NCBI GenBank assembly: GCA_009377445.1 | Contig: WHUA01000004.1 | Location: 85,273 to 149,272 of the forward strand | Source of the DNA: Alphaproteobacteria bacterium | GTDB lineage: Bacteria; Pseudomonadota; Alphaproteobacteria; UBA8366 | Length of the DNA: 64,000 nt | Direction: 5' to 3' | Part shown: piece by piece, positions 1-64,000 of the stretch | How positions within the stretch are numbered: position 1 is the first letter of the stretch | Layout of the letters: every line of letters begins with the position of its first letter | Made by a program: the position numbers and the translations under genes | The notes under the pieces: generated by a model | The model's database searches: none | What the model saw: the letters and a program-made list of their open reading frames with translations, nothing else | What the model was told of the DNA's origin: nothing

Positions 1-84
1 CTTCCGATGGCCGACAGCGCCGGCATACTACAAGACGAGCCGGCAACTTGGAACGGCCATGCGGGGCCTAAATCGGCCTCTGCT

Positions 85-654
85 TCACCGGGAGCCGTGC
101 TGCGCCAGCAGCTTCTGCCGACCGACCGCAACGGCGAGCGCCGTCAGCAGATCGGCGACGAACTGCCGTGTCGGCGCGTCCACGAGCTTGCCGTCCTTGA
201 AGACCTGCGCCGCGCCGCCGACCATGACTTCGGGCCTGTTGAGCACGGCGGCATTGAGAAAGACGAAGCATTGCCGCAGATGGTACTGCGCGCGCGCAGT
301 GCCGAGCCGTCCCGGGCTCGCGCCCATGATGCCGACGATCTTCCCGTCGAACGGCTGCTCTGGCGGCCGCGAGGCCCAGTCGATCGCGTTCTTGAGTACG
401 CCGGGAATCGAGTAGTTGTATTCCGGCGTGGCGATCAGCACGGCGTCGGCCGCCTTGATCTGGTCGCGCAGCGCCTGCACCGGCGCCGGATAGCCCTTTT
501 CGCGGACATCGTCGTTGTACAACGGCAGCGTCGAAATATCGGCGGCGCCGATCGACATGCCCGCGGGCGCGAGCTCCTGTGCCGCGCGCAGCAGCGCCGT
601 GTTGAAAGAATCCTTGCGCAGGCTACCCGAGATGCCGAGAAGCTGGATCGTCAC
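85..654 (-). CDS. NAD(P)H-dependent FMN reductase family protein (ChrR/YieF/SsuE-like)
   Basis: 189-aa ORF with a GTG start just downstream of GAGGGGGA. The motifs MTIQLLGISGSLRKDSFN and IATPEYNYSIPGVLKNAIDW are typical of this flavodoxin-like family. Confidence 0.85.
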   Translation of the reverse strand: MTIQLLGISGSLRKDSFNTALLRAAQELAPAGMSIGAADISTLPLYNDDVREKGYPAPVQALRDQIKAADAVLIATPEYNYSIPGVLKNAIDWASRPPEQPFDGKIVGIMGASPGRLGTARAQYHLRQCFVFLNAAVLNRPEVMVGGAAQVFKDGKLVDAPTRQFVADLLTALAVAVGRQKLLAQHGSR

Positions 655-709
655 GGCGGTGTTCCCCCTCTTGTGGACTGTCTACAGATGGGTCGCGCGG
701 CCGGCGGGA

Positions 710-1609
710 TCAACCCGGCGCCGCAGCCGCCGGCACGATGACCTCGATCCCCCTGGGATCCATGCCGATCTCCAACGGCAGGCCGCCGATGATATCGCCG
801 TCGCCATGGACGGGATCTCCGCGGTCGCCCTCGATGCCGATCCGCGTCGCGCGCACGATCTCGATGTCCCGCCGGTGGTGCAGCGAGCCAAGCAGCAGCG
901 CCAGGCTATAGCGTACAACCGAAAGCCGCCCCCGGCTCTTGAACAGGCAGACATGGAGACAGGCGTCGGTCAGGCTCGCCGCCGGAGCGCAGGTGAACCT
1001 TCCGGCGTAGTAATGCCCGTTGGCGAAGACGGCAGAGGCTGCGGCATGCCCGACGCCATCCAGGGTGAGCAGAAAGCGCTGCGGCCGGTACCGGACGATT
1101 TCGACCAGCGACTGCCAAACGTAGGCGCCCTTGCCGGCCGCGCGCTTTATCCGCGGATCGATTCCCCGCACCACATGGGCGTCGAAGCCGACCCCCGCCA
1201 TCATCGCGAAGCGCCGGCCGGATGCGAGGCCGAGATCGATATGCCGGCGCCGGCCTTCGAGCAACGTGCGGGCGATTCCTTCCGCAGACAGCGGCAAGCC
1301 GAGCTCGGCGGCCAGCACGTTTGCGGTTCCCATGGGAATCAGCCCGAGCGGCAGGGGCGAGCGCGGCATCCCGTTCAGCACCTCGTTGATGGTGCCGTCG
1401 CCGCCGGCGACCGCGACGGCGTCGTGGAGATCGGGCGCCGCCGCCGCCGCGAGCCGTTCCGCATCGCCGCGTTTTCCCGTCCTGCAGAGCGCGACGGTGC
1501 ATCCGGCCAGCCGCAGCCGCTCCACGACCTGGTCGAGCAGAGCCGCACGGCGGCGGCCCGAAACCGGGTTGTGAATGATCAGGATTCGCGGGAATTGCAT
1601 CGAGGACAC
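710..1609 (-). CDS. Lipid kinase, diacylglycerol-kinase catalytic domain family (YegS/BmrU-like)
   Basis: 299-aa ORF with ILIIHNPVSGRRRA and AVAGGDGTINEVLNGM (GGDGT motif). The start is ambiguous: GTG at 1609 or ATG at 1600. Confidence 0.85.
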   Translation of the reverse strand: MSSMQFPRILIIHNPVSGRRRAALLDQVVERLRLAGCTVALCRTGKRGDAERLAAAAAPDLHDAVAVAGGDGTINEVLNGMPRSPLPLGLIPMGTANVLAAELGLPLSAEGIARTLLEGRRRHIDLGLASGRRFAMMAGVGFDAHVVRGIDPRIKRAAGKGAYVWQSLVEIVRYRPQRFLLTLDGVGHAAASAVFANGHYYAGRFTCAPAASLTDACLHVCLFKSRGRLSVVRYSLALLLGSLHHRRDIEIVRATRIGIEGDRGDPVHGDGDIIGGLPLEIGMDPRGIEVIVPAAAAPG

Positions 1610-1815
1610 GCCAGGGAACCGGCCTTCAGGAAGAGCAGACGGCCCGCCCGGCCATCACGGAACTGTAAAATTAGTGCAAGAAAATCCGGTTTTTGTTTCC
1701 GTTCTGTTACGGATATTTGAATATTTGGCGAATACACATCCATTACTATTGTTATCTAAATATTCGGCGTCTATATCCCAGATAAAATAGACAGTTATTA
1801 AAACGGGGATTGGTC

Positions 1816-2634
1816 ATGCACGGAATTCGCGGTGTCAGCACCTACCGCACCATTTGGATTTCCGACACGCATCTCGGCACGCGGGGCTGCAAGGCCGAGT
1901 ACCTCCTCGATTTCCTGAAGTATACGCGATCCGAGAACCTTTACCTCATCGGCGATATCGTCGACGGCTGGCGGCTGAAGCGATCCTGGTACTGGCCGCA
2001 GACGCACAACGATGTCCTGCAAAAACTGCTGCGAACGGCGCCCAAGGGAGCGAAGGTCATCTACGTTCCCGGAAATCACGACGAAGCAGCCCGGCAATTT
2101 GCCGGGCTTCAATTTGGCGGCATCGACGTCGCGCACGATTGCGTTCACGAGATGGTCGACGGGCGTCGTTTCCTGATCACGCATGGCGACGAGTTCGACG
2201 TGATCGTGCGCTACGCCCGATGGATCGCGCTGCTGGGGGATTGGGCCTACACGCTGTTGCTGTGGATCAATCACCACTTCAACGGGCTTCGCCGGGTCTT
2301 CGGCTTTCCCTACTGGTCGCTGTCCGCCTATCTCAAGCACAAGGTCAAGAACGCGGTCGAATACATCAGCCAGTACGAGGCCGCGGTGGCCGCGACCGCC
2401 CGCCAGCGCGGCCTCGATGGCGTGGTCTGCGGCCACATTCACAATGCCGAGATACGCCAGATCGACGGCATTCTCTACTGCAACGACGGCGACTGGGTGG
2501 AAAGCTGCACCGCGCTGGTGGAGCACCTGGACGGCACGCTGGAGCTGATCCACTGGGCGCAGCTTTACCCCGAAGCCATCCCGCAGGCCACGCGCGGCCG
2601 GGACCGCGCAAAGCAGCTCCTGCCGGCCGGGTAG
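1816..2634 (+). CDS. LpxH-family metallophosphoesterase (UDP-2,3-diacylglucosamine diphosphatase-like)
   Basis: Contains the metallophosphoesterase motifs WISDTHLG, GDIVDGW, VPGNHDE, THGDEFD and CGHIHNA. ATG at 1816 is preferred over the TTG at 1810 used in the ORF track. Confidence 0.8.
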   Translation: MHGIRGVSTYRTIWISDTHLGTRGCKAEYLLDFLKYTRSENLYLIGDIVDGWRLKRSWYWPQTHNDVLQKLLRTAPKGAKVIYVPGNHDEAARQFAGLQFGGIDVAHDCVHEMVDGRRFLITHGDEFDVIVRYARWIALLGDWAYTLLLWINHHFNGLRRVFGFPYWSLSAYLKHKVKNAVEYISQYEAAVAATARQRGLDGVVCGHIHNAEIRQIDGILYCNDGDWVESCTALVEHLDGTLELIHWAQLYPEAIPQATRGRDRAKQLLPAG

Positions 2635-2657
2635 CGCCGATCGCGGCAGCACACGTC

Positions 2658-3713
2658 ATGCGCATCCTGATCGTGAGCGACGCCTGGTTCCCGCAGATCA
2701 ACGGCGTCGTCCGCACCCTCAGCACGGTGGCCGGCGAGCTCCGCTGCCTCGGCCATGACGTGTCGGTCATCGGCCCGCACCGCTTCCGGACGATCCCCTG
2801 CCCGACTTACCCCGACATCCGCCTCGCCGTGGACGCCCACCGCAAGCTGCCACGGCTGATAGAGGCCTACCGGCCGGACGCCATCCACATTTCGACGGAG
2901 GGGCCGCTCGGCTTCGCGGCGCGGCGCTATTGCCGGCGCAGGGGCCTCGCCTTCACCACCGCCTATCACACCAAGTTTCCCGAATACATCGAGGCCCGCA
3001 CCGGCTTTCCACCCGCCTGGACCTACCGGGTGATGCGCAGGTTTCATTCGGCCGCGGCACGGGTCATGGTTTCGACCGGATCGATCGAAGCGGAGCTGCG
3101 GCGCAACGGCTTCGACAACATCGTCCGCTGGTCGCGCGGCGTCGATACCGCGCTGTTCAGGCCGCGCGAAAAATCGTTCCTCGCCGATCCGCGGCCGATC
3201 GCGCTTTATGTCGGCCGCGTTGCCGTCGAGAAGAATATCGCGGCCTTTCTCGAGCTTCCGTTCGCGGGCACGAAGTATGTCGTCGGCGACGGGCCGCAGC
3301 TCCGCCTGCTGCGCCGCCGCTACCCGAGCGTCCGCTTCGTCGGCGTGAAGACCGGCGAAGATCTCGCCCGTCACTATGCGGCCAGCGACGTTTTCGTTTT
3401 TCCGAGCCGGACCGACACCTTCGGCCTGGTCCTGCTCGAGGCGCTCGCCTCCGGAGTCCCGGTCGCGGCCTTTCCGGTTGCGGGCCCGCTCGACGTAATC
3501 GGCGCCGCGCCAGCCGGATGCCTCGCCGACGACCTCGCCGTTGCCGTCGCCGGGGCGCTGAAGCTGTCGCCAAAGGCGTGCCGGGAACATGCCCTCCGCT
3601 TTTCCTGGCGGAGCTCGGCGGAGCAATTCCTGCGCAATCTCGTGCCGGCGCTCGAACGCAGCACCGCCAACGCCGCCCAGACAGCCACCGCCCCCGATAG
3701 CATACGATCCTGA
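2658..3713 (+). CDS. Glycosyltransferase, GT-B fold (family 4-like)
   Basis: An internal ATG at 2658 in the long ORF 1854..3713 gives MRILIVSDAWFPQINGVVRT. The C-terminal FVFPSRTDTFGLVLLEALASGVPV matches the GT4 E-x7-E region. The upstream part of the ORF overlaps the LpxH-like gene in another frame. Confidence 0.85.
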   Translation: MRILIVSDAWFPQINGVVRTLSTVAGELRCLGHDVSVIGPHRFRTIPCPTYPDIRLAVDAHRKLPRLIEAYRPDAIHISTEGPLGFAARRYCRRRGLAFTTAYHTKFPEYIEARTGFPPAWTYRVMRRFHSAAARVMVSTGSIEAELRRNGFDNIVRWSRGVDTALFRPREKSFLADPRPIALYVGRVAVEKNIAAFLELPFAGTKYVVGDGPQLRLLRRRYPSVRFVGVKTGEDLARHYAASDVFVFPSRTDTFGLVLLEALASGVPVAAFPVAGPLDVIGAAPAGCLADDLAVAVAGALKLSPKACREHALRFSWRSSAEQFLRNLVPALERSTANAAQTATAPDSIRS

Positions 3714-3735
3714 GCCGCGCGCATTACGAATTCCT

Positions 3736-4434
3736 ATGACGCCCCGTTCGCGGTACTATGATCCCATGACCGATCCGCACTCGATATCGGCGGGGCGGCC
3801 AAGCTTGGCCGTGACCGCCGAACCGCGCAGCGCCGTCCCGATCTATCTGTTCGCCTTCTATGTCGTGTTCTGGATCGTCATGGCGATCGCGCCGCACGAC
3901 CGCTTCGCCTGGTTCCTGGAGAACCTTCTGGTCTTTCTCGGCGTCGCCTGGCTGATCCGCAGTTACCTGCGGCGCCCTTTGTCAAATGCGAGCTACGTCC
4001 TCATTACCATTTTCTTCTGCATGCACACGCTGGGATCCCACTACACCTATTCCGAGACGCCGCTGGGGTTCTGGATCAGCGATCTGCTCGGCATCGAGCG
4101 CAATCACTACGACCGGATCGTGCATTTCAGCTTCGGGCTGCTGCTGTGCTATCCGCTGCACCAGTACATCACGCGGGAGGCGCAGCCGCGCGGCGACTGG
4201 TCGCTGATATTTGCCGTGCTGGTCGTTTCCACCTGCAGCCTGTTCTACGAAATCATCGAATGGATCGTCGCCGTCGTGGTGAGCTCGGATGCCGCGATGG
4301 CCTTTCTCGGGACGCAGGGCGACGTCTTCGACGCCCACAAGGACAGCGCGCTGGCCGTCGTCGGCTCGGTCATCGCGGCCACGATCGCGCATTTCCTGAG
4401 AAAGAAACGCGCCGTTCATGCCGGCGTGGCGTAG
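3736..4434 (+). CDS. DUF2238/YjdF-like inner membrane protein
   Basis: Multi-pass hydrophobic protein. The motif HTLGSHYTYSETPLGFW...ERNHYDRIVHFSFG matches the YjdF family signature as I recall it. ATG 3736 was chosen because the ORF track start at 3589 lies inside the preceding gene. Confidence 0.7.
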   Translation: MTPRSRYYDPMTDPHSISAGRPSLAVTAEPRSAVPIYLFAFYVVFWIVMAIAPHDRFAWFLENLLVFLGVAWLIRSYLRRPLSNASYVLITIFFCMHTLGSHYTYSETPLGFWISDLLGIERNHYDRIVHFSFGLLLCYPLHQYITREAQPRGDWSLIFAVLVVSTCSLFYEIIEWIVAVVVSSDAAMAFLGTQGDVFDAHKDSALAVVGSVIAATIAHFLRKKRAVHAGVA

Positions 4435-4468
4435 CGGCCGGATTGCGCGTACGCATCCTTCGACAGGC

Positions 4469-4738
4469 TCAGCGCTCCGGCTCGATCTCCTTGCGGGTCA
4501 TAAGGATGTCGTAGACCCGGGCTGCGCTTCCGCTCAGGCGCTTCCCGAGCTTACCCATGACGTCGCTTTCGGCCTCCGCCCAGGCAATCGCCTCGTTCAC
4601 GTCGCCCGCCGTGGCGCCCGTCGAAAGGATCTCCGCAATCTTGGCGTCGCCGAGATCGCCTACCAGCGCGACGAGCTCGTCGCGCGTCAGGCCTTGCCCA
4701 CAATCGCCCGCCCCTTCCAAATCCTTCTGGACCGTCAT
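4469..4738 (-). CDS. Hypothetical small protein (89 aa)
   Basis: ATG at 4738 is preceded by GAGGTGA at good spacing, and third-position GC is high. I recognise no family. Confidence 0.5.
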   Translation of the reverse strand: MTVQKDLEGAGDCGQGLTRDELVALVGDLGDAKIAEILSTGATAGDVNEAIAWAEAESDVMGKLGKRLSGSAARVYDILMTRKEIEPER

Positions 4739-4902
4739 CGGATCACCTCGTATTTGCTCGCGCCCGTTGACAGGAAACCCGCAGCTTGCCTCCTCCCACG
4801 ATTGGCACCTCGCCGCAACGCATCGAGTCAACGCGAACGCGCGCGTCCCTGCGTTGACTCAGATCAATCTGGAAACCTGGCTTGCCCGGGGATCGCTTGC
4901 GT

Positions 4903-5409
4903 CTAATGAACGGCGCAATCGAAACGGCAGCCGATGTGGCGATCGCGATTGCCCGCCAGGCGAATGCCGCTGCGGTCCATCGCTTCGGCGACGAAGCCGA
5001 CGGGATGGAACGCGATACGCGCCGCCGCCGGGGGAACCCAGTCGTCCAGATACATATGCGTGCTGACGGCGTCGCCGTGCTGGCGCGCCTCGATCATGCC
5101 GAGCACCATCGTCTCGTCCAGGCTCACCATGCTGCACCCGACGCAACGCACGTCGATCGTCCGCTTGGCGCTGGCGGCGACGATCCGCATGAGATAGTCG
5201 AAAGCGACGAAGGCATCGCCGATCCGCGCGTGCGCAAATGCCTGGCGCAGCTCTCCCTGGTCCTTATCGTCGGTGCGCATGGCGGCTACCCACTTGCGCA
5301 GCGCCCAGACGGTGAACTGTTCGGCGAATCTCAGGTTCTTGAATAGCAAGTCGCCGGGAATGGGCGTCTCTGCGCTGTGGGATTCGCAAATATGGCTTTC
5401 GTCCGGCAT
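4903..5409 (-). CDS. Hypothetical protein (168 aa)
   Basis: ATG at 5409 is preceded by GGAGGGG. The upstream part of ORF 4903..5538 is AT-rich and spans an inverted repeat, so it is probably non-coding. I recognise no family. Confidence 0.5.
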   Translation of the reverse strand: MPDESHICESHSAETPIPGDLLFKNLRFAEQFTVWALRKWVAAMRTDDKDQGELRQAFAHARIGDAFVAFDYLMRIVAASAKRTIDVRCVGCSMVSLDETMVLGMIEARQHGDAVSTHMYLDDWVPPAAARIAFHPVGFVAEAMDRSGIRLAGNRDRHIGCRFDCAVH

Positions 5410-5594
5410 CGGTGTTGGCCCCTCCGCTGTTGGCTCGACACGGATTTCATCTCCTTTATATTGCGAATGAGTATCATATGCAATATAAGACGAGGCGAGG
5501 ACGCCAATTTCCTCATGCTGCGACTTGCAAACTCGCACCCAAGCGGAAAACCGCGCCTCCCAACGAAAGGGGGCGCGGTTTTTCGCAGGTTGCT

Positions 5595-6146
5595 CTAGGC
5601 AGCGTCGTCGAGCCTGCTCGCACCGGCCCGTTCGCCGTCCAGTACGGCGGCGGCGGCATGAACGACCGCCGCGATCTTCACGGCCGCTTGAACCTGCTCA
5701 GGCCGCACGCCTGCCTTCCGCAGCTCCTTCTCATGCGCGTCGATGCACATGCCGCAACCGTTGATCGCCGATACCGCGAGGGACCACAGCTCGAAGTCCG
5801 CACGGTCGACGCCGGGATTGCCGATCACGTTCATCCGGAGTCCCGCTCGCATGGCGCCGTACTCGGGCGCGGAGGCCAAATGCACGAAGCGGTAGTAGAT
5901 GTTGTTCATCGCCATGACCGCCGCGGCCGCCTTCGCCGCGTTCAGCGCCTCGGCGGAGAGGCGCGTTGCCGCCTCCGCCTCCACCGCCGCGATGACCGCG
6001 CCGTTGCGGCTCGCCAGCGCGGCGGCAACCAGCGTGCCGTAGCGCTGCTGCTCGCTCAACGCCTCGTCGTCGACGACGCTGGAGAGATTCAGCTTGATAT
6101 CCTTGGCATAGGCCGGAAGGGCCTGTTTTATGTTGTCGAGGGACAT
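5595..6146 (-). CDS. ahpD: Alkyl hydroperoxidase AhpD
   Basis: 183-aa product [21 protein letters not shown]... with the carboxymuconolactone-decarboxylase-type CxxC motif ([11 protein letters not shown]). It lies immediately downstream of ahpC. The longer ORF 5595..6611 is an artefact. Confidence 0.9.
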
Positions 6147-6184
6147 CGCGTCCTCCTGTTCCTGCCGGTTCTCAGTCCGATGCG

Positions 6185-6736
6185 TCACGCCGCGAGCGTC
6201 ACGCCGCCGACCTGGCGGTTGCACGGACAGAGCTCGTCCGTCTGCAGCGCGTCGAGCACGCGAAGGACCTCGCGCGGGTTGCGGCCGACATTGAGGTTGT
6301 TGACCGACACATGCTGGATCACGTTGTGCGGGTCGACGATGAAGGTCGCGCGCAGCGCCACGCCGTCCGGCGAGCGGACGCCGAGACCGTCGACCAGCGA
6401 TCCGTTCGTATCTGCGAAGGACCACTGGCTGAGCTTGCTCAGGTCGGGATGGTCGCGCCGCCACGCGAGCTTGCAGAACTCGTTGTCGGTGCTGCCGCCC
6501 ATGACGATGCAGTCGCGATCGGCGAAGTCCTCCTCCAACGCGGCGAACTCGACGATTTCGGTCGGGCAGACGAAGGTGTAGTCCTTCGGATAGAAGAAGA
6601 TGACCTTCCATTTGCCCGGAAAGCTGTCGGGCGTGACCGTCTCGAATGCGGTCTGGCCGTTTTCTTCATGATTGTTGAAGCCGGGACGCACGCCGGTCAC
6701 GGAAAATTCGGGAAGGGTATCGCCTACGCAAAGCAT
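6185..6736 (-). CDS. ahpC: Peroxiredoxin AhpC (AhpC/TSA family)
   Basis: Carries the peroxidatic Cys motif [14 protein letters not shown] and a resolving Cys near the C terminus (ELCPCN). Divergent from oxyR. Confidence 0.9.
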
Positions 6737-6790
6737 TGAAGTCTCCTGGTCTGAGGGTTAGAGCGCGAGATGCTGTTGACCTGAGACAAC

Positions 6791-6830
6791 ATAGGCATAA
6801 ATTAGAATGCATCTAATTGTTAATAACGTT
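6791..6830. promoter_or_regulatory. Candidate OxyR/LysR operator in the ahpC-oxyR divergent intergenic region
   Basis: The sequence ATAG-N7-TTAG-N7-CTAA-N7-TAAC is spaced like the OxyR tetranucleotide consensus. It contains a perfect 7-bp inverted repeat AATTAGA-N5-TCTAATT at 6800..6818. Confidence 0.45.
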
Positions 6831-6853
6831 AACTGCCATCGGTCGAAACGATA

Positions 6854-7894
6854 ATGAGCCACGCAGCCCAGCCGCAGCCCGACCGCCAGATTCCGGCTTT
6901 GCCGACGCTGCGCCAGCTCCAATACCTGATCGCGCTAGCCAAATACCGCTCCTTCAGCCGTGCCGCGGCCGCCTGCTGCGTCACCCAGTCGACGCTCAGC
7001 GGCGCCATAAAGGAGCTCGAATCGACGCTGGGCGCCCGCCTTGTCGACCGCGACAACCGAAGCGTGATCGTCACCGGCGCCGGGGAGGACGCCCTCGCCC
7101 GCGCGCGGCGGATCGTCGCCGACGCGGAAGCGCTGCTCGACTGGGCGCGTCGCGGTTCCGGGCCGCTTTCCGGGACGCTGCGGCTCGGGATCATCCCGAC
7201 CATCGCACCCTTCTTGCTGCCCCGCGCGCTGCCGCGGCTCAAGGGGGCCTTCCCCGACCTCGTTTTGCGGCTGCGCGAGGAAACCACCGCAAAGCTGCTC
7301 GATTCCCTTCGGGCGGGCGAGCTAGATCTCGTCCTGATGGCCTTTCCCTATGACGCGCCGGGGCTCGAAACGGCGATCGTCGCGGAGGATCCGCTCATGC
7401 TGACCGAGCCGGGCACGGCGGCGGATGCGAAGCCGCGCGCCGGCATGGACGACCTGGCCGGGCGCCCGCTGCTGCTGCTGGAGGACGGCCATTGCCTGCG
7501 CGATCACGCGCTGGCCGCCTGCTCGCTCCCGAGCGCCCGGGTGGACGAGTTCGGCGCGACGAGCCTGTTCACCCTGGCGCGCATGGTGGAGGCGGGCTAC
7601 GGCGTCACGCTGCTGCCGAAGCTCGCCGTCGACGCCGGCCTTTGCGACAGCGCGAAGGTCACCGTCCGGCCCCTGAATTCGGCGGCGCCTGCGCGCCGGA
7701 TCGGCCTCGCCTGGCGCCGCAACGCGAGCCGCGCGGAGGAATACAGGCTATTGCTCGATTTCCTCAAGGATTCGGGGCTGTTCGGAACACCGGCCGTCCT
7801 CCCTCACCGGTCGCCGCCGAGCCAGCCTTTCCGCCAGAACATGACAAGCATGCCGGCCGCAACCAGCGCCATCAAAAGCAGCGCGAAGGGATAG
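6854..7894 (+). CDS. oxyR: LysR-family peroxide-sensing regulator OxyR
   Basis: The N-terminal HTH is LRQLQYLIALAKYRSFSRAAAACCVTQSTLSGAIKELE. LLLLEDGHCLRDHALAAC aligns with the E. coli OxyR redox Cys199/Cys208 segment. The 3' end runs 91 nt into the convergent corA. Confidence 0.88.
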   Translation: MSHAAQPQPDRQIPALPTLRQLQYLIALAKYRSFSRAAAACCVTQSTLSGAIKELESTLGARLVDRDNRSVIVTGAGEDALARARRIVADAEALLDWARRGSGPLSGTLRLGIIPTIAPFLLPRALPRLKGAFPDLVLRLREETTAKLLDSLRAGELDLVLMAFPYDAPGLETAIVAEDPLMLTEPGTAADAKPRAGMDDLAGRPLLLLEDGHCLRDHALAACSLPSARVDEFGATSLFTLARMVEAGYGVTLLPKLAVDAGLCDSAKVTVRPLNSAAPARRIGLAWRRNASRAEEYRLLLDFLKDSGLFGTPAVLPHRSPPSQPFRQNMTSMPAATSAIKSSAKG

Positions 7895-8913
7895 CCCAGG
7901 TACCAGTTCAGCTCCGGCATGTTCCAGGGCGACGTTTCCGTGTTGAAATTCATGCCGAAGATGCTGGCGATGACGCTGAGCGGCATGAAGATGGTGGCGA
8001 TGATCGTCAGGACCTTCATGATCTCGTTCATGCGGTTGCTGACGGTCGACAGGTACAGCTCGAACAGGTTGGTCGCGAAGTCCCGGTAGGTCTCGGTCAT
8101 GTCGAGCAACTGCACCGTGTGGTCGTAGCAGTCCCGAAGAAAGATCTGCGTCGTTTCCGTAAACCCGACATAGGCGTCGCGGCTCAAGGCGGCGAGCATC
8201 TCGCGCTGCGCCCAGATCGTCTTGCGCAGCAGGAACAGATCGCGTCGCGCCGCGTGGATCTGCCGGACGACGGACTTGTTCGCCCGCTCGACCACCAACA
8301 GCTCGAGCTGCTCGATCAAATCGCCGTAGCGCTCGACCGGCGCGAAATAGTTATCCACCAATGTGTCGATCAGCGCATAGGCCAGGTAATCCGGCCCGCC
8401 CTTGCGCAGCCTGCCCCGCCCGTGCCGGATGCGCTCGCGGAGCGCCCCGAAGCAATCGCCCGGCCGCTCCTGAAACGTCAGCACGAAGCGCTCGCCGACG
8501 AATATCGAGAATTGTTCGGTCGCCAGCGCCGGTTCAGCGTTCAGCATGTTGCAGACGATGAACGTGAAATCCTCGTAATCCTCGACCTTCGGGCGCTGAT
8601 GCACGTTGACCACGTCCTCCAGCGCCAGGCTGTGCAGCCGGAAGATGCGTCCAAGCCCCTCGATGACGGCCGCCGTGCCGAGCCCCGTCACGTCGATCCA
8701 TACGACCGGCCAGCGCTTCAACAAGCCGGGAATGGCCTCCAGCGATATATCTTCGGCCGACTCCACGTCGTCCGGCCCATAGGCGAGGACATTCATGCGC
8801 GACGGCAGCGCGTCCTCGTGCACGACGATGCTTCCGGGCGGCGCGCCGGGCGTCGAGCGCCGCCGCGACCGCGGGATCGGGTAACGCACATGCCGCTTGC
8901 TCTTCGTCGACAT
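7804..8913 (-). CDS. corA: Magnesium/cobalt transporter CorA
   Basis: Has the C-terminal two-TM region with the GMN motif (IFGMNFNTETSPW) and a typical cytoplasmic N-terminal domain. Confidence 0.88.
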   Translation of the reverse strand: MSTKSKRHVRYPIPRSRRRSTPGAPPGSIVVHEDALPSRMNVLAYGPDDVESAEDISLEAIPGLLKRWPVVWIDVTGLGTAAVIEGLGRIFRLHSLALEDVVNVHQRPKVEDYEDFTFIVCNMLNAEPALATEQFSIFVGERFVLTFQERPGDCFGALRERIRHGRGRLRKGGPDYLAYALIDTLVDNYFAPVERYGDLIEQLELLVVERANKSVVRQIHAARRDLFLLRKTIWAQREMLAALSRDAYVGFTETTQIFLRDCYDHTVQLLDMTETYRDFATNLFELYLSTVSNRMNEIMKVLTIIATIFMPLSVIASIFGMNFNTETSPWNMPELNWYLGYPFALLLMALVAAGMLVMFWRKGWLGGDR

Positions 8914-8965
8914 CGTCCATCTCCGGTTGGGGCGAGCGCTGGGGCGGATATCATACCGCCGCCGC

Positions 8966-9889
8966 TCAGAGGGTCGCCGGGTCGATGTAGTAGGTGTCGT
9001 CCGGCGCCACGGTCAGATCCCACAGCATCCGCGCGCCGACCGCCAGCACCATGATCGCCAGCATCATCCGGAGCCGGTCGGCGGAAATGCGCGGCGCCAG
9101 CCGGGCGCCGAGCTGTGCGCCGACGACGCCGCCCACCAGCAGGAGCAGGGTCAGCACGATATCGACCGTCTGGAAGCGCTGCGCCTGCAGGAAGGTCACG
9201 TTGGCGGTGACGAAGATGATCATGAACAGCGAGGTGCCAACGACGACGGCGGTGCGCATTCCGATGAGGTAGATCATCAGCGGGACCATCAGAAATCCGC
9301 CGCCGACGCCCATGATCGCCGAAAGGATGCCGCCGACGAGGCCGACCGCGACCGGCAAGATCGCGCTGATGTAGAGGTGCGAGCGGTAGAATCGCATCTT
9401 GAGCGGCAGGCCGTGCATCCAGGTATGCCGGTGCGGCCCGCGATCCTGAACCCGCGGCATGCCCTTGCGCGCCTTGAACAAAGTGCGCAGCCCCTCGATC
9501 AGCATCAAACTGCCGATGGTTCCGAGCAGAATCACGTAGCTGAGCGCCACGACGAGGTCGACCTGGCCGTATTCGCGCAATACACCGAACAGCCAGACCC
9601 CGACGGTCGAGCCGCTCAGCGCGCCGATCAACAGGACGCCCCCCATCTTCACGTCGACATTGCCGCGCCGCCAGTGGACGAGCACGCCCGAGACGGAGGC
9701 GCCGAGCACCTGATTGGCGCCGGACGCAACGGCGACCGGTGCGGGAATGCCGAGGAAGATCAACAGCGGCGTCAGCAGGAATCCGCCGCCGACGCCGAAC
9801 AGTCCGGAGAGGAAGCCGACCCCGCCGCCGACCGCGAGAAGCAGGAAGATGTTCTCGGCGAGCTCGGCGATCGGCAGATAGATATACAA
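8966..9889 (-). CDS. TauE/SafE family sulfite/anion exporter (DUF81)
   Basis: 307-aa polytopic protein with duplicated GxGGG motifs (GVGGGFLLTPLL and MGVGGGFLMVPLM). TTG start. Confidence 0.85.
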   Translation of the reverse strand: MYIYLPIAELAENIFLLLAVGGGVGFLSGLFGVGGGFLLTPLLIFLGIPAPVAVASGANQVLGASVSGVLVHWRRGNVDVKMGGVLLIGALSGSTVGVWLFGVLREYGQVDLVVALSYVILLGTIGSLMLIEGLRTLFKARKGMPRVQDRGPHRHTWMHGLPLKMRFYRSHLYISAILPVAVGLVGGILSAIMGVGGGFLMVPLMIYLIGMRTAVVVGTSLFMIIFVTANVTFLQAQRFQTVDIVLTLLLLVGGVVGAQLGARLAPRISADRLRMMLAIMVLAVGARMLWDLTVAPDDTYYIDPATL

Positions 9890-10073
9890 GCGTCGTCCCG
9901 CAGGCGATCAGTTTGATTGGCAAGTGGCCGCCCTGGCCACTGCAACGTGCGGTGGGAATACACGCAGACGGGTGCGCGGTCTAGCGGCCTACTGTCGCAG
10001 CAGAACTAACACAGAAAGGACGCGGCCGGGAAAATTCCGCATCCGTCCGCTCGACCGCGCCAACAGCGGGTCG

Positions 10074-10280
10074 TCAGGCGCGCCGGCCGAGAAAAAGCAT
10101 AGCCGCGCCCACGGCTATGCCGACGGCACCCAGGATGAGATACAGCATCGTAGAGTCGGTAAACTTCCCGGTAAATGCCTCGGAAATCCGATCCGCAGGC
10201 GCGTCGGACGCGTTGATGCCGAATATCAGCAGCACAACGCCCAACACCAACAGCACGACGGCGATCGCTCGACCATTCAT
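10074..10280 (-). CDS. Small two-TM membrane protein (DUF3185-like)
   Basis: 68-aa ORF with ATG preceded by GGAGG and two hydrophobic helices. The family assignment is from memory only. Confidence 0.6.
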   Translation of the reverse strand: MNGRAIAVVLLVLGVVLLIFGINASDAPADRISEAFTGKFTDSTMLYLILGAVGIAVGAAMLFLGRRA

Positions 10281-10670
10281 AGGAACCTCCTGTGCCTCAT
10301 CACGCGCCGGAAAGGGCCGGCCTGACCCTCGAACGACACATCAACGCGGTCGCCGGTAACAGGTTCCGCCGAATCAGGAACGGGCTTTGCTGCGCCTGGC
10401 GCGCTCCGCGCGCTTCAGCTTTTCAGCCTCGTCGCCCTCGTTTCGCTGTCCGGCCATGATCCGGCGCCCTTCTGCAATGTGATGCCTGCAGAGAAAACGC
10501 CGGCCCGGAAGGCGCAGTTCCATGCGGCGCGCCGGTCACACCAGGCGCGATTCTGGTAGCCCGGTCTGCACAATCGAGCATCGCTTCGACGCGCCATATG
10601 CTACCTTTTCGGGGATACAGGGGTGCAGGTGACGCGCCCAGATCGAAACAATGGGACGGAGGGCTTGAGA

Positions 10671-11099
10671 ATGCTCAAGGAATTCAAAGAGTTCGCGATG
10701 CGCGGCAACGTGGTCGACATGGCGGTGGGCATTATCATCGGCGTGGCGTTCGGTAAGATCATTTCCTCCCTGGTGCAGGACATCATCATGCCGCCGATCG
10801 GCAAGCTGATGGGCAACGTCGATTTCAGCAATCTTTTCATCAACCTTTCGGAGGGAACATTCAATTCGCTGGCAGAGGCCCAGGCAGCGGGTGCGGCGAC
10901 CGTCAACTACGGATTGTTCATCAACACCGTTCTGGATTTCTTGATCGTCGCCTTTGCGATCTTCATGGTGATCCGCGCCATGAACAAATTTAAGCGGAAG
11001 GAAGAGCCGGCGCCGGCGACGACGAAGGAATGCCCGGAATGCCTGTCGACGATTCCGCTCAAGGCCAAGCGTTGCGCCCATTGCACGGCGGCGGTTTGA
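10671..11099 (+). CDS. mscL: Large-conductance mechanosensitive channel MscL
   Basis: [31 protein letters not shown] is the canonical MscL N terminus. ATG 10671 follows GGAGGG. A C-terminal CPEC...CAHC extension is present. Confidence 0.9.
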
Positions 11100-11165
11100 T
11101 CGGGATTCATCGCCCGCCGGCCTGAATGCGGCGGAGTGCGGCCCTGCGGCCGGCGCGGCAGTTCG

Positions 11166-11621
11166 TCATGCCGCCCTGGCCGCAGCCGACCGCGCGAAGG
11201 CCCATTCGATGAGCTTGCTGGAGCAGGCGAACACGAGCAGCGGATAGATTCCGGCGGCGGTCACGGCGTCGCTGGAAAAGGCTCCCTTCGCGACGAAAAT
11301 CAGCAGCGCGACCATGAAGATGTCGAAAAAGGCGACGGGCGCGAACTGCCCGGCGAGCAGCGCCAGCTTCGGCCGGTAGGGCGCCGCCACATAGGCCAGC
11401 GTCTTGACGACCGGAAACACGATGCCGAGAAGGAAGACGGCCGCGGCCAGCAGCCATTCGCCGTTCTCCGCCAGGACCAGCGGAACCCTGTAGAGCACGA
11501 TCTCGCTGGTGAAGACGTAGAGATGGCTGACCGTGACGAGCGGCAGCACAAGGCCCGCACCGAATGCGCATAAATTTAGGATCGCCCATGCGGGCCACCA
11601 ATGCGACGCCTTCAAGTCCAA
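11166..11621 (-). CDS. PqiA-family (paraquat-inducible protein A-like) membrane protein, single domain
   Basis: 151-aa four-helix membrane protein. FDIFMVALLIF and the overall pattern resemble a PqiA half-domain. TTG start. Confidence 0.6.
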   Translation of the reverse strand: MDLKASHWWPAWAILNLCAFGAGLVLPLVTVSHLYVFTSEIVLYRVPLVLAENGEWLLAAAVFLLGIVFPVVKTLAYVAAPYRPKLALLAGQFAPVAFFDIFMVALLIFVAKGAFSSDAVTAAGIYPLLVFACSSKLIEWAFARSAAARAA

Positions 11622-11777
11622 CCCCGCCTCGTTTCCGACCGGAGCCTACACGGAGGGACCGGCGCTCGCCACCCGGCAGTCACGCTCAAGTGACCGGGTA
11701 TCCCCTTCCGATTCCGCAGGCGCTTCCCACCTAGAGTTTGGGGGGACGGGCGGCCTTGATTCGGGAGCCTCGATCTC

Positions 11778-12914
11778 ATGAGCAACAATCGGAAGCCGCG
11801 CGGCGCCTCGAAGAACGAGGAGACGGTGCTCGTGCTGCAAGGCGGCGGCGCGCTGGGCGCATACCAGGCCGGGGTCTACGAAGAGCTGATGCGGACCGGC
11901 CATGCGCCGGATTGGATCGCCGGCATCTCCATCGGCGCCATCAATGCGGCGATCATCGCCGGCAACCCGCCGGAGCGGCGCGTCGAGCGCCTGCGCGCTT
12001 TCTGGGACCTGGTGTCGTCGCAACTTCTGCTAGGACCAATCGGGCCGGGCGAGCAGGCTCGCAGTTTCTTCAATGACGCGAGCGCATCCTTCGCGGTCCT
12101 GTTCGGCCTGCCCGGCTTTTTCGAGCCGCGCATGCCGCCCGCCTGGGCCTACCCGCTCGGCGCGGCGCAAAGCCTCAGCTTCTACGACACGGCGCCGCTG
12201 CGGCGAACGCTGACGGAGCTTGTCGACTTCGATCTCATCAACGCCAAAAGGCTGCGGCTGAGCGTCGGGGCGGTGAATATCCGCAACGGCAACTTCATCT
12301 ATTTCGACAACGAAGAGCAGGACATCCGGCCCGAGCACATCATGGCCAGCTCGGCCTTGCCCCCCGGCTTCCCGCCGGTCGAGGTTGATGGAGAGTTTTA
12401 CTGGGACGGCGGCCTCGTTTCGAACACGCCGCTGCAATTCGTGCTCGACGAGGTGCCGCGCCCGGACATGCTGGTCTTCCAGGTCGACCTGTTCAGCGCG
12501 CGGGGCCTGATGCCGCGCTCGCTGTTCGACGTCTCCGAGCGGGAAAAGGATATCCGCTATTCCAGCCGGACCCGGCTGAATACCGACTTCGCTCGCCATA
12601 ATCAAAACCTGCGGCGCGCCACGCATCGCCTGCTGGCAAAGCTGCCCGCCAGCCTGCGCGAGGACGCGGACGTCAAGCTGCTACGCTCGGCGAACTGCGA
12701 CGCGGCAGTGACCATCGTCCACCTCATCCACCGGCGGAAGGACTACTTCACCCAGTCGAAGGACTTCGAATTTTCCCGTTATTCCATCGACGAGCATTGG
12801 AAGGCCGGCGGCGACGACGTCCGCAGGACCTTCCGCCACAAGGCCTGGCAGAACCGCAGCAAGCCGACGGACGACGTGACCGTCTTCGACCTGACGCGCG
12901 ACGCGCGCGACTGA
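11778..12914 (+). CDS. Patatin-like phospholipase
   Basis: Has the oxyanion [11 protein letters not shown] motif, the nucleophile elbow GISIGA (GxSxG) and the DGG motif ([11 protein letters not shown]). The C-terminal extension is typical of the DUF3734-containing subgroup. Confidence 0.85.
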
Positions 12915-12948
12915 CTTGAACCACAGACTTGAATCAAGGAGCCCGACC

Positions 12949-13731
12949 ATGAGAATGCATGACAAGGTCGCCATCGTCACCGGCGCGGCGCAGGGCATCG
13001 GCGAATGCATCGCGCGGCGCTACGTCGAAGAGGGCGCCCGCGTCGCCATTGCCGACATCAAGCTCGAAGCCGCCACGGAAACCGCCAAGAAACTGACCGC
13101 GGCGGGTCCCGGCGAAGCCATCGGCATCGCCATGGACGTCACCAGCGAGAAGGCCGTCAACGACGGCGTGGCCCAGGTCGCCGAGCGATGGGGCGACATC
13201 GACGTGCTCGTGTCGAACGCCGGCATCCAGATCGTCTACAAGATCGAGGATTTCCCGTTCGCCGACTGGAAGAGGATGCTCGCGATCCACCTCGACGGCG
13301 CGTTCCTCACCACGAAGGCCTGTATCCCCCACATGTACAGGAAGGGCGGCGGCTCGATCATCTACATGGGATCGGTTCATTCGAAGGAGGCATCGCCGCT
13401 CAAGTCAGCCTATGTGACGGCCAAGCATGGCCTGCTCGGCCTCGCCCGCGTCGTCTCCAAGGAAGGCGCGGAGCACGGCGTGCGCGCCAACGTCATCTGT
13501 CCGGGCTTCATCAGGACCCCGCTCGTCGAGAAGCAGATCCCCGAGCAGGCGAAGGAGCTCGGCATCTCCGAGAAGGACGTGGTGGAGAAGATCATGCTGG
13601 GCGGCACGGTGGACAAGCAATTCACGACCGTCGAGGACGTCGCCGAGATCGCCCTCCTCTTCGCCGCCTTCCCCACCAATGCGCTGACCGGGCAATCGCT
13701 GGTGGTCAGCCACGGCTGGTTCATGGAGTGA
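12949..13731 (+). CDS. bdhA: 3-hydroxybutyrate dehydrogenase (SDR)
   Basis: Has TGAAQGIG (cofactor-binding), a YVTAKHG catalytic YxxxK, and the C-terminal [24 protein letters not shown]...VVSHGWFME typical of BdhA. ATG 12949 follows AAGGAG. Confidence 0.85.
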
Positions 13732-13874
13732 GAGCCGTCCGGTAACCATTCGGCGGTCGGCTGGATCGCGCCGATGGACTCCCCGGACAAGCCGGGGAGT
13801 GCCGATTTGTATTTAAATTCAAATATTTACCGTCATGCCGCGGCCGGTATCCGCGCTGCGCATTCCGAGACCCG

Positions 13875-15698
13875 GTGCTGGTACTCAGCAGCGTGATTTT
13901 TGCCGCGTCGTGCAACCAGACCTATACTTCGGGGCCGAACCGGAACCAGACGGAAGCGCCCGCCGTGCCCGACCCCATCGACCCGATCCGCCTCGAGCTC
14001 ATCAAGAACGCGCTGGTCATGATCTCCGACAACATGATGGTGTCGGTGCTGCGGACCTCGCGCTCGACCCTGGTCAAGGCGAACATGGACTTCTCCGCCT
14101 CGATCTGCGACGCGGACGGCAGCATGGTCGGCCAGGGGCTGGCGCTGCCGGGCCATCTCGGCGCGACCATGCCGGCGCTCAAGGGCTGCCTCGATTATTT
14201 CGGCGACGACATCGCGCCGGGCGACATCTTCGCCAACAACGACCCCTACGCCGGCGGCAGCCATCTCAACGACATCTTCATGTTCAAGCCGGTATTCAAG
14301 GATGGCGAGCGCATCTGCTTTCTCGGCCTGATCCTCCACCATACCGACCTCGCGGGCCGCGTCGCCGGCGGACAGGCGGCCGACAGCAACGAGATCTTCG
14401 AGGAAGGGCTTCGCATCCCGCCGAGCAAGATCTATCAGGCCGGCAAGCGCAACGACACGCTGTTCCGCATCATCGAGCACAACACCCGCGTGCCCGATAC
14501 GGTGCTGGGCGACGTGCGCGCGCAGATCGCCGCGCTCAATGCCGGCGCGGCGGAAATCGAGAAGCTGGTCGACCTCTACGGCGCGATCGAGCTGAAGAAA
14601 TACATGAGCGCACTGATCGACTACACCGAGCGGCTGGTGCGAAGCTGCATCCGCGACCTGCCCGACGGGGAAGCCGAGTTCACGGATTACAACGACGACG
14701 ACGGCGTGGGCGGAGGCCCGGTCAAGCTGCACGTGAAGCTCACGGTGAAGGGCGACGAGATCGTCGCCGACTTCACCGGCACCTCGCCGCAGAAGGGCGG
14801 CGCGCTGCACACAAACTACTGGTTCACGGCATCCCTCACCTATGCCGCGCTGCGCGCCGTCATGCCGCCCGACACGCCCAACAACGCCGGCTTCTACCGC
14901 CCCATCACGGTGATCGCGCCCGAGGGAAGCTGGGTCAACCCGCGCTTTCCCGCCGCGCTCGGCGCGCGCGGCCAGGGCGGTTATCGCGTGCGCACGCTTG
15001 TATCCGGCGCGCTCGCGATGCTGCTCCCCGGCCGCATGCCCGCCTGTCCCGGCGGCAACGAGTTCGGCCTGTCGGTCACCGGCCTGACGCCCGAGCGGCG
15101 GCGCTTCCTGCACGTCGAGTTCCACAACATGACGGGGCGCGGCGGCGGCCCGGACGCGGACGGCCAGGACGGCGGCCCCTACTGGCTCGGCAACCTGTCG
15201 AACACGCCGGTCGAGGTGATCGAGGCGGAGAACCCGCTGCTGATCGAGGAATACGGCTTCCTGCCCGACACCGGCGGTCCCGGCAAGTATCGCGGCGGGC
15301 TCGGCGTCGTCCGCCAGTATCGCCTGCTCAACGAGACCGCCACGGTGCAGCAGCGCGCCGACCGGCACCTCTATCCCTGCTGGGGCCTGTTCGGCGGCAA
15401 GCCGGGCGCGCTGTCGAAGTCGTACTTCATCCGCGACGGCAAGCGCGAGGAATCGCCGGCCAAGTTCGTGCGGCCGATGAAGAAGGGCGAGGTCTTCCGC
15501 TCCGAGATGGCGGGCTCCGGCGGCTACGGCGACCCCTTCGAGCGCGACCCCGCGGCCGTCGCCGAAGACGTGCGGCAGGAGAAGATGAGCATCGCCCATG
15601 CCGAGCGCGAATACGGCGTCGCCGTCGACCCGGACACGCTCACCCTCGACCGGCAGCGCACTACCATGCTTCGTCAGAATGCAGGGCGCGCGCGATGA
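13875..15698 (+). CDS. hyuB: Hydantoinase B/oxoprolinase family protein
   Basis: DPIRLELIKNALVMISDNMM and NDPYAGGSHLNDIFMFKPVF are HyuB hallmarks. An alternative GTG start at 13965 would give the usual short N terminus. Confidence 0.85.
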   Translation: MLVLSSVIFAASCNQTYTSGPNRNQTEAPAVPDPIDPIRLELIKNALVMISDNMMVSVLRTSRSTLVKANMDFSASICDADGSMVGQGLALPGHLGATMPALKGCLDYFGDDIAPGDIFANNDPYAGGSHLNDIFMFKPVFKDGERICFLGLILHHTDLAGRVAGGQAADSNEIFEEGLRIPPSKIYQAGKRNDTLFRIIEHNTRVPDTVLGDVRAQIAALNAGAAEIEKLVDLYGAIELKKYMSALIDYTERLVRSCIRDLPDGEAEFTDYNDDDGVGGGPVKLHVKLTVKGDEIVADFTGTSPQKGGALHTNYWFTASLTYAALRAVMPPDTPNNAGFYRPITVIAPEGSWVNPRFPAALGARGQGGYRVRTLVSGALAMLLPGRMPACPGGNEFGLSVTGLTPERRRFLHVEFHNMTGRGGGPDADGQDGGPYWLGNLSNTPVEVIEAENPLLIEEYGFLPDTGGPGKYRGGLGVVRQYRLLNETATVQQRADRHLYPCWGLFGGKPGALSKSYFIRDGKREESPAKFVRPMKKGEVFRSEMAGSGGYGDPFERDPAAVAEDVRQEKMSIAHAEREYGVAVDPDTLTLDRQRTTMLRQNAGRAR

Positions 15699-17776
15699 AA
15701 TACCGGCTCGGCGTCGACATCGGCGGCACCTTTACCGACATCGTGCTGCTGGGCGAAAGCGGCGCGGTCGAAACCAAGAAAATCCTCTCCACGCCCGACG
15801 ACTACAGCCGCGCGATCGAGGACGGCATCCGCGGGCTCCTCGCCGAAACGGGAATCAATCCCGCCGACATCGCCGAGGTGGCGCACGGAACGACCGTGGC
15901 GACCAACGCGATCATCGAGCGCAAGGGTGTCAGGGTCGCGCTGGTGACGACGGAGGGCTTCCGCGACGTGCTGGAGATCGCGCGCTACCGCGCGCCGCGC
16001 CTCTACGACGTCTTCTTTCGCAAGCCGGAACCGCTGGTCGAGCGGCGGCTGCGCTTTCAGGTGCCGGAACGGATCGCTGCCTCGGGTGAAATAGTGACGC
16101 CGCTCGACCGCGACGCCGTTCTTGCGGTGGCGGAGAAATGCGTTGCGGCCGAGGTCGACGCGGTAGCGATCTGCTTCATCAACGCCTACGCCAACGGCGC
16201 ACATGAGGAACAGGCGGCCGCCCTCTTCCGGCAGCGCTACCCCGAGCTTCCGGTCACGGTGTCGAGCGAGCTGGTGCCGCAGATCCAGGAGTACGAGCGC
16301 ACCAGCACGACCGTGGTGAACGCCTATATCCGCCCGGTGATCGAGCGCTACGCGCGCCGGCTCGACGACCGGCTCAAGACCATCGGCATCACCGTACCGC
16401 TCAACATCATGCAGTCCAACGGCGGCGTGCTGCCGGGCGAGCTGGCGGCGCGCAAGCCGATCTTCATCATCGAGTCCGGGCCTGCGGCGGGCGTCGTCGG
16501 TGCGAAGCGGCTCGGCGACCGCATCGGCCTGGGCGACGCCATCGTCTTCGACATGGGCGGCACCACCGCGAAGGCGGCGATCATCGTCGGCGGCGATTAC
16601 GGCATGGCGCCCGAGACGGAGGTCGGCGGCGGCGCGGCACTCGGCCACCGCATGATCCGGGGCGGCGGCTACGTTGTGCAGGCGCCCACCATCGATATCG
16701 CCGAGGTCGGCGCGGGCGGCGGCAGCATCGCCTGGATCGACGCCGGCGGCGGCATCCAGGTCGGGCCGCACAGCGCGGGCGCCGCGCCGGGCCCGGTCTG
16801 CTACGGCCGGGGCGGCACGGAGCCGACGGTCACCGACGCCAATCTGTTGCTGGGCTATCTCAACCCCGACGTCCTGGTCGGCGGCGACCTGAAGCTCGAC
16901 CGGGACGCTGCGGAGAGCGCTGTCGCCGCCATCGGCGGGAAGCTCGGCCAGGATACGACTGCCGCGGCCTACGGCATCCACCTGATCGCCAACGCGCGGA
17001 TGATGCGGGCGCTGAGCGCCGTGTCATCCGAACGCGGCCTGGACCCGGCGAGCTTCGGCATCTTCGCCTTCGGCGGCAACGGCGGGGTGCATGTCTGCGG
17101 CCTCGCCACGGCGCTCGGCATAGAGCGTGTCGTCGTCCCGCCCGCCGCCGGCCTGTTCAGCGCGCTCGGCCTGATCTTCGCCGACGTCGAACATCAATGC
17201 ATCCGCGCCTACTACCGCCCCATCGACAGCCTGGACTTGGATGACCTCAACCGGACCTTCGGCGCGCTGCGCGACGAGGCGGCGGCGCTGCTGACGGCGG
17301 ACGGTTACAGCGATGCAAGGCAGGAGCTGACCTATTCGGCGGAGGTGAAGTACATCGGGCAGAACACGGCCCTGGCCGTGCCGGTGCGAGGCCTGCCGAT
17401 CGGCCGCGCCGACCTGTCGGACATCTCGGAGAGCTTCTCGCTCGCGCACCAGAACGTCTTCGGCTACCGCTCGGACGAAGAGCGCCTGCAGCTCGCCGCG
17501 CTCAAGGCCGTCGGCCGCGGCGTCCCCGATGCGCCCCGTCTGCCGGACGCGATCAAGCTCGGCGACGGCTTCAGGCCGAAGGGCGGCAGCCGGAAAGCCT
17601 ATTTCGGCGAGGATCACGGCTGGCTCGACACCCCCGTGACGGGCCGCGCCGCGCTCGGCCGGAAGCCGCGTCCCGGCCCGCTGATCGTCGAGGAATACGA
17701 TTCGACGACAGTGGTCCGGCCGGGCTGGACGGCCTGCCTCGACGGCTGGAACAACATCGTGCTGATGCGCGGCTAA
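15695..17776 (+). CDS. hyuA: Hydantoinase A/oxoprolinase family protein
   Basis: MKYRLGVDIGGTFTDIVLL is the actin-fold ATPase N terminus of HyuA. Its ATG overlaps the hyuB stop (ATGA). It lies inside the fused ORF 13835..17776. Confidence 0.85.
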   Translation: MKYRLGVDIGGTFTDIVLLGESGAVETKKILSTPDDYSRAIEDGIRGLLAETGINPADIAEVAHGTTVATNAIIERKGVRVALVTTEGFRDVLEIARYRAPRLYDVFFRKPEPLVERRLRFQVPERIAASGEIVTPLDRDAVLAVAEKCVAAEVDAVAICFINAYANGAHEEQAAALFRQRYPELPVTVSSELVPQIQEYERTSTTVVNAYIRPVIERYARRLDDRLKTIGITVPLNIMQSNGGVLPGELAARKPIFIIESGPAAGVVGAKRLGDRIGLGDAIVFDMGGTTAKAAIIVGGDYGMAPETEVGGGAALGHRMIRGGGYVVQAPTIDIAEVGAGGGSIAWIDAGGGIQVGPHSAGAAPGPVCYGRGGTEPTVTDANLLLGYLNPDVLVGGDLKLDRDAAESAVAAIGGKLGQDTTAAAYGIHLIANARMMRALSAVSSERGLDPASFGIFAFGGNGGVHVCGLATALGIERVVVPPAAGLFSALGLIFADVEHQCIRAYYRPIDSLDLDDLNRTFGALRDEAAALLTADGYSDARQELTYSAEVKYIGQNTALAVPVRGLPIGRADLSDISESFSLAHQNVFGYRSDEERLQLAALKAVGRGVPDAPRLPDAIKLGDGFRPKGGSRKAYFGEDHGWLDTPVTGRAALGRKPRPGPLIVEEYDSTTVVRPGWTACLDGWNNIVLMRG

Positions 17777-17777
17777 T

Positions 17778-17871
17778 CCCCCCACCCTGGCCCTCCCCCG
17801 CAAGGGGGGAGGGAAAAGAACTCGTGATATCAAAGTCCTCCCCCCTTGCGGGGGAGGATTTAGGTGGGGGG
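17778..17871. repeat. Nested GC-rich palindromic intergenic element (REP/RIME-like)
   Basis: Two hairpins, CCCTCCCCCGCAAGGGGGGAGGG (17791..17813) and TCCTCCCCCCTTGCGGGGGAGGA (17837..17859), sit in inverted orientation. They are flanked by CCCCCCACC (17778..) and GGTGGGGGG (..17871). Confidence 0.75.
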
Positions 17872-17898
17872 TTGCATTCGCTCCGGCATCGCCGAAGA

Positions 17899-18378
17899 AT
17901 GCACGGACCGATGCCCAGCAAACGCCTCCTCATCGTCGCACATGCGCCGTCGCCGAACACGCGGCGGCTGCTCGATGCCGTGATGAAGGGCGCGCTGGCG
18001 CCCGAGGTCGAGGGCGTCGAGGTGGTGCACAAGCCGCCGCTCGAAGCCGGGCCGGACGACGTGCTCGCGGCGAATGCCGTCATTCTGGGAACGACCGAGA
18101 ATCACGGCTACATGAGCGGCGCGCTGAAGGACTTCTTCGACCGCAGCTACTATCCCATTCTCGAAAAGACGCAGGGCATGCCCTACTGCCTCTACATCCG
18201 CGCCGGGAACGACGGCACAGGCACGCGCCGTGGCGTGGAGACCATCGTCACCGGGTTGCGCTGGCGGGCCGTGCAGGAGCCGCTGATCCTGCGCGGCGAA
18301 TGGCAGGACGCCTTCGTGCCGCCCTGCGAGGAGCTCGGCATGGCGATGGCGGCCGGGCTGGAAGCGGGCGTGTTCTAG
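17899..18378 (+). CDS. Flavodoxin-like fold NAD(P)H-dependent oxidoreductase
   Basis: KRLLIVAHAPSPNTRRL and ILGTTENHGYMSGALKDFFDRSYY resemble the NADPH-dependent FMN reductase/flavodoxin_2 fold. The start is ATG 17899 or 17911; the ORF track start lies inside the REP element. Confidence 0.6.
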   Translation: MHGPMPSKRLLIVAHAPSPNTRRLLDAVMKGALAPEVEGVEVVHKPPLEAGPDDVLAANAVILGTTENHGYMSGALKDFFDRSYYPILEKTQGMPYCLYIRAGNDGTGTRRGVETIVTGLRWRAVQEPLILRGEWQDAFVPPCEELGMAMAAGLEAGVF

Positions 18379-18504
18379 CTCCTGCTCCCAAATCGGTTAG
18401 GTCTGCGGCGTCACTCCCGATATCATGCGGGGATCGGTCCATCGGAGGGAAATCCGCGTGCCGGCCATAAGAAACCCGGCCCGGAAGGAGGTCGAGAGCG
18501 GCGC

Positions 18505-19755
18505 ATGAAGCTGAGCAGTCTCGAATTGGCGATGCTCGACGGCGCGCACGGCAGGGCGGCGCAATGGGCGATCGAGTATCAGCAGCGCGTCGGCGAGTTC
18601 TTCGACGCGGCGGACTTCGTGCCCGTTCGCCTGGTCCATATCAGTACCGACCGAGAGACGATCGGCGACAGCGGCCTTCGCTTCATCGAGGAGCTGGCCG
18701 AGATGCCGCCCGCCGAGCGCAAGCCGCGCGCCTCGGCCTTCGCCGACTTCCGCGGCTTCGACGAGGAAGCCTTCCGCTTCCTGCTGCCCGGACGCGACCT
18801 GGCGGGAGAAAGCGAGCAAGCCGTGACCGCGCTCGGCAGGCTCGGCATCGCGGCGTCCCATGCCTATGTGAACGATCACTCGGTGACGGCGCCCGCTTTC
18901 GGCGAGGCTTGCGGCTATTCGGGAACGCCGTCCGTCATCTACATGAACAGCTTCGTCGGCGCGCGCTGCAATTTCGAGGCGGGTCCGTCGACCCTCGCCG
19001 CTTTCTTCACCGGGCGCGTGCCGCGCTATGGCTTCCACCTCAACCAGGCGCGCCGTGCGACGCATGCCATCCGCCTCGACTTCACGCCCAAGCACGTCGC
19101 CGAATGGGGGGCGGTCGGCGCCATCATCGGCCGCAAGCTGAATTCCTACTGGTCGGTGCCGGCGATCGAAGTCGCCGCCGCGCGCCCGGCCGTTCTGTCG
19201 CTCAACCACATGGCGCTCAATCTCGCCAGCTACGGCTCGATCGCCATGTGCCACGTCATCGGCGTGACCCCGGAAGCGCCGGACTGGCAATCCGTGACGG
19301 CAGGCCAGCGCATCGGCACCCTCGACACGATCACCCGCAAGGACGTGCGGGATTTTCTCGATTCCTGGGGCGGCGTCGGCGAGGCGGTGGACGTGGTGGC
19401 GCTGTCGACGCCGCAGCTCGGCATCGTCGAGATCGGCGAAGTGGCGGAGCTGCTCGCCGGCCGGAAAGTTCACCCCGACACGACGCTGCTGGTCTACGCG
19501 CCGCGCGAGGTCAAGCAGGCCGCCGCGGCCATCGGCTACGCGAAGGCCATCGCGGACGCGGGCGGCCTGCTGGTGCACGGGCACGACTTCTTCGCGACCT
19601 TCGCGAAGGAAATCCGCGAAAGCCACGGCTGGCAGCGGCTCATGACGCATTCCGTCAAGGTCGCGAACATCTGCGAAGGCTACGGCTACAAGCCGACGCC
19701 CGCGTCGATCCGCCGCTGCATCGATTCCGCTGTCGCCGGAAAGGTGCTGCCGTGA
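18505..19755 (+). CDS. Aconitase X catalytic (large) subunit, DUF521 family
   Basis: 416 aa. The N-terminal MKLSSLELAMLDGAHGRAAQWAIE and the overall pattern match DUF521/AcnX as I know it. It is followed by the cognate swivel subunit. Confidence 0.75.
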   Translation: MKLSSLELAMLDGAHGRAAQWAIEYQQRVGEFFDAADFVPVRLVHISTDRETIGDSGLRFIEELAEMPPAERKPRASAFADFRGFDEEAFRFLLPGRDLAGESEQAVTALGRLGIAASHAYVNDHSVTAPAFGEACGYSGTPSVIYMNSFVGARCNFEAGPSTLAAFFTGRVPRYGFHLNQARRATHAIRLDFTPKHVAEWGAVGAIIGRKLNSYWSVPAIEVAAARPAVLSLNHMALNLASYGSIAMCHVIGVTPEAPDWQSVTAGQRIGTLDTITRKDVRDFLDSWGGVGEAVDVVALSTPQLGIVEIGEVAELLAGRKVHPDTTLLVYAPREVKQAAAAIGYAKAIADAGGLLVHGHDFFATFAKEIRESHGWQRLMTHSVKVANICEGYGYKPTPASIRRCIDSAVAGKVLP

Positions 19756-20192
19756 GCGGGCCGGACGCGGGCGTTGCGATCAGGGGGCATGTGGGAATCG
19801 GGCCGGCGGTGCGCGGGATCGCGCTCGTGGCCGCGGACGATTTCAGCACGCGCTATGACCTCGACCGCGACCGGGGCGTGTTCTCGCGCCCGTCGCACAA
19901 GCTCTTCGGCGAGAGCTATGTCGGCCGGATTCTCGTCCTCAATGCTGCGAAGGGCGGCGTGGCTTCCGCGTGGATGCTGCGCGACATGGTCACGATGGAG
20001 AAAGCGCCGCTCGCCTTGCTGCTGAACGACGCGAACCCGGTCATGGCGCAAGGAGCCGCCTTCGCCAATCTGCCCCTCATGGACCGGTTCGAGGGCGACA
20101 TCACGCAAGCCGTCCGGACCGGCGACCTGCTGTACGTCGACCCGGCGGGCGGCGTCGTCACGATCGAGAGGAGGAACGGTATCGATGGCTGA
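19752..20192 (+). CDS. Aconitase X swivel-domain (small) subunit, DUF126 family
   Basis: The GTG start overlaps the upstream stop (GTGA). GIALVAADDFSTRYDLDRDRGVF...GRILVLNAAKGGVASAWML matches the DUF126 pattern. It was hidden inside ORF 18564..20192. Confidence 0.72.
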   Translation: MSGPDAGVAIRGHVGIGPAVRGIALVAADDFSTRYDLDRDRGVFSRPSHKLFGESYVGRILVLNAAKGGVASAWMLRDMVTMEKAPLALLLNDANPVMAQGAAFANLPLMDRFEGDITQAVRTGDLLYVDPAGGVVTIERRNGIDG

Positions 20193-21603
20193 AGCGATGC
20201 CCCGGATGGCCGGTTCCGACATCATCGTAGAAAGTATCGTCGCGCTCTCGGAGCAGATCGCATGGCCGCGGCTGTCACCGTCCATACAAAACGCCGCCAG
20301 GCGCGAGCTGCTCGACATCCTGGGCGACATGGCCGCCGGCTACGCCGTCCTCGGCATGCCGCCCTGGCTCGAGGCGACCGCGCTATGGGCGGGTGCAGGA
20401 AACTGCAGCGCCGTCGACGGCACGCGGCGTGCGCCCGCGGCGGCGGCCCTGATCAACGGCTATTTCACGCATGCGCTGGAGCTGGACGACACCCATGACG
20501 ACGCTGTGCTGCACGCGGGCGCGGCGGTCGTGCCGGCGGCGCTTGCGGCGTGCGAGATCGAAGGCGGCGTCGGCGGGAAGCGGCTGATGGAAGCGATCGT
20601 GCTCGGCATCGAGGTGTCGTGCCGCCTCGGCATCGCGACCGGCCTCAACCTGGTGCAGGGCGGCTGGATCTATAGCGCTCTCCTCGGTCATTTCGGCGCA
20701 GCGGCAGCGGCTGCGCGAATACTGTCCGACGATCCGGACGTCCTGCGGAGCGCGCTCGGCGCTGCCTACACGCTGACATCGGGCAACCATCAGTCGACGC
20801 GGGAAGGCGCGGAGACCAAGCACCTCCAGCCCGCCATCGCGGCCAGCAATGGCCTGCTCGCCGCCCTGATGGCGCGGAACGGCCTTGCCGGGGTCGCCCA
20901 TCCCTTCCTCGGCGAGGACGGCTTGAGCCGGGTCTATCTTCACGGCAAGCTCGATCCGCAGCGCTTCGATGCCGTGCTTGGCGCGACGCCGGAAATCGCC
21001 AGGCTGTCCTTCAAGCCCTATCCGTCCTGCCGCCTCACGCACCCCGCGATCACGGCGGCGCTCGATTTACGTCGCGAGATCGGCGGCGCGTTGGACGGCG
21101 GCACGACGATCGACCTTCGCGTCAATCCGCAGGCGTTCGACGTCGTCGGCAAGACGCATGAGGCGCGCATGCATCCGAAAAAACGGCTCGACGCGCAGTT
21201 CAGCATCTACTGGTGCGTCGCCGTCGCCTTGGCGCATGGCGAGGTGCTTCCCGGGCATCTGGTGAGCGAGATTCCGCCCTCCCCCGATGTCGCGTCCTGG
21301 ATCGGCCGCATCCGCTGTGCGCCCGCCGACGCCGCGCCGGACCGCGACATCGGCGGCTGCGTGCTGACGGCGACAGGGCGCTTCGGCATGCGGCAGATTG
21401 CGGTCGACAATGCCAAGGGCCATCCCGACGACCCGGTGACCGACGCGGAACTGCGGCGCAAGTTCGCACACAACGCCGGTCTTGCCGGGGTCTCGAGCGA
21501 AGGCGCCGGCCGCCTCGCCGACCGAATTTGGAAGGCCGATGAGGCTGCCGACGCTTCGCGCCTGTTACAGCAGGTTATCGCGGCGCGTGGAAACGCCGCG
21601 TAG
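20185..21603 (+). CDS. MmgE/PrpD family protein (2-methylcitrate dehydratase-like)
   Basis: ALINGYFTHALELDDTHDDAVLHAGAAVVPAALA is the conserved PrpD N-domain motif. The start overlaps the preceding gene by 8 nt. Confidence 0.85.
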   Translation: MAEAMPRMAGSDIIVESIVALSEQIAWPRLSPSIQNAARRELLDILGDMAAGYAVLGMPPWLEATALWAGAGNCSAVDGTRRAPAAAALINGYFTHALELDDTHDDAVLHAGAAVVPAALAACEIEGGVGGKRLMEAIVLGIEVSCRLGIATGLNLVQGGWIYSALLGHFGAAAAAARILSDDPDVLRSALGAAYTLTSGNHQSTREGAETKHLQPAIAASNGLLAALMARNGLAGVAHPFLGEDGLSRVYLHGKLDPQRFDAVLGATPEIARLSFKPYPSCRLTHPAITAALDLRREIGGALDGGTTIDLRVNPQAFDVVGKTHEARMHPKKRLDAQFSIYWCVAVALAHGEVLPGHLVSEIPPSPDVASWIGRIRCAPADAAPDRDIGGCVLTATGRFGMRQIAVDNAKGHPDDPVTDAELRRKFAHNAGLAGVSSEGAGRLADRIWKADEAADASRLLQQVIAARGNAA

Positions 21604-21612
21604 CTTCCCGCG

Positions 21613-22119
21613 TCAGGGCACGCAGTGGAAGCTGGCGGCTTTCGAGCCGTTCGGATTCGTGGTCACCGTCGCGCTCGACCGTTTGCCCAACCGCATGCAA
21701 TAGGATTCGGCATTCTGAGACGCCTGCAACAGCTCCTGCGACGTGCTGTAGCTGTAGGTCATCGGCGTGGCGGCCGGGGCCGCTGGCGCCGCCATCGCCA
21801 CCGCCGGCGCAGGCGCCGAGGCGAGCGGCACGCACTCGAAAACCACCGAGCTCGTGCCGTCCGGGTTGCTCGTGATGGTGCCCGATCGCAAGGATCGCGC
21901 CTGATACTGGCCGCAGAACGCAGACGCCCGATCGCCGGCCATCAGCAGTTCCTGGTCGTTGCTGTACGTGTAGGTCACGCTGGGATTGTTGGCATAGACC
22001 TGCTCCGGGCCGGCGGAATGGATCGGCCCGCAAGCCGCGAGCGCGCCCGCCGCAAGCAACGCGCCGGCCACGCCGCAAATTCTCGACGCACGCGCGCCGT
22101 TCGCTTTCTTCGTTATCAT
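21613..22119 (-). CDS. Lipoprotein with an internal tandem domain duplication
   Basis: Has a signal peptide with lipobox LAACG. Two ~50-aa units are paralogous: VTYTYSNDQELLMAGDRASAFCGQ...SSVVFECVP and MTYSYSTSQELLQASQNAESYCMR...KAASFHCVP. Confidence 0.6.
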   Translation of the reverse strand: MITKKANGARASRICGVAGALLAAGALAACGPIHSAGPEQVYANNPSVTYTYSNDQELLMAGDRASAFCGQYQARSLRSGTITSNPDGTSSVVFECVPLASAPAPAVAMAAPAAPAATPMTYSYSTSQELLQASQNAESYCMRLGKRSSATVTTNPNGSKAASFHCVP

Positions 22120-22312
22120 TCTCAAACGCTCCTCTAGGGTCGCCCGCCGTTACCGGCCGGACCTCCCCTTGATGGCCTGTTGCCGCGCGGAACGAGAAGT
22201 TGTCCAAAAGTGATCGATGAACGAACGAATCGGCGCGCGGGTTCCCCGCGCGGCCGGGCGCGCCGCCATGCGGATCAAAAAAACCGGTGATTTCAGACGG
22301 TTCGGCGGAACC

Positions 22313-23284
22313 TCAGGAGCGAGGCTTGCGTCCGCCGCCCACGACCAGCGCCGGCCCTTTGCGCAACGTCACGCTCACGACCTCGCCGGGGCAGAAGGTG
22401 CGGAACGGCAGGACGCAGGCGCCGAGGCCGCGGCTGGTGTATCCCACCATGTCGCCGTGTTGCCAGGCGCCGCGCGCCAGGTGGCGGTTGGCCTTCATCC
22501 CCATCGCAATGGGCCGGCCGCCGGGCAGGCAGATCTGGCCGCCATGCGTGTGTCCGGTCAGGTAGAGCCGGTGGCGCGCGGCGGCGACGTGGGCGACCTC
22601 CGGCGAATGGACGAGCGCGATGCAGAACCCTTCGGGCGCGGATTCCAGCGCGACCCTGGCGTCCTCGGTGTGAAAGCGGTGGACGTCATCGACGCCCGTC
22701 ACATGCAGCGCCTCTCCGCCGCGGGCATAGCTAATCGTCTCGTTCAGCAGCACGCGGATGCCGAGATCTTCCATCGGCGGCACCATGGCGGCGCTGTCAT
22801 GGTTGCCGAGAACGCCGATCGTCCCGTCCCGCGCCCTGACCGCCGAGACGACATGGCCGAGGCGCTTCATCAGCGGCCCCATCGGCGCATGGATGTTGTC
22901 GCGGATGTCGCCGGTGATGACACAAAGGTCGCTTTCCACCGCGGCGACGCGCTCCGCCACGGCTTCCGCCGTCCCGTCGATATTGTCGAGATGCAGGTCG
23001 GTCAGATGCAGGATGCGGTATCCGTCGAATGCCGCCGGCAGATCGGGAAACGAGGCCGTAAGCTCGGTGAGACCGAGCCTCAGCGCCCGCTCGGCGCCCC
23101 AGCGGACGGGCCGCGTCGGCCGCAGCACGTCATGGGTGCGCCGCGCCGTCCGATAGAGATAGCTCCGCATCTGCCCGCGCCAGCGCTTGCCGGACGGCTG
23201 CGCCTCCATCGCCTCGCGCCGGGCGCGCCAATCGCGGCGCCGTTGCATCAACTCATGGTCTTCGTCGAACGGGCCGCCATGCAT
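22313..23284 (-). CDS. Metallophosphoesterase (YkuE/YaeI-like)
   Basis: Contains the motifs HLTDLHL, ITGDIRD, LGNHD, HSP and TGHTHGGQ. ATG 23284 was chosen. Confidence 0.8.
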   Translation of the reverse strand: MHGGPFDEDHELMQRRRDWRARREAMEAQPSGKRWRGQMRSYLYRTARRTHDVLRPTRPVRWGAERALRLGLTELTASFPDLPAAFDGYRILHLTDLHLDNIDGTAEAVAERVAAVESDLCVITGDIRDNIHAPMGPLMKRLGHVVSAVRARDGTIGVLGNHDSAAMVPPMEDLGIRVLLNETISYARGGEALHVTGVDDVHRFHTEDARVALESAPEGFCIALVHSPEVAHVAAARHRLYLTGHTHGGQICLPGGRPIAMGMKANRHLARGAWQHGDMVGYTSRGLGACVLPFRTFCPGEVVSVTLRKGPALVVGGGRKPRS

Positions 23285-23482
23285 ACCGTTGCTATTCCTG
23301 AAATTTTCTGAAATACCGTGCCGCTGCCGACTGCAGTCCCGGTGACATATAGGGCTTCGACGCCGGAAAATCAAAAACGGCGCGGCATGTACCAGGTCAA
23401 CTGCCGCCCGGCCGGGTGGCCCTGGCCCGTGGTATTTGCTAAATATTGGCTTCGAGAGTCAGGCGGCAGGAAAGGCAGGCCA

Positions 23483-24337
23483 ATGGCGGATATCGCGTTC
23501 GAGCGCATCGAGGTTCGGCCCCTTGCAGGCTCGCTCGGCGCCGAAATCGCGGGGGCGGACCTGGCGAAGGACCTGGACAACCAGACCTTCGACGAGATCC
23601 ACCGCGCGTTCCTGGCGCATCACGTGCTTTTCTTCCACGATCAGGCGCTGACGCCGCAGAGTCAGGCCGCATTCGGCCGCCGCTTCGGACCGCTCAACCG
23701 CCATCCCTACGTGAAGCCGCTGCCGGACGCGCCCGACGTGTTCGCCATCGTCAAGGAGCCGGAGGACGCCCATCACTTCGGCAACGGCTGGCATACCGAT
23801 CTCAGCTATACCGAGAAGCCGGCCTACGGAACGATGCTCTACGCGCTCGAGGTGCCGCCCTACGGCGGCGACACGATGTTCACCAACCTCCACCTCGCCT
23901 ACGAGGCGCTTTCGGATGGCATGCAGAAGATGCTGGCCAAGCTGACCGGCCTGTACAGCAACGCGCGCACCTACGGACCGAATGCCCAGCGGTTCAAGGA
24001 CGGCGTCCTGTCGATGGCGGTATCCCAGCAGTTCGAGCCGGGCCGGGTCGAGCATCCGCTGGTGCGGACGCATCCGGAAACCGGCCGGAAGTCGCTCTAC
24101 TTCAGCGAGCTTCACATGGCCGGCATCAAGGACATGAAGGACGAAGAGGCGGCGCCGATCCTGAAGTTCCTGGCGCAACATGCGGCGCGGCCGGAATTCA
24201 CCTGCCGGCTGCGCTGGCGCAAGGGCTCGCTCGCCTTCTGGGACAACCGCTGCACCGCGCACTACGCGATCGACGACTTCCAGGGCATGCGACGCGCCAT
24301 GCACCGGGTTACGGTCGAAGGCGACCGGCCGTTCTAA
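23483..24337 (+). CDS. TauD/TfdA family Fe(II)/2-oxoglutarate dioxygenase
   Basis: NGWHTDLSY supplies the HxD iron ligands, and WDNRCTAHYA is the C-terminal His/Arg region. ATG 23483. Confidence 0.85.
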   Translation: MADIAFERIEVRPLAGSLGAEIAGADLAKDLDNQTFDEIHRAFLAHHVLFFHDQALTPQSQAAFGRRFGPLNRHPYVKPLPDAPDVFAIVKEPEDAHHFGNGWHTDLSYTEKPAYGTMLYALEVPPYGGDTMFTNLHLAYEALSDGMQKMLAKLTGLYSNARTYGPNAQRFKDGVLSMAVSQQFEPGRVEHPLVRTHPETGRKSLYFSELHMAGIKDMKDEEAAPILKFLAQHAARPEFTCRLRWRKGSLAFWDNRCTAHYAIDDFQGMRRAMHRVTVEGDRPF

Positions 24338-24441
24338 ATAGCGCTCGGCCCGTCAGGGCAGCGACCCTGACCTTGCCGCATTGCATTTCGCATTCTGCCG
24401 CGATCCGCTACGCTTTCCGAAAAGCGGAAAGGGAGGATGCC

Positions 24442-25773
24442 ATGGACGCCAAGCGCGTGCGATCGATCGTCGAAAAGTGGATGTTTCCGACCGAAGGCGG
24501 CAGCTACATGGGAGGGCTGGAGCGGCGGCCGATTCTCGCCCGTTCGAAGGGCAGTATCGTCGTCGACACCAACGGGAAGGAGTACCTGGACTTTCAATCG
24601 GGCCAGATGGCGGCCGCTCTCGGCCATCAGCATCCCCGCATCGTCGCGGCGATCGAAAAGACGATGAAGGTAATGATGCACGCCTCCAATACGATGCTGA
24701 ATGTTCCGCGGCTCCGGCTGCACGAGCGGCTCGGCAGGCTGCTGCCGAAGCCGCTGTCGAAGTCGTTGTTCCTGGTCAGTGGCAGCGACGCCATCGAGGC
24801 CGCGATCGACCTTGCCCGAAAGGCAACCGGCGGGCTCGACGTAATCGGCTTTCACGCTGCGCTGCATGGCTCGACGTCCTACCTGACGCGCTCCGTCACC
24901 TTCAATTGGGACCGCCGCAATCACAGCATCGTCGCGCCCGCCACGCAGTCGATTCTAACGCCCTATTGCTACCGGTGTCCGCTCAACCTCAAGTTCCCGG
25001 GTTGCAAGCTTCAGTGCCTGACGACCAGCCTTGAAATGGCGGACGCCAATTTCACGAGCCAACCTGCAGCGTTCATCGGCGAGCCCGTCCTCAGCGCGGG
25101 CGGCGTGATCGTCCCGCCGCCCGGCTACTACGAGGCGATCCGCAAGGCCTGCGATGCACGCGGGATGCTGCTGATCCTAGACGAATCGCAGACCGGTCTC
25201 GGAAAGACGGGAAAGTTGTTCGGTTTCCAGCACGAGGAAGGCGTGACTCCCGACATCATCACCATTTCCAAGCATTTCGGCGGCGGCTTTCCGATCAGCG
25301 CCGTCTGCTCTACAGCCCCCGTCGCCGAGGCTGCGGTCAAAAACGGATACTTCGCCACCCGCAGTCACGCGACCGATCCATTGGCGTGCGCCGCGGGTGA
25401 GGAAAGCCTCGACATCGTCGTCGACGAAGACCTGTCCGGCCGCGCCGCGCACATCGAACGGAGGATCAGGCGCGCCCTGAAACGGATGGCCAAGGAGTTC
25501 GAGCTAATCGGCGACGTTCGCGGGCGCGGCGTCCTGCTCGGCATCGAGCTGGTAACGGACCGCAGGAGCAAGGCTCCGGCGAACAAGCAGGCGCAAGCCG
25601 TCTTCGAGCACTGCCTGAGCGCCGGTCTGATCTTCCAGCTACGCGGCGTGCGCAAGCTGAAGAACGTGATCCGGCTGGTTCCGCCGATGACGGCCACCGA
25701 TGCCGAAGTCGATCGCGCGATGGGAATACTGTACGACGCGCTCTCCAAAGTTACGCGGGCGCGGGCGGCATGA
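24442..25773 (+). CDS. Class III (omega-type) PLP aminotransferase
   Basis: LDFQSGQMAAALGHQHP, LILDESQTGLGKTGKLFGF and ITISKHFGGG (PLP lysine) are present. ATG 24442 follows GGGAGG. It lies within the fused ORF 23446..25773. Confidence 0.85.
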   Translation: MDAKRVRSIVEKWMFPTEGGSYMGGLERRPILARSKGSIVVDTNGKEYLDFQSGQMAAALGHQHPRIVAAIEKTMKVMMHASNTMLNVPRLRLHERLGRLLPKPLSKSLFLVSGSDAIEAAIDLARKATGGLDVIGFHAALHGSTSYLTRSVTFNWDRRNHSIVAPATQSILTPYCYRCPLNLKFPGCKLQCLTTSLEMADANFTSQPAAFIGEPVLSAGGVIVPPPGYYEAIRKACDARGMLLILDESQTGLGKTGKLFGFQHEEGVTPDIITISKHFGGGFPISAVCSTAPVAEAAVKNGYFATRSHATDPLACAAGEESLDIVVDEDLSGRAAHIERRIRRALKRMAKEFELIGDVRGRGVLLGIELVTDRRSKAPANKQAQAVFEHCLSAGLIFQLRGVRKLKNVIRLVPPMTATDAEVDRAMGILYDALSKVTRARAA

Positions 25774-25865
25774 GTGAGGTCAGGGAGCCGGACCGTCAGG
25801 TAATGGCCGCACCGATTCCAAAGGGCCGTATTCGATAATAAAGGACAAGGGAGGACACGAAAGCC

Positions 25866-26699
25866 ATGAAATTCGGTATCCATCTGCCGCAGTTCGGCCG
25901 TGCCGCGGGTCCGGACACGATCCGCAAGGCCGCGGTCGAGGCGGAGCAGCAGGGCTATGACGACATCTGGGTGAGCGATCACCTGGCGATCCCGGTCGAC
26001 GCGCCCTACCCGCCCACGGCCTATATCTACGAGCCGCTGATCAGCCTGACCTGGGCCGCCGCCGCGACGACGCGGATCGGGCTCGGCACCTCTGTCCTGG
26101 TGCTGCCGATGCGCCATCCGCTGGTGCTCGCGAAGATGCTGGCGACGCTCGACCTGATGAGCGGCGGGCGCGTCACCGTCGGCGCGGCGGTCGGCTGGCT
26201 GGAGGCGGAGTTCGACGCGCTAGGCGTGCCCTTCAAGGAGCGCGGCGCGCGCTCGGACGAGACGATCCGCATGCTGCGCGCCTGCTGGACGGAAGATCCG
26301 GTCAATCTTGAAGGCGCGCACGTGCCCGCCAAGTTCAAGGCGATGCGCACCCTGCCCCACCCGGGCCACGCCATCCCGATATGGGTCGGCGGCAAATCGG
26401 ACGCGGCGCTCGACCGCGCCGTCAGGCTCGGCGACGGCTGGCACGGCAGCCACACGACCCCCGAGCAAGTCGCGCCGACCATCGCCCGCCTGCGCAAAGT
26501 GCGGCCGGAGGAAAGCTTCGCGCTGTCGCTTCGCCTGCACTGGGACGCGCTGGAGGACGAAGCCGACATGATGCGCCGCCACGTCGCCGGCTTCCGCGAT
26601 CTCGGCGTCCAGCACCTCATGTTCCAGCCGCGCCAGCGCCACGCGGAAGACTGGCTGCGCTCGGCGGAGAAGCTTTTGGAGATCGCGCGGAAAGTATAA
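25866..26699 (+). CDS. Luciferase-like monooxygenase (LLM), F420-dependent-type oxidoreductase
   Basis: MKFGIHLPQFG..., LDLMSGGRVTVGAAVGW and IPIWVGG fit the LLM/TIGR03619-like pattern. Confidence 0.78.
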   Translation: MKFGIHLPQFGRAAGPDTIRKAAVEAEQQGYDDIWVSDHLAIPVDAPYPPTAYIYEPLISLTWAAAATTRIGLGTSVLVLPMRHPLVLAKMLATLDLMSGGRVTVGAAVGWLEAEFDALGVPFKERGARSDETIRMLRACWTEDPVNLEGAHVPAKFKAMRTLPHPGHAIPIWVGGKSDAALDRAVRLGDGWHGSHTTPEQVAPTIARLRKVRPEESFALSLRLHWDALEDEADMMRRHVAGFRDLGVQHLMFQPRQRHAEDWLRSAEKLLEIARKV

Positions 26700-26712
26700 A
26701 TTCGGTCCGCCA

Positions 26713-26752
26713 TTGCCATATGGCGTAAAGTAGATATATAATGCCATATGGC
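26713..26752 (+). promoter_or_regulatory. Sigma-70-like promoter with two palindromic operators upstream of the RES/Xre TA pair
   Basis: TTGCCA (26713..26718), N18, then TATAAT (26737..26742). The perfect palindrome GCCATATGGC occurs twice (26715..26724 and 26743..26752), overlapping the -35 and lying just after the -10. Confidence 0.5.
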
Positions 26753-26770
26753 ATATACGGAGGCGGCCCG

Positions 26771-27187
26771 ATGCCCGTGACCTTGCATGAACCGGAAAGG
26801 CGGCCGAAATCGACGGCGATCACCGATGAAGAGACCGGGGCGATGCTCCGCGCCTTCTTCAATTTGGCGGACCGTTGGGCGCTCAGCGACCGGGAAGCGC
26901 GGATCCTGCTGGGACAGCCCGCCGCCCGCACCTTTGCCCGCTGGAAATCCGGCGCTGCGGACCTGTCCCGGGTGCCGCACGACACGCGGCAACGGCTTTC
27001 CATGCTGATGGGAATCCACAAGGGGCTGCGCTACATGTTCCGCGAGCCCGAACGCGGCTACGCATGGATGCGCAAGGCCAACAGAGCCTTCGCCGGACAA
27101 TCGGCGCTGGAGCGCATGCTTTCTGGCGAGATCGTCGACCTTGCGACGGTCCGGTTCTATCTCGACGCGGAAGTGGGCGGCTGGTGA
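26771..27187 (+). CDS. Xre-like antitoxin with DUF2384 domain (ParS/MbcA type)
   Basis: ATG 26771 follows ACGGAGG. ARILLGQP...TFARWK and AFAGQSALERMLSGEIVDLATVRFYLDA are typical DUF2384 motifs. The stop overlaps the toxin start. Confidence 0.8.
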   Translation: MPVTLHEPERRPKSTAITDEETGAMLRAFFNLADRWALSDREARILLGQPAARTFARWKSGAADLSRVPHDTRQRLSMLMGIHKGLRYMFREPERGYAWMRKANRAFAGQSALERMLSGEIVDLATVRFYLDAEVGGW

Positions 27188-27882
27188 TACCGGCGGTCAC
27201 CCAGGTCCGCTGGGATCGCACCTACCGCCTTATCCGCTCGATCTACCCGCCGGTAAACCTGTTCGAAGACGTGGCCGCCCCCGCCGACTGGGAGCTGATC
27301 GCGAACGCGGAGGCAAAGACCAATCCGCGCGTGCGCGACGCGCTCGGCGCAATCCAACTGGTGCCCGTCGAAAGGCGCGTATCCGGCGCCGGCGCAAGCT
27401 GGATCATGGCGCCTTTCTGTCATGTCTCCCGCGCCCGGCCGAGCCGGTTCAGCGACGGGAGCTATGGCGTCTATTACGCAGGGAACCGGTTCGAGGTCGC
27501 GTTGCACGAGACGATCTATCATTTCGAGCGCTTCATGCGTGCGACGTCGGAAGAGCCGGTTCAAGCCGACTATCGCGAGCTGGTCGGCATGATCGATCGC
27601 GCGATGCACGACATCCGCAATGACGATGGTTTCGCGGACGCCCTCGACCCGGACGACTATGCGCCCGGACAAGCGCTCGCGCGCCGTCTTCGCAACGGCG
27701 AAGAAAGTAACGGCGTCGTCTATCCCAGCGTTCGATTTCCCGCAGGCGAGGCGATCGCGGCCTTTTGGCCGGACGTCGTCACCATTCCCATTCAAGCGCG
27801 GCATCTGCGCTATCGCTGGAATGGCTCGTGCGTCGATGCCTACTTGATTTATGGCGCGGACAATTGGATTTCGTTCGGGTAG
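27184..27882 (+). CDS. RES-domain toxin (ParT/MbcT type NAD+-targeting family)
   Basis: The GTG start forms a GTGA overlap. R-E-S signature residues appear in PSRFSDGSYGVYYAG, ALHETIYH and VVYPSVRF. Confidence 0.85.
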   Translation: MIPAVTQVRWDRTYRLIRSIYPPVNLFEDVAAPADWELIANAEAKTNPRVRDALGAIQLVPVERRVSGAGASWIMAPFCHVSRARPSRFSDGSYGVYYAGNRFEVALHETIYHFERFMRATSEEPVQADYRELVGMIDRAMHDIRNDDGFADALDPDDYAPGQALARRLRNGEESNGVVYPSVRFPAGEAIAAFWPDVVTIPIQARHLRYRWNGSCVDAYLIYGADNWISFG

Positions 27883-27898
27883 AGCATTGGTGCCGTCT

Positions 27899-29530
27899 CT
27901 ACTGTTCCGTCCGCAGCCGGGACCTTTGAACGATCAGGATCACCAAGAGCGGCACGCATAGCTCGATGACGGCAATCGTGATGAGCAGCCAGCCGAGCTC
28001 CCCGTAGTCGGCGGCGACCTTCACCGCGCCGGTGTCGCGGTCGCGCACTTCGCGGGTCACCAGGAATATCTCGTTCACGTATTTCGTGCCGAGGTTGTTC
28101 GCGGACAGCGCCAGATTGACGAAGGACGCCATGACGGCGAAGAACGTCGCCTTGAGATGCGCGGGCGCATTCTGGGCGATCCATGCCAGCATCGGGATCA
28201 TGGCGATCTGCGACAGCGGCGATTCGATCGCGGTGTCGAGGATTGCGATGAATCGGGCGTCGACGATGCCGCCCGTCAGCGGCGCGGTCCAGTCCTGCAG
28301 CCCGTAATAGAGCCCGATGTTCGGCAGCGAGAGGATGCCGGACGCGACGGTGAGCAGGCCCACAATAAAGGCGATCGACCGGCTCGCCATCAGCGGCCGC
28401 AGAATCAGCATCCCGGCAAGCGCCAGCAGCGAGGTGATCAGCGACAGCACCGAAAGGAACTGCTGGTCGAAGCCGAGCACGTCGATCTCGAACCAGGTCT
28501 GGCCGGGCCCCGGCAGGGGCATCGCCCGGTAGACGAAGATGATCACCGCCGTGCCGACCAGGGCCAGCCGCAACGAAGGGTCGAGCTCGAGGATCAGCCG
28601 GTACATCAGGAAGCCGACGATGCCCATCGAGCCGGCGAAGATGATTTCCTGGGCATAGGGCGCCTCGCCCAGCCCCATCGTCAGGGTGAAGGCGACGAAG
28701 ACGAGGCTGCCGCCGAAGATCCACCAGTTCGGCTTGGTGTCCTCGACGGGCTGGAACAGCATGCCCTCGATGGCCGCGGCATCGAAGCCCTGCCGCCGCA
28801 GGCGCCGCGCGCGATACCGGAGCGATACGCCGCCCAGCAATACGCCCGCGACGGAGATCGCGGGAATGATCATCGCCAGCAGGTATATCTCGGCGTAGAT
28901 GGCGGCCGTTTCCGCCGGCGACATCGCCGCCACGCCCTGGAACAGCGTGATGTTCACGGCGGCGACGAGCACCAGCCCGCCGATCAGCGCGAAGCGCCCG
29001 AGCGTCTGCATCGTCGTATGCATGCGCTTGATCTGCGCATCCGAAAAGCGGTTGCCCTTGGCGTCGGCCAGCGGTACCGCTTCCACCGTCATGGCGTCGG
29101 CCACCACATCCTGGAGCGCGAAGCCGGTCGGCGACAGCAGCACGCTCAGCACATACCAGGCGTCGACGCGCATCACCGTGCGCATCGCGTCGGTGTGCGC
29201 GATCAGGCCGTACATGATGGCGAGGCTGGATGCGATCAGCGCCGCGCCGAGAAAGACCAGCAGCGCCTTCCACCGCCAAATCAAATCGACCAGATGGCCG
29301 AGCGGCATCTTGAGCGCCCACGGTATGCCGGCCCAGAAGGCGAGGCCGGCGAGGAACGCCGCCGAGAGGCCGAGATAGTCCTTGATGAAGAACGCGCCGA
29401 CGACCGAGGTCAGCCCGGACACGCCATAGGCGAGGTAGACCATGAGCGGTGGCAGATAAGAAAAGCGAAACTGCCGCCCGAGATCGAGGACCGTCTCGTC
29501 GAACCAGCGATAGAGGGCGCTCGCGGTCAA
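27899..29530 (-). CDS. BT1 (folate-biopterin transporter)-like MFS membrane protein
   Basis: 543-aa polytopic protein. IKDYLGLSAAFLAGLAFWAGIPWALKMPLGHLVD resembles the BT1 N-terminal signature. Confidence 0.65.
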   Translation of the reverse strand: MTASALYRWFDETVLDLGRQFRFSYLPPLMVYLAYGVSGLTSVVGAFFIKDYLGLSAAFLAGLAFWAGIPWALKMPLGHLVDLIWRWKALLVFLGAALIASSLAIMYGLIAHTDAMRTVMRVDAWYVLSVLLSPTGFALQDVVADAMTVEAVPLADAKGNRFSDAQIKRMHTTMQTLGRFALIGGLVLVAAVNITLFQGVAAMSPAETAAIYAEIYLLAMIIPAISVAGVLLGGVSLRYRARRLRRQGFDAAAIEGMLFQPVEDTKPNWWIFGGSLVFVAFTLTMGLGEAPYAQEIIFAGSMGIVGFLMYRLILELDPSLRLALVGTAVIIFVYRAMPLPGPGQTWFEIDVLGFDQQFLSVLSLITSLLALAGMLILRPLMASRSIAFIVGLLTVASGILSLPNIGLYYGLQDWTAPLTGGIVDARFIAILDTAIESPLSQIAMIPMLAWIAQNAPAHLKATFFAVMASFVNLALSANNLGTKYVNEIFLVTREVRDRDTGAVKVAADYGELGWLLITIAVIELCVPLLVILIVQRSRLRTEQ

Positions 29531-29543
29531 GGACGCTCCGGCC

Positions 29544-30293
29544 TCATGCCCATCGCAGGTCGGCCCAGACGCCCGCGTGGTCGGACGGCCAGAGCGTCGC
29601 GTCGCCTGGATGAGGCTTGTCGAAGCCGACGGCGCTCGCCGTGCACTCCAGCGGCCCGCGCACCCAGATGTAGTCTATGCTGCGGTCGAAGCGCTCCCAA
29701 TAGGGATGCGAGATGCCGCCCCGTTCGTCCGCCAGCGGGGTGAAGGCTGTCGGCGCGCCCTGGGTCGGGCGGAAGCTCTCCGCCATGCGCTTCGCGGAGG
29801 GCCGGTCCGGCGGCGCGTTGAAATCGCCGCAGACGATCTGCGCGTCCGCGCCGTCCCGCGAGTCGATCCACTCCAGAAGCTGCTGCACCTGAAATTCCCG
29901 CAAGGATTCGTCGCCGCGCGAGCGGTAGAGATGCGTCACGTAGACGTCGAGCAGCCGGCCCTCGATCTCCATCCGCGCCACCAGGGCCACGTAGTCGAGC
30001 GTCTGGTAGTCCAGGTTCGCCGTCTCCAGGATCGGGAAGCGGGTCAGCACGCCCTCGCCCTCGACGCGCGAGCCGGTATTGGTCTTGCTCTGCTGCACGA
30101 GGGCAAAGCGCTTGCCGGTCGCGCGCGAGGCTTCCTGCTGCAGCCAGCGGCCGGTCTGTTTCGGGATGCAGACTTCGTTCATCGCGAAGATGTCGGGGTT
30201 CAAAGCCGCCAGTTCGTCAACGATCAGGCTCCGCCGCTGCTCCCAGCGCTTGTGATCCTGCTCCAGGTTGAGAAAGGCGACGCGAAAAGGCAT
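29544..30293 (-). CDS. Endonuclease/exonuclease/phosphatase (EEP) family protein
   Basis: FLNLE, FAMNEV, GDFN and the C-terminal SDHAGVWADL are the EEP catalytic motifs. Confidence 0.8.
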   Translation of the reverse strand: MPFRVAFLNLEQDHKRWEQRRSLIVDELAALNPDIFAMNEVCIPKQTGRWLQQEASRATGKRFALVQQSKTNTGSRVEGEGVLTRFPILETANLDYQTLDYVALVARMEIEGRLLDVYVTHLYRSRGDESLREFQVQQLLEWIDSRDGADAQIVCGDFNAPPDRPSAKRMAESFRPTQGAPTAFTPLADERGGISHPYWERFDRSIDYIWVRGPLECTASAVGFDKPHPGDATLWPSDHAGVWADLRWA

Positions 30294-30305
30294 GGCGGCA
30301 CTCCG

Positions 30306-30554
30306 TCAGAACTTGCGCGCGGTCACGATGATGGCGTCGATCTTCGTCTCGCCCAGCGCGCGGACGGCTTCCAGCCGGTGCAGGCCGGTCACCAGCACGT
30401 AGCGGTCCTTGTCGCGGCGGATCTGGATCGGAACCTCCTGCCCCTTTTCCAGAATGCTTTCGGCCAACGCATCCACCTTCGCGGCGTCGAGCGTCTTCTT
30501 GAGCTTCACCGGCACATAGATCGCGTCGAGCCTGACGGATTGGGTTTCAAGCAT
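30306..30554 (-). CDS. Stand-alone ParB/Sulfiredoxin N-terminal-domain protein (82 aa)
   Basis: QEVPIQIRRDKDRYVLVTGLHRLEAVRALG matches the ParB-N GxxRxxA box region. No HTH or dimerisation domain follows. Confidence 0.62.
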   Translation of the reverse strand: MLETQSVRLDAIYVPVKLKKTLDAAKVDALAESILEKGQEVPIQIRRDKDRYVLVTGLHRLEAVRALGETKIDAIIVTARKF

Positions 30555-30558
30555 GCGC

Positions 30559-32082
30559 CTAGTCCTCGTCCAATTTCCGCGTCCGCATGAATAGCAGCAA
30601 CGGTAGGGCGAAAATCGTGAGGAAGGCCATGAGCTCGAAGTCGTACAGGTAGGCCATGAATTCCGCCTGCTTGTTGACGACGCGTTCCAGGCTCAGCATG
30701 CCCTGTAGATTATCCGGATTCCAGCTTTCCGGCATCGGGAAGTTTCGAAATACCTCGCTGTAGTGGCTGATATTCTCCATCATCGCTGACCGTGCGGTCT
30801 GCGTGTTGGCGACGAGTTGGGCGATCAGGATCGAAACGCCGATGCCGGCGGCGATACGGCGGATCGCAGTCATGACACTCGCCGCGTCCGGACGCAGCGA
30901 CGCCGGCAGCGTATTGAAGGCCGCTGCCTCGGTCGGTGTCGACATGAAGCCGATGCCGAACCCCTGCATCAGGATGGCAATGATGATGGGCGTGGTGTCG
31001 GTGTCCGGCGTGATGCTGGCGAGAACCCAGTTCGAGGCCGTAATGGCGACGATCCCGATCGCAATCAAGGGACGCGCCTGGAACCGCAGCATCAGGAAAC
31101 CCGACAACAGCGACGCCACCATAGTGCCGACCCCGCGGTACATCAGGACGAAGCCGGTTTCCAGAACGGGGAAGCCCATCTGGCGCTGCAGTATCTGCGG
31201 CAGCAGCGCCATGAACCCAAAGAAGATGAAGCTGATAAAAAAATCGATCACCAGGCCAATGACGAATTCACGGTTCCGGAACACCAACGGGTTGAGATAC
31301 GGCCGCAAGCTCGTCGTGCAATGTATTGCAAAGATGTAGAAAGAGGAGGCCGCGACCATGGCGAAGATTACGATTGTCTCCGACTCGAACCAATCCCGCT
31401 TCTGGCCCTGGTCGAGCATGAGCTGCATGCTGGCGATGGCGATGCTGAGCATGAAGAAGCCGAAGAAATCGAACTGCTTCGGCTGCTCCGGCTCGTCTTT
31501 CGGCACGACACGGAGAATCATGAAAAGCGCCAACGCACCGAGCGGAATGTTCATCAGATAGACGGCGCGCCAGTCGACATACTCCGTCAGAAAGCCCCCG
31601 ACCACGGGGCCCACGATCACCGCGCTCATCCGGCCGGTCTGCAACCAGCCGAAGGCGGGGCCATGATGGCTCTTCGGGAAGGTGGCGAGCACCATCTGGA
31701 AGGTCAGCGGATTGAGGCCTGCCCCGAAAAACCCTTGCACGAAGCGGAAAGCGACGAGCTGGTACAGGGTTTGCGACTGAGCGACCAACAGCGATGCGAC
31801 CATGAAGCCGCCGATCACGAAGATGAACAGCCGCTTGCGGCCGACCCTGCGGCTCATCCAGGCGTAGAGCGGCGTGAACATCGCCGAAGCCACGAGATAG
31901 GCTGTGATGACCCACGAGATCTCGGTGATCGTCGCGGACAGCGAGCCCATCATCGTCGGCATGGCGATGCTGGTGGCGAAGGTATCGGTCGCCTGCATCG
32001 CGCCCGCCGGCATGATCGCCAGAGCTACGAGAAAACGCCGGCGCGGCGACAGAAGCGCGTCCCCGGCCGTCGGCGTGGTCAT
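30559..32082 (-). CDS. MFS transporter, DHA2 (EmrB/QacA) family, 14-TM type
   Basis: SIAMPTMMGSLSATITEISWVITAYLVASA and GRKRLFIFVIGGF are DHA2 N-terminal motifs. 507 aa. Confidence 0.85.
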   Translation of the reverse strand: MTTPTAGDALLSPRRRFLVALAIMPAGAMQATDTFATSIAMPTMMGSLSATITEISWVITAYLVASAMFTPLYAWMSRRVGRKRLFIFVIGGFMVASLLVAQSQTLYQLVAFRFVQGFFGAGLNPLTFQMVLATFPKSHHGPAFGWLQTGRMSAVIVGPVVGGFLTEYVDWRAVYLMNIPLGALALFMILRVVPKDEPEQPKQFDFFGFFMLSIAIASMQLMLDQGQKRDWFESETIVIFAMVAASSFYIFAIHCTTSLRPYLNPLVFRNREFVIGLVIDFFISFIFFGFMALLPQILQRQMGFPVLETGFVLMYRGVGTMVASLLSGFLMLRFQARPLIAIGIVAITASNWVLASITPDTDTTPIIIAILMQGFGIGFMSTPTEAAAFNTLPASLRPDAASVMTAIRRIAAGIGVSILIAQLVANTQTARSAMMENISHYSEVFRNFPMPESWNPDNLQGMLSLERVVNKQAEFMAYLYDFELMAFLTIFALPLLLFMRTRKLDED

Positions 32083-32337
32083 GGTGTCGCGGCCGAACGT
32101 AGCGGCACGGCTGATGGCATCAAGGGATCCCGGCGGCGGGCATCGGCCGGCCGCGCTTTCGTGGAAGGCGGACGAACCTAGCGCATAACAGAACCGTCAT
32201 AAAGGATCGAGTGCATCGCATCGGCTATCCGGTCGCCCCTCCCATTCACCCGATTTTGGCGCTCGATCCGGGATTATGCCAGAATTCCAGGGGGCACGGT
32301 ATTCGTGGCCCCCTCGCTGAGCGCAAGGGATTTGAAC

Positions 32338-33441
32338 ATGGCGAAAGATGGCGTCGTCCTGCTGGGCGTCGGCGACGTAGGGCCTATTCACGAGCCCATG
32401 GACGGCTACGGCGCGCTTGCCCGCGCCACGCTGGCCGGCGGCGACATCCGCTTCGGCCAGTGCGAGCGTGTCTATTCCGAGCGCGGCAGCCTGCAAATCC
32501 ATTCCGGCGGCGGCCACAGCCGGTGCAAGCCGCAAATGGCCTCGATCTTCGGCGACTGCGGCTTCGACGTGGTGTCGGTGGCAAGCAACCATGCGATGGA
32601 TTGGGGCGGCGACGCCCTGATCGACACCATCGCGCTGCTGCGCGGCAAGGGCATCGCGACGGTCGGCGGCGGGCGCAACCTGGAGGAAGCGAGGCAACCC
32701 GCCATCCTCGAGCGCGATGGGGTCAAGGTCGCCTTCCTCGCCTATTGCTCGATCCTGCGCGAAGGCTACGCCGCCGGGCACAAGAAGACAGGCGTCGCGC
32801 CGCTGCGGGCGCACACCTATTACCGCTCATTCGACTACCAGGCCGGCGTGCCGCCGATGGTCGTGACCATGCCTTACGAGGAAGACCTGGAGGCGATGGC
32901 GCAGGACATCGCCCAGGCGAAGAGACAGGCGAACATCGTCGTCGTCTCGCTGCACTGGGGCATACATTTCATCCCGCGCATGATCGCGGACTACCAGCCG
33001 ATCGCCGCCAAGGCTGCCTTCGCGGCCGGCGCCGACCTGATCCTCGGCCATCACGCGCATGTGCCGAAGGCGATCGGCGTGTATGACGGCAAGGTCTGCC
33101 TCTACAGCCTCAGCAACTTCATCATGTCGGGAACCGAGAAGGCGCCGGATGCTGCCAGGGCGTTCGAGCGCGAGTACAGCGTCGAGCTCGACCCGGATTA
33201 TCCCCGCCTCCCCTACGGCTCCGACGCCAAGCGCAGCCTGATCGCCAAGGCGGTGCTGGGACGCGGCGGCGTCAAGCGGGCCTCCTTCCTGCCGGTGCTG
33301 ATCGACCCGCAACTCCGCCCCGAAGTGCTGAAGGGCGGCGACCCGCGTTTCCAGGACGCCGTCGATTTCATGGAATGGGTGTCGGAGGATTTCCCGCACC
33401 GCTTCACGGTCGACGGAGACGAGGTCGTGATCGGCGCCTGA
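32338..33441 (+). CDS. CapA-family (PGA_cap) metallophosphatase-like protein
   Basis: FDVVSVASNHAMDWG, VVVSLHWGIH and LILGHHAHVPK are the CapA/poly-gamma-glutamate capsule family motifs. ATG 32338. Confidence 0.8.
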   Translation: MAKDGVVLLGVGDVGPIHEPMDGYGALARATLAGGDIRFGQCERVYSERGSLQIHSGGGHSRCKPQMASIFGDCGFDVVSVASNHAMDWGGDALIDTIALLRGKGIATVGGGRNLEEARQPAILERDGVKVAFLAYCSILREGYAAGHKKTGVAPLRAHTYYRSFDYQAGVPPMVVTMPYEEDLEAMAQDIAQAKRQANIVVVSLHWGIHFIPRMIADYQPIAAKAAFAAGADLILGHHAHVPKAIGVYDGKVCLYSLSNFIMSGTEKAPDAARAFEREYSVELDPDYPRLPYGSDAKRSLIAKAVLGRGGVKRASFLPVLIDPQLRPEVLKGGDPRFQDAVDFMEWVSEDFPHRFTVDGDEVVIGA

Positions 33442-33447
33442 CCCGCC

Positions 33448-33846
33448 TCAGCGGCCGCAGCCAACGACCGCAATCGCCTCGACCTCGACCAGGAAGTCGC
33501 TCCGCACCAGGGTGGGCGACGCCACGGTCGCGCTCGCCATCTGCCCTTTGGGGAAGACCTCCGCGCGCACCGCGTTGTATTCGCCATACTTGCCCATGTC
33601 GGTGAGGTAGGCGGTGATCTTCGTGACGTCGTCCATCGTCGCGTCGGCGACGGCGAGCACCGCCTCGATGTTCGCGAATACCTGCCGCGTCTGCCGGGTC
33701 ATGTCGCCGGGGCCGACCAGCTTGCCGTCCGGATCCTGCGCCACCTGCCCGGCGACATAAATCGTGTCGCCAACCTGCGTCCCCTGCGCGAAGCCCGGAT
33801 TTTTCGCCCGCGGCCAGCCGGGATTGAGCACGATCTTCTTCGCCAT
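33448..33846 (-). CDS. RidA/YjgF family reactive-intermediate deaminase
   Basis: 132 aa. GDTIYVAGQVAQDP, QTRQVFANIEAVL and LVEVEAIAV fit the RidA fold. Confidence 0.85.
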   Translation of the reverse strand: MAKKIVLNPGWPRAKNPGFAQGTQVGDTIYVAGQVAQDPDGKLVGPGDMTRQTRQVFANIEAVLAVADATMDDVTKITAYLTDMGKYGEYNAVRAEVFPKGQMASATVASPTLVRSDFLVEVEAIAVVGCGR

Positions 33847-33935
33847 CGCCGTCTCCCTATGAATGCATTCGTTTGACAGCGAGCCTAACGCATTGTCTGC
33901 TCTCGGACGAGGCTTCCTCCACCGGACTGCATTCC

Positions 33936-35303
33936 ATGCCCAAGCCGCTGACCTTCGACCCGACGGGCAATACCCTGCCCTGCTTTGCGGACGCCGTGGG
34001 CCGCATGCGCGACGGCAGCGAGACGCCGCGCGAATTCCTCGAACGCTGTCTCGAGCGCATCGCGGCGTATGAGCCCGAGATCCGCGCCTTCGTCTGGTTC
34101 GACCCGGCCGGCCCGCGCGCCGCCGCCGACGCGGCCACCCAGCGCTATCGTCAGGGACGCCCGATGTCGCCGGTCGACGGCTGCCCCGTGGCGATCAAGG
34201 ACATCATCGAGACGGCCGACATGCCGACCCAGATGAACAGCCCGATCTTCAAGGACTGGTGCTCAGGCCGCGACGCCGCCAGCGTCCATGCGCTGCGCGA
34301 GAACGGGGCCGTGATCCTGGGCAAGACGGTGACCACCGAGTTCGCCATGGCCGCGGCGGGCCCGACCCGCAACCCGTTCGACCACGGTCGCACCCCGGGC
34401 GGATCGTCGAGCGGCTCGGCCGCCGCCGTCGCGGCCGGCATGACGCCCGTCGCCCTCGGCACCCAGACCGCGGGCTCGATCGTGCGCCCCGCCGCCTACT
34501 GCGGCGTCTACGGCTTCAAGCCGAGCCATGCCGCGCTCAACATCGGCGGCATCCATCCGCTGTCCGCCAGCCACGACACGCTGGGCACGATCGCGGGAAG
34601 CCTCGCCGACGCCTGGCTCGTCGCCCGCCACATCTCGGCCGTGGCCGGCGGCACGCCGCCCCATCCCGGCCTGCAGGGCCCGCAGGATTTGCCGCCCGCG
34701 CGCGCCCCTGCCCGGCTGATCCGGCTGGAGACCGACGCCTGGAGCGAAACCGACGACGCGACGCGGAGCGCCTTCGAGGCGGCGATCGGCAAGCTCGCGA
34801 AAAACGGCGCGAAAATCCTCGATCGCCGGAACACGCCTGAAGTCGAGAAGCTGGAAACGATGCTGAAGGGCGTGGCCGAGACCGCCCGCATCGTCTCCAC
34901 CTTCGAGCGCCGCTGGCCATTCCTCGAATACGCCAAGCGCCATCCCGGCAAGCTCAGCAAGTCCGCCGAGGAACGGGTCGAAGCGTCCCGCCGCATCGAC
35001 ACCGCGCAATTCACCGGCGCGCTCGAAAAGCAGGAGGCCATCAGGCGGCAGATCGCCGGCATGACGGGCCGGGCCGACGGGTTCGTGACGCTCACGGCGT
35101 CGGGGCCGGCGCCGATCGGGCTGGAGCATACCGGCAGCCGGGGCTTTCAGGTATTCTGGACCCTTACCGCGGCGCCCTGCTTCACGCTCCCGCGACTCGC
35201 GGTGTCCGGCCTGCCCATCGGCCTGCAAGTGCTGGGCTACCGCGACCGGGACGCCGACCTCGCCGGGCTGGCGCGTTGGGTGGACACGGTAACGCGCCAT
35301 TAA
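33936..35303 (+). CDS. Amidase (amidase-signature family)
   Basis: Has the AS signature GGSSSGSAAAVAAGM, with upstream VAIKDIIETADMPT (catalytic Lys region). ATG 33936. Confidence 0.85.
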   Translation: MPKPLTFDPTGNTLPCFADAVGRMRDGSETPREFLERCLERIAAYEPEIRAFVWFDPAGPRAAADAATQRYRQGRPMSPVDGCPVAIKDIIETADMPTQMNSPIFKDWCSGRDAASVHALRENGAVILGKTVTTEFAMAAAGPTRNPFDHGRTPGGSSSGSAAAVAAGMTPVALGTQTAGSIVRPAAYCGVYGFKPSHAALNIGGIHPLSASHDTLGTIAGSLADAWLVARHISAVAGGTPPHPGLQGPQDLPPARAPARLIRLETDAWSETDDATRSAFEAAIGKLAKNGAKILDRRNTPEVEKLETMLKGVAETARIVSTFERRWPFLEYAKRHPGKLSKSAEERVEASRRIDTAQFTGALEKQEAIRRQIAGMTGRADGFVTLTASGPAPIGLEHTGSRGFQVFWTLTAAPCFTLPRLAVSGLPIGLQVLGYRDRDADLAGLARWVDTVTRH

Positions 35304-35446
35304 CCAAACTGCGCTATATGGGTGGAATATGAAGCGCTTGCCCCGAACGCGCGCGCCGTGGCGGTTTTCGGGATCTCGACCCTTCGCGGCATCCGGTTGC
35401 CCGCCTCCATCAATCGCGTTAATCAGATACGGGCATCCCGCCCAAC

Positions 35447-35545
35447 ATGACCAGGACCGATGAGTCCAAGGTGTCGGAGCTTGCTTCGTTGACCGGTAGC
35501 CTCGTCAACGCCGTCGCAGTCGAACCGGCCGTCCCGCCATCATGA
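35447..35545 (+). CDS. Candidate 32-aa small ORF (possible precursor/leader peptide), not in the ORF track
   Basis: Encodes MTRTDESKVSELASLTGSLVNAVAVEPAVPPS. Its TGA overlaps the ATG of the downstream GNAT-peptidase gene (ATGA). By my count 24 of 32 third positions are G/C. No clear SD. ELASLTGS resembles the ELxxIxGG double-glycine leader. Confidence 0.25.
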   Translation: MTRTDESKVSELASLTGSLVNAVAVEPAVPPS

Positions 35546-36651
35546 TCCGAGACGCCGAGCTGTCAGACGTTCCGGCGCTGGTGGAGCTCGAAGAACGCTG
35601 TTTCGAGACCGATCTCCTGTCGCCGCGGAGCTTCCGGCACTTCCTGATCCGTGGAAACGCCGATGTTTTCCTCGATGAGGAGGACGGCGTGCTGCGCGGG
35701 TATTGCATCGTGCTGTATCACCGCAACACCTCGCTCGCGCGGCTCTATTCCATGGCGGTAGCGTCGAAATACCGCAAGCAAGGCATCGCCGGCGCGCTCC
35801 TTCTCTATGCCGAACAGCGCGCTCTCGCCGAGGGTGCGACGCGCATGCGCCTCGAGGTCAATCAGGCCAACAAGGCGGCGCAGCGGCTGTACCGCAGTCT
35901 CGGCTACGACAAGTTCGCCGTCGTTCTCGATTACTACGAGGACCATGCGAACGCCCTGCGGATGGAAAAGGACCTGGCGCCCCATCTGGCGCCGGACCCC
36001 GAGCACGCGCCCTACTACCGGCAGACGCTGGATTTCACCTGCGGGCCCGCCTGCCTGCTGATGGCGATGAAGGCGCACGATCCCGAAATGAAGGCCGACC
36101 GGTCCCTGGAAATCCAGCTTTGGCGCGAGTCGACGACCGTGTTCATGACATCCGGGCTTGGCGGATGCGGCGCGCTGGGGCTGGCGCTGGCGGCTATGCG
36201 CCGCGGCTTCGAGATCGAGGTATCGGTGAGCAACGAAACCGAGATTTTCGTCAATTCCGTCCGTAGCGAGGAGAAGAAGGAGGTCATCCGGCTCGTCGAA
36301 CAGCAGTTCGTGCGGGAGCTCGCCCAGGCCGGCGTCCTGATTCGACGCCGCCCGTTGACGGCAAAGGACATCAAGGAGCGCCTGAAGCGGGACGGCATTC
36401 CGGTCGCCTTGATCAGTTCCTACCGGCTGACCGGCGAAAAGGTGCCGCACTGGATCAAGATCACCTCGTTCGACGACCGCTTCATCTACATCAACGATCC
36501 CTTCGTCGATCCCGAAGAAGACAGAACCGAGACGGACTGCATCGGCATTCCGATCGTGCCGCAGGAGCTCGACCGCATGATGCGCCTCGGCCGCCGCAAA
36601 CATTTCGCATCCCTCATTGTTTATCCGAAGAGAAAGGACGCTACCCTTTAA
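35542..36651 (+). CDS. GNAT N-acetyltransferase (RimI-like) fused to a C39-like cysteine peptidase domain
   Basis: The N-terminal domain has the GNAT motif A, YRKQGIAGALLLYAEQRA. The C-terminal domain has QTLDFTCGPACLLMAM (catalytic Cys), VPHWIKITSFD (His) and YINDP. Confidence 0.8.
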   Translation: MIRDAELSDVPALVELEERCFETDLLSPRSFRHFLIRGNADVFLDEEDGVLRGYCIVLYHRNTSLARLYSMAVASKYRKQGIAGALLLYAEQRALAEGATRMRLEVNQANKAAQRLYRSLGYDKFAVVLDYYEDHANALRMEKDLAPHLAPDPEHAPYYRQTLDFTCGPACLLMAMKAHDPEMKADRSLEIQLWRESTTVFMTSGLGGCGALGLALAAMRRGFEIEVSVSNETEIFVNSVRSEEKKEVIRLVEQQFVRELAQAGVLIRRRPLTAKDIKERLKRDGIPVALISSYRLTGEKVPHWIKITSFDDRFIYINDPFVDPEEDRTETDCIGIPIVPQELDRMMRLGRRKHFASLIVYPKRKDATL

Positions 36652-38126
36652 TGTCGCGCTATACGATCGTCGTGGACCGCCTCTCGGACTGGAAAGGCTC
36701 GGAGGAAGGTCTCAAGTTGATGGCCGTCGACGAGTTCCTCACGAGCGGCGCCGCCCTTCCCCGTGGCGGCCGCGTGGTGAACCTTTGCCGGCGGTACGGT
36801 TACCTCAGCGCCGGCTACTACTGTTCGCTGCTTGCCGAGGCGCGCGGCCAGATCCCGATGCCGACCGTCGCCGACGTTCTCAGCCTGTCGCGCAAGTCGC
36901 TGTATACACACGACGTGCCGGAGCTGGACGATATCCTGCGCCGGACGATCCGGCGTCTCACCTTGCCGCCCGACAAGGCCTTCACGATCATCGTCCTCTT
37001 CGGCCAGGCGGACGACGGGCGGTTCAAGCGGCTCGCGTCGCAGTGCTTCGACATATTCCGTTATCCGATCGTCAGGCTGCAGATCGAGAAGAAGAGCCAA
37101 TGGCGCATCACCGAAATCGTGCCGATGGGCCTGCATCAGCTTCCCGAGGAGCTGAGCGGATGGTTCCAGACGGCGCTGCGCGCCTACACCCGCACGCGCA
37201 AGGCGCTGAGCGGCGGCCGGCCGCCCAGCCTTTACAACCTGGCGGTCCTGTACGAACCGGGCGAAGCGATGCCGCCTTCCGACAAGGCCGCGCTCGACCG
37301 GTTCCTCCGCATCGGCCAGGCGCTCCGCATCGACGTCGAGCTGATCACCAGCAAGGACTACCGGCGGATACCGGAGTTCGATGCGCTGTTCATCCGCACC
37401 ACGACCGCGATCGACCACTACACCTACCAGTTCGCGCGCAAGGCGGAGCAGGAAGGCCTCGCCGTGATCGACGACCCGACGTCGATCCTGCGCTGCACGA
37501 ACAAAGTGTTCCTGCACGAGTTGTTGATCCGCCACGGCATCCCAACCCCGCGCAGCGAGGCGATCAACCGGCTCGACTTCAACGACGAGATGCTGCCGCT
37601 GCTGGAACACCGGCTGGGCTATCCGATCGTGCTCAAGATTCCGGACGGCTCTTTCTCGCGCGGCATCCGCAAGGCGGAGAATCGCCAGCAACTGATCGAA
37701 TACGGCACGGAGCTTCTCAAGCATTCGCGCCTGATCCTGGCGCAGGAATTCATCTACACGCAGTTCGACTGGCGCGTCGGCGTCCTGAACGGCAAGCCTT
37801 TGTATGTCTGCCAATACGAGATGTCGCACAAGCACTGGCAGATCGTGAAGCACCGGTCGGACGGCAGCTTCCAGGAAGGCGGGTACAAGACGTTCACCAT
37901 CGAAGAGGCCCCGAAGGCGCTGGTCGAAACCGCGACACGCGCGGCGGCGCTGATGGGCAACGGCCTCTACGGCGTGGACATCAAGCAGACGGACAAGGGA
38001 TTCCTCGTCATCGAGGTCAACGACAACCCGAACATCGAGCACGGCGTGGAGGACAAGATACTGCAGGACAAGCTGTACATCGCGATCCTGCAGGATTTCA
38101 TCCGGCGCATCGACACGGCGACCTGA
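36651..38126 (+). CDS. RimK-family ATP-grasp ligase with long N-terminal (RLAN-type) domain
   Basis: The start overlaps the upstream stop (TAATG). The C-terminal ATP-grasp region has GYPIVLKIPDGSFSRGI, LAQEFIYTQFDWRVGVL and GVDIKQTDKGFLVIEVNDNP. The ~200-aa N-terminal extension is as in RimK-like proteins with the RLAN domain. Confidence 0.85.
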   Translation: MSRYTIVVDRLSDWKGSEEGLKLMAVDEFLTSGAALPRGGRVVNLCRRYGYLSAGYYCSLLAEARGQIPMPTVADVLSLSRKSLYTHDVPELDDILRRTIRRLTLPPDKAFTIIVLFGQADDGRFKRLASQCFDIFRYPIVRLQIEKKSQWRITEIVPMGLHQLPEELSGWFQTALRAYTRTRKALSGGRPPSLYNLAVLYEPGEAMPPSDKAALDRFLRIGQALRIDVELITSKDYRRIPEFDALFIRTTTAIDHYTYQFARKAEQEGLAVIDDPTSILRCTNKVFLHELLIRHGIPTPRSEAINRLDFNDEMLPLLEHRLGYPIVLKIPDGSFSRGIRKAENRQQLIEYGTELLKHSRLILAQEFIYTQFDWRVGVLNGKPLYVCQYEMSHKHWQIVKHRSDGSFQEGGYKTFTIEEAPKALVETATRAAALMGNGLYGVDIKQTDKGFLVIEVNDNPNIEHGVEDKILQDKLYIAILQDFIRRIDTAT

Positions 38127-38148
38127 CGAGGACCAGAACGGTGCCCGC

Positions 38149-39249
38149 CTACGGCTCTCCGCGCAGCCCGTCCTCGGCCTGTCCCAGGACCTCCCGGCCA
38201 CGCGCCAGGACCATGCTTCGCCACTCGGCCGTGTCGGGAAAGAAGTGGCGCTTGAGCGTCGCTTTGGCGGCCTGCGTCTCCGGCGATCCCCAATCCGGCG
38301 CGCCGTCGCGGTGCAGGATGTGGTCGAGGCGAAGCTGGCGGAACATGTCTTCGACCGGATAGGTGCCGAACTCGAGAGTCACGAAAGTGACGGCCGGCCC
38401 GAGCGCCCGCTGCCACCCGTAATCGAGCAGCCCGTATTTCGCCACCGAGGTGGACGTGCCGAGCGCGGGCTCCGTCATCGATGCGCCGTACCAGCGCCGG
38501 CCGCGTAGAGTCTCCGCGCTTCCGGCGGGATGGTCGCAGATGATCTCGCCGTAGCCGAAGGGCCCCAGCCCGGTATGGATATCGACCACCGCGACGACCC
38601 GGCGGCGGACCAGGCCGAAGTCCGTCAGGACCGCCTCGACCGCCCGCCGGGACCATGCCGGCGCTGCGCCGCCGTAGAACAGGCCGGCAGGCTGCGTGTA
38701 CTGGCCCGAGGAGACCGCCATCTCCAGCGCCCGCTGCCCGTGCCGGACGCGGTAGGCCTCGATAACCGCTTCCGCTGCCGCGAGAGCGGACGGATCTAAG
38801 CTCGCGGGCAGCAGGGCCGCGTGCAGCTCGTCATAGCCGGGATTGGCCGGCAGCGGCGCCGCGAAATCGACGAAATTGCGGTTCAGGTCGACCCCGTCCT
38901 CGTTCACCCGGCGGAGCCATGCGAACCCATGCGGATTGAGCGCGTGGAGATGCAGCACGGCGAGATCGCCGCCCTGCAGCGAACGCCCTCTTCGGGCGAT
39001 CCAATCGAGCTGCACGGCCGAGCCGCAAAAGCCCTCCGCCCCGTGCGTCGCGGAGATCGTGACGAGCGCCCGGGAAGCATCCTGCGGCCCGAACCAGGCC
39101 GCATCCATCGCGAGCGCCTCGCCCTCCGGGCCGCGCCGGGGGTTCTCGTAACTCTTCACGGGGATGCCCGCCGCGCCGCATGCCGCCCGGAAGCGATCGC
39201 GCGCCCCGGCGTAGCTGCCGCTGAACGGGGAATCCGGGGTATCCGTCAT
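38149..39249 (-). CDS. DUF2817 family protein (M14 zinc-carboxypeptidase-like fold)
   Basis: 366 aa from ATG 39249. TISATHGAEGFCGS, LHALNPHGFAWLRRVNEDGVDLNRNF and VVDIHTGLGPFG fit the DUF2817/M14-like pattern from memory. Confidence 0.65.
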   Translation of the reverse strand: MTDTPDSPFSGSYAGARDRFRAACGAAGIPVKSYENPRRGPEGEALAMDAAWFGPQDASRALVTISATHGAEGFCGSAVQLDWIARRGRSLQGGDLAVLHLHALNPHGFAWLRRVNEDGVDLNRNFVDFAAPLPANPGYDELHAALLPASLDPSALAAAEAVIEAYRVRHGQRALEMAVSSGQYTQPAGLFYGGAAPAWSRRAVEAVLTDFGLVRRRVVAVVDIHTGLGPFGYGEIICDHPAGSAETLRGRRWYGASMTEPALGTSTSVAKYGLLDYGWQRALGPAVTFVTLEFGTYPVEDMFRQLRLDHILHRDGAPDWGSPETQAAKATLKRHFFPDTAEWRSMVLARGREVLGQAEDGLRGEP

Positions 39250-39299
39250 CGCACCGATATACGCGAAAATGGTCCGGCGCGGTAGGCGGGCCCGGACGG

Positions 39300-40196
39300 T
39301 CAGGCCGCCCGCACTGCTTCCGGAGCGCGCCCTTTCACGGTCGTCCGCTGCATGCGGCGACGCTGCGGCAACCAGTAGTCGTCGACCGCCAGGTGCTGCG
39401 TCTGGATGTTGTCCCAGATCAGCAAGTCGCCGGCCTGCCACTTATGCCGGTAGACGAAGGCCGGCTTCGTCACATGGGCGCAAAGCTCGGCCAGCAGCGC
39501 CGGACCCTCCCCCTCCGGCAGCCCGAGGATGCTCTCGGTGATGCCGTCGTTGCAGAACAGGATAGGCGCGCCGGTATAGGGATGCGCGATGACGAGCGGG
39601 TGCGTGGCCGGCGGCACCTTGCGCTTCTGCTCCTCGCTCAGCGGCTTCAGGCCCTGGCGGCCCGGCTTGCTTTTCGCGACGATCTTCTCGTAGACCTGCC
39701 GGTAGCTGTGCACGGCCTCGAGGCCCGCCAGCCGCGCCTTGGCCGGCGCCGGTAGCGCGGCATAAGCCATCCGCGCATTGGCGAACATCGTGTCGCCCAG
39801 CGGCCGGCCCTCGCCGTCCTGCGGCACCTCGAGGGCGTGCAGCAGCGAGCAGCGGCTCGGCTCGGCCATGTAGGAAAGGTCGGTGTGCCAGACCCGGCCC
39901 GCTTCCGCCAGACCGAGCGGCTTGCCGCCGGCATCGAGGCAATTGGAGATGCAATAGATCTCGGGAAACCCCTGCAAATTGAAGCTCGACTGCACGTGCA
40001 CCTCAAGCTCGCCGAAGCGCCGGCTGAAATCGATGTGCTGCGGCGGCGCAAACCGCTGGTCGCGAATGCAGACGACCGCGTATTCGTGCAAGGCGTCGAC
40101 GATCCGCCCGAAGATGGCTTCATCCGGCGCGACCGCGAGATCCAGGCCGGTGATTTCCGCGCCGAACGGCCCGGGCAATGGGCGAAGGGTCATCAT
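39300..40196 (-). CDS. TauD/TfdA family Fe(II)/2-oxoglutarate dioxygenase (second copy)
   Basis: Has VWHTDLSY (HxD) and IWDNIQTQHLA. The ATG pair at 40196/40193 follows GAGAGG. Confidence 0.85.
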   Translation of the reverse strand: MMTLRPLPGPFGAEITGLDLAVAPDEAIFGRIVDALHEYAVVCIRDQRFAPPQHIDFSRRFGELEVHVQSSFNLQGFPEIYCISNCLDAGGKPLGLAEAGRVWHTDLSYMAEPSRCSLLHALEVPQDGEGRPLGDTMFANARMAYAALPAPAKARLAGLEAVHSYRQVYEKIVAKSKPGRQGLKPLSEEQKRKVPPATHPLVIAHPYTGAPILFCNDGITESILGLPEGEGPALLAELCAHVTKPAFVYRHKWQAGDLLIWDNIQTQHLAVDDYWLPQRRRMQRTTVKGRAPEAVRAA

Positions 40197-40351
40197 CTCC
40201 TGCCTCTCTGGCTGCATTTCCCCGATGCCCTGGAGAATAGGCCACGGGCCGGGCCGCAGGCAAAAAGCGATGCGGCCGCCACAAGTAGACAATCTCGGCG
40301 GATACTGCATAAAGTCGCGCCTCGATCGCGACGAGCGGAGACGCGTTGCGC

Positions 40352-40846
40352 ATGCATCGCTACAAGTACCCCTACGACCGCTACAATCGGTTCCACGTCG
40401 TCAAGGTGAACCTGCCGATCGCCGCGTCGGTGCTGTTCCTTTCGCGGCATATCCTGACTTTCCTGTTCCTGGGCATCGCTTTCAGCCGCACGCATATCGC
40501 GATCAACGATGCCTTCGGCGGCCTGTTCGACCCGGTCTATATGCTGTCGGACATCCCGGCGCTGCTGGTCTTCCTTGCCATGCTCGCCCGGCATCCCAAC
40601 AGCGGACGGCCTGCGCGGATCGCCTGGCGGCTCGGACCTTATCTGCTGCTGGTTTCGGCGGTGGGCTATCTGGTTCTTCTCGGCCGCCAGATCGGCTTCG
40701 GCCCTGGGAATTTCGGCTGGGCGGCCTGGGCCATGATACTGGGAACCGCCACCGCGATCGGCTACGTCTTCCTGTCGCCGTACGCCCGCGATGTCTTTCG
40801 CGAATTTCCCGACGCGGCATTGCGCGACGACGCGAAACGGAAGTAA
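40352..40846 (+). CDS. DUF2919-like membrane protein
   Basis: N terminus MHRYKYPYDRYNRFHVVKVNLP followed by four hydrophobic helices. The family call is from memory. ATG 40352 is preferred over TTG 40346. Confidence 0.5.
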   Translation: MHRYKYPYDRYNRFHVVKVNLPIAASVLFLSRHILTFLFLGIAFSRTHIAINDAFGGLFDPVYMLSDIPALLVFLAMLARHPNSGRPARIAWRLGPYLLLVSAVGYLVLLGRQIGFGPGNFGWAAWAMILGTATAIGYVFLSPYARDVFREFPDAALRDDAKRK

Positions 40847-40858
40847 CGGCGCCGCCCC

Positions 40859-41302
40859 TCAGTCCGGACGCAGCCCCGGATAGGCTTTGGCGATGGCGAC
40901 GACTCTGAAGCCGTAGAGGCCGAGCAGCAGCGTTACCGCGCCGATCAGCAGCTTGTCCGGCATGTGCAGCGCCGGCGGGAAGCCGTAAACGATCAGGTAG
41001 GCCAGAAAAACCGGCGGCGCCGTCGCGCAGATCACCGCGGCGGCGCGGTGGCGCGTCGCGCCGAGCGCGATCGCGCTGCTGCATAGGACGAAGGAATAAC
41101 CCGCGACGGCCGGCGCCCCGGCAAGCGATCCGAAGCCGAGCAAGGCCAGAAGCCCGATGACGAAGAAGAAAGCCGCCATCAGGACCGAAAAGCTGAACAG
41201 CTCGTTCCGCGCCTGCGTCCGGCTCAGCATTCCGACCGGCACGAGATAGGGCGTCTTCTCCTCGCTCCACACATATTTGCGGATGTAATCGAACCAGCTC
41301 AT
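40859..41302 (-). CDS. Hypothetical four-TM membrane protein, last gene of the TRAP operon
   Basis: 147 aa and hydrophobic. Only 4 nt separate it from the upstream TRAP small-permease gene. Confidence 0.5.
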   Translation of the reverse strand: MSWFDYIRKYVWSEEKTPYLVPVGMLSRTQARNELFSFSVLMAAFFFVIGLLALLGFGSLAGAPAVAGYSFVLCSSAIALGATRHRAAAVICATAPPVFLAYLIVYGFPPALHMPDKLLIGAVTLLLGLYGFRVVAIAKAYPGLRPD

Positions 41303-41306
41303 TGCG

Positions 41307-42017
41307 CTACCCGTGCGGCGCGCCGGCGGCCTTCGGCGGCTCCGTGTCGTCGAGAACGATCCGCTCCTTGCCCTCGATCCGCGTTCCCTCTTCCTCCGGC
41401 CATTCCAGCGTCATCAACGGGAACCGCAACTCGCGCGGCCCGAACAGCACGAGGACGGCCTGAATCCAGATCGCGAAGCCGGCCAGGGCGGCGACAATCA
41501 GGCCGAAGGTCAGGATGCTCTTGATGATCCAGCGGTGCGACAAGCCGATGGTGGAAGCCGAAATCTCCCCGATCTTATAGGACTCGTAAGTGAAGTAGAT
41601 CGCGAAATAGATCACCACCAGGCAATAGGGAATCATGAACAGGCTGCAGCCGAGAAACTCGAGCCATGCCTTCTTTCGCCAAGGCAGCCTCTCGCGGACG
41701 AGATCGACGCGGACGTGGCTGTTGTGGATGCTGCCATAGCCAAGCACGAGCGCGAACAGCGCGGTGTGAAAGTGCCATTCGAGCTCCTGCAGCAAGGTCG
41801 ATTCGAAGATCGAGCTGACGTTCGCGATCAGCCAGAGCTGAATCCAGACCATCTTGCGGATGGTGACGTCGAGCATCGTCACCGCGACCAGCGGCACGAT
41901 GAGGAGCGCGCCCCACCGGCCGAAGAAGTCGACGAAGCGGCGGAGCGCGTCGCTCGCCTGAGCCAGTCGCCGGGCGGAAGATTCGCCGATCGTCGATCTT
42001 GCGTTTTCGATCGTCAT
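41307..42017 (-). CDS. TRAP transporter small permease subunit (DctQ-type)
   Basis: 236 aa with four TM helices. FVDFFGRWGALLIVPLVAVTMLDVTIRK matches the DctQ N-terminal pattern. Confidence 0.78.
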   Translation of the reverse strand: MTIENARSTIGESSARRLAQASDALRRFVDFFGRWGALLIVPLVAVTMLDVTIRKMVWIQLWLIANVSSIFESTLLQELEWHFHTALFALVLGYGSIHNSHVRVDLVRERLPWRKKAWLEFLGCSLFMIPYCLVVIYFAIYFTYESYKIGEISASTIGLSHRWIIKSILTFGLIVAALAGFAIWIQAVLVLFGPRELRFPLMTLEWPEEEGTRIEGKERIVLDDTEPPKAAGAPHG

Positions 42018-42026
42018 CTCGTCCCC

Positions 42027-43541
42027 CTAATCGTAGACGTTATGCATCAGCCACAGCGCCAGATTCGGGTAGGAAATGACGATGATCAGCGCGGTAAGCT
42101 GGAGCAGGACAAAAGGAATGATGCCCAGGTAGATGCTCTGGATCTTCACTTCCTTCGGCGCGATCCCCTTCAAGTAGAAGAGCGCGAACCCGAATGGCGG
42201 CGTGAGAAAGGAGGTCTGCAGATTGACCGCGACGAGGATCGCGAACCAGAAGACCACATCCTCCTTGGGAAGGTGATCGCCAAAATCGAGGCCCGCCACC
42301 ATCGGCGCGAATACCGGCAGCACGATCAGCGTGATCTCGATCCAGTCCAGGAAGAACCCCAGGAAGAACACCACTGCCATGATCAGGAAAAGCAGGCCCC
42401 AGGAATCGAGCCCGGCCTGCGCGATCAGGTGCTCGACGATGTCGTCGCCGCCGAGCGAGCGGTAGACGTAGGCGAAACAGGTCGCGCTCAGGATGATGAA
42501 GAAGATCATCGCCACCGTTCGCGCGGTGGTCTGGCACACCGTGTTCAGCGAGCTCATATTCAACCTGCCGGCGACAATGGCCAGGATGGCCGCACCGAAG
42601 GCGCCCACCGCCCCTGCCTCGCTGGGCGTCGCCCAGCCGAGCAGGATGGAGCATTTGATCAGCGAGATCAGGAAGACCGGCGGCAGGAAGCTTTTGACGA
42701 TCAGCGGCAACATCTCGTTGCGCGGGACATACAGCAGCTCCCGCGACAGCGGGGGCGCGGCCGACGGCTTGATCGCGGCGACCACCACGACGAAGATGAG
42801 GTACAGCCCGGCCAGCGCCAGGCCCGGCATGAGCGCGGCCATGAAAAGGTTGCCGACGGAAATCGCCAGCAGGTCCGCCATGATGATCAGCATGATGCTG
42901 GGCGGAATGAGAATGCCGAGGGTGCCGGACGCGGCGATTGTGCCGCAGGCAAGAGCGGGGCTGTAGTTCTGCCGCAGCATCGTCGGCAGCGCTAGAGCGG
43001 TCATCATCGTGACCGAGGCGCCGATGATGCCGGTCATCGCCGCCAGGATCGTCCCCATGATGGTTACGGCGAGCGCGAGCGCGCCGGGAACCCGCCGCAG
43101 CAGCACCTGCACGCAATAGAGCAGATCCTGCGCTATGCCGCTGCGCTCCATCATGATGCCCATGAAGACGAATGCCGGCACCGACACGAGAACGAGATTC
43201 TCGGCCGCCTGCCCCCATATGCGCGGCAGGAAATTGAAGAACTCGATGAGGGAGAACATCCCAAGCGCGTAGCCGATAAGGCCGAAATTGATGGCGATGC
43301 CGCCAAGGACGAAGGCGACGGGATAGCCGGAGAACAAGAGCACCGCCAATGTCAGGAACATGAAGATCGGCAGGTATTCCTGAACCGTGAAGAGCAACGC
43401 TTCCCGCGCTTCGGGCGAAAGGCTGATGATGTAGAAAAAGATCGCCGCCAGCAGGACCGGCGGCAGCATCACCAGCCACGTCCAGCCGTTCAAGCGCGCA
43501 CGAATTCTGGCTAACTGATCGACAGTGCTCATCGGCGTCAC
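42027..43541 (-). CDS. TRAP transporter large permease subunit (DctM-type)
   Basis: 504-aa polytopic protein. GIAQDLL, GASVTMMTALALPTM and GTLGILIPPSIMLII are DctM-family motifs. Confidence 0.88.
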   Translation of the reverse strand: MTPMSTVDQLARIRARLNGWTWLVMLPPVLLAAIFFYIISLSPEAREALLFTVQEYLPIFMFLTLAVLLFSGYPVAFVLGGIAINFGLIGYALGMFSLIEFFNFLPRIWGQAAENLVLVSVPAFVFMGIMMERSGIAQDLLYCVQVLLRRVPGALALAVTIMGTILAAMTGIIGASVTMMTALALPTMLRQNYSPALACGTIAASGTLGILIPPSIMLIIMADLLAISVGNLFMAALMPGLALAGLYLIFVVVVAAIKPSAAPPLSRELLYVPRNEMLPLIVKSFLPPVFLISLIKCSILLGWATPSEAGAVGAFGAAILAIVAGRLNMSSLNTVCQTTARTVAMIFFIILSATCFAYVYRSLGGDDIVEHLIAQAGLDSWGLLFLIMAVVFFLGFFLDWIEITLIVLPVFAPMVAGLDFGDHLPKEDVVFWFAILVAVNLQTSFLTPPFGFALFYLKGIAPKEVKIQSIYLGIIPFVLLQLTALIIVISYPNLALWLMHNVYD

Positions 43542-43627
43542 ATCCCAGTTGCCGGGCCTGCCGAGCCGGACGAGCCGGTCCGGCAGGCCGCCGGTGTTAC
43601 GGAATCGGACAGATCATGCTCGGTCCG

Positions 43628-44707
43628 TCACTGGTACGTCGGCTTCAGATACTGCGCATCTCCCCACTTCTTGTAGTTTGCGCGGAACGTGAAGTAGCTA
43701 TCCGCCACCTTCTTGAAGAGCGGGTCCTTGGCCGACTCTTCCTCGACCACCTCGAGCCACGCCTTCTCCAGCGCCTTGAGTACGCCGTCGTCCCAACGGT
43801 GATTGGTTACGCCGTACTTGGAGAGCATCTCCGCCATAGCCTCGAAGTTCTTCGCCTCGGTTTCCGCATAGGTATGGGTGATGCTTTCGCCGGCCGCTAT
43901 CTCGACCATCGCCTTGTATTCGTCCGGCAGCTCATCGAACTTTCCCTTGTTGATCAGGATCTCGCTACAGGAGACCTGCTGATGCCAGCCCGGGTAGTAG
44001 TTGTTCTTGGCGATCTGATAGAAGCCGAGCTTGATGTCGATCGTCGGCATCGAGAACTCCGTCGCATCGATCACGCCGCGCTCCAGCGCCGGATAGATAT
44101 CCGCACCGGCGAGCAACTGCGTCGACACGCCCATCTTCTGCATGACCTTTGCCCCGAGGCCGAAGAAACGCATCTTCAGCCCTTTGAGATCGTCGAGCGA
44201 GGTCAGCTTTTCCCGGAACCAGCCCGATGTCTCGGGACCGATGCAGAAGTTGTCGAAGGAGATCAGGTTATGCTTGGCGTAGATTTCCGCCCGCAGCTCC
44301 TGTCCGCCGCCGAACCATTTCCAGGCCATGAACTCGCCGAACTGCGGACCGAAAGGAACCGCCGTGAAGAAGGCGAGCGCCGGATACTTGCCGGTGTGAT
44401 AGCCCGGCGTCGTCCAGCAGGCATCGACCGATCCGGCCGCGGCCGCGTCGAAGCATTCGAGTGCCGGCACCAGGGCGCCCGGCTCATAGAACTTGATGTC
44501 GAACTTGCCGGCGGAAAGACGCGAGACGTTCTTGGAGTAACGCACGCCGGACGTACCGAGATGCGGAAGCTGTCCGCCGAAGGCGCTTTGCATCTTCCAA
44601 CGGACGCGCTTTTGCGCTTCCGCATCGTTGGCAAAGCCGAATGAGACCACCAGCGCTATCGCCGCGGTCAGCACGCAACCGAATAGACGACCAATGAGCA
44701 TAACCAT
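43628..44707 (-). CDS. TRAP transporter periplasmic solute-binding protein (DctP-type)
   Basis: Has a signal peptide ending ANDAEA-Q. GALVPALECFDAAAAGSVDA and YPALERGVIDATEF fit the DctP family. The start may be the second ATG at 44701 (better SD spacing). Confidence 0.85.
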   Translation of the reverse strand: MVMLIGRLFGCVLTAAIALVVSFGFANDAEAQKRVRWKMQSAFGGQLPHLGTSGVRYSKNVSRLSAGKFDIKFYEPGALVPALECFDAAAAGSVDACWTTPGYHTGKYPALAFFTAVPFGPQFGEFMAWKWFGGGQELRAEIYAKHNLISFDNFCIGPETSGWFREKLTSLDDLKGLKMRFFGLGAKVMQKMGVSTQLLAGADIYPALERGVIDATEFSMPTIDIKLGFYQIAKNNYYPGWHQQVSCSEILINKGKFDELPDEYKAMVEIAAGESITHTYAETEAKNFEAMAEMLSKYGVTNHRWDDGVLKALEKAWLEVVEEESAKDPLFKKVADSYFTFRANYKKWGDAQYLKPTYQ

Positions 44708-45052
44708 CTCCTCCCTGTTTTGCAGGCGGACGGCTGGCAGCTCGAAACGGCTGCTTGGGGCTTTGCTTCAAGGACCTTCGAGGGTCAACGAAACACAGCC
44801 AGCCGTCATGCCTCCCAATTCGCCCCGGCGGCTTCTTTTCCTCGGACTACGCCGAGAACGGCCGGCCTGTCGGGCATTCCGTTAGATAGTCGCAAGCCCC
44901 CTTCAGCAGTTGGTAGCGCCGCTAGCTTAAACACGCTTCCGCAATTGCGCCAACGAGATTATTCAACGGGTGCAAGAAATTCGCGCTCGTGCTCACGCCG
45001 GGTAGGTTGAAACGCACTCATGCCCAGCACCACCTTCGGCGGCGGAAATCGC

Positions 45053-45889
45053 TCACGAAATCAGCGGCGTGTAGCGATCCAGCAACCGCAGCACCTCATC
45101 TCGGCCGGCCGAGGGAAGCGCCAACAGCCCGCGCGTGATTCCCGCCTCGGCGTAACCGGCGAGGGCAGCCTTGTCGGCGGGCGCCCGGAAGACCGTGACG
45201 GACAGGGACGCCATGTCCCGCCCATGTTCCGCCGCCGCCTGACGCAGCCGGGACATGCCTTCGGCGGGCTCGAAACCGGCGCCGGCGCGGGGAAACCAGC
45301 CGTCGCAGAACTCCACCACCCGGCGCACCGTGTGCCGGCTTTCCCCGCCGAGTATGACGGGCGGGTGCGGCCTTTGCGCGGGCTTCGGGTAGGACCACAC
45401 AGGATCGAAGCGCACCATGTCCCCGCGGAACGCAGCCTCCTCCTCGGTCCACAAGGCCTTCATGGCGAGCACGCGCTCCCGCAGCAGCTTGAAGCGCGTT
45501 TCGTAGCGCGCGCCGTGGTTCTCCATCTCGTCGACATTCCAGCCGCCGCCGATGCCGAAGACGAAACGGCCGCCGGACAGCCGGTCGAGGCTTGCGACGC
45601 ATTTCGCGGTGACGATCGGATCGCGCTGGGCGACGAGGCAGATGCCGGTGCCGAGCCGCAGCTTCTTGGTTGCCGCGGCAGCGAAGGAAAGCGCCACGAA
45701 CGGGTCGTAGGTGTGCAGGTACTCTTTCGGCAGTTCCGATCCGCCGCGGAACGGCGTTTTGCGGCTGGTCGGAATATGCGTGTGTTCCGGCACGAAGAGC
45801 GATTCGAAGCCCCGCTCCTCCAGCGCGCGGGCAAGCTCCCCGATCCCGATTGCGTAGTCGGTCGCGAACATGAAGACGCCGATATGCAT
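45053..45889 (-). CDS. LLM-class F420-dependent-type oxidoreductase (Rv2161c-like)
   Basis: MHIGVFMFATDYAI, LDRLSGGRFVFGIGGGWN and PPVILGG. First gene behind a sigma-54 promoter. Confidence 0.8.
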   Translation of the reverse strand: MHIGVFMFATDYAIGIGELARALEERGFESLFVPEHTHIPTSRKTPFRGGSELPKEYLHTYDPFVALSFAAAATKKLRLGTGICLVAQRDPIVTAKCVASLDRLSGGRFVFGIGGGWNVDEMENHGARYETRFKLLRERVLAMKALWTEEEAAFRGDMVRFDPVWSYPKPAQRPHPPVILGGESRHTVRRVVEFCDGWFPRAGAGFEPAEGMSRLRQAAAEHGRDMASLSVTVFRAPADKAALAGYAEAGITRGLLALPSAGRDEVLRLLDRYTPLIS

Positions 45890-45916
45890 GGTCCCTCCGG
45901 GCGAAAGATTTGCGAT

Positions 45917-45932
45917 TGCACCGAGTATGCCA
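45917..45932 (-). promoter_or_regulatory. Sigma-54 (-24/-12) promoter upstream of the LLM/TRAP operon
   Basis: The minus strand reads TGGCAT-ACTCG-GTGCA, with GG and GC at the canonical 12-nt register. It lies 28 nt upstream of ATG 45889, leaving room for GGAGGG in the leader. Confidence 0.6.
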
Positions 45933-45955
45933 GCAATCGCAAGTTGCTTCGCCTG

Positions 45956-47212
45956 TTATGAGGGCAGCGGGCGGTCCCGCCCGTAGCGGACGTCGGCCCG
46001 GTTCTTGAGCCAAGTGTAGATCGTAACGCGCGAGACGCCGAACTGCCGCGCCGTTCGCGTCACGTTGTTCGCGTTCGCAGCCAGGGCGCGCCGCAGCTCG
46101 TCGACCGACGGCTTCCGCTGGCGAAGCATGGGACGGCCAACGAGGGCGCCCTCGCCGGCCGGCCGGATCGTCAGATCGTCCCGGCGCAGAAATGCGAAGT
46201 CCTTCGCCTCCAGCGCCGTGCCGTCGCACAGGATGACGGCGCGGCGCATTGCGCTGATCAGCTCGCGCACGTTTCCGGGCCAATCGTAAGATTGCAGGAG
46301 ATGCAGCACGGAATCGGACAAGCGCGGGCATGTCACCCCGTGCTCTTCGCTGACGCGGCGCAGCACATAGCGCACGAGCACATCCATGTCGCCCTGACGC
46401 TCCCGCAACGCCGGCAGCTCCAGCCGGAGGACATTGAGCCGGAAATACAGGTCCTTGCGGAAGAAGCCGCCGCGTATCGCCTGCTCGAGATTGACGTTCG
46501 TCGCCGTCACGACGCGCAGACGCACGTGGATCAGCTCCTTGCCGCCCACCCGGCGGAAAGTCATGTCCTGCAGGAATCGGAGAAGCTGCGGCTGCAAGGA
46601 CAGCGGCATGTCGCCGATCTCGTCGAGGAACAGCGTCCCCCCGTCGGCGGCTTCGATGCGCCCGATGCGCCTTTCCGTCGCGCCGGTGAATGCTCCCCGC
46701 TCGTATCCGAAAAGCTCGGACGCGACGAGGTTCTCGGGAAGACCGCCGCAATTGATCGCAATGAACGGTCCCTTGCCGAAGAACGAGCGTTCATGAATCG
46801 CTTTCGCGGCGAGCTCCTTCCCGGTGCCGCTCTCGCCGCTGATCAACACCGGCGCATCGACCTTCGCAAACCGGCGGATGCGGTCGAACACCGCCTTCAT
46901 CGCCGGGCAGGCGCCGACCATCACGGGATCGTCCTCGGCTTCGACAGCCGGCGAGCTCTTTCGCGCGCGAAGCACGTCATCGGCGACCTCTTCGATGAGG
47001 TCCGGATGACGCGCCACGATTCCAAGCAGGATATCGGCAAGTTTCTCAGGTATAAGATGTTTCAGCTCTTCGCGAGCGAGAGATGCCGCGCGTGCGTGCG
47101 GCAAACCCGAAGCGACACCGACCGGACCGATCGTAGCGCGCCCGTCCCGATGCACCGAGATCGCTACCTCCTCCCGCCTCTGCGCCGCCCTCAGAGCGGG
47201 CTGGCGCACCAC
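45956..47212 (-). CDS. Sigma-54-dependent transcriptional activator (bacterial enhancer-binding protein, Fis-type HTH)
   Basis: The AAA+ core has GESGTGKE, the GAFTGA loop (ERGAFTGA) and DWPGNVREL. The C-terminal HTH is NVTRTARQFGVSRVTIYTWLK. The N-terminal region is short (~95 aa) and is not a receiver domain. GTG start, uncertain. Confidence 0.85.
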   Translation of the reverse strand: MVRQPALRAAQRREEVAISVHRDGRATIGPVGVASGLPHARAASLAREELKHLIPEKLADILLGIVARHPDLIEEVADDVLRARKSSPAVEAEDDPVMVGACPAMKAVFDRIRRFAKVDAPVLISGESGTGKELAAKAIHERSFFGKGPFIAINCGGLPENLVASELFGYERGAFTGATERRIGRIEAADGGTLFLDEIGDMPLSLQPQLLRFLQDMTFRRVGGKELIHVRLRVVTATNVNLEQAIRGGFFRKDLYFRLNVLRLELPALRERQGDMDVLVRYVLRRVSEEHGVTCPRLSDSVLHLLQSYDWPGNVRELISAMRRAVILCDGTALEAKDFAFLRRDDLTIRPAGEGALVGRPMLRQRKPSVDELRRALAANANNVTRTARQFGVSRVTIYTWLKNRADVRYGRDRPLPS

Positions 47213-47446
47213 CTGTCAGTTGTGATCTTAGCCGCAGACCACGTCATTTTTCAAACAACTATCAGTCGTACCCACGATACCCGCGGGCGGTATTCCAATA
47301 ACGCGTGTATATCTGGGTAAGTTCTCTTAACCGATCTTTGCGTTACTATTTCGCAACGTGCGATTATTTTATCATACATTCAAACGCGCGTTGTTTGTAA
47401 TTTAAGGTTAATTTGGCCATACTTGCGGTGAAGCAGGGAGGCACAA

Positions 47447-48799
47447 ATGAACAATATTTCCGTGTCTTATCATCGAAATATTCTTTTTTTGCTCTCTTTC
47501 GTTGTTATTCAAATCTACGTTATCAAAACTGCGCTCGCTTCGGAGTTGCGGCAATATGACAATGAAATCAGCCAACTCGAACAATCTCTGACAGAGCAGA
47601 AACAGCGCATGAAGGCGCAGGAGCGCCTGCTGGAAGAGTATCGGGCCGCACTGGACCGTCAGAGCGGCGACTTAGACGCACTCAAACGCCAGGTCCAGGA
47701 AAAGGCGGTACAAGAGAGCGCGGCTTCCGCCCCGCACGCGAACGGCATCCCCCGGGTGCAACCGGCTTCTCTTCCCGGCGATCGGGGTGCGGTCGCGCCC
47801 GTGCAACCCAACGGCGCGGGAAGGCACGGCGCAACGCCTGCCGCGAGCAAATCGGCGGTCGCGCAGTCGACCTCGGTACAGGAGGAAAAGCCGCGCGAAC
47901 GTCCCGATGTGCCGCTGATCGTGGATAGGGGCGGCGTCCTTCTCCGCCAGGGCGAAATCGTGATCGAACCGGCCCTCGATTTCAGCCTCGTCGAAACGAA
48001 CCGTGTCGAAGTCGCCGGCTTTACCGTGCTGCCGGCGATTCTCATCGGGAATTTCGATGTCTCGCAGGTCGAGCGAGAGACGCTCACCGCCGCCCTGACG
48101 GGACGGATCGGCGTCACGGACCGGCTTGAGCTGGAGGCCCGCGTCCCTTATGTCCGCCGCGACGATCGTGAAACGCGCCGGCCGATCGGAACGGGCGCCG
48201 CCGATGACGAAACCGTCGACATCGACGGCGACGGCCTCGGCGACATCGAATTCGCAGCGCACTACCAGATCAATGACGGCGTCGGCCGTTGGCCTTACTT
48301 CGTCGCCAACATGCGGGCGAAATCCGATACGGGAACCAGCCCGTTCGATGTCGACACCGATGCCTCGGGCAATCCGACCGAGCTTCCCACCGGCACAGGG
48401 TTCTGGAGCCTGCAGCCCAGCATCACCGCGATCGTGCCGACCGATCCCGCGGTCGTATTCGCCAATATCAACTACACCTGGAACATGTCGAGAGACGTCG
48501 ACGGATTCGGCGACATCGACCCCGGCGATACTTTCGGCGGAAGCCTGGGTCTCGGATTCGCGTTGAACGAAAAGCTGTCCATCAGCATGGCGTATGACCA
48601 CATCTATGTCCTGGAGACGACCCAGAACGGGGCGGACAACAACTCCGCCTTCCATGTCGGGCGGATGCTGTTCGGCGGCTCCTACCGGTTCGCCGACCGC
48701 GCCGCGGTCAACCTGAACTTCGCGGTCGGCGTCACCGAGCAGGCGCCGGATATCCAGACAGAGCTGCGCGTGCCGATAAGCTTCCGCCCGTTCAATTGA
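47447..48799 (+). CDS. Outer-membrane beta-barrel protein with N-terminal coiled coil and A/P-rich linker (FapF-like architecture)
   Basis: Has a signal peptide (..IKTALA-SE), a heptad-rich helix ELRQYDNEISQLEQSLTEQKQRMKAQERLLEEYRAALDRQSGDLDALKRQVQEK and a low-complexity linker. About 300 aa of alternating amphipathic strands follow, ending in ELRVPISFRPFN. ATG follows GGGAGG. Confidence 0.65.
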   Translation: MNNISVSYHRNILFLLSFVVIQIYVIKTALASELRQYDNEISQLEQSLTEQKQRMKAQERLLEEYRAALDRQSGDLDALKRQVQEKAVQESAASAPHANGIPRVQPASLPGDRGAVAPVQPNGAGRHGATPAASKSAVAQSTSVQEEKPRERPDVPLIVDRGGVLLRQGEIVIEPALDFSLVETNRVEVAGFTVLPAILIGNFDVSQVERETLTAALTGRIGVTDRLELEARVPYVRRDDRETRRPIGTGAADDETVDIDGDGLGDIEFAAHYQINDGVGRWPYFVANMRAKSDTGTSPFDVDTDASGNPTELPTGTGFWSLQPSITAIVPTDPAVVFANINYTWNMSRDVDGFGDIDPGDTFGGSLGLGFALNEKLSISMAYDHIYVLETTQNGADNNSAFHVGRMLFGGSYRFADRAAVNLNFAVGVTEQAPDIQTELRVPISFRPFN

Positions 48800-48814
48800 G
48801 CGCGGCGGGATGGG

Positions 48815-49423
48815 TCAGCGGAACGTACTGAGGTGGCGAAGCTGACTCATGCGGGTCTGCATGTTCGTCACCGCCTGCGGCTGGATGAACTGGCTCGCTT
48901 GCAGATCGAGCTGGACCGCCATCTGTTGCTGGATGACCACGTTCGACAGCGTGTTCTGCACCGTCATCATGAAGCCGTTCGCGCCGTTGAAACTGGTCGG
49001 CGCCACATTGCCGTTCCCGGCCTGGACGGATGTCACGATCTGGTTGATCGCATCGGCCAGCTTCACGTTGCCTGTGACAGGCACACCGAACCCGCTCGTG
49101 TCGAAATTCGTCACGCCCCCGGTAATCCCGGTCGCGGGCGAGAAGGTAAGCCGGCCTTCGTAAATCCGCTGGCCGTTGATCTGGGCGGCGACATCTATCG
49201 CGAAATTCAACAGGCCGGTCGGCATGACGAACCCGCCCCGCATCCGGGCGAGCTGCTCGTCCGGAACCACCTCGTAGCGCGCGAATTCGGCGACAAGCTG
49301 CCGGCCGGCCGGGCGCATCTCCTGCGCCGGCGCCGGGCCCGGCGCCATTGCACCGACAAGGGCGAAGACGGTGAGCGCCCAGCCCGCCCGCCATCTCGCC
49401 GCCCCTGCTGCAATGCGCAACAT
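48815..49423 (-). CDS. Secreted protein sharing the cluster C-terminal VQN..NV.IQ..MAV motif
   Basis: Signal peptide ..APGPAPA-QE. VTSVQAGNGNVAPTSF and FMMTVQNTLSNVVIQQQMAVQLDL are related to the repeats of the 560-aa and 121-aa proteins. The start lies 1 nt after the upstream stop. Confidence 0.6.
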   Translation of the reverse strand: MLRIAAGAARWRAGWALTVFALVGAMAPGPAPAQEMRPAGRQLVAEFARYEVVPDEQLARMRGGFVMPTGLLNFAIDVAAQINGQRIYEGRLTFSPATGITGGVTNFDTSGFGVPVTGNVKLADAINQIVTSVQAGNGNVAPTSFNGANGFMMTVQNTLSNVVIQQQMAVQLDLQASQFIQPQAVTNMQTRMSQLRHLSTFR

Positions 49424-49424
49424 C

Positions 49425-50153
49425 TCAAAAATCCCCCGGCCTCGGCATCAATAAGTTGAACGAAGCGAGACTTGCCCGACTGAGCGCCGTGCCGAACGGC
49501 GCACTGTGGCGCACTTTCCAAGCCTCGGCCCGATTGAAGGTCTCGTTGGCCGACTTGTTCTTGTTCTGAATGACGAAGGCGATGCCGTTCCACATGGCTT
49601 CAAACTCGCCGCGCGGATAGGTCTTCATGCCAAGCGCAGGATCGCCGACCAGGACCTCGGTATCGCTGACGCCCTTCACCACCACGAAATGCAGGTACCC
49701 CTTCAAATTCATCAACACCACACCGGGGATCTTCGCCTGCACGAAGGCATCGAGCGGCGCCTTGAAGCCGTTCGCCGCGAAACCCTCCCGCTCGAGGTAT
49801 TCCTTCATGTCCAGCAGCGAGAAGCCCTGCGTCCGAATCTTCGACTCCTCGCCGAACAGGAGCATCGAATCGAAAATCTCCATCTCAGTCACGGCGAAGC
49901 CGTAGTGATAGGTGAGAAGCGTCGCGAGCGCGGCCGATCCGCAACTGAAGTCGAACTGTTGCTTGATGACGTCCTTGAATCGCGCCTCCTTGATGCTCGT
50001 CACCTCGACGCGGACATAGCCCAATCCGCCCGGCGCGACGGTTCCCGCCACGGACGGCGCTGCATGCGCCAGGAAGGCCATAAGGCTGCCCGAGGCGATG
50101 CAGGCCGTGACGCAGCGCAAACGCGCCCGCGAGCTATTGAACGAAGTTGACAT
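49425..50153 (-). CDS. Periplasmic C39-like cysteine peptidase (FapD-like)
   Basis: Has an N-terminal signal/anchor. QQFDFSCGSAALATLLTY supplies the catalytic Cys, and GYLHFVVVKGVSDTEVLVGDP supplies the His and Asp. No ABC transporter domains are attached. Confidence 0.75.
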   Translation of the reverse strand: MSTSFNSSRARLRCVTACIASGSLMAFLAHAAPSVAGTVAPGGLGYVRVEVTSIKEARFKDVIKQQFDFSCGSAALATLLTYHYGFAVTEMEIFDSMLLFGEESKIRTQGFSLLDMKEYLEREGFAANGFKAPLDAFVQAKIPGVVLMNLKGYLHFVVVKGVSDTEVLVGDPALGMKTYPRGEFEAMWNGIAFVIQNKNKSANETFNRAEAWKVRHSAPFGTALSRASLASFNLLMPRPGDF

Positions 50154-50499
50154 CGACCGCCATGTTGGTCTGGATGATCACATTGTTGCCGATATTCTGA
50201 ACGGCCACGAAGGCGCCCGCCGAGTTCGCGAGCGCGCCGTTACCGATCACATTGTTCGCGGTGAACGCCCCGCTCGTCGACGAATTTCCGGTAAGCGTCG
50301 CCGTCATGTTGCCGAGCGTACAGCCCGACGCGCAGTCCGGCAGCGCCATGCCGCGCAGGGTTTCGAGCTCCGCCGCGTCGACGGGCTGTCCGAAATGCGC
50401 CTGCAGCAGCGCCGCATCGTCGGCGCGTGCTGCTCCCGAGACGGCAACCGCCGCCGCCGCGGCGAAGATGAGAGAAACTCCGATACTGGGGGTCATCAT
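50134..50499 (-). CDS. Small secreted protein carrying a single copy of the cluster repeat
   Basis: Signal peptide ..VSGAARA-DD. NVIGNGALANSAGAFVAVQNIGNNVIIQTNMAV aligns position by position with the NTIDGGAFNDGAGIATVQQNNGDNNVINA unit of the 560-aa protein. ATG 50499 is preferred over TTG 50511. It overlaps the next gene by 20 nt. Confidence 0.6.
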   Translation of the reverse strand: MMTPSIGVSLIFAAAAAVAVSGAARADDAALLQAHFGQPVDAAELETLRGMALPDCASGCTLGNMTATLTGNSSTSGAFTANNVIGNGALANSAGAFVAVQNIGNNVIIQTNMAVDVNFVQ

Positions 50500-50542
50500 A
50501 CGGATTCCCAAGTAGTGCAGTCTTCTCCGCTAACAAAGAGGT

Positions 50543-50570
50543 GGAAGGTGAGGACACGCCCCCACCTTCC
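50543..50570 (-). terminator. Stem-loop between the repeat-protein gene and downstream genes (possible partial terminator/attenuator)
   Basis: GGAAGGTG-N12-CACCTTCC is a perfect 8-bp stem 18 nt after the stop at 50588. On the transcribed strand it is followed by ACCTCTTTGTT, which is only a weak U-tract. Confidence 0.35.
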
Positions 50571-50587
50571 GGCAGTAACTTGCGCTC

Positions 50588-52270
50588 TTAAGGCGTAATG
50601 ACGTTGGCCACCACGGCAATCGAAGACTGTATCGCGTTGTTGCTGCCGTTGTTCTGCTGCACCGTCTTGATGCCGGCGAAGCCGTTGAACGAGTCGGACA
50701 GCGTGTTCTGGTATCCCGGCGGCACGTTCGTCGGCGCGATGACTGCAATATTTCCGGATACCACCGCCGTGATCGTCGTATCGTCGACGATACTGCCATT
50801 GAACCCGACGAAGTTCGCATTGTCGCTGAGCCCGGCGACGACCGCCTTGGATGCGTTGATCACGTTGTTGTCGCCGTTGTTCTGCTGCACGGTGGCGATA
50901 CCGGCGCCGTCGTTGAAGGCGCCGCCGTCGATCGTATTGACGCGGTCGACGTTGGCGGTCTCGACGGCGAGATTGTTCGTGACCTCGGCATGCGTACGCG
51001 CGTCTACCGCCGCATCCCCTCCGTCGATCTGACCGCTGGTGAACAGCGTGGCGACAACGGCAGTCAGCGCATTCATTGCGTTGTTGTTGCCGTTGTTCTG
51101 CTGCACCGCCGTCAAGCCGACGGCTTCCGAGAACGAGCCCTCGTCGATGGTGTTGATCCGGTTCTGATCCTGGTCCGTCGTGTTGAGGCTCGAGTTGTTG
51201 TTCGTGACAAACCCGGCCGCGCTCACGACAACAGCGGACGCGTCATCGATATCATCCACGGTGAGGAAATGTGCCCGCACCGCGTTGCCGACGTTCATGG
51301 CGTTATTGTCGCCGTTGTTCTGCTGCACGTTGACGATGCCGCCCGGACCCACGAACGCATCGCTGATGAGGTTCGTCCGATCGTACGGCGTCGGCGGTCC
51401 GGCGTCGCTCTGGGCAAAGCCGGTATTGTTGGTCACCACCGCGGTTGCAACGAGCGATTGCAGTGCGTCTTCGCTGGGGTCTACGTCGGTCGTGGTGCCG
51501 AGGTCGGCGATGACGGAGTTGGCCGCCTGGATGACGTTGCCGTTGCCGTTGTTCTGCTGCACCGACGCCATGCCGACGAACTCCGCGAATGCGCCGCCGT
51601 CGATCGTGTTGGTCCGCTCGCCGGTGATATCGCCGCCGCTGACGACGTTCACCTCCGATGTGATAAGGCCGGTCACGGTCGCTTCGAGGAGAACTTCCTG
51701 CGAGCTGTCGTCGTGGTTCTCGCCATTCTGGCCGAAGAGGTTCGGGCCGATATTGGCCGAAACGACGTCGCCGATCCCGAGGACGTTCCCGTCGCCGTTG
51801 TTCTGCTGCACATCGACGATGCCGCTGGCGCCCGCGAACGCATCGGTGATCGTATTCTCGCGGAAGGACGACGCGAGCGGCCCCGGCGCGTTGTTGGAGT
51901 AGTCGCCGCCGATCGTCGACCCGCGAAGCCAGAGCTGCTGCGACACGTCACCCCCGCTCCCAGGGGCCGCCGTGCTGATGACGACGTTCGACGCGATTCC
52001 TAACGCGTTGCTGTTGCCGTTGTTCTGTTGGTCGTGGCTGATGCCCGTAAAATTGTTGGCATAGCCGCCACTGATATCGTTGCTTCGCAGAGATCCGGGA
52101 TCCAGCGTAAAGTTGACGCCTACGAACTGATCCAGCGTGAGCTGATCCGGCAAGGTGGGTACGAGCCCATTGTCGTTCTGCTGGATCTGCTGTGCGAGCG
52201 CCCCGCTCGAGGCCGCCCCGAGCAGAACCAGGGCCGAGGCCGAAGCCAGCAATACGTTTTTGAAGTTCAT
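50588..52270 (-). CDS. Secreted 560-aa N/Q/G-rich protein with seven VQQNNGxNN repeat units (putative fibre/amyloid major subunit)
   Basis: ATG 52270 follows AAGGAG. Signal peptide ..SSGALA-QQ. It carries seven units of the form N-T-I-D-x-x-F-x-x-x-x-G-I-x-x-V-Q-Q-N-N-G-x-x-N-x-x-x-x-x-x-x-V. No Cys residues and no recognisable anchor, autotransporter or RTX domain. Confidence 0.75.
   Translation of the reverse strand: MNFKNVLLASASALVLLGAASSGALAQQIQQNDNGLVPTLPDQLTLDQFVGVNFTLDPGSLRSNDISGGYANNFTGISHDQQNNGNSNALGIASNVVISTAAPGSGGDVSQQLWLRGSTIGGDYSNNAPGPLASSFRENTITDAFAGASGIVDVQQNNGDGNVLGIGDVVSANIGPNLFGQNGENHDDSSQEVLLEATVTGLITSEVNVVSGGDITGERTNTIDGGAFAEFVGMASVQQNNGNGNVIQAANSVIADLGTTTDVDPSEDALQSLVATAVVTNNTGFAQSDAGPPTPYDRTNLISDAFVGPGGIVNVQQNNGDNNAMNVGNAVRAHFLTVDDIDDASAVVVSAAGFVTNNNSSLNTTDQDQNRINTIDEGSFSEAVGLTAVQQNNGNNNAMNALTAVVATLFTSGQIDGGDAAVDARTHAEVTNNLAVETANVDRVNTIDGGAFNDGAGIATVQQNNGDNNVINASKAVVAGLSDNANFVGFNGSIVDDTTITAVVSGNIAVIAPTNVPPGYQNTLSDSFNGFAGIKTVQQNNGSNNAIQSSIAVVANVITP
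50646..52033 (-). repeat. In-frame periodic coding repeat (seven copies of CCGTTGTTCTGCTGCAC on the plus strand)
   Basis: Copies lie at 50646, 50874, 51090, 51312, 51546 and 51795, with a variant at 52017 (CCGTTGTTCTGTTGGTC). Spacings are 228, 216, 222, 234, 249 and 222 nt, all multiples of 3. Confidence 0.85.
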
Positions 52271-52421
52271 GTCTTGCTCACTCCTTATGTATGACACACA
52301 GGTTCCGACATGCAGTTTTCGTCGTTTCTGCCTTCGGCCGCTGCGCAAACGAGTGCCCGTGAGGCGGCCCGGCCTCTGCCCAAAAAGGGACACGCCGAAC
52401 AAGAAGACATTTGTGGAAGGC

Positions 52422-52436
52422 GCAATGATCGTGCCA
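52422..52436 (-). promoter_or_regulatory. Consensus sigma-54 promoter upstream of the repeat-protein gene
   Basis: The minus strand reads TGGCACG-ATCA-TTGC, an exact match to TGGCACG-N4-TTGC. It lies about 150 nt upstream of ATG 52270. Confidence 0.7.
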
Positions 52437-52544
52437 GCCGCGAAGCGCCCGGCGGGCGGCGGCAAACCGGCGGTAATTAACGAAGATTGACGCCCGGCCG
52501 GCCGGTGCGGACGGGGCGCGACTGTATCGATCTGTTAACGCTTA

Positions 52545-52570
52545 CTGTAAAGCTGACAGGCGCTTTACAG
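52545..52570. promoter_or_regulatory. Inverted repeat CTGTAAAGC-N8-GCTTTACAG, candidate enhancer (UAS) for the 52422 sigma-54 promoter
   Basis: A perfect 9-bp inverted repeat centred ~120-135 bp upstream of the -24/-12 element. The same CTGTAAA/TTTACAG half-sites recur at 53774..53801. Confidence 0.5.
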
Positions 52571-52606
52571 AATGCGGGACCATCAACCGCTTCTTTTTCA
52601 TTCTCG

Positions 52607-53224
52607 TTATTTCCAATCCTGGTAGATCGCGAGAAGCGTACGCCGATCCGGAACGCCGGTTTCCGGCAGCTTCTTCTTTTTCTGGTAGGTGCTGATCGCC
52701 GTCGCCGTACCCTTGCCGAACTTGCCGTCGACGGCGCCCTTGTAGAGTCCCTGTTGCTTCAATGTCTGCTGCACGCGGCGTACGGTTTCCTCGAAGACGT
52801 GGATCTTTCCCTTGCCGGCCTCGATGCTTGCGACCGGCGATTGGCTCTCGATCCGGTATTTGTGCAGCTCGCGCGTCACGACATAGACGGCCGACGCGAA
52901 ATTGACTTTCTTGTTGCCGTCGCAGAAGGTCGCGACCACGCCGGATATGGCGTCTAGATCGAAATCCGCGGCGGCGTCATACGTCTCCGCGCCGAACTGG
53001 CTGTAGGCGGTAATGTAGCCGTTGGCCCATTCCCGGAAGAAGAGATAGGCCGGCGACGCGGCCTTGCGTTCGGCGAGGTAGCGTTCGCAGGGCTGGCTGC
53101 CGAACCCGCGGACAAAGTAGTTTCCTGCCTTGTCCCCTGCGCTTGCCGCGCTGGCCGACATCATGACGGCGGCGATGAACACCAGCAGCGCCAGCGTCTT
53201 CTTGTTGCTTTTCTTCGTAGCCAC
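52607..53224 (-). CDS. Secreted protein with C-terminal peptidoglycan-binding (PG_binding_1-like) domain
   Basis: GTG 53224 follows AAAGGGGA. Signal peptide KKTLALLVFIAAVMMSASAASA. The C terminus VRRVQQTLKQQGLYKGAVDGKFGKGTATAISTYQKKKKLPETGVPDRRT is a typical PG-binding repeat. The upstream part of ORF 52607..53635 is rejected. Confidence 0.65.
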   Translation of the reverse strand: MATKKSNKKTLALLVFIAAVMMSASAASAGDKAGNYFVRGFGSQPCERYLAERKAASPAYLFFREWANGYITAYSQFGAETYDAAADFDLDAISGVVATFCDGNKKVNFASAVYVVTRELHKYRIESQSPVASIEAGKGKIHVFEETVRRVQQTLKQQGLYKGAVDGKFGKGTATAISTYQKKKKLPETGVPDRRTLLAIYQDWK

Positions 53225-53265
53225 CGGTTTCCCCTTTATTTCACGTCTTGGGCCGGACCCCGGAC

Positions 53266-53622
53266 TCAGCGGACCTGCACGTTGACGCCGCGCGCGACAG
53301 TCGAGTTGACGCCGCTCCCCGGCGACACCCCGTTTCGTTTCGGCCGGCCCAACTCGTCGAACAGGATGACCGATACATCGCCCGGCGGCGGCGCATCCGC
53401 CTCGACGGCGGTTTTCGCCCCCAGGCCGGAGACCGCTCGCAATTCGGCATCGTTTAGCTCGCCGCGGGCCGCAAAGGTCCCGGCGGCGCCCGTGCCGGGC
53501 ATGCCTGCCGCGTCGGCTGCCGTGACGCGCGGACGGATTTCGTCCGCCACCGCCGGCATCGCCGCGAGGGCCGTTCCAGCGCATAGCATTGTTGTCGCCA
53601 ACAGGCGACACGAGAACCGCAT
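53266..53622 (-). CDS. Small secreted protein (118 aa), first gene of the minus-strand cluster
   Basis: ATG follows GAGGTG. Signal peptide MRFSCRLLATTMLCAGTALAAMPAVA. Third-position GC is high. I recognise no family. Confidence 0.5.
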   Translation of the reverse strand: MRFSCRLLATTMLCAGTALAAMPAVADEIRPRVTAADAAGMPGTGAAGTFAARGELNDAELRAVSGLGAKTAVEADAPPPGDVSVILFDELGRPKRNGVSPGSGVNSTVARGVNVQVR

Positions 53623-53665
53623 CGTATTCGCTCACCTCGCCGTCATCGTATTGTCGCGAAAAGCA

Positions 53666-53680
53666 GCAAGAACCGTGCCG
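53666..53680 (-). promoter_or_regulatory. Sigma-54 promoter upstream of the 118-aa gene
   Basis: The minus strand reads CGGCACG-GTTC-TTGC; only the first base differs from TGGCACG-N4-TTGC. It lies about 45 nt upstream of ATG 53622. Confidence 0.65.
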
Positions 53681-53773
53681 CGCCGCCGCAAGGCGAATTC
53701 GGGCCGGCCAGCCTCGAATTGCCGTCTATTCCGCCTCGGAGGACGGCGTCTCCGCCGCATCGCACGGATCCGT

Positions 53774-53801
53774 CTGTAAATCCCCACTGTAAACTTTACA
53801 G
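53774..53801. promoter_or_regulatory. CTGTAAA half-site plus CTGTAAA-C-TTTACAG palindrome, candidate enhancer (UAS) for the 53666 sigma-54 promoter
   Basis: CTGTAAA lies at 53774..53780 and CTGTAAACTTTACAG at 53787..53801, about 95-135 bp upstream of the -24/-12 element. Confidence 0.5.
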
Positions 53802-53838
53802 CGCGCCGACGGCGCGCCGTTTCTGGTTTCCGTCCCGC

Positions 53839-55188
53839 ATGCCGCGTGACACAATCGTGCGCCGGAAAGGAGATTTTCCTTTGCCTCGTCTGGCCTTTTC
53901 ATGGGGCGCTGGCTGCCTGCTCGCGATACTTTCCGCCTGCTCGAACGACGACGCCCTGATCAAGACGACCGCCGGGTACCCGCCGGTGGAGATGCAGCCG
54001 TCCGATCTGCCGAGCTTCGCGATCGGCGACAGCTTCACCTTCGACAATCCGGACGAGACATGGACGGTTTCGGGGATTCAGGACGGGCTGGTGATTTGGC
54101 GCAGCTCGCTCGGCGGTTCCCGAAAGACGGTATTCGCCCCCTTCGTCCCGCCAATCGAATGGACGGCGAAGGGTAACGCAGCCGGTGAAGAGCGACTGAC
54201 CGGTTGGGGCGACGGGCTCTTTCCTTTGAAGGGCGGGAAGAAGACGGCGTTCCGGACGCGCGCGCGAATGAACGGAGAAGCCGATGCGACACCGTTCGAG
54301 TGGAAATGTTACTCCGGCAATCCGCGCAAGGTGACGGTGAAGGCCGGCGCGTACGCGGCCTATCCGCTCTTCTGCCGGCGCAACGACGGCCTGACGACGC
54401 AATCCTTCTACGCCCCCGAAGTCAATGCGCCGCTGATGATAACCCAGCGTAAGCGCCCGGCCCCGGCGGAAACGCGCGAGCTGGTGGGCTTCAAGCTCGC
54501 CACAGGACCGCGGATTGCCGCGACGCCGGCCCACGGCCTGCCGAAGGGTGTCGCGCTCGCCGCCGTGGAGCCCGCGGCGCGTCCGGCGCAACCCGCCGGA
54601 ACAGCCGTCGCCGACGCTGGCGGCGCGCCCGTCGCGCCGTCGTCGGCACCGTCGTCGACACCAGCGTCCACACCGGCTTCAGCATCGCCGCCCGCTGCGG
54701 CCCTTGCCCCACCGCCGCAGATCGCCCACGCGGCTGCGCAGCGCCCGCCGGCCATCGCGGCGCGCCCCGCCGCGCCCGTCTCCAGTGGGACGCCGACGAT
54801 CGCGCCGCCGCCGCGTATCGGGCCGCCGGCCGCCGCAACGCCGCCGGTAATCGCGCTGGCGCCGCCCGCCAGCGCGACGACGCCCGCGGACAAGGTTGAG
54901 CCGCGCGCGGCAAGCGGCCCAACCTTGTCCGCGGGCTTCGGCGCGCAAATCGCGTCCTATCAGGTTCCCGCGAACGTCGAACGCGGCTGGGTCAGCCTGC
55001 GGCAACGGCACGGGCCATTGCTGGACAGCGTGGGACACGTGGTCCGGCGGGTCGAACTCGGCGGCGGCAAAGGCGTCTTCCACCGATTGCTTGCCGGGCC
55101 TTTCCCGGCGCGTTCGTCCGCGGAGCAACTGTGCAGGTCGATCCGCAGCCGCGGCGCCGGATGCATTGTCCAGCCGCTCGAAGGGTGA
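53839..55188 (+). CDS. Lipoprotein with long Pro/Ala-rich linker and C-terminal SPOR domain
   Basis: Lipobox LAILSAC-S, then ~130 aa of P/A/S low complexity. The C-terminal FGAQIASYQVPANVERGW...FHRLLAGPFPARSSAEQLC is a SPOR (septal peptidoglycan-binding) pattern. Confidence 0.7.
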   Translation: MPRDTIVRRKGDFPLPRLAFSWGAGCLLAILSACSNDDALIKTTAGYPPVEMQPSDLPSFAIGDSFTFDNPDETWTVSGIQDGLVIWRSSLGGSRKTVFAPFVPPIEWTAKGNAAGEERLTGWGDGLFPLKGGKKTAFRTRARMNGEADATPFEWKCYSGNPRKVTVKAGAYAAYPLFCRRNDGLTTQSFYAPEVNAPLMITQRKRPAPAETRELVGFKLATGPRIAATPAHGLPKGVALAAVEPAARPAQPAGTAVADAGGAPVAPSSAPSSTPASTPASASPPAAALAPPPQIAHAAAQRPPAIAARPAAPVSSGTPTIAPPPRIGPPAAATPPVIALAPPASATTPADKVEPRAASGPTLSAGFGAQIASYQVPANVERGWVSLRQRHGPLLDSVGHVVRRVELGGGKGVFHRLLAGPFPARSSAEQLCRSIRSRGAGCIVQPLEG

Positions 55189-55195
55189 CGCGCCC

Positions 55196-56146
55196 TTACG
55201 CGACGCCGCCGTCGACCCGGCCGGGCATTTCCAGGAACGAGCGCAGCACATGCCAGAAGCGGTGGCGGTTGAGGCCGACCGTCATGTTGTGCGCCTGGCC
55301 CGAGAGCGTGACCATGAATTTGTCCTTGGTCGGCAGGGCCGCATAGAAAGCGGCATTGTCCTCGTCGGTGGTGATGCCGTCATGGTCGCCGCGTATGATG
55401 AGCACCGGACAGGTGATCCGCGCGGGATCGACCAGCGGCAGGTTGATGCACATGTCGATGTAGGTGCCGTTCGGCACGCTGCCGCCGCCATGCGCCATTT
55501 CCGCTTTCGCCGCCGCGGCCGGCAGGTCCGGAGCGGTCAGCCCCACGACGTCGCGCGTGAACATGTTGAGAAAGTACTGCTCCCCGACTTCGCGCCGGTT
55601 GGTCGCCTGCCATTCCGCCAAACGCTCGCGCCGCTTGATCAGCGACGGCGCGTCCTTGCCCGTCCACGGGAAAGCGGCAAGCGCCAGGCGCTCGACCCAT
55701 TGCGGCGCTGCGTTACAGAAGGCGCCCGCGCGAAGCGCGCCGGACGAAGTGCCGAAGAAGTTGAAACGCGACTGTCCGGTCGCCTTCTTGACGATGGGCA
55801 TCGCCGCCTTGATATCCTCGGCGCCGTCCAGGATATAGGAATAGCCGGGCGTGCGGCTCGACCGGCCGTAACCCTCGTGGTCCATGGTCCAGACGTCGAA
55901 GCCCCATTTGGCGAAGACGTTCATCACGGAATATTCGTCGTCGCCCGGCCCCTTCAGGTCGTAACTGGTGCGCGCCGCCTGCGACGATCCGTGGACCAGG
56001 AACAGCACCGGGCGGGCGCCGGCCTTGCCCGCGTGGGGCGCCGTCTTGCGGTAGACGAACAGGTCGACGTCTCCCTTCTTGGCCCAGTATTCTTCACCGA
56101 CCACATCGGCGGTTTCCTGCACGCGAACGAAACCCTTGGCGGTCAT
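55196..56146 (-). CDS. Alpha/beta hydrolase
   Basis: Has PVLFLVHGSS (oxyanion region), the nucleophile elbow FFGTSSGA (GxSxG) and IIRGDHDG. ATG follows GGGAGA. Confidence 0.8.
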   Translation of the reverse strand: MTAKGFVRVQETADVVGEEYWAKKGDVDLFVYRKTAPHAGKAGARPVLFLVHGSSQAARTSYDLKGPGDDEYSVMNVFAKWGFDVWTMDHEGYGRSSRTPGYSYILDGAEDIKAAMPIVKKATGQSRFNFFGTSSGALRAGAFCNAAPQWVERLALAAFPWTGKDAPSLIKRRERLAEWQATNRREVGEQYFLNMFTRDVVGLTAPDLPAAAAKAEMAHGGGSVPNGTYIDMCINLPLVDPARITCPVLIIRGDHDGITTDEDNAAFYAALPTKDKFMVTLSGQAHNMTVGLNRHRFWHVLRSFLEMPGRVDGGVA

Positions 56147-56391
56147 CGGAGCGTCTCCCTGAAAACTTTCTTTTTATCGGTCTGCGGCCGTCCCGTGCGG
56201 GCATGGCGCGAAAGCGCACCCGCACGGACTGCAACTATCTTGCGGAACGGACGGCGCATCAAGCCTCGGCTGAACCGAATCCGGACGATCCGGCGGGAGC
56301 CGGCCGTGCTCGTCGACGGGAGCGAACGCAGGGGAACGCGACCAGGGGACCTTGCCGCCTGAAGCACCGCCGCCGGGCGGCTGGGCACGCG

Positions 56392-57033
56392 TCAGCGCGT
56401 TCCGTTGGCCTTCTGCACGTGGCTGCGCAGGGTGTCGAGCATGCCGTCGACGCCTTTGCTCTTCACGATCGAAGCGATCTCGGATTTCTGCGTGACGAGC
56501 ATGCTCACGCCGTCGACCGACACGTCGACGATCTTGTTCTGCTCCCGGCCTTCCTGGCGGACGCGCCATTCGACCTTGTTGTCCCGGCTGGGTCCGGTCA
56601 CTTTCGTCTGCACGAGAATGCTGTCGCGTCCGACGGCGGATGCATCGCCGACCGCGATGGCCTCACCCTTGTAGCCGCCGAAGCGCCGCGAATAGGTTTT
56701 GAGCACCCATTCGCTGAACAATTTCTGAAACTCCGCTTGCTGCTTTGGCGACATGTCCTGCCAATGCTTGCCCGCGACAGTACGGCTGATCGACTGCATG
56801 GCGAAATAATTGGTCAGGATCGTGCGGAACTTGGCTTCGCGCTGCGCGAGATCGCCCTTCTCGGTTTTCAGGACGGCAAGCGCCTGTTTCGTCAGATCCT
56901 CGATCAGCTTCTTCGCCTGTGGCGCATCGGTGCCGGCGAACGCGAATGAAGCCGGCGCCAGCGCCACCACCATGACCAACAGGGCAAACAGCGCCCCAAA
57001 TCGCCGAACGCGCGGTCTTACGCCGTTGTCCAT
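56392..57033 (-). CDS. MlaC/Ttg2D-family phospholipid-binding periplasmic protein
   Basis: A signal peptide is followed by LAQREAKFRTILTNYFAMQSISRTVAGKHWQDMSPKQQAEFQKLFSEWVLKTYSRRF, the Tol-tolerance/MlaC signature. The start is ATG 57033 (alternatives 57060 and 57084). Confidence 0.75.
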   Translation of the reverse strand: MDNGVRPRVRRFGALFALLVMVVALAPASFAFAGTDAPQAKKLIEDLTKQALAVLKTEKGDLAQREAKFRTILTNYFAMQSISRTVAGKHWQDMSPKQQAEFQKLFSEWVLKTYSRRFGGYKGEAIAVGDASAVGRDSILVQTKVTGPSRDNKVEWRVRQEGREQNKIVDVSVDGVSMLVTQKSEIASIVKSKGVDGMLDTLRSHVQKANGTR

Positions 57034-57435
57034 GGTATTGCCGCGCCGCGTATGAAGCATGAGAAAGTCCGGGAAGGATCGCATCGTCGGATTCGCCTCC
57101 TGATACCTTTGTGGCCGTTTCTTAACGCATTCCGCAGGCAAAAGTTCCAGGCTACTACTACGTAGAGAATCGGTCTTTTTCCGTGGAGGGAATGTGGCAA
57201 TTCCATGTTTACTGGAATTGCCAACCGAGATTGCAATTACGCAGGTCCGTCGCCGATACGCCGCGGCCGGATCGGTTACCCCCAAATGCACGAAGTGCGG
57301 CAACAGGACGTTCAATAGCTGGAGCGTCATGCAACTGGATCGGAACACGTAGCTAAATCGACTTAAGCCCGTGTGATTGCACTACTCACCGAATCGGTGT
57401 TTAAAAGTAGTATCCAATATATTGGGAGAGGCATC

Positions 57436-57954
57436 ATGTGGAGCAAAGCTGGTATTTTAGTAGTAGCACTCGTAGCATTCGCCGCGCCCGCCAAAGCATT
57501 GCTGGTGGATGGTAGTTTTAAGATCACTCTCACGGGAGAGAAGATCGTTCCAAGTCCCGGCACGTTCGATGTAATCGGCAGCTCCGTTGTGAACTTCACG
57601 ATGGACCTATTTAGCAATAATGACGGTCCAGATCGCTTCAGTACCTATAGCACTGACTCGACGCTCGAACCGTCGAACTTCGGCACGGTTCTTGAGGGCG
57701 ACATCACGAACGACTGGCATGCCGGCTTCGGTATCATCCAACGAATTACATTCACCACCGAAGGAACTTGGGTATGCATTGGAGTCAGTGGGTGCGCAAC
57801 GAACTCATTTTTTCTGGAACTCGGCGACCGCGGTAGTTACACAATCTCGCCCGAGGTTTCGGCCGTCCCGCTTCCCGCTGCGGTGTGGCTGTTCCTGTCC
57901 GCCCTGGGCGGCCTTGGCCTGTTCGGGTGGCGAAAGCGTCGGGCAGACGCGTAG
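57436..57954 (+). CDS. Secreted protein with C-terminal VPLPA-CTERM-type sorting signal
   Basis: ATG follows GGGAGAGG. Signal peptide ..AAPAKA-LL. The C terminus VPLPAAVWLFLSALGGLGLFGWRKRRADA has the motif, a TM helix and a basic tail. Lower-GC gene. Confidence 0.65.
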   Translation: MWSKAGILVVALVAFAAPAKALLVDGSFKITLTGEKIVPSPGTFDVIGSSVVNFTMDLFSNNDGPDRFSTYSTDSTLEPSNFGTVLEGDITNDWHAGFGIIQRITFTTEGTWVCIGVSGCATNSFFLELGDRGSYTISPEVSAVPLPAAVWLFLSALGGLGLFGWRKRRADA

Positions 57955-57972
57955 CGGTGCGCTGACCGTCTG

Positions 57973-58302
57973 CTAATACCAGCCAATAAGGCGGCCCTCT
58001 TCGAAGCGACCCGGCATGTGCTCGCTCACGAACCACGCGAGCGCCAATGTCGTCGCCATGTCGGCCGGCGTCGTCTTCGTCTCGAAGCTCGCCAATTCCT
58101 CGAGCAGCAGATCGCGCATAGGCAGCGCCCGCAGAATGCCGAGCGTGCCATTTTCGAGCGCGCCCGCGAGATCGGTTAGCAGCACCGACTTACCAAAGTT
58201 CTCGGGCACAAACGCATCGAACAAACGATGATCTATGCACATCTCGCGACACAGGATCTCCGCGACGACATGCAACGGGTGGGCACAAATGCCGGCACAC
58301 AT
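57973..58302 (-). pseudogene. Possible gene remnant next to the tRNA (faint resemblance to a phage/GTA terminase large-subunit C terminus)
   Basis: ORF 57973..58413 overlaps the tRNA at its 5' end, so only the part from ATG 58302 could be translated. LEELASFETKTTPADMATTLALAWFV loosely recalls the terminase C-terminal LE..F....D..DAL.WA pattern. Very weak. Confidence 0.2.
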
Positions 58303-58354
58303 GGAACGGATTCGGAACGCGTGAAGATCAGCGAGACAGCGTAACTTATTGAAA

Positions 58355-58443
58355 TGGCGGAGGGACCGGGAATCGAACCCGGGCAACGGTATTACCCGTT
58401 GACGGATTAGCAATCCGCTGCATTACCGCTCTGCCATCCCTCC
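58355..58443 (-). tRNA. tRNA-Ser (anticodon GCU)
   Basis: The 89-nt reverse complement GGAGGGATGGCAGAGCGGTAATGCAGCGGATTGCTAATCCGTCAACGGGTAATACCGTTGCCCGGGTTCGATTCCCGGTCCCTCCGCCA folds as a class II tRNA. It has a 7-bp acceptor stem, anticodon loop TTGCTAA, a long variable arm (AACGG/CCGTT), a T-arm CCGGG-TTCGATT-CCCGG and an encoded CCA. Confidence 0.92.
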
Positions 58444-58586
58444 GCCGGGCCGGCCGATGGCCGGGCCAAGCCATGTAGCCCGCCCACCCGCCCCTGTCAA
58501 TGTTCGGCGGGGCGACAGCCGCGAAACTCATGCTAAGGTGCCGCGGTCACCGGCAAGGCTGCCGCAATGAAACCAGAACGGGAATA

Positions 58587-60122
58587 ATGCACCCGCCCCG
58601 CCGCCCGGCCGCGGACACGGCAGAGGCCGCCGCCCTGACGCCCGCCCGCCGTGCGGTGCTGACGGCCGGGATCATGCTGGCGACGGGGCTGCAGTTCCTC
58701 GACGGCACCATCGTCGCGGTGGCGATCAATCACATGCAGGGATCGCTCTCGGCGACGCCGGAGCAGATCTCTTGGGTCGCCACCGCCTATCTCGTGACCG
58801 CCGCGATGTTCATGCCGCTGGCCGGCTGGCTGTCCGGCCACATCGGCCGGCGTCGCATGATGCTGGCCGCCATCGTCGCCTTCGCGATCCTGCCGGTGCT
58901 GACCGGCTCGGCCGCCAGCCTGGAGCAGATGATCCCGCTCCGCATCGCGCTCGGCCTGTGCGGCGCGGTGCTGGTGCCGCTGTCGCAGGCGGCGATGCTC
59001 GACATCTACCCGCGCGAGAAGCACGGCATGGCGATCGGCCTCTGGGGCATCGCGACGACGCTGGGGCCGGCGGTGGCGCCGGTGCTGGGCGGCTGGCTGG
59101 CCGAGACCTATAGCTGGCGCTACGCCTTCTACGCCATCACGCCGTTCAGCCTGGTCTCGTTCCTGATCCTGCTGCCGCTGCTGCCGGAAGGGCTGCGCCA
59201 GGGACAGCGGCGCTTCGACATGCAGGGCTTCCTGATGCTCACGGTATCGGTCGGCGCGCTGCAGCTCATGATCAACCGCGGCGAGCGCGAGGACTGGTTC
59301 GCTTCGACGGAAATCATCGTCGAGGCGGCGATTGCGATCACCGGCTTTTACATGTTCGTCGTGCACCTGTTCTTCGCGCGCCAGCCCTTCCTCAACCTGG
59401 CGCTCTTCAAGGACCGCAACTACGTCGCGGGGCTGCTGTTCGTCGTGCTGTCCGGCCCGACGCAGTTCGCAACCGTGCTGATGATGCCGATGATGGTGCA
59501 GACGGTGCATGCCTATCCGGTGCTGATGGCGGGCTTCATCATGGCGCCGCGCGGCATCGGCACGATCATCTCGATGGCGATCGCCGGATGGCTGACGCAG
59601 CGCATGGACACGCGCATCCTGATGATCGCCGGCTTCGCGATGCTGGTCGTCGCGAATTATGCGGTCGCGGTGTTCGGTCCGGATATCGGCTTCTGGGACA
59701 TCGTCATAGCCTCATTCGGCCAGGGCTTCGGCATGGGATTCACCATGGTGCCGCTGAGCCTGATCGCCTATTCGACGCTCAGCCCGGCGCTGCGCCCGGA
59801 AGGCACCGCGCTGTTCAACCTGGTGCGGGGGCTGAGCGGCGCGATGTCCGTGGCGCTGATCGTCGCCGTGCTGACCCGCACCGCGCAGGTCACGCGCAGC
59901 ACGCTGGTCGAACACATCCGCCCGGCCCGCGAGCTGCTCTACGGCGCCGACATCCCGGCCCTGTGGGCCATCGAGACGATGCCCGGCATCGCCTCGCTCA
60001 ACCGGGAAATCGTGCACCAATCCATGCTGATCGCCTTCCAGAACAGCTTCCTGATCATGGTCGTGGTGCCGGCGGCCGGAATCGTCTTGACGCTGCTCAT
60101 CGGCAGGCACAAGACTCAATGA
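58587..60122 (+). CDS. MFS transporter, DHA2 (EmrB/QacA) family (second copy)
   Basis: VAINHMQGSLSATPEQISWVATAYLVTAA and GRRRMMLAAIVAF. 14-TM type. ATG 58587. Confidence 0.85.
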   Translation: MHPPRRPAADTAEAAALTPARRAVLTAGIMLATGLQFLDGTIVAVAINHMQGSLSATPEQISWVATAYLVTAAMFMPLAGWLSGHIGRRRMMLAAIVAFAILPVLTGSAASLEQMIPLRIALGLCGAVLVPLSQAAMLDIYPREKHGMAIGLWGIATTLGPAVAPVLGGWLAETYSWRYAFYAITPFSLVSFLILLPLLPEGLRQGQRRFDMQGFLMLTVSVGALQLMINRGEREDWFASTEIIVEAAIAITGFYMFVVHLFFARQPFLNLALFKDRNYVAGLLFVVLSGPTQFATVLMMPMMVQTVHAYPVLMAGFIMAPRGIGTIISMAIAGWLTQRMDTRILMIAGFAMLVVANYAVAVFGPDIGFWDIVIASFGQGFGMGFTMVPLSLIAYSTLSPALRPEGTALFNLVRGLSGAMSVALIVAVLTRTAQVTRSTLVEHIRPARELLYGADIPALWAIETMPGIASLNREIVHQSMLIAFQNSFLIMVVVPAAGIVLTLLIGRHKTQ

Positions 60123-60158
60123 CGGGAGCAGGACGACCTTCCAGCGAAAGGCAGGCCG

Positions 60159-60437
60159 ATGCTTCCGATCGACATCTCGGTTTCCGTATCGATACTGATC
60201 GCGCTTCTCGCCGGATGGATGGCGCAGCCGGTCGTCGTCCGGCCGACCGGTGGAAGCAGCTATACTTTGCTTTACATCAAGCTGCCGGTCGACACGGTCT
60301 CGCACATGCGCCGGCAACTGACGGAGTCCGCCCGCGAGATATGCCCGGCCGGTTACACCGAAAGGCGCGAATATCCCGATCCGACCCTCATCCCGTCTCG
60401 CACGCTGATTTGGGATGTCGAGTGCGGAAAGACGTGA
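60159..60437 (+). CDS. Hypothetical small membrane-anchored protein (92 aa)
   Basis: The ATG has a weak AAGG upstream. It has one N-terminal hydrophobic helix and lies directly downstream of the MFS gene. I recognise no family. Confidence 0.4.
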   Translation: MLPIDISVSVSILIALLAGWMAQPVVVRPTGGSSYTLLYIKLPVDTVSHMRRQLTESAREICPAGYTERREYPDPTLIPSRTLIWDVECGKT

Positions 60438-60476
60438 CGGCTGCGGAGGAGCACGACTTGCCCCTCCGCCCGGCTT

Positions 60477-61109
60477 TCACATATTGATGCCGCCCAGCGT
60501 CGGCATGCCCTTCTTCACCGCGGGACGCTGCCACAGCCCGTCGTACCAGCGCTTCACGTTGGGGTAGTCCTTGAGGTCGACCTTGTGGCGCTCGTGGCGG
60601 TGGGCCCAGCCCAGGATCGCGATGTCGGCGATGGTGTATTCGTCGCCCGCGACATAGTCGTTGTCCGCCAGCCGCCGGTCGAGCACGCCATAGAGCCGGT
60701 GCGATTCCTTGACGTAGCGGTCGACGCCGTACTGGTCCGGCTCCTTCATGCCGAGAAAGTGGTGCGCCTGGCCCAGCATCGGGCCAAAGCCACCCATCTG
60801 CCACATCAGCCATTCCATCATGGCGATGCGCTTGCGGGCGTCCTTCGGGATCAGCTTGCCGGTCTTCTCGCCGAGATAGATCAGGATCGCGCCGGTCTCG
60901 AACACCGAGATCGGCTTGCCGCCCGGCCCGTCGGGATCGACGATCGCGGGGATGCGGTTGTTCGGCGAAATCTTGAGAAAGTGCGGCTGGAACTGCTCGC
61001 CCTTGCTGATGTTGATCGCGTGCTCCTTGTAGGGCAGCCCGACTTCCTCCAGCATTACCGAAACCTTGCGGCCGTTGGGCGTTGCCCAGGTGTAGAGATC
61101 GATCATCAT
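60477..61109 (-). CDS. Glutathione S-transferase, Nu class (YfcG/YghU-like)
   Basis: MMIDLYTWATPNGRKVSVMLEEVGLPY...NNRIPAIVD...VFETGAILIYLGEKTG is the characteristic Nu-class N-domain. ATG follows AAGGAG. Confidence 0.85.
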   Translation of the reverse strand: MMIDLYTWATPNGRKVSVMLEEVGLPYKEHAINISKGEQFQPHFLKISPNNRIPAIVDPDGPGGKPISVFETGAILIYLGEKTGKLIPKDARKRIAMMEWLMWQMGGFGPMLGQAHHFLGMKEPDQYGVDRYVKESHRLYGVLDRRLADNDYVAGDEYTIADIAILGWAHRHERHKVDLKDYPNVKRWYDGLWQRPAVKKGMPTLGGINM

Positions 61110-61206
61110 GAAGGCTCCTTGTCGCTTCTTGCCGCGGTCCGCGCCCGCGATGTTAAACTCCCGGTTCACTCGACTTCATTAAAGCAGGAAACGCAGCAGG
61201 AGCGCC

Positions 61207-61494
61207 ATGGCAGCCTATCTGATCGCCCAGGTCGACGTTCACGATCCGGAGACCTACAAGAAGTACACCGCCGGGGTGCCGGCGACGCTCGACAAGTACG
61301 GCGGCACGTTCCGCGTCCGCGGCGGCGCGGTGACGCCGAAGGAAGGCGGCTGGGAGCCGAAGCGCCTCGTCGTCATCGAGTTCCCCGACATGGCCGCGCT
61401 GAACCGCTGGTACGACTCGCCCGAATACCAGAAGATCATCGGCATCCGGCATGACGCTTCCGAGGGGCAGATGATCTTTGTCGAGGGGGCGTAG
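61207..61494 (+). CDS. DUF1330 family protein
   Basis: 95 aa. MAAYLIAQVDVHDPETYKKY...VVIEFPDMAALNRWYDSPEYQ is the DUF1330 pattern. Confidence 0.8.
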   Translation: MAAYLIAQVDVHDPETYKKYTAGVPATLDKYGGTFRVRGGAVTPKEGGWEPKRLVVIEFPDMAALNRWYDSPEYQKIIGIRHDASEGQMIFVEGA

Positions 61495-61507
61495 GTCCGC
61501 CGCCCCC

Positions 61508-62200
61508 TCAATGCGGCACGCCCTGGTCGAACAGCGGCACGCGCTTGTCGCGGAAGGGCACGACGAGCAGCGCGCCGGCGACGAAGCCGCCGATATGCGC
61601 CCACCAGGCGATCTGGCCGCCGATGCCGAACAGCACGCTCGCGACCTGGGTCACGAGCCAGAGCGCCAGCACGAAATAGGCCGGCAGGTAGAGCGGAAAC
61701 CATTTCATCGCCAGCACCAGCACCTTCACTTTCGGGTGCAGCACGGTGTAGGCGCCGAGGATGCCGGCCACCGCGCCGCTCGCGCCCACGAGCGGCTCCT
61801 GCGAGCCGGGCATCGCGGCGGCCTGAGCCAGCCCCGCCGCCGCGCCGCACAGGAGATAGAACAGCAGAAAGCGCCAGTGGCCCATCGAATCCTCGATGTT
61901 GTCGCCGAACACCCAGAGGAACAGCATGTTGCCGACCAGATGCATCCAGTCGCCGTGCAGGAAGATCGAGCTCAGCAGGGTGACCGGCGGCGACATCGGC
62001 GCGAGCTGCGGATCGAGTTGATCCGTGCCGAACAGCACGGAAGGGATCATGCCGTAGACCAGGATCGAGCGCTCGAGCATGCGGGGCGGCAGGCTCGCCT
62101 CCCACAGGAAGATCAGCGTCGTCACCAGGACCAGCGAGATCGTCATGAACTGGAACGGAATGATCCGCAGCGGGTTGCGGTCGTAGACGGGCAGCAGCAT
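61508..62200 (-). CDS. Rhomboid-family intramembrane serine protease
   Basis: Has HGDWMHLVGNMLFLWVFG, catalytic GASGAVAGILGAY and downstream AHIGGFVAG (His). Confidence 0.85.
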   Translation of the reverse strand: MLLPVYDRNPLRIIPFQFMTISLVLVTTLIFLWEASLPPRMLERSILVYGMIPSVLFGTDQLDPQLAPMSPPVTLLSSIFLHGDWMHLVGNMLFLWVFGDNIEDSMGHWRFLLFYLLCGAAAGLAQAAAMPGSQEPLVGASGAVAGILGAYTVLHPKVKVLVLAMKWFPLYLPAYFVLALWLVTQVASVLFGIGGQIAWWAHIGGFVAGALLVVPFRDKRVPLFDQGVPH

Positions 62201-62253
62201 CCTTGTCCAACCCTTTCGCCGTTTCCACGCGCCGCAATTCCGTGCCGGCTAGA

Positions 62254-62967
62254 TCAGGCGCGCTTGTGCGCCTTGTACTGCTCCTCGCCGAACATCCATT
62301 TGCGCTCCTCGTCGGTCATACCGACGTTCGCCGGGCGCGCCTTGTCCGCCAGCACCTGAATGCCGCGCTGCACTGCAGGACGCGCGGCGATCGCGTCGAA
62401 CCACCGCTTGACGTTCGGGAAGTCGTTCAGATCCTGTCCCTGGCGATGGAGGTTGCGCAGCCACGGCCAGGTCGCAATGTCGGCGATGGTATAGACGCCG
62501 CCCGCCAGATATTCGGATTCGCCGAGCCGCGTGTCGAGCACGCCCATCAGGCGGCCCGCTTCCTTGGTGTAGCGCTCGACCGAATAGGCGTGCTTGTCGA
62601 CCGCATAGCCGCGGAAGTGGTTCGCCTGCCCGAACATCGGGCCGACGCCGCCCATCTGGAACATCAGCCATTGCATGGTGCGGTATTTCAGCTCCGGCGT
62701 TTTCGGCAGCAGGCCGCTGCCGGTCTTCTCCGCCAGATAGAGCAGGATGGCGCCGCTCTCGAACAGCGACATCGGCTTTCCCTCCGGCCCGTCCTGATCG
62801 ACGATTGCGGGGATGCGGTGATTCGGATTCAGCTTGAGAAAGAACGCCTGAAACTGCTCGCCCTTGCCTATGGCGATCGGGTGGATCGTGTATTTCAGCC
62901 CGACTTCTTCCAGCATGATATGGACCTTGTGGCCGTTCGGGGTCGGCCATGTGTAGACGTCGATCAT
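62254..62967 (-). CDS. Glutathione S-transferase, Nu class (second paralog)
   Basis: MIDVYTWPTPNGHKVHIMLEEVGLKY...NHRIPAIVD...LFESGAILLYLAEKTG. ATG 62967 follows GGAGGG. Confidence 0.85.
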   Translation of the reverse strand: MIDVYTWPTPNGHKVHIMLEEVGLKYTIHPIAIGKGEQFQAFFLKLNPNHRIPAIVDQDGPEGKPMSLFESGAILLYLAEKTGSGLLPKTPELKYRTMQWLMFQMGGVGPMFGQANHFRGYAVDKHAYSVERYTKEAGRLMGVLDTRLGESEYLAGGVYTIADIATWPWLRNLHRQGQDLNDFPNVKRWFDAIAARPAVQRGIQVLADKARPANVGMTDEERKWMFGEEQYKAHKRA

Positions 62968-63131
62968 TGGGGTGCCCTCCGGCTGAGCCTGTCTCGTTCG
63001 TGGATCCTGTTCTGCCGCCATATTTCGTCAACGCGGCCGTCGGCACAAGCGCCGTCGGGGCACGCCGATTTCCCGCGGCCAGGGATTACCCGGCGCTTGC
63101 GGCTGGTGTATTCTGCGCCCGCTAAGGCCAT

Positions 63132-63698
63132 TTGCCTGGGGGAAGACCCATCTCCAAGCCCTTCAGCGAGGACGAGCGGCGGCGCTTCCGCAACCTGCTC
63201 GAGCTCGCCAACAGCAGCCCCTACCAGGGCGAACGGGACAACGCCATGGCGGCGGCCGAGCGGCTCGCCGGCCGGCACGGCATGACGCTCGAGGAGGCGG
63301 CCCGCGGCGGCACGCAGGCGCCGCGGCCCGAGCCGCCGCCCCACCGCGGCCCGGAAATGTGGCAGGCGCGCGAGCTGGCGCGCGCCATCCACCTGATGGA
63401 CTACCAGATACAGCTCGACAAGGCGCGCATCGCCGAAGCGATGAAGGAAGCCATCGCCCGCGGCCTGGAGCCGGACCCCGTGCCGCAGCCTCCGCGCCCG
63501 CAGATACTCGGGAGCTGGCAGCCGTTCCGCAGCCGCAGCCGGCGCCGCATGGAGCCCTACCGCCATGCGCGCGTGCTGCTGGAGGAAACGTCGCTTCCCA
63601 TCGAAGAGATCGCCGACATCACCGGCCTCGACGTTTACAAGGTCGCCAGCCTCAAACTGAAGCTGCGCACCGGCAGCAATGCCTGGACGGCGGGGTAG
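63132..63698 (+). CDS. Hypothetical protein with DUF2786-like N-terminal segment
   Basis: TTG start; no ATG lies upstream of the conserved part. FRNLLELANSSPYQGERDNAMAAAERLAGRHGMT resembles the DUF2786 helix pair. Confidence 0.5.
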   Translation: MPGGRPISKPFSEDERRRFRNLLELANSSPYQGERDNAMAAAERLAGRHGMTLEEAARGGTQAPRPEPPPHRGPEMWQARELARAIHLMDYQIQLDKARIAEAMKEAIARGLEPDPVPQPPRPQILGSWQPFRSRSRRRMEPYRHARVLLEETSLPIEEIADITGLDVYKVASLKLKLRTGSNAWTAG

Positions 63699-63718
63699 GA
63701 TACGCACCTGCGGCGCGC

Positions 63719-63803
63719 CCCTCATGCTTCGACAAGCTCAGCAGGGTTCTTTATTACAAATCAAAAATCTAGACCTCATCCTGAACCTGTCGAAGGATGA
63801 GCG
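63719..63803. repeat. Palindromic intergenic element between convergent genes (REP-like; possible bidirectional terminator)
   Basis: CTTCGACAAGCTCAG (63727..63741) and CTGAACCTGTCGAAG (63781..63795) form an imperfect inverted repeat around an AT-rich 39-nt spacer. A local hairpin, CTCATCC-N13-GGATGAG, lies at 63775..63801. Confidence 0.5.
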
Positions 63804-63812
63804 GCACCACGA

Positions 63813-64000
63813 TCATTCCTCCGCACCCTCTTCCTCACCCACGTAAATCCGCGTCTCCGGCCTCACCCCCGACCGCTTGCGCTGGTCCGTCATGCGGCCG
63901 TTCTCCAGGTAATCGCCGGCGACGGCACGCACGGCGGCGGCATCCCAGGTGTCGTTCCAATCGCCCAGCGAGTAGCCGTGCCACGGCGGCTGCGGCTTGA
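63813..64000 (-). CDS. 3' end of an unidentified gene running off the window
   Basis: The minus-strand frame ...KPQPPWHGYSLGDWNDTWDAAAVRAVAGDYLENGRMTDQRKRSGVRPETRIYVGEEEGAEE* has high third-position GC. It is not in the ORF track because it has no start in the window. Confidence 0.4.
   Translation of the reverse strand, partial: KPQPPWHGYSLGDWNDTWDAAAVRAVAGDYLENGRMTDQRKRSGVRPETRIYVGEEEGAEE

Follow-up and report, generated by a model that had tools for sequence, protein, structure and literature searches.

A conserved GNAT-DUF3335/RLAN-RimK gene pair that probably acts without a ribosomal peptide precursor

Results

A widespread gene pair preceded by a chance reading frame

In the stretch of alphaproteobacterial DNA analysed here (64,000 nucleotides; hereafter the window), two adjacent genes encode a GNAT-papain-like peptidase fusion and a RimK-family ligase that, judging by sequence comparison, are real members of a widespread bacterial gene pair. 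Directly upstream lies a 32-codon ORF (35447-35545; translation MTRTDESKVSELASLTGSLVNAVAVEPAVPPS), which a sequence-only reading of this DNA had proposed as the precursor of a ribosomally made peptide. Our comparison of orthologous loci suggests otherwise. The small ORF very probably exists by chance in a non-coding leader and is not a conserved precursor; the locus would therefore not be a ribosomal-peptide system, and probably encodes a ligase/peptidase-acetyltransferase module that works without a ribosomal precursor. The features of the locus are as follows.

35397..35429, + strand: conserved non-coding block TTGCCC-N17-TAATCA-GATA, candidate promoter/operator of the GNAT-C39/RimK operon
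35447..35545, + strand: 32-codon ORF, very probably a chance frame within the predicted 5' leader
35542..36651, + strand: GNAT + DUF3335 bifunctional protein, 369 aa (Pfam domains)
36651..38126, + strand: RLAN + RimK-family ATP-grasp ligase, 491 aa (Pfam domains)
38149..39249, - strand: DUF2817 protein, 366 aa, putative M14/AstE-like zinc hydrolase (Pfam)

The small ORF and its overlap with the next gene exist as they had been described, its TGA overlapping the ATG of 35542-36651 as ATGA. The TAA of 35542-36651 in turn overlaps the ATG of 36651-38126 as TAATG, confirming the arrangement from which translational coupling of the two enzyme genes had been proposed.

In each of the roughly 95 related loci that offer sufficient sequence, the two enzyme genes stand side by side. 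Most loci consist of the two-gene core alone, a bare unit among housekeeping-type genes. Protein clusters at E <= 1e-10 ran into the thousands, and may include GNAT-only proteins and other RimK relatives. The pair occurs in culturable Azospirillum brasilense, Tistrella mobilis, Brucella (Ochrobactrum) species and Mariprofundus. A neighbourhood of a GNAT-papain-like peptidase with an RLAN-RimK protein was reportedly described in 2009 by Iyer, Abhiman, Burroughs and Aravind; the domain architectures (PF11814 and PF14401) and the gene pairing seen here are identical to it, with no structural difference at this locus. That the pair was known from comparative genomics had already been claimed, and agrees with the statement, citing Iyer et al. 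2009, that DUF3335 is frequently fused to GNAT domains (PMC10318531). Likewise, the literature searched contained no experimental characterisation of the gene pair, as had been supposed.

The small ORF is not maintained in orthologous loci

According to the ribosomal-peptide proposal, the 32-aa product would be a precursor from which the C39-like domain removes the leader, leaving a 14-aa core that is N-acetylated and C-terminally glutamylated. The residues on which it was built are present: E11, L12, L15, G17 and S18 occupy positions -8, -7, -4, -2 and -1 relative to a putative GS cleavage site, forming a partial ELxxLxGS motif. However, the window is 65% G+C and its six frames contain 407 ATG-initiated ORFs of 32 codons or more, and the pattern [EDQ][LIVM]xx[LIVM]xG[GAS] occurs 13 times in its six-frame translation, so that about one ORF with such a motif is expected per window by chance.

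The ORF is intact in L025, an 88% relative, which favours the precursor, but there the motif is already broken (EL to EH, GS to GC). The substitutions between the two small ORFs fall on codon positions 1/2/3 as 5/9/7, and thus bear no coding signature of purifying selection; the two enzyme genes gave 32/21/129 and 30/12/135 in the same comparison. Amino-acid identity to this relative was 62% for the small ORF and 88% for the adjacent gene. Beyond L025 the ORF degenerates quickly. Its ATG is lost in L001 (86% relative) and an indel shifts its frame in L034 and L036, so that start or frame is gone in the 84-86% relatives, and the downstream gene is retained both in L034 and in the ATG-less L001. 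In the 80-82% relatives (L031, L033 and L035) unrelated sequence stands at the position of the ORF, which is absent in all relatives beyond about 80% identity. In Azospirillum this position falls in an N-terminal extension that is in frame and has a Shine-Dalgarno sequence.

We then considered 100 non-redundant orthologous loci, counting any ORF of at least 20 codons abutting the GNAT start. No such ORF was found in 47 of them. The remaining 53 carry one in the +1 frame ending at ATGA, and share its sequence with close relatives only. The ATGA overlap recurs because the N-terminus of the GNAT protein is a conserved Met-Ile (ATG ATC), and the small ORF ends where it does for the same reason. 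No small-ORF family common to diverse loci was found anywhere around the pair in the 100 loci, gene callers had left this position empty on related contigs, and the ORF matched no entry in Pfam or NCBIfam. The sequence-only reading had itself named conservation of frame, leader motif and ATGA overlap as the point on which the proposal should be judged, and on that point the double-glycine precursor is refuted. Taken with the peptidase evidence given below, we regard a ribosomal-peptide system here as highly improbable. Strain-level translation of the ORF may nevertheless occur, since it is intact in L025 and its ATG would come first on the predicted transcript. As a consequence of this comparison, a putative new RiPP class, in which leader cleavage would go together with acetylation and glutamylation, falls away, and a costly peptide hunt is spared.

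A candidate promoter in the upstream spacer

The best-conserved part of the spacer upstream of the GNAT gene is the block at 35397-35429. Its core, TTGCC-N18-WAATCAGA, was found in 12 of the fetched loci, every one belonging to the clade of 80-88% identity, and occurs once in the window. L031 and L033 keep it though the rest of their spacer is unalignable. A strict sigma-70 scan did not call the block because its -10 hexamer ends in A; we therefore infer promoter function, and regard the block as a candidate promoter or operator of the enzyme operon. The leader RNA has no unusual structure (z = +0.86) and no meaningful match in Rfam, and a Shine-Dalgarno sequence was absent upstream of both the small ORF and the GNAT gene.

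These features raised the possibility that the ORF is a lineage-specific uORF, in which termination at the ATGA would let ribosomes re-initiate on the GNAT gene, the sequence of the peptide being irrelevant. Consistent with this, its ATG is the first after the promoter-like block, the GNAT start lacks a Shine-Dalgarno sequence of its own, and the frame ending at ATGA recurs in 53/100 loci. By contrast, the ATG of the ORF also lacks a Shine-Dalgarno sequence and is not at the 5' end of the predicted transcript, whose start is a prediction only. Moreover, the downstream gene persists in L001 without the start codon of the ORF and in L034 with the frame of the ORF shifted, 47/100 loci do without such an ORF, and the Met-Ile N-terminus already accounts for the ATGA. 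We therefore consider a uORF improbable, and return to the small ORF as a chance frame.

The GNAT-DUF3335 protein

The first protein carries a GNAT domain (Acetyltransf_1, residues 12-122, E=8e-18) and DUF3335/PF11814, named 'Peptidase_C39 like family' in Pfam (residues 157-360, E=1.7e-80; score 269.8 against a cut-off of 25), the approximate limits being 1-145 for the RimI/NAT-like GNAT part and 157-360 for DUF3335. Among solved structures, the GNAT part was best matched by N-terminal protein acetyltransferases and RimI; this likeness suits a protein substrate equally well. Thus the claimed RimI-like GNAT-peptidase fusion stands, with its catalytic residues, but its assignment to the C39 leader-peptidase family does not: the domain belongs to DUF3335, scores 13.0 bits with PF03412 (Peptidase C39), below the cut-off of 22, and is marginal with PF13529 (C39_2; 25.1 against 24). 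The catalytic residues, whose absence the earlier reading had held would count against it, are conserved: among 18 diverse homologues, Q161, C167 and H303 are invariant and D319 nearly so, and G207-G208-C209 forms an additional invariant motif.

The AlphaFold model of residues 150-369 (pLDDT 89.8) matched the C39 domains of PCAT1 and ComA, PeiR, the phytochelatin-synthase-like Alr0975, 3erv and CtaG (E about 1e-5 to 1e-4, TM 0.37-0.55), as well as staphopain, and LahT-like double-glycine peptidases were among the top structural matches. The C-terminal domain is therefore predicted to be a peptidase with a papain-like (clan CA) fold and the Gln/Cys/His/Asp arrangement. PCAT1, ComA and LahT-like enzymes stand among the top fold matches with their double-glycine peptidase domains (E about 1e-5), which would suit the ribosomal-peptide proposal. 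These C39 leader peptidases share with the DUF3335 domain the papain fold and residue arrangement. Yet sequence identity to them is about 14%, the DUF3335 domain exceeds a C39 domain by about 80 residues, and the non-leader enzymes PeiR, Alr0975 and CtaG match the fold equally well. Unlike the C39 leader peptidases, the protein is neither fused nor linked to an ABC transporter, and has no conserved double-glycine substrate gene nearby. A scan of neighbouring genes, both in the window and in related loci, turned up no ABC/PCAT exporter; an MFS gene is syntenic in the closest clade only.

The RLAN-RimK ligase

In the second protein, Pfam confirmed the two domains that had been read from the sequence, RLAN/PF14401 at residues 28-173 (E=2.6e-38) and a RimK ATP-grasp at residues 284-464 (E=1.6e-12; PF08443, 47.9 against a cut-off of 21). 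Its TIGR00768 match (E=5e-25) scored 88.5, below the cut-off of 143.4, placing it in a divergent branch of the RimK family. With the S6-ligase equivalog NF007764 it reached 53 bits, the cut-off being 331. The nearest solved relatives are RimK of E. coli and others (5zct/4iwx), then LysX/ArgX; the ligase is closest to RimK, LysX, MptN and CofF, all of which are ligases acting on glutamate. The ATP-grasp motifs KIPDGSxSRG, AQEF, GVDxK and IEVNDNP are kept in 30 homologues, and so is the RLAN motif NLCRRYxYLSxGYYCSLLAEARGxxPMPTV, the core of which is modelled with a pLDDT below 50.

Hydrolases that recur beside the pair

We counted DUF2817, M14, M42 and M20 proteins as recurrent neighbours of the pair. 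In the window, the gene at 38149-39249(-) encodes a DUF2817 protein (Pfam E=3e-111); it is convergent with the ligase gene, starts at 39249 and equals its L025 counterpart in length. About 12 lineages, spanning the full diversity of the family, have DUF2817 beside the pair, and two gene orders occur among them. In DUF2817 the HGxE, NPxG and DLNRNF motifs, H226 and E294 are invariant; we take the family to belong to the Pfam clan Peptidase_MH. Profile matches to M14 structures (REP34, MpaA and CPN) were weak (E 0.05-0.65), and hhalign against the M14 neighbours gave 14% probability, confined to the DLNRNF motif, so that DUF2817 is, from these motifs and weak matches, a putative M14-like zinc hydrolase.

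Peptidase_M14 stands next to the pair in 5 loci and an ArgE-like M20 protein in 11. The clades bearing ArgE and M14 are moderately related (median pairwise identity 61% and 65%), and these associations could thus be inherited synteny. In L003, an M42 peptidase lies directly downstream of the pair and scored 494.6 bits with the NAGGN-system equivalog, above its cut-off of 397.75.

Discussion

The best overall explanation, leaving its specific product aside, is a cytoplasmic non-ribosomal amide-bond module, to which we give a fair measure of confidence; each step of the mechanism we infer from family membership and gene context. At the expense of ATP, the RLAN-RimK ATP-grasp enzyme would extend a free carboxylate with L-glutamate in alpha linkage, or with a similar amino acid, and like RimK build short acidic peptide chains. 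Its partner, the GNAT-peptidase protein, would be kept in step with it by the overlap of stop and start codons. The papain-fold domain of this partner would cut, or transfer, the acidic chains, and its RimI/NAT-like GNAT would acetylate the exposed alpha-amino end. The adjoining zinc hydrolase, DUF2817 here and a classical M14, NAGGN-type M42 or ArgE-like M20 enzyme elsewhere, would trim or recycle the product. There are precedents for parts of this scheme: RimK pairs with the protease RimB and makes free poly-alpha-glutamate (PMC11957051), and a GNAT caps ATP-grasp products (PMC4431377). If it is correct, a cysteine peptidase and an N-alpha-acetyltransferase would act in tandem on a ligase product, which would be new enzymology, and RLAN would represent a novel module for substrate selection or regulation.

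As to the product, we give even chances to a widespread pathway that, with an M14-like partner, makes either an N-acetylated oligo-alpha-glutamate metabolite or a reversible C-terminal glutamylation on a protein other than S6. The product that we tentatively favour is an N-acetyl-oligo-Glu metabolite analogous to NAAG or NAGGN. RIMKLA/B belong to the RimK family, and both the NAGGN system and mammalian NAAG synthesis (NAT8L with RIMKLA/B) share with this locus a GNAT, an ATP-grasp ligase and a metallopeptidase. The NAGGN osmoprotectant system itself was rejected. It consists of Ngg (a GNAT-ligase fusion, TIGR03103), an amidotransferase (TIGR03104) and an M42 peptidase (TIGR03106), of which only the M42 peptidase was found, at one locus (L003), where no AsnO-type amidotransferase was present. 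Here the GNAT matched TIGR03103 weakly (19 against 569 bits), and its fusion partner is a cysteine peptidase domain in place of the ligase.

As the product, we rank a glutamylated protein slightly below a free N-acetyl-oligo-glutamate metabolite. The ligase would then build a poly-alpha-glutamate tail on the C-terminus of a protein encoded elsewhere, such as bS6/RpsF, the papain-like domain and DUF2817/M14 would remove it, and the GNAT would acetylate the same or a partner protein, so that bacteria would have in this module a counterpart to RimK/RimB or to tubulin TTLL/CCP. The M14 family includes deglutamylases, with which an M14-like partner would be in keeping, and the highly conserved RLAN could be a target-docking domain. 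The RimK membership of the ligase and the closeness of the GNAT to protein N-terminal acetyltransferases, RimI among them, also speak for this reading, as does the ligase-plus-protease precedent of RimK/RimB acting on RpsF (PMC11957051). As in that system, the ligase gene stands beside a peptidase able to undo its work. The differences from RimK/RimB are that the ligase carries an extra RLAN domain of about 190 aa that RimK lacks, that it scores far below the cut-off of the S6-ligase equivalog (53 against 331 bits), with no evidence of a link to S6, and that its partners are a papain-fold/GNAT fusion and an M14-like enzyme, whereas RimB is retropepsin-like. Against protein glutamylation, no candidate target was linked to the locus in any genome scanned, a fusion of endopeptidase and N-terminal acetyltransferase with a C-terminal ligase would be less economical for a single protein, and the NAGGN-type M42 'deblocking' and ArgE-like deacylase neighbours better suit small N-acetyl peptides. 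We therefore hold protein glutamylation to be unlikely, though a serious competitor. Polyglutamylation is known in bacteria for two proteins only, RpsF and the Legionella SdeA (PMC11957051), so that the product of the module would bring to light another target of glutamylation, or else N-acetyl acidic peptides of a new family. This is where the remaining value of the locus lies: a sharply conserved two-gene module, present in culturable bacteria, with predicted chemistry.

The papain-fold domain could also be read as an amide-forming transacylase in a closthioamide/butirosin-type pathway, the ATP-grasp enzyme loading or extending an amino acid. CtaG, which works with the ATP-grasp CtaD, was assigned to PF11814/BtrH by HHpred (PMC7183216), so that an ATP-grasp enzyme partners a PF11814-related papain-fold enzyme there as at this locus; CtaG structures were among our fold matches (E about 1e-4), and so was the phytochelatin-synthase-like transpeptidase Alr0975. 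Against this, TM-scores to CtaG were low (0.37-0.41), and the module is a bare two-gene unit among housekeeping-type genes, with no carrier protein (PCP), decarboxylase, thioamide synthetase, exporter or tailoring gene among the recurrent neighbours of the pair. Such a pathway is very improbable here. A carrier-independent transpeptidase activity of the papain-fold domain would, by contrast, be compatible with the non-ribosomal amide-bond module that we prefer.

Organisation of the locus

The sequence-only reading had placed three overlapping frames in this stretch, taking the first for a double-glycine-leader precursor peptide of a RiPP system. All three ORFs, together with the ATGA and TAATG overlaps between them, were confirmed in the sequence:

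35447-35545, + strand: small ORF of 32 codons, translation MTRTDESKVSELASLTGSLVNAVAVEPAVPPS; its stop codon TGA and the start codon at 35542 share the bases ATGA
35542-36651, + strand: GNAT-DUF3335 gene, 369 aa; GNAT domain at residues 12-122 (Pfam), DUF3335/PF11814 'Peptidase_C39 like family' at residues 157-360 (Pfam, E=1.7e-80)
36651-38126, + strand: RLAN-RimK ligase gene, 491 aa, sharing TAATG with gene 35542-36651; RLAN/PF14401 at residues 28-173 (Pfam, E=2.6e-38), RimK ATP-grasp at residues 284-464 (Pfam)

Pfam found both of the claimed architectures, GNAT plus a C39-like domain and RLAN plus a RimK ATP-grasp, and the NCBI product names already read 'GNAT family N-acetyltransferase/peptidase C39 family protein' and 'RimK family protein'. 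Outside the pair, the window holds no paralogue of either protein. Comparative genomics has already described the GNAT-papain/RLAN-RimK neighbourhood (Iyer et al. 2009, cited in PMC10318531), and this pair is an unremarkable example. Literature searches gave no experimental work on the two genes, and the claim that these enzymes are uncharacterised holds.

The 32-codon ORF is not a conserved precursor gene

The proposed precursor was put to a conservation test set beforehand, using 24 loci from species-representative genomes, 11 contigs with 80-88% identical proteins, and 80 metagenome loci. The 32-codon ORF is present in L025, an 88% relative, from which it differs by 21 substitutions, distributed 5/9/7 over the three codon positions, whereas for the same genome pair the counts are 32/21/129 in the GNAT-C39 gene and 30/12/135 in the RimK gene. 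The peptide is 62% identical between the two genomes, against 88% for the adjacent protein. Such a pattern is what non-coding DNA shows. Even in L025 the leader motif no longer holds, with EL changed to EH and GS to GC. Elsewhere in the clade the ATG is replaced (L001, 86%), an indel moves the N-terminal half into a different frame (L034 and L036, 86%), the ORF is reduced to a 24-codon GTG frame (L037, 84%), or the region consists of unrelated sequence (L031, L033 and L035, 80-82%). Gene-caller annotation of the spacer on the related contigs of this 80-88% clade has nothing there.

Across the wider family, the GNAT start is not abutted by any ORF of 20 codons or more in 47 of the 100 non-redundant loci. 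The abutting ORFs of the other 53 have sequence in common within close-relative groups only, and a double-glycine-type motif appears among these 53 in just a few loci, unrelated to each other. The ATGA overlap recurs in most loci because the protein begins Met-Ile-Arg (ATG ATC). Clustering of 1378 small ORFs, taken from 700 nt on each side of the pair and from between both genes, gave no family common to diverse loci; the clusters obtained were fragments of DUF2817 and ArgE genes and groups among near-identical Brucella genomes. In Azospirillum the DNA at the corresponding position belongs to the GNAT reading frame itself, lengthening the protein by about 30 aa at its N-terminus, and a strong Shine-Dalgarno sequence precedes it. 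As for the chance background, the window (65% G+C) contains 407 ATG-initiated ORFs of at least 32 codons, and translating it in six frames yields 13 matches to the motif [EDQ][LIVM]xx[LIVM]xG[GAS]. The precursor proposal thus fails, with start or frame lost in near relatives and no such ORF common across loci, and the locus is not a RiPP locus.

A conserved block in the spacer

The best-conserved part of the spacer is a non-coding block some 115-145 nt ahead of the GNAT start codon:

35397-35429: TTGCCC-N17-TAATCA-GATA

The pattern TTGCC-N18-WAATCAGA was found in 12 of the fetched loci, all within the 80-88%-identity clade, and is kept even where the spacer is otherwise unalignable. The block is a candidate promoter or operator; a strict sigma-70 scan did not call it as a promoter. 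A riboswitch or structured leader in the spacer was rejected: the Rfam scan matched no family and returned only a meaningless miRNA hit (E=0.48), and the leader RNA of roughly 110 nt folded no better than shuffled sequences (z = +0.86).

The two enzymes

In the GNAT domain the acetyl-CoA motif R-x-x-G-x-A is present. The best NCBIfam match of this part is rimI, below the equivalog cut-off, and its nearest solved relatives by sequence are N-terminal protein acetyltransferases and RimI. In the peptidase domain, the Cys, His and Asp that had been claimed are in place: C167 and H303, like Q161, are invariant in the homologue alignment, and D319 nearly so. Also invariant is G207-G208-C209 (window 36160-36168), inside a conserved MTSGxGGC segment that corresponds to a loop predicted with low confidence in the model (model residues 54-56); C209 is a second invariant Cys beside the catalytic C167.

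By sequence the peptidase half matched no solved structure. AlphaFold modelled residues 150-369 with confidence (pLDDT 89.8). With this model Foldseek retrieved papain-fold proteins that share about 14% identity, at E values of about 1e-5 to 1e-4: C39 domains of the PCAT1/ComA/LahT type, the pseudomurein endoisopeptidase PeiR, the phytochelatin-synthase-like Alr0975, the C39-like 3erv and the transacylase CtaG. PF03412 scored 13 bits on the domain against a cut-off of 22. Taken together, model and profile score place DUF3335 as C39-like at clan level and outside the leader-peptidase family; the C39 claim is right about the papain-like fold but not about membership of that family.

The ligase keeps the ATP-grasp motifs across 30 homologues, so it should be active. 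It is not RimK proper: its best NCBIfam matches (rimK_fam, LysX, S6-Glu ligase, MptN and CofF) are all below the equivalog cut-offs. The nearest solved structures are RimK, then LysX/ArgX. Its most conserved stretch is the RLAN motif NLCRRYxYLSxGYYCSLLAEARGxxPMPTVxD (residues 44-75, window 36780-36875), which contains two conserved Cys and may be where RLAN contacts either the ATP-grasp domain or the GNAT-peptidase protein. The RLAN domain model is mediocre (pLDDT 68.8 for the isolated domain, and below 50 over the motif). A search with this fold gave no significant match (best E=0.008), the weak matches being mostly ATP-grasp proteins, a lead towards RLAN possibly being a degenerate ATP-grasp-derived domain.

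Hydrolases recur beside the pair

Both genes are adjacent in every related locus with enough sequence, their stop and start codons often overlapping or nearly touching. Neighbours beyond the pair differ between loci, yet hydrolases recur. In the window, the pair is accompanied by:

32305-33441: PGA_cap (CapA-like) gene, preceding the operon
33448-33846, - strand: RidA-like gene, preceding the operon
33873-35303: amidase gene, preceding the operon
38149-39249, - strand: DUF2817 gene; the ATG at 39249 gives 366 aa as in relatives, and the longer frame from 39441 probably starts too early

About 12 lineages, as diverse as the whole family (median pairwise identity 48%, vs 51% overall), have DUF2817 beside the pair, either convergent downstream, as here, or directly upstream on the same strand. 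Its invariant HGxE, NPxG, DLNRNF, H226 and E294 suggest an M14/AstE-type zinc hydrolase; statistical comparison with M14 gave weak matches only. A classical Peptidase_M14 carboxypeptidase adjoins the pair in five loci (L057, L064, L071, L086 and L089; upstream, minus strand) and an ArgE-like M20 deacylase, a deacetylase-type enzyme, in 11 (L006, L051, L052, L055, L070, L076-L079, L097 and L100). Each group is a moderately related clade, so inherited synteny is possible. In L003 the gene directly downstream of the pair (6631-7749, +) passes the NAGGN-system M42 equivalog model (494.6 vs 397.75 bits), M42 being a deblocking-type family. We considered whether the pair replaces Ngg in a full NAGGN trio there and rejected this: the surroundings of the pair hold no Ngg or AsnO gene, the upstream genes being SpeA and RlmJ. 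The locus in the window is not a NAGGN trio either. DUF155 lies downstream in 9 loci.

Among the recurrent neighbours we saw neither an ABC/PCAT exporter nor a carrier protein. The PGA_cap/RidA/amidase order is restricted to the 84-88% clade, and the 80-82% relatives lack the amidase; it is curious to see a CapA-family gene beside a glutamate-ligase-type module, though their association is not a conserved one.

A possible product

The module is conserved and its catalytic motifs are intact, and it has neither a conserved precursor gene nor a linked exporter. RimK-family enzymes join L-glutamate to a carboxylate. RimK itself has two activities, extension of RpsF and synthesis of free poly-alpha-glutamate, and is opposed by the protease RimB (PMC11957051). 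Where a GNAT is linked to an ATP-grasp ligase, it is believed to cap what the ligase makes (PMC4431377), and papain-fold relatives of PF11814 can carry out hydrolysis or transacylation (PMC7183216). From these family precedents we infer a scheme in which the ligase would assemble short alpha-glutamyl chains, the fused peptidase/acetyltransferase would cleave them and N-acetylate the newly exposed end, and a zinc hydrolase would recycle the product. RpsF extension opposed by RimB would also be a precedent for reversible protein glutamylation by RLAN-RimK, which we regard as slightly less likely than a free metabolite. An endopeptidase/N-alpha-acetyltransferase fusion with M42, M20 and carboxypeptidase-type partners would suit a small N-capped peptide, and for this reason we lean slightly, and tentatively, towards a free metabolite of the N-acetyl-oligo-Glu type.

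Of the overall reading, the enzymes and their uncharacterised status stand, but the precursor peptide, which had carried the interest, does not. What remains of value is a widespread, genetically tractable two-enzyme module still awaiting its substrate. Culturable bacteria with the pair are Tistrella mobilis and species of Azospirillum, where it sits on chromids of about 2 Mb; in Azospirillum brasilense NZ_CP059450.1 the pair lies at about 4900-7585 of the fetched locus (L116), and locus L012 carries it too.

Follow-up and report, generated by a model that had tools for sequence, protein, structure and literature searches.

A probable distant relative of the Pseudomonas Fap fibre system, with a seven-repeat putative cargo protein, in an uncultured alphaproteobacterium

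An ORF check of the window, the whole 64-kb stretch of DNA analysed here, bore out seven ORFs at the coordinates and on the strands given below, and the GenBank record (GEU87_09290-09315) and an independent Logan contig give identical gene calls; in GenBank all are labelled 'hypothetical protein' and the MAG is deposited as 'Alphaproteobacteria bacterium'. As an earlier sequence-only reading had stated, all seven N-termini are Sec-like: judged by eye, as were signal peptides and cleavage sites throughout, each has a hydrophobic h-region between a basic n-region and an AxA-like c-region. That reading was likewise right that neither ABC/T1SS, autotransporter/TPS nor CsgG/E/F-like genes lie in or adjoining the cluster, as judged from the ORF list and family searches; a FapA homolog is also absent from the cluster. 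The alphaproteobacterial setting agrees with the GenBank label and with the relatives found, but a more specific placement in Hyphomicrobiales could not be verified, the nearest relatives of the cluster being Rhodospirillales-type MAGs.

The only gene of the cluster on the plus strand (47447..48799) encodes a FapF-like outer-membrane transporter, consisting of a signal peptide, a coiled-coil helix to approximately aa 93, a disordered A/P-rich linker (94-161) and a beta-barrel (171-446) that contains a conserved PTG motif. The NCBIfam FapF model covers its entire length (3.6e-45), the protein matches FapF in the PDB (5o65, E=4.8e-30) and is 29% identical to Aeromonas FapF, and the best 18 Foldseek matches of its AF2 model are all FapF (5o67, E=2e-22, TM ~0.8). 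Judged by sequence and predicted structure, the barrel is a FapF homolog and not another porin, in keeping with the earlier proposal of a FapF-like barrel with an N-terminal coiled coil. Of the plugged architecture that had been anticipated, the FapF fold and the coiled-coil helix were modelled but the plug helix was not, that region being of low confidence. It is very improbable that the barrel is instead a COG4313/FadL-like channel for uptake of hydrophobic substrates that has its neighbours by chance: COG4313 (4rl8) ranks second among the fold matches (E=4e-13), the precomputed Pfam family PF13557 (Phenol_MetA_deg) is assigned to many barrel homologs and NCBI names some relatives 'transporter', but the FapF matches are ahead of it by nine orders of magnitude, the protein has the N-terminal coiled coil and the linker that are hallmarks of FapF (Rouse 2017), and C39/FapE-like genes accompany the barrel gene in 13 loci, in Sphingomonadales and in Cupriavidus.

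On the minus strand, the gene at 49425..50153 encodes a FapD-like C39 cysteine peptidase of 242 aa, confirming an earlier suggestion. It is matched by Pfam Peptidase_C39 (4e-22) and by the NCBIfam models FapD (1e-48) and FilB (2.4e-34), shares 38% identity with Aeromonas FapD and has its catalytic residues Cys71, His155 and Asp171 in place. Because the peptidase itself starts with a Sec signal (by eye), it would act in the periplasm, as FapD does; Cys38 of FapD is required for secretion (Rouse 2017). Its closest solved relatives are the double-glycine leader peptidases ComA, PCAT1 and LahT, whose catalytic residues align with it in register.

Between the FapD-like and FapF-like genes, the same position as fapE, lies the gene for p202, a FapE-like subunit of 202 aa (48815..49423, minus strand). 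It consists of a Sec signal, a leader VPDEQLARMRGG at aa 53-64, a central Q-G-x-G-N motif and a C-terminal TVQNxxxNVVIQ motif. The NCBIfam FapE model matches it weakly (aa 53-78), and comparison of the p202 family profile with Aeromonas FapE (hhalign 87.7%, E=3.4e-6) substantiates the expectation that a FapE-type subunit would be among the genes. The leader residues L58, R62 and G63 are invariant across 18 aligned sequences, and a double-glycine-type leader, ELxxMRGG, follows the Sec signal in 57 of 59 FapE-like proteins, Aeromonas FapE included. In vivo, the first ~70 residues of FapE are missing (Rouse 2017).

Two further small proteins carry similar motifs. The small subunit p121 (121 aa, 50134..50499, minus strand), assigned by synteny and by conservation of its leader and C-terminal motif, contains a Sec signal, a leader-like VDAAELETLRGM and a single C-terminal repeat, AFVAVQNIGNNVIIQTNMAVDV; its homologs lie directly downstream of the cargo gene described below in approximately 15 loci and keep both motifs. 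The C-terminal motif common to p202 and p121, pointed out in the sequence-only reading, is detectable by BLASTP (E=3e-4). The accompanying claim that p121 carries one repeat of the type found in the cargo protein, p560, fares better in other loci, where small subunits match the cargo repeats more closely, than in the window, where the match is weak (E=0.16). We regard p121 as a candidate nucleator or minor subunit and a positional analogue of FapB. The 118-aa secreted protein p118 (ORF at 53266..53622, minus strand) matched no family in Pfam and NCBIfam model searches and has homologs in only two related loci (L005 and L019); its leader-like motif LNDAELRAVSGLG is conserved in these three sequences, and we interpret it from sequence as a lineage-restricted accessory protein. 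Since motifs similar to the p202 leader are conserved in both the p121 and p118 families, they suggest a cleavage target of the peptidase, and on the basis of these leaders p202, p121 and p118 are probable FapD substrates, with the leader conserved in sequence and its cleavage inferred.

Three small proteins with GG-type leaders, next to a C39 peptidase whose closest solved relatives process the leaders of bacteriocins or quorum peptides, could also describe a peptide or bacteriocin-type export locus in which p118, p121 and p202 are the main products and p560 is incidental. We give this little credence, as there is no ABC transporter and the Sec signal of the peptidase places it in the periplasm, like FapD; moreover, the small proteins have repeat motifs in common with p560, and no neighbour is more constant than the p560 homolog, whose gene is served by a conserved sigma-54 promoter of its own.

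That promoter, TGGCACGATCATTGC (52422..52436, minus strand), is an exact -24/-12 consensus (TGGCAC-N5-TTGC) located 166 bp upstream of the p560 gene; no other site in the 64 kb matches exactly (0.14 exact matches expected), and 10 related loci have an equivalent site 100-170 bp ahead of the cargo homolog. A second, sigma-54-like promoter, cGGCACGGTTCTTGCT (53665..53680, minus strand), has one mismatch to consensus; on the correct strand and 43 bp ahead of the p118 ATG, it precedes the p118 gene and that of a secreted PG-binding protein of 205 aa (52607..53224, minus strand). The latter, which had been recognised as an addition to the Fap parts list, combines an unassigned N-terminal domain, containing two Cys, with a C-terminal peptidoglycan-binding domain (Pfam PG_binding_1, 6e-15), and in 11 related loci a homolog precedes the cargo gene. 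A sigma-54-dependent activator (45956..47212, minus strand; Pfam Sigma54_activat 1.8e-66, and HTH_8) is encoded divergently from the barrel gene; it has an AAA+ domain and a Fis-type HTH, lacks a receiver domain, and has homologs adjoining the cluster in 9 related loci. The barrel gene itself yielded no sigma-54 promoter, TGGCC-N4-TTGC there having the wrong spacing. Sigma-54 control of the cargo operon, as first proposed, is thus backed by an exact promoter and an adjacent activator, but it does not extend to a promoter at the barrel and does not set the cluster apart from Fap, as a homologous activator also adjoins the canonical fap operon of Aeromonas (caviae). A terminator-like site from a consensus scan (50543..50570, minus strand), made up of a G+C-rich hairpin of 12 bp and a T-rich tail, separates the cargo gene from the downstream genes and is a candidate partial terminator that could set the stoichiometry of subunit to machinery.

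The major cargo or fibre subunit would be p560 (560 aa, 50588..52270, minus strand), assigned from its repeats, its AF2 model and its membership of a rare family. As described from the sequence, it has exactly seven repeats, centred on QQNNG at aa 81, 155, 238, 316, 390, 462 and 538 (spacing 72-83 aa), with the core R-x-N-T-I-x-x-x-F-x-x-x-x-G-I-x-x-V-Q-Q-N-N-G-x-x-N. The protein is 13% N, 11% G and 11% A, lacks Cys, has a pI of 4.1, and carries a Sec signal and no double-glycine leader. Its family comprises 347 members among 1.84 billion representatives and 21 loci among 185,579 species; homologs contain 4 to 38 repeats at a constant period, as expected of a stackable unit, and reach 3063 aa. 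AF2 predicts a single compact periodic all-beta domain (pLDDT 82.5, pTM 0.87) in which the long segments between motifs are strands of the same monomeric fold, consistent with the anticipated repeat fold as opposed to a conventional globular or adhesin fold.

The similarity of p560 to FapB/C repeats is remote. Four of its repeats align, in one register and gap-free, to an Aeromonas FapC repeat that shares the pattern TIDGGAFN..G...V....G.NN (E=0.02, 41% over 37 aa), and for Thermithiobacillus members of the family FapB is the sole match among 18,950 models (E=1.5e-4). The NCBIfam FapB and FapC models gave E>0.1 on p560, a repeat-profile search of the PDB, FapC included, returned no FapC match, hhalign found no match between p560 repeats and FapB/C, HMM scores against Fap repeats did not exceed those of composition-matched shuffles, the p560 repeats fail the minimal Fap repeat regex (Q for the first N, the last N shifted by one), and Foldseek did not match the model to FapC fibril chains. 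The earlier impression of a core recalling both FapB/C and curlin holds as a register-consistent FapB/C likeness below HMM detection, but not for curlin, as Pfam Curlin_rpt has no match in the cluster. We reject a curli-type (Csg) identity on gene content: p560 is an N/Q/G-rich repeat protein and CsgA is its top Foldseek match, at a non-significant E=0.08, but there is no CsgG/E/F/B/C homolog and the transport parts are Fap-type, so the curli resemblance noted from the sequence was not upheld.

A more serious, though still unlikely, alternative is that the same FapF/FapD/FapE-like machine exports p560 and that the protein then folds by itself, serving as a beta-helical adhesin or matrix component that is monomeric or surface-anchored. 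The compact, confident AF2 monomer, fold neighbours that include Ag43, SRRP and tapirin beside CsgA (none significant), the adhesin-like appearance of the giant homologs and a homology to FapB/C repeats that is not statistically established would all fit such a protein. Templated polymerisation is the better fit to the terminal strand motif in the small subunits and the FapE homolog. Functional amyloids typically have N/Q ladders and no Cys, as p560 does. CsgA and FapC, which are true amyloids, are likewise modelled by AF2 as monomeric solenoids (PMC12392863). Amyloid formation by p560 is inferred.

Across related loci, the order cargo, small subunit, C39, FapE-like is found in 16 of 21, with a FapF-like gene at most 10 kb away in 13 of those 16. 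The expected co-conservation of all seven genes applies to these five and often to the PG-binding gene and the activator, but not to the p118 gene. Taken together, we consider it reasonably likely that the cluster is a divergent Fap-type (FapD/FapE/FapF-dependent) system for secretion and assembly of an extracellular repeat-protein fibre; the Fap-like machine of the sequence-only reading stands, with barrel, peptidase and p202 matching FapF, FapD and FapE. At 38% (FapD) and 29% (FapF) identity, its divergence from Aeromonas Fap falls within what has been reported among accepted Fap systems, 39% and 32%, respectively (Dueholm 2013).

By homology and motifs, the activator would turn on p118 and the PG-binding gene from one -24/-12 promoter and p560-p121-C39-p202 from a second, with the hairpin 3′ of p560 possibly keeping cargo transcripts in excess. 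All products would pass the inner membrane by Sec, and the FapF-like protein would provide the outer membrane with a gated pore of 12 strands, tethered by its coiled coil and probably trimeric. The periplasmic C39 peptidase may recognise the double-glycine-type leaders just past the Sec signals of p202 (ELxxMRGG|F), p121 and p118, and cutting of the leader may license or open secretion. The Cys-free, N/Q/G/A-rich p560 would then cross the pore unfolded and, at the surface, fold or polymerise to a stacked beta-solenoid or amyloid-like fibre in which each ~75-aa repeat is one layer, while p121 and p202, whose V-Q-N...I-Q C-terminal strand motif is common with p560, could nucleate or cap assembly and the PG-binding protein could anchor or position the machinery at the cell wall.

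Among known systems, curli (CsgA/B, CsgG/E/F) offers a functional analogy only, the Sec-dependent extracellular nucleation-precipitation of N/Q-rich subunits to a beta-solenoid, and has no homologous components or curlin repeat in common with the cluster. The double-glycine leader peptidases of the PCAT/ComA/LahT ABC exporters have the same fold and catalytic residues, and the putative substrates in the cluster carry leaders resembling ϕ-x-x-x-E-L-x-x-ϕ-x-G-G, whereas here the peptidase is free-standing, Sec-exported and without an ABC transporter, the leader follows a Sec signal peptide instead of being N-terminal, and the substrates would be fibre subunits of 100-200 aa. The 'putative pilus' (Fil) of Acinetobacter also pairs a C39 peptidase with a FapF-like barrel, but the cluster scores far lower for it (FilB 2.4e-34, peptidase; FilC 3.1e-17, barrel) than for FapD/FapF. 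With Fap itself (Aeromonas caviae locus; FapF/FapC structures 5o65, 9nqd) the cluster has in common a coiled-coil, 12-strand FapF-type barrel, a C39 FapD in the periplasm, catalytic triad included, a FapE-like protein that is encoded between D and F and shares the ELxxxRG[GR] segment near its N-terminus, N/Q/G/A-rich repeat subunits that would use Sec and then an outer-membrane pore, and an adjacent sigma-54 activator. It differs in that its cargo repeats escape FapB/C models, with a period of ~75 aa as opposed to ~38-39-aa repeats plus linkers, and number seven (4-38 in the family) as opposed to three in 94% of FapC; the order is cargo-small-D-E with F convergent and no FapA, the small subunit has one repeat and a GG-type leader, and PG-binding and 118-aa proteins are added. 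Fap was reported from Beta-, Gamma- and Deltaproteobacteria (Dueholm 2013), and the hosts here, Alphaproteobacteria and Thermithiobacillus, fall outside that range. Already in 2018, FapD/FapF pairs colocalised outside the canonical Fap systems had been mentioned (PMC6173800), with the Cupriavidus CH34 pair in the supplement, so the system is not wholly undescribed as had been supposed, but the subunits and the FapE-like gene went unrecognised there. The uncharacterised FapD/FapF-linked clusters of Cupriavidus metallidurans CH34, Croceicoccus marinus and Polymorphobacter, of which only the CH34 D/F pair figures in a published supplement, have an identical architecture, with a small subunit bearing a GG-type leader and a VIQNxGNNVxIQ repeat, a cargo with a C-terminal repeat, a FapE-like RGG, C39 and a FapF-like barrel; they differ in the low-complexity cores of their cargos (G/A/S-rich, DNS-rich or SNRASGYN repeats), in the single terminal repeat and in LuxR-type or other regulators. 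The cluster appears to be distantly related to the biofilm-fibre (Fap) system of Pseudomonas; it is so far unannotated, comes from an uncultured alphaproteobacterium and apparently exports an unusual seven-repeat protein.

All seven genes that the sequence-only reading had assembled into a secreted, Fap/curli-like amyloid cluster were found as open reading frames at exactly the positions and on the strands claimed. The gene for an outer-membrane barrel lies on the plus strand (47447-48799) and faces six minus-strand genes which encode, in order of transcription, a 118-aa secreted protein (p118, 53622-53266), a 205-aa PG-binding protein (53224-52607), a cargo protein with seven QQNNG repeats (p560, 52270-50588), a small subunit (p121, 50499-50134), a periplasmic C39 peptidase (50153-49425) and a FapE-like protein (p202, 49423-48815). 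The gene set and order are identical in an independent Logan assembly (SRR10173838), and in the GenBank MAG labelled ‘Alphaproteobacteria bacterium’ all of the cluster genes are annotated ‘hypothetical protein’ (GEU87_09290 onwards, on a 310-kb contig). By inspection all seven N-termini are Sec-like, as had been asserted for every product, and Pfam places PG_binding_1 and Peptidase_C39 in the two proteins to which these domains had been ascribed. p560, p121 and p118 have no Pfam or NCBIfam match, and no cluster protein matches FapA in NCBIfam. The order cargo, small subunit, FapD-like, FapE-like, with a convergent FapF-like gene, differs from the single fapABCDEF operon; Fap systems that lack FapA or have fapF set apart are known (PMC3792158). 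Between the cargo and small-subunit genes we observed a G+C-rich 12-bp hairpin with a T-rich tail (50543-50570, minus strand), which by analogy to pilin operons may act as a partial terminator holding the cargo mRNA above that of the machinery.

The core of the proposal, that these genes form a Fap-like export cluster, is borne out by homologies to FapF, FapD and FapE, found with NCBIfam, PDB, Foldseek and hhalign comparisons. The reading we regard as supported is that this alphaproteobacterium has an export and assembly system homologous to Fap, whose organisation is new and whose cargo has diverged greatly. A relationship to curli had also been suggested and was abandoned, as Pfam and NCBIfam searches of nine proteins gave no match to CsgG, CsgE, CsgF or the curlin repeat.

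Along its whole length the barrel protein aligns to the FapF model of NCBIfam (E=3.6e-45), scoring 154 bits against an equivalog cutoff of 700 bits, a cutoff that the canonical Aeromonas FapF likewise falls under (371 bits). Its sequence also matches that of the FapF barrel crystal structure (PDB 5o65, E=4.8e-30). In an AF2 model built with 35 homologs, an N-terminal helix (aa 6-93) is followed by a linker that is disordered (94-161) and then by the barrel (171-446), and the protein shows the FapF hallmark of a 12-strand barrel joined by a linker to an N-terminal periplasmic coiled coil. That the gene might instead encode an unrelated porin is disfavored by Foldseek, where FapF chains take the first 18 places among the matches to the model (E=2e-22, TM about 0.8) and the next family, COG4313, follows at 4e-13. 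Of the two PTG motifs of FapF, the second is kept (LPTGTG) and the first is DTG. The FF motif of the FapF plug aligns to LL, and no plug helix is predicted in this region, which has low confidence in the AF2 model.

The peptidase matches the NCBIfam FapD model (1e-48) better than FilB (2e-34) and has the FapD hallmark of a Sec-exported C39 peptidase with a catalytic Cys, the signal peptide being judged by inspection: Cys71, His155 and Asp171 align to the catalytic residues of ComA, a double-glycine peptidase, and double-glycine leader peptidases are its nearest solved relatives. As a reference we recovered the canonical fap operon of Aeromonas caviae and then checked it with NCBIfam, calling ORFs by hand in the Aeromonas, Cupriavidus and Indioceanicola PLSDB records. 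The window peptidase shares 38% identity with the FapD of this operon and the barrel 29% with its FapF, a divergence on par with that published for recognised Fap systems (FapD 39%, FapF 32%; Dueholm et al., PMC3792158).

The p202 gene sits where fapE does, between the FapD-like and FapF-like genes. p202 itself matches the NCBIfam FapE model weakly (E=0.05), and hhalign gives a profile of 14 p202-family sequences a probability of 87.7% against Aeromonas FapE (E=3.4e-6). The joint alignment shows no variation at the leader residues and almost none at a central G-x-G-N glycine, and a V-Q-N...I motif is aligned as well. The leader directly follows the Sec signal and reads [VIL]-x-x-x-E-L-x-x-M-R-G-G-F, in which L, R and the first G never vary and the second G hardly does; looser versions stand in the same place in the p121 family (phi-S-x-x-E-L-x-x-x-R-G-[GMKT]) and the p118 family (L-N-x-x-x-L-x-x-x-S-G-[LF]-G). 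Across an 18-sequence alignment of the window clade, Sphingomonadales, Cupriavidus metallidurans CH34 and Aeromonas FapE, L58, R62 and G63 are invariant. A word-prefiltered profile search with the p202-family/FapE profile, which did not reach Pseudomonas FapE, returned 59 proteins, 57 with the leader motif at aa 31-65 and two that are truncated. The classical leader of C39 substrates has the consensus LSxxELxxIxGG, which the p202-family pattern matches. In the canonical system the FapD catalytic Cys is essential and FapE lacks its first ~70 residues in vivo, and the FapD substrate was stated to be unknown (Rouse et al., PMC5557850, PMC6173800). Based on the match to the classical leader, the nearest solved relatives of the peptidase and these FapD and FapE results, we infer that FapD-like peptidases would cut FapE-like proteins and small subunits at the double-glycine-type motif. 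p560 has no such motif, paralleling the unprocessed state of FapC in the Fap system. Directly after its leader-like motif, p121 has a C-x-x-x-C pair (DCASGC, aa 55-60) that is kept in the closest relatives only (L001 and L002).

The seven QQNNG-centred repeats of p560 are spaced 72-83 aa apart, and the protein contains 13% Asn and no Cys and has a pI of 4.1. Its AF2 model is a single compact, periodic, all-beta domain (pLDDT 82.5, pTM 0.87), for which Foldseek found no significant neighbour in the PDB, the best-ranked entries being CsgA and assorted beta-helices; p560 is a putative functional amyloid. The repeats had been said to recall the FapB/C core, a likeness that FapB/C HMM tests did not uphold beyond remote hints. 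The FapB/FapC repeat is defined by the FapBC_repeat HMM, a minimal pattern of X15-G-X4-N-X3-G-X6-N-X7 and a count of three (PMC3792158), whereas the window repeat is G-X4-Q-X3-G-X5-N. No window protein matches FapB or FapC in NCBIfam, neither phmmer with p560 nor a repeat profile retrieved FapC from the PDB, although the PDB contains it, and hhalign of the p560 repeats gave no significant match to the three UK4 FapC repeats or to Aeromonas FapB and FapC. When the repeat HMM was set against composition-matched shuffles, the best FapC domain reached p about 0.015 and no other comparison was significant, with scores overall not above those of the shuffles. Three hints remain. Four window repeats align by BLASTP, gap-free and in a single register, to one Aeromonas FapC repeat, with the pairing of TIDGGAFNDGAGIATVQQNNGDNN and TIDGGAFNGAVGNIGVNVSSGTNN reaching 41% identity over 37 aa (E=0.02); for the Thermithiobacillus family members FapB is the sole match among 18,950 models (E=1.5e-4); and the window repeat core resembles the published consensus of FapB repeat 3, G-psi-psi-Q-psi-N-Q-x-a-G-g-N-x-N (PMC12392863). 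Since the direct tests are negative or marginal and the hints remote, we dropped the assignment of p560 as FapC; the sequence likenesses hint at remote common ancestry with FapB/C. Some p560-family members (P0019, P0020, P0024, P0035, P0075 and others) carry a precomputed match to PF27129, so part of these proteins may already fall within a recent Pfam family or DUF.

The p560 family is rare, with 92 clusters among 5.8 billion proteins in a word-indexed search. An exhaustive HMMER profile search of 1.84 billion representatives returned 347 at E<=1e-3 and 91 at <=1e-30, and a scan of one genome per species across 185,579 species returned 21 loci. The hosts are almost all alphaproteobacterial MAGs (Rhodospirillaceae, Azospirillaceae, Sneathiellales, Kiloniellales and Limimonas), which together with the GenBank label agrees with the setting first proposed; a further locus lies in Thermithiobacillus tepidarius, and a plasmid collection contributed a member from Indioceanicola profundi. 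Two loci labelled Anaerolineae (L014) and Flavobacteriales (L015) are probably binning errors rather than cross-phylum spread, because the p202 homolog of the former is 98% identical to that of L012 and the peptidase of the latter 92% identical to that of L007, both alphaproteobacterial. The best GTDB relative is 52% identical, so the species of the window has no GTDB representative. None of ten large window ORFs scanned is a marker gene, these ORFs encoding accessory metabolism or transporters, and the sole tRNA in the window is tRNA-Ser(GCT) (58355-58443, minus strand). Homologs differ greatly in size and in number of copies: the largest p560 homolog has 3063 aa and 38 repeats (L012, 4718-13909), one Sneathiellales MAG holds four separate loci (L003, L006, L008 and L011), and a single 5.29-Mb JGI contig carries a dozen or more p560 paralogs (P0033-P0059).

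Co-conservation of the cluster genes holds for the core and fails for p118. The order cargo, small subunit, C39, FapE-like is kept in 16 of the 21 loci, 13 of which have a FapF-like gene less than 10 kb away, mostly in convergent orientation. Eleven related loci have the PG-binding gene and only 2 have p118. Divergent from the cluster lies a gene for a SPOR-domain protein with a long Pro/Ala-rich linker (53719-55188, plus strand; 53881-55188 in the GenBank and Logan calls), a homolog of which also adjoins the cluster in the closest GTDB relative (L005, E=1.5e-118), indicating that synteny reaches past the cluster.

Upstream of the cargo gene, at 52422-52436, we found the only exact match to the sigma-54 consensus in the 64 kb, and a one-mismatch site precedes the p118 gene. 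Ten loci have a -24/-12 motif 100-170 bp upstream of the cargo gene, and in nine a homologous sigma-54 activator (bEBP) adjoins the cluster; the features of a sigma-54 regulon, -24 GG and -12 GC elements at the correct spacing and a cognate bEBP, are all present. For the barrel gene, the sole candidate promoter of this type has the wrong spacing. Sigma-54 control had been counted among the differences from Fap, but it does not distinguish the cluster, because an activator homologous to that of the window also flanks the Aeromonas fap operon (E=1.5e-74; Aeromonas caviae NZ_AP026896.1 1718-4201, L023). In this Aeromonas strain an upstream IS/transposase insertion has apparently deleted fapA and cut short the 5′ end of fapB. 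The best-scoring model for the window activator is a PEP-CTERM-box regulator, below cutoff. About 4 kb from the cluster, a 172-aa protein (57436-57954, plus strand) ends in a VPLPA-CTERM sorting signal of the exosortase type, and a PEPxxWA-CTERM protein adjoins the barrel gene in the Polymorphobacter Fap-like locus; the CTERM proteins and regulator near Fap-like loci may reflect a matrix-related association.

Croceicoccus marinus and Polymorphobacter (Sphingomonadales) share the architecture of the window cluster, as does a locus on the CH34 megaplasmid. In these loci the cargos end in one repeat of this kind and have quite different cores, the small subunits combine the leader with a VIQNxGNNVxIQ repeat, and the loci further contain a C39 peptidase, a FapE-like protein with RGG and a FapF-like barrel. 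To our knowledge, Fap is one of the two well-studied functional-amyloid systems of Gram-negative bacteria. Its range as reported in 2013 comprised Beta-, Gamma- and Deltaproteobacteria, with three-repeat FapC subunits. Colocalised FapD/FapF pairs beyond canonical Fap have been noted before: for the CH34 locus, FapD and FapF alone are listed, in the supplement of a review whose criterion of at least four fap genes such D/F loci fall short of, and their subunits are undescribed there (PMC6173800); a 2025 GTDB-wide survey demanded FapBC_repeat homology (PMC12392863). In the literature searched we found no paper mentioning the QQNNG motif and none tying FapC or FapF/FapD to Alphaproteobacteria.

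We tentatively propose, as a possibility that falls somewhat short of an even chance, that the cluster is the prototype of an unrecognised, widespread Fap-like branch with a two-part subunit address and with QQNNG proteins as a new amyloid class. Such a branch would span Alphaproteobacteria, some Betaproteobacteria and Acidithiobacillia. Its subunits would be addressed first by a Sec signal peptide and then by a double-glycine leader, whose removal by the periplasmic C39 peptidase would license passage through the FapF pore, and the target of FapD would then be known, canonical FapE included. The QQNNG proteins would form amyloid in layers of about 75 aa, with 4-38 repeats per chain, a natural series of beta-solenoid proteins for amyloid biophysics and materials work. 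The near-invariant leader of the FapE family, Aeromonas FapE included, makes the FapD-substrate question, open since 2017, directly testable. Judged by sequence against the FapB/C criterion, the cluster is not strictly a member of Fap. In Alphaproteobacteria a FapD/FapE/FapF machine is joined to very different repeat cargos, all of them annotated ‘hypothetical’ and missed by published Fap HMM criteria, and the window locus and its relatives widen both the known range and the cargo diversity of Fap-type systems.

Follow-up and report, generated by a model that had tools for sequence, protein, structure and literature searches.

At this locus three secreted proteins, encoded around the gene of a periplasmic peptidase, have one repeat unit of about 40 residues in common. 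The locus lies in the window, here the whole stretch of 64,000 nucleotides of an alphaproteobacterial genome that was analysed, and comprises the following genes and regulatory elements (positions are those of the window).

45956-47212, minus strand: sigma-54 enhancer-binding activator, adjoining the barrel gene
47447-48799, plus strand: FapF-like outer-membrane transporter of 450 aa, made up of coiled coil, linker and barrel; its gene converges on the operon
48815-49423, minus strand: 202-aa FapE-like protein (signal peptide, GG leader, FapE-type N-module, one unit, 28-aa tail)
49425-50153, minus strand: 242-aa C39 cysteine peptidase, FapD-like, periplasmic (Pfam, NCBIfam, PCAT1/ComA alignment)
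50134-50499, minus strand: 121-aa protein (signal peptide, GG-type leader, single unit)
50543-50570, minus strand: GC-rich hairpin of 12 pairs, then a T-rich tail, between the 560-aa and 121-aa genes
50588-52270, minus strand: 560-aa secreted repeat protein, candidate major fibre subunit (repeats, homologues, AF2 model)
52421-52436, minus strand: sigma-54-type -24/-12 site (TGGCACGATCATTGCG, with one mismatch), some 150 nt upstream of the 560-aa gene
53665-53680, minus strand: second sigma-54-type site, one mismatch, upstream of the 118-aa gene

The gene junctions around the peptidase are as the first-pass annotation gave them, with a 20-nt overlap on one side and a 1-nt gap (TGA-G-ATG) on the other, and the pairing of the activator with the barrel gene is kept in relatives (loci L001 and L003). 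A gene for a peptidoglycan-binding protein lies upstream in the locus of the window. The hairpin is a candidate attenuator or mRNA-stabilising 3' hairpin; on its own it does not reach significance (z only -1.3 to -1.6), and four related loci possess strong hairpins of differing sequence at the same position (z -3.0 to -6.1). A conserved hairpin after the large gene would fit with an abundant major subunit and rarer minor subunits.

The 560-aa protein has a Sec signal peptide and seven periods of about 75 aa, every one of them containing a VQQNNG unit (cores at residues 80, 154, 237, 315, 389, 461 and 537), and the 121-aa and 202-aa proteins possess one copy of the unit each. The copies most relevant for the comparison, those of the small proteins having been located by the repeat HMM and profile comparisons, are the following.

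50591-50713, minus strand: C-terminal unit of the 560-aa protein (about aa 520-560), the copy closest to the units of the small proteins
50137-50256, minus strand: unit of the 121-aa protein, forming its very C-terminus (aa 82-121)
48902-48997, minus strand: unit of the 202-aa protein (aa 143-174)

As described at first, the 560-aa protein terminates exactly with ...VQQNNGSNNAIQSSIAVVANVITP. The 202-aa protein had been reported to end with the motif as well, but 28 residues lie beyond it, and its segment VTSVQAGNGNV is not a second unit, as it aligns with the strand preceding the unit. The tail of 28 aa is predicted to be helical with low confidence; in the AF2 model of the protein (pLDDT 58 overall, about 78 in the core) the final two strands are made up by the unit.

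That the three proteins share a motif as paralogues was the initial claim, which holds for the unit, in the 121-aa protein covering the last ~63 residues, and not for the whole proteins. The unit itself is real and homologous, standing above chance in shuffles, profile comparisons and a genome-wide scan. A profile comparison could have dissolved the similarity, but full-length profile-profile alignment with hhalign was significant for 121 versus 202 (E=2.4e-10), 121 versus 560 (E=4.7e-7, aa 59-121 against aa 494-560) and 202 versus 560 (E=3e-4), the best match of both small families being the C-terminal unit of the 560-aa protein. By this alignment, the mature part of the 121-aa protein corresponds, as a stand-alone copy, to the last period (~63-65 residues) of the large protein. 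Comparison with the unit profiles of the two small families separated the C-terminal from the internal repeats of the large family in the same direction (26.1 versus 17.5 bits, p=1e-15; 22.4 versus 11.8 bits, p=4e-24). In both small families, moreover, no other part is as well conserved as the unit, and its retention across hundreds of species argues for selection on the unit itself.

As the unit is rich in N, Q, G and V, the resemblance might be a by-product of similar composition without common descent. Such a reading would be in line with single-sequence BLASTP, which is marginal (E=0.16 for 121 versus 560, 0.004 and 2e-4 for the other pairs), and with the default composition correction of HMMER, which wipes out the score of the 121-aa protein (0.2 bits, with a bias term of 15.4 bits). 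With this correction turned off and shuffles serving as control instead, on the other hand, a repeat HMM trained on 379 non-redundant repeats, taken from 93 large-protein homologues, assigned 13.7 bits to the 121-aa and 12.3 bits to the 202-aa protein, with none of 300 shuffles scoring as high (z about 7), four neighbouring control proteins at noise level and distant family members at 21-27 bits. Unit-only profile comparisons exceeded 150 of 150 column-shuffled controls, and over all tests composition-preserving controls never matched the real scores (0/300 to 0/1000 sequence shuffles, 0/150 column shuffles). A scan of all 37,919 six-frame ORFs in the genome with the unit profiles picked up these three genes alone, well separated from noise, and the profile of the 121 family recovered the 202-aa unit as its only other match in the whole genome (E=1.1e-5). 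On the strength of the sequence and column shuffles and this genome-wide specificity, a purely compositional origin is rejected as extremely improbable.

The AF2 model of the 560-aa protein is regular and all-beta (pLDDT 86.9, pTM 0.90). Foldseek against the PDB found no significant solved relative of the model (best E=0.59), and a PDB sequence search with the protein gave no match. The family comprises 92 homologue clusters, some with weak or faint precomputed matches to Pfam PF27129 'FapBC'; weak matches of this kind occur in distant large homologues. As the monomer folds alone with high confidence and all of its weak neighbours in Foldseek are found among monomeric beta-helix enzymes, autotransporter passengers and tailspikes, the 560-aa protein could be a monomeric beta-helical surface adhesin or matrix protein which does not form a polymer; the small proteins would then be processing or chaperone factors whose likeness to it stems from duplication of a gene fragment without a role in assembly. 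The conservation of the unit as the best-kept part of both small families over hundreds of species and the homology of the surrounding machinery to a dedicated amyloid exporter make this scenario quite improbable.

The two small proteins possess, behind their signal peptides, a leader of the double-glycine type, which in the 121-aa protein (signal peptide ~aa 1-26) extends to aa 51 and leaves a mature part of ~70 aa.

50347-50382, minus strand: leader motif VDAAELETLRGM of the 121-aa protein (aa 40-51), predicted C39 cut after G50-M51
49232-49267, minus strand: leader motif VPDEQLARMRGG of the 202-aa protein (aa 53-64), predicted C39 cut after G63-G64

Aligned across the 121-like, 202-like and canonical FapE families, both leaders are hydrophobic at positions -12, -7 and -4 and have E at -8 as well as G at -2. 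Double-glycine leaders are defined here by hydrophobic residues at -12/-7/-4, an acidic residue at -8 or -9, G at -2 and G/A/S at -1; the 202-aa leader agrees throughout (V-12, L-7, M-4, G-2, G-1) and the 121-aa leader at all positions except -1, which is M here and K, R or G in relatives. With M, K or R in place of G/A/S at -1, cleavage of the 121 leader is predicted to be non-canonical. R49 and G50 are invariant in the 121 family. Just past the predicted cut site, the 121-aa protein has a clade-specific CxxxC pair. The leader HMM, run over the 37,919 frames of the genome, ranked the 202-aa protein first (29.9 bits) and the 121-aa protein second (23.9), followed by a score of 9.7. As the leader is thus confined genome-wide to these two proteins and both genes flank the C39 gene, the 121-aa and 202-aa proteins are predicted substrates of the C39 peptidase. 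Leader checks of the large family showed a GG-type leader to be absent from the 560-aa protein and its family. The 118-aa protein encoded upstream, suggested by eye and by a regular expression to be leader-bearing, was unsupported by the leader HMM. As to the 242-aa peptidase, it possesses a signal peptide of its own, as judged by eye, matches Pfam Peptidase_C39 (4e-22) and, when aligned to the peptidase domains of PCAT1 and ComA, has the conserved Cys (FSCGSAA), His (LHFVV) and Asp (VGDP) positions. Among NCBIfam models it matches FapD (1e-48, 165.6 bits, under the 330-bit cutoff) and FilB (2e-34).

The match to FapD is one of several to the functional-amyloid system Fap of Pseudomonas. The 450-aa barrel protein aligns to FapF in the PDB (5O65) over the barrel (E=4.8e-30) and to NCBIfam FapF end to end (3.6e-45, 154.5 bits, under the 700-bit cutoff), which indicates that it is a FapF homologue and not an equivalog. 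Comparison of the 202-aa protein with 15 FapE sequences by hhalign gave a probability of 95% (E=3.6e-8) over the N-terminal 31 columns and no significant homology beyond them; the protein scores 12.8 bits against NCBIfam FapE (cutoff 250), and its gene is situated between the C39 and barrel genes, in the same position as fapE. By these alignments, the 202-aa protein is probably a distant FapE homologue. With respect to the repeats, the profile of the 560-aa family is above 150 of 150 column shuffles when compared with FapB/C repeats (hhalign E=7.6e-5, probability 62%), and the repeat HMM reaches 13.9 bits on Pseudomonas FapB (0/300 shuffles as high) and a non-significant 5.7 bits on FapC, which points to a weak relationship of the 560-aa repeats with FapB/C repeats. 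A distant 121-like protein matches the NCBIfam FapB model at 3.9e-4; the window proteins matched neither NCBIfam FapB nor FapC, and the units of the small proteins did not compare significantly with canonical FapB/C repeats (E=0.011 and 0.013). In Pfam, searched without PF27129 'FapBC', and NCBIfam the three substrates had no family match apart from the 12.8-bit FapE, and all Fap family scores at the locus are far under the NCBIfam curated cutoffs. FapA found no match at the locus and the A-B-C-D-E-F order is not kept. The 121-aa protein was considered as FapB and rejected, as it has a C39-type leader, one unit instead of three and no significant match to FapB/C repeats. No FapE (Fap operon) was found in 14 control genomes; the real fap operons for comparison were drawn from a scan of 401 genomes.

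The first-pass annotation had stated that a large subunit with small paralogues 'mirrors' the logic of CsgA/CsgB and FapC/FapB/FapE. A Fap-type secretion locus is indeed present, but the link to Fap goes beyond shared logic to descent, and the 121-aa protein is not the FapB equivalent; as far as the profiles tell, the relation is homology and not just analogy. Cumulatively, the locus of the window is probably a divergent relative of the Pseudomonas Fap functional-amyloid system, called 'type 2' here, with three exported substrates that share a Fap-type beta-arch unit at or near the C-terminus.

The arrangement is not unique to this genome. The order of large, small, C39, FapE-like and barrel genes recurs among 80 related loci in many Pseudomonadota, 79 of them with the C39 gene and 74 with the barrel gene; synteny is conserved at loci L001, L003 and L006, and in most of the 80 the homologue of the small protein is encoded directly downstream of a larger unit-bearing protein. 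Independent occurrence of the small proteins, which would have spoken against the original proposal, is not what was observed, their homologues adjoining the C39 gene in 79 of the 80 loci. At least 273 matching loci were present among species genomes, and the family is represented in Alpha-, Beta- and Gammaproteobacteria as well as in a few further groups. In the sample of 401 genomes, 13 of the 14 with a 121-like match also have a FapF-like barrel, located within about 3 kb of the match when both are on one contig. The locus probably belongs to a widespread, undescribed sister system of the Fap machinery. In most of the 80 loci the large protein possesses just one C-terminal unit, after a long low-complexity region, so that a solenoid of stacked internal repeats is not family-wide.

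With respect to function, we infer the roles of major subunit, primer or cap, and anchor from this organization. Sec would carry all proteins over the inner membrane, the C39 peptidase would strip, in the periplasm, the leaders from the 121-aa and 202-aa proteins and a FapF-like trimer would export all three substrates. Outside the cell, the shared unit would act as the stacking surface joining the small proteins to the beta-solenoid of the large subunit, with the FapE-like 202-aa protein at the cell-proximal base and the single-period 121-aa protein as primer or cap, while the hairpin after the large gene would keep the accessory proteins scarce.

The position of the unit permits another reading, in which it is mainly a C-terminal export or docking signal for the FapF-type transporter or its periplasmic coiled coil and no templating surface, shared because the three substrates use the same channel. 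Throughout the 80 loci the unit is near the stop (3-6 residues in large, 1-3 in small and 22-27 in FapE-like proteins), most large proteins retain the single C-terminal copy only, the C-terminal copy of multi-repeat proteins is nearer to the units of the small proteins than internal copies, and the Fap secretion signal is unknown (PMC5557850). This reading is nevertheless unlikely, considering that the unit is repeated seven times in the 560-aa protein, where it is modelled confidently in a structural beta core, and is weakly related to FapB/C repeats, which are described as amyloid repeats of fibre subunits (PMC5557850; bioRxiv 10.64898/2026.10.01.755530). Export-signal and templating roles of the unit do not exclude each other.

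The assignment of roles to the small proteins may also be turned around. The first-pass annotation labelled its candidates major subunit, nucleator and minor subunit; published Fap models would instead place the FapE-like 202-aa protein at the base, against the 'minor subunit' label. FapE is essential for Fap production and is proposed as the starter of secretion and assembly (PMC5557850; bioRxiv 10.64898/2026.10.01.755530), and in AF3 models the FapE layer sits on the last FapB/C layer (bioRxiv 10.64898/2026.10.01.755530). The 202-aa protein could accordingly be anchor and nucleator in one, and the 121-aa protein a chain terminator or tip cap limiting fibre length, or, prior to export, a periplasmic decoy blocking the growing end. 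The mature 121-aa protein, equal to a single terminal period of the large subunit, could offer a one-sided stacking face, and the CxxxC pair past its cut site would suit such a role. No sequence feature tells a primer from a cap, and the 121-like gene is as universal in the loci as the C39 gene, which suggests a core and not a modulating function; this reversal of roles is thus rather doubtful, though a real possibility.

Coming back to the stacking model, a more general formulation is put forward tentatively, as somewhat less than an even bet: a large and unrecognised sister family of Fap may have in the unit its common C-terminal 'handshake'. In this family a free periplasmic C39 peptidase would activate two single-unit proteins with leaders, a FapE-like base and a copy of the last period, and these would prime or cap a large subunit with mostly one unit per molecule. 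If true, the fibre architecture would differ from the FapC or CsgA solenoids and FapD-type peptidases would have their first clear substrates and cleavage sites. The FapD cleavage target and the function of FapE have been open questions since 2017 (PMC5557850; PMC6173800); the FapD substrate is unknown, and FapE is N-terminally processed with a C-terminus that is N/Q-rich like the repeats (PMC5557850). Leaders on the FapE-like and 121-aa proteins could reveal what a Fap-type peptidase cuts. The 2013 survey noted many 'false-positive' FapD and FapF matches (PMC3792158), many of which may form a coherent, widespread system with a three-substrate signature. Alphaproteobacteria and many environmental genera would then join the groups with Fap-type fibre machinery, and subunits with one or with several units, as they occur in nature, would moreover serve the study of templated beta-solenoid assembly.

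Among known systems, curli (CsgA/CsgB) follow a like logic, with a multi-repeat major subunit and a smaller paralogue containing the same repeat. In the window, on the other hand, a FapF-type barrel accompanied by a C39 peptidase is the predicted export route, and the small proteins bear leaders whose removal is predicted to be necessary. The three proteins had no homology at meaningful score in Pfam including the curli repeat (E<=10), and no curli-type export proteins (CsgG/E/F) were detected among the cluster proteins scanned with Pfam and NCBIfam.

The ABC exporters of bacteriocins and competence peptides (PCAT1, ComA) are related through the peptidase, which aligns to theirs with the catalytic Cys/His/Asp present, and through the classic spacing of the leaders (-12, -7 and -4 hydrophobic, E at -8, G at -2). 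The peptidase of the window is, in contrast, free and periplasmic and not fused to a cytoplasmic ABC transporter, the leaders come after a Sec signal peptide, and -1 is M, K or R in the 121 family. A free C39 peptidase together with a FapF-related outer-membrane protein is likewise found in the putative Fil pilus system of Acinetobacter. The Fil models score lower than the Fap models on the window proteins (FilB 119 versus FapD 166 bits, FilC 63 versus FapF 154) and far below their own NCBIfam cutoffs (475 bits for FilB, 630 for FilC); a literature search on Fil and on Fap-like systems in Alphaproteobacteria found nothing relevant.

Compared with Fap itself, the host is an alphaproteobacterium, a class missing from the 2013 Fap survey (PMC3792158), and the order is large, small, D and E with a convergent F, whereas Fap is arranged A-B-C-D-E-F; a convincing FapA is missing in the window, where the peptidoglycan-binding protein is encoded upstream. 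The large subunit has seven periods of ~75 aa, in contrast to three repeats in Fap, and FapB has three repeats and is unprocessed, while the 121-aa protein has one unit and a C39-type leader. The predicted cut site of the 202-aa protein is a canonical GG, that of canonical FapE G-R or G-K. Common to both systems are a homologous FapF-like channel, a periplasmic FapD-like C39 peptidase, between them the gene of a FapE-like protein, homologous in its N-terminal module, and subunits with a repeat at the C-terminus or within about 10 residues of it.

The 560-, 121- and 202-aa secreted proteins share one repeat unit with a VQQNNG-type core, as proposed by the first-pass annotation and borne out by shuffle controls, profile-profile comparisons and genome-wide scans, which together show that the motif is real and clear by profiles only; pairwise BLASTP by itself is no more than borderline (E=0.16, 0.004 and 2e-4). 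The genes concerned and their neighbours are arranged as follows.

Genes of the locus (positions in the window)
50588-52270, minus strand, 560-aa protein
50134-50499, minus strand, 121-aa protein
49425-50153, minus strand, C39 peptidase of 242 aa
48815-49423, minus strand, 202-aa protein
47447-48799, plus strand, outer-membrane protein of 450 aa, convergent with the operon
45956-47212, minus strand, sigma-54 activator, beyond the gene for the 450-aa outer-membrane protein

The VQQNNG core recurs in seven units of the 560-aa protein (residues 80, 154, 237, 315, 389, 461 and 537), which terminates with the unit previously quoted. The 202-aa protein, contrary to the earlier claim, does not end in the motif and continues for 28 more residues. 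A profile of the seven 560-aa repeats alone, run with the HMMER composition correction off, scores the 121-aa protein at 15.5 bits, reached by none of 1000 shuffles, and the 202-aa protein at a borderline 8.0 bits. With a profile of 379 non-redundant copies (consensus RSNTIDGSFNGASGVATVQQNNGDNNAIGAATAVVANVG) derived from 751 repeats of 93 large-protein homologues, the 121- and 202-aa proteins score 13.7 and 12.3 bits, with neither value reached in 300 shuffles (z approximately 7); the peptidase, barrel, peptidoglycan-binding and upstream 118-aa proteins give noise-level scores.

Full-length profile-profile comparisons, segments not hand-picked
121 family versus 202 family: E=2.4e-10, probability 96.8%, 41 columns
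121 family versus 560 family: E=4.7e-7, probability 92.5%, 63 columns
202 family versus 560 family: E=3e-4, probability 39.7%, 45 columns

Unit-only profile comparisons exceed all 150 column-shuffled controls. In the 4.55-Mb genome, scanned across all 37,919 open frames in six frames, every one of the three unit profiles retrieves only the 560-, 121- and 202-aa genes (next frame at most 9.4 bits), and the sole other match of the 121-family alignment in a whole-genome search is the 202-aa unit (E=1.1e-5). A purely compositional explanation of the shared unit is rejected, and the statistical proof of the three-way unit is new.

The alignment of residues 59-121 of the 121-aa protein to residues 494-560 of the 560-aa protein runs over the full length of both segments. 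Judged from this, the 121-aa protein amounts to the large subunit's last period as a free-standing copy behind a leader, an identification not made before. Its assignment as FapB, the minor subunit of the Pseudomonas Fap functional amyloid, is rejected on these grounds, as FapB is without such a leader; the match of the 121-aa unit to canonical FapB/C repeats is not significant, and one distant relative matches the NCBIfam FapB model at 3.9e-4. A conserved cysteine pair (PDCASGC, aa 52-59; 50323-50346, minus strand) directly follows the predicted cut site; it appears as CxxxC or CxxC in relatives, occurs only in the alphaproteobacterial clade and is reminiscent of the CxxC at the C-terminus of FapC.

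Both small proteins, whose genes flank the peptidase gene, carry a double-glycine-type leader after a Sec signal peptide, VPDEQLARMRGG|F in the 202-aa and VDAAELETLRGM|A in the 121-aa protein, with hydrophobic residues at -12, -7 and -4, an acidic residue at -8 or -9 and glycine at -2, a register common to the 121-like, 202-like and canonical FapE families. The -1 residue of the 121-aa family (M, K or R) is non-canonical. A leader profile that left out the window's own sequences and retained close homologues finds only the 202- and 121-aa proteins in the whole genome (29.9 and 23.9 bits; next best 9.7), a specificity that is new. The substrate of the peptidase FapD is unknown, Fap proteins being without canonical C39 sites and FapE alone appearing N-terminally processed (PMC5557850, PMC6173800). 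The two leaders make this FapE-type processing proposal concrete, with cleavage predicted at these sites.

With true and intermediate fap operons from a 401-genome sample of the phylum as comparison set, the 202-aa family matches 15 FapE sequences (probability 95%, E=3.6e-8) over the N-terminal 31 columns only, comprising leader and first strand (...DEQLARMRGG|FVMPTGLLNFAI in the 202-aa protein versus ...DSEMAELRGR|YVMPGRIISFGI in FapE). Its gene is located between the C39 and barrel genes like fapE, and the 202-aa protein is read as a putative distant FapE homologue. Its tail after the unit (aa 175-202; 48818-48901, minus strand) is predicted helical at low confidence; related FapE-like proteins have tails of comparable length with a loose likeness to the ...NLDQLKGLRTLGY end of Pseudomonas FapE, and the tail may serve for docking or anchoring.

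The barrel protein matches FapF (5O65, E=4.8e-30; NCBIfam FapF, 3.6e-45) and the peptidase matches NCBIfam FapD (1e-48), all Fap-family scores being well under the NCBIfam curated cutoffs, and the Cys, His and Asp positions of the peptidase line up with PCAT1 and ComA. By sequence, the barrel is thus a FapF homologue and the peptidase FapD-like, relatives rather than equivalogs. The 560-aa repeats are weakly related to those of FapB/C (hhalign E=7.6e-5, above all column shuffles); Pseudomonas FapB scores 13.9 bits against the repeat profile, reached by none of 300 shuffles, FapC is not significant, and some distant 560-aa homologues have weak precomputed Pfam 'FapBC' matches. The large family possesses a signal peptide and no leader. 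AlphaFold2 models the 560-aa protein confidently as a regular all-beta fold (pLDDT 86.9, pTM 0.90); Foldseek retrieves no significant solved relative for this model, its weak matches being beta-helix and solenoid proteins. Five large-protein homologues of approximately 785-808 aa stand in tandem in a soil metagenome lineage (fetched loci L004, 1-12427, and L005, 405-8385), with no C39 or barrel gene found within 10 kb and about a dozen paralogues on one 5.3-Mb contig.

With respect to expression, the gene junctions behind the proposed translational coupling are as stated, with a 20-nt overlap between the 121-aa gene and the peptidase start and one base (TGA-G-ATG) between peptidase stop and 202-aa start. 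A GC-rich hairpin of 12 pairs, followed by a T-rich tail, lies between the 560- and 121-aa genes; in the window it is not significant by itself, and strong hairpins of differing sequence occupy this position in four related loci (z -3.0 to -6.1), an arrangement consistent with a first product made in abundance and downstream products made in smaller amounts. Two one-mismatch sigma-54 sites (52421-52436 and 53665-53680, minus strand) precede the large gene and the 118-aa gene, just 5' of the two operon starts, and a sigma-54 activator gene adjoins; they are two of only three one-mismatch matches to TGGCAC-N5-TTGCW in the window. The secreted 118-aa protein (53266-53622, minus strand) is encoded first in the upstream transcription unit, with a homologue at the equivalent position in the fetched locus L001. 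Its stretch LNDAELRAVSGL, leader-like by eye and similar to the ELSD..G region of Pseudomonas FapA, gains no support from the leader profile, and a search for FapA gave no match. A PG_binding_1 (peptidoglycan-binding) gene (52607-53152, minus strand) lies 5' of the large gene in this locus as well as in L001 and L003, and two fapBCDEF-type operons of Alphaproteobacteria have a homologue between fapE and fapF (L025, 7410-8042; L040, 1905-2501); the protein may be a cell-wall tether.

The gene order (peptidoglycan-binding, large, approximately 120-aa, C39, 150-200-aa, barrel) is repeated in a 652-kb and a 4-Mb metagenomic contig, both with a sigma-54 activator gene nearby, and in Indioceanicola profundi. 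When one genome of each species was scanned by pattern, at least 273 loci were found to encode a 121-like protein, in genera including Lysobacter, Dyella, Massilia, Nitrosomonas, Ralstonia, Vibrio, Paraglaciecola, Acidithiobacillus and Methylobacter and in Rickettsiales and Rhodospirillaceae MAGs. Homologues of the small 121-aa protein are not found on their own, as 79 of 80 fetched loci encode the C39 peptidase and 74 a FapF-like barrel (exceptions are short contigs), and 13 of 14 genomes with a 121-like match in the 401-genome sample possess the barrel gene, at most approximately 3 kb away when on one contig. Complete loci in Nitrospira sp. NS4 (L064) and a Pseudobdellovibrionaceae MAG (L113), outside Pseudomonadota, suggest horizontal spread. 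In L027 (10337-10933), L028 (250-921) and L048 (27-470), the gene for a FapE-like protein whose leader is of GG or AG type is convergent with a FapF-like barrel gene, and the approximately 10-kb stretch fetched showed neither a C39 nor a 121-like gene, an arrangement that may represent a third, reduced layout.

In most loci a larger protein directly 5' of the small gene carries a single unit 3-6 residues before the stop; the distance is 1-3 residues in the small and 22-27 in the FapE-like protein. Given this strict C-terminal position, the unit may serve as an export signal, alone or in addition. Only a minority of the large proteins has more than one unit (a Rhodospirillaceae MAG has seven, Acidithiobacillus four and Nitrosomonas eutropha two), and in such multi-repeat proteins the C-terminal copy is markedly nearer to the small-protein units than the internal copies. 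The shared C-terminal unit seems to be ancestral, and the internal repeats in the window's clade seem to be later amplifications.

Cumulatively, the locus probably encodes a Fap-related export and assembly system, in which three substrates share a Fap-type C-terminal unit and the two small ones are processed by the C39 peptidase. As to specific subunit roles, we infer that the 560-aa protein is likely the major subunit, that the FapE-like 202-aa protein could, by analogy with Fap, plausibly be base or initiator, and that the 121-aa protein would be primer or cap, between which its sequence does not discriminate. A 2013 survey considered Acidithiobacillus FapB/C and FapE matches as remnants of a deleted fap operon and reported many 'false-positive' FapD and FapF matches (PMC3792158); both plausibly represent this second system. 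Fap itself is already known; new is the three-substrate layout, which defines a widespread, unannotated sister system of Fap.
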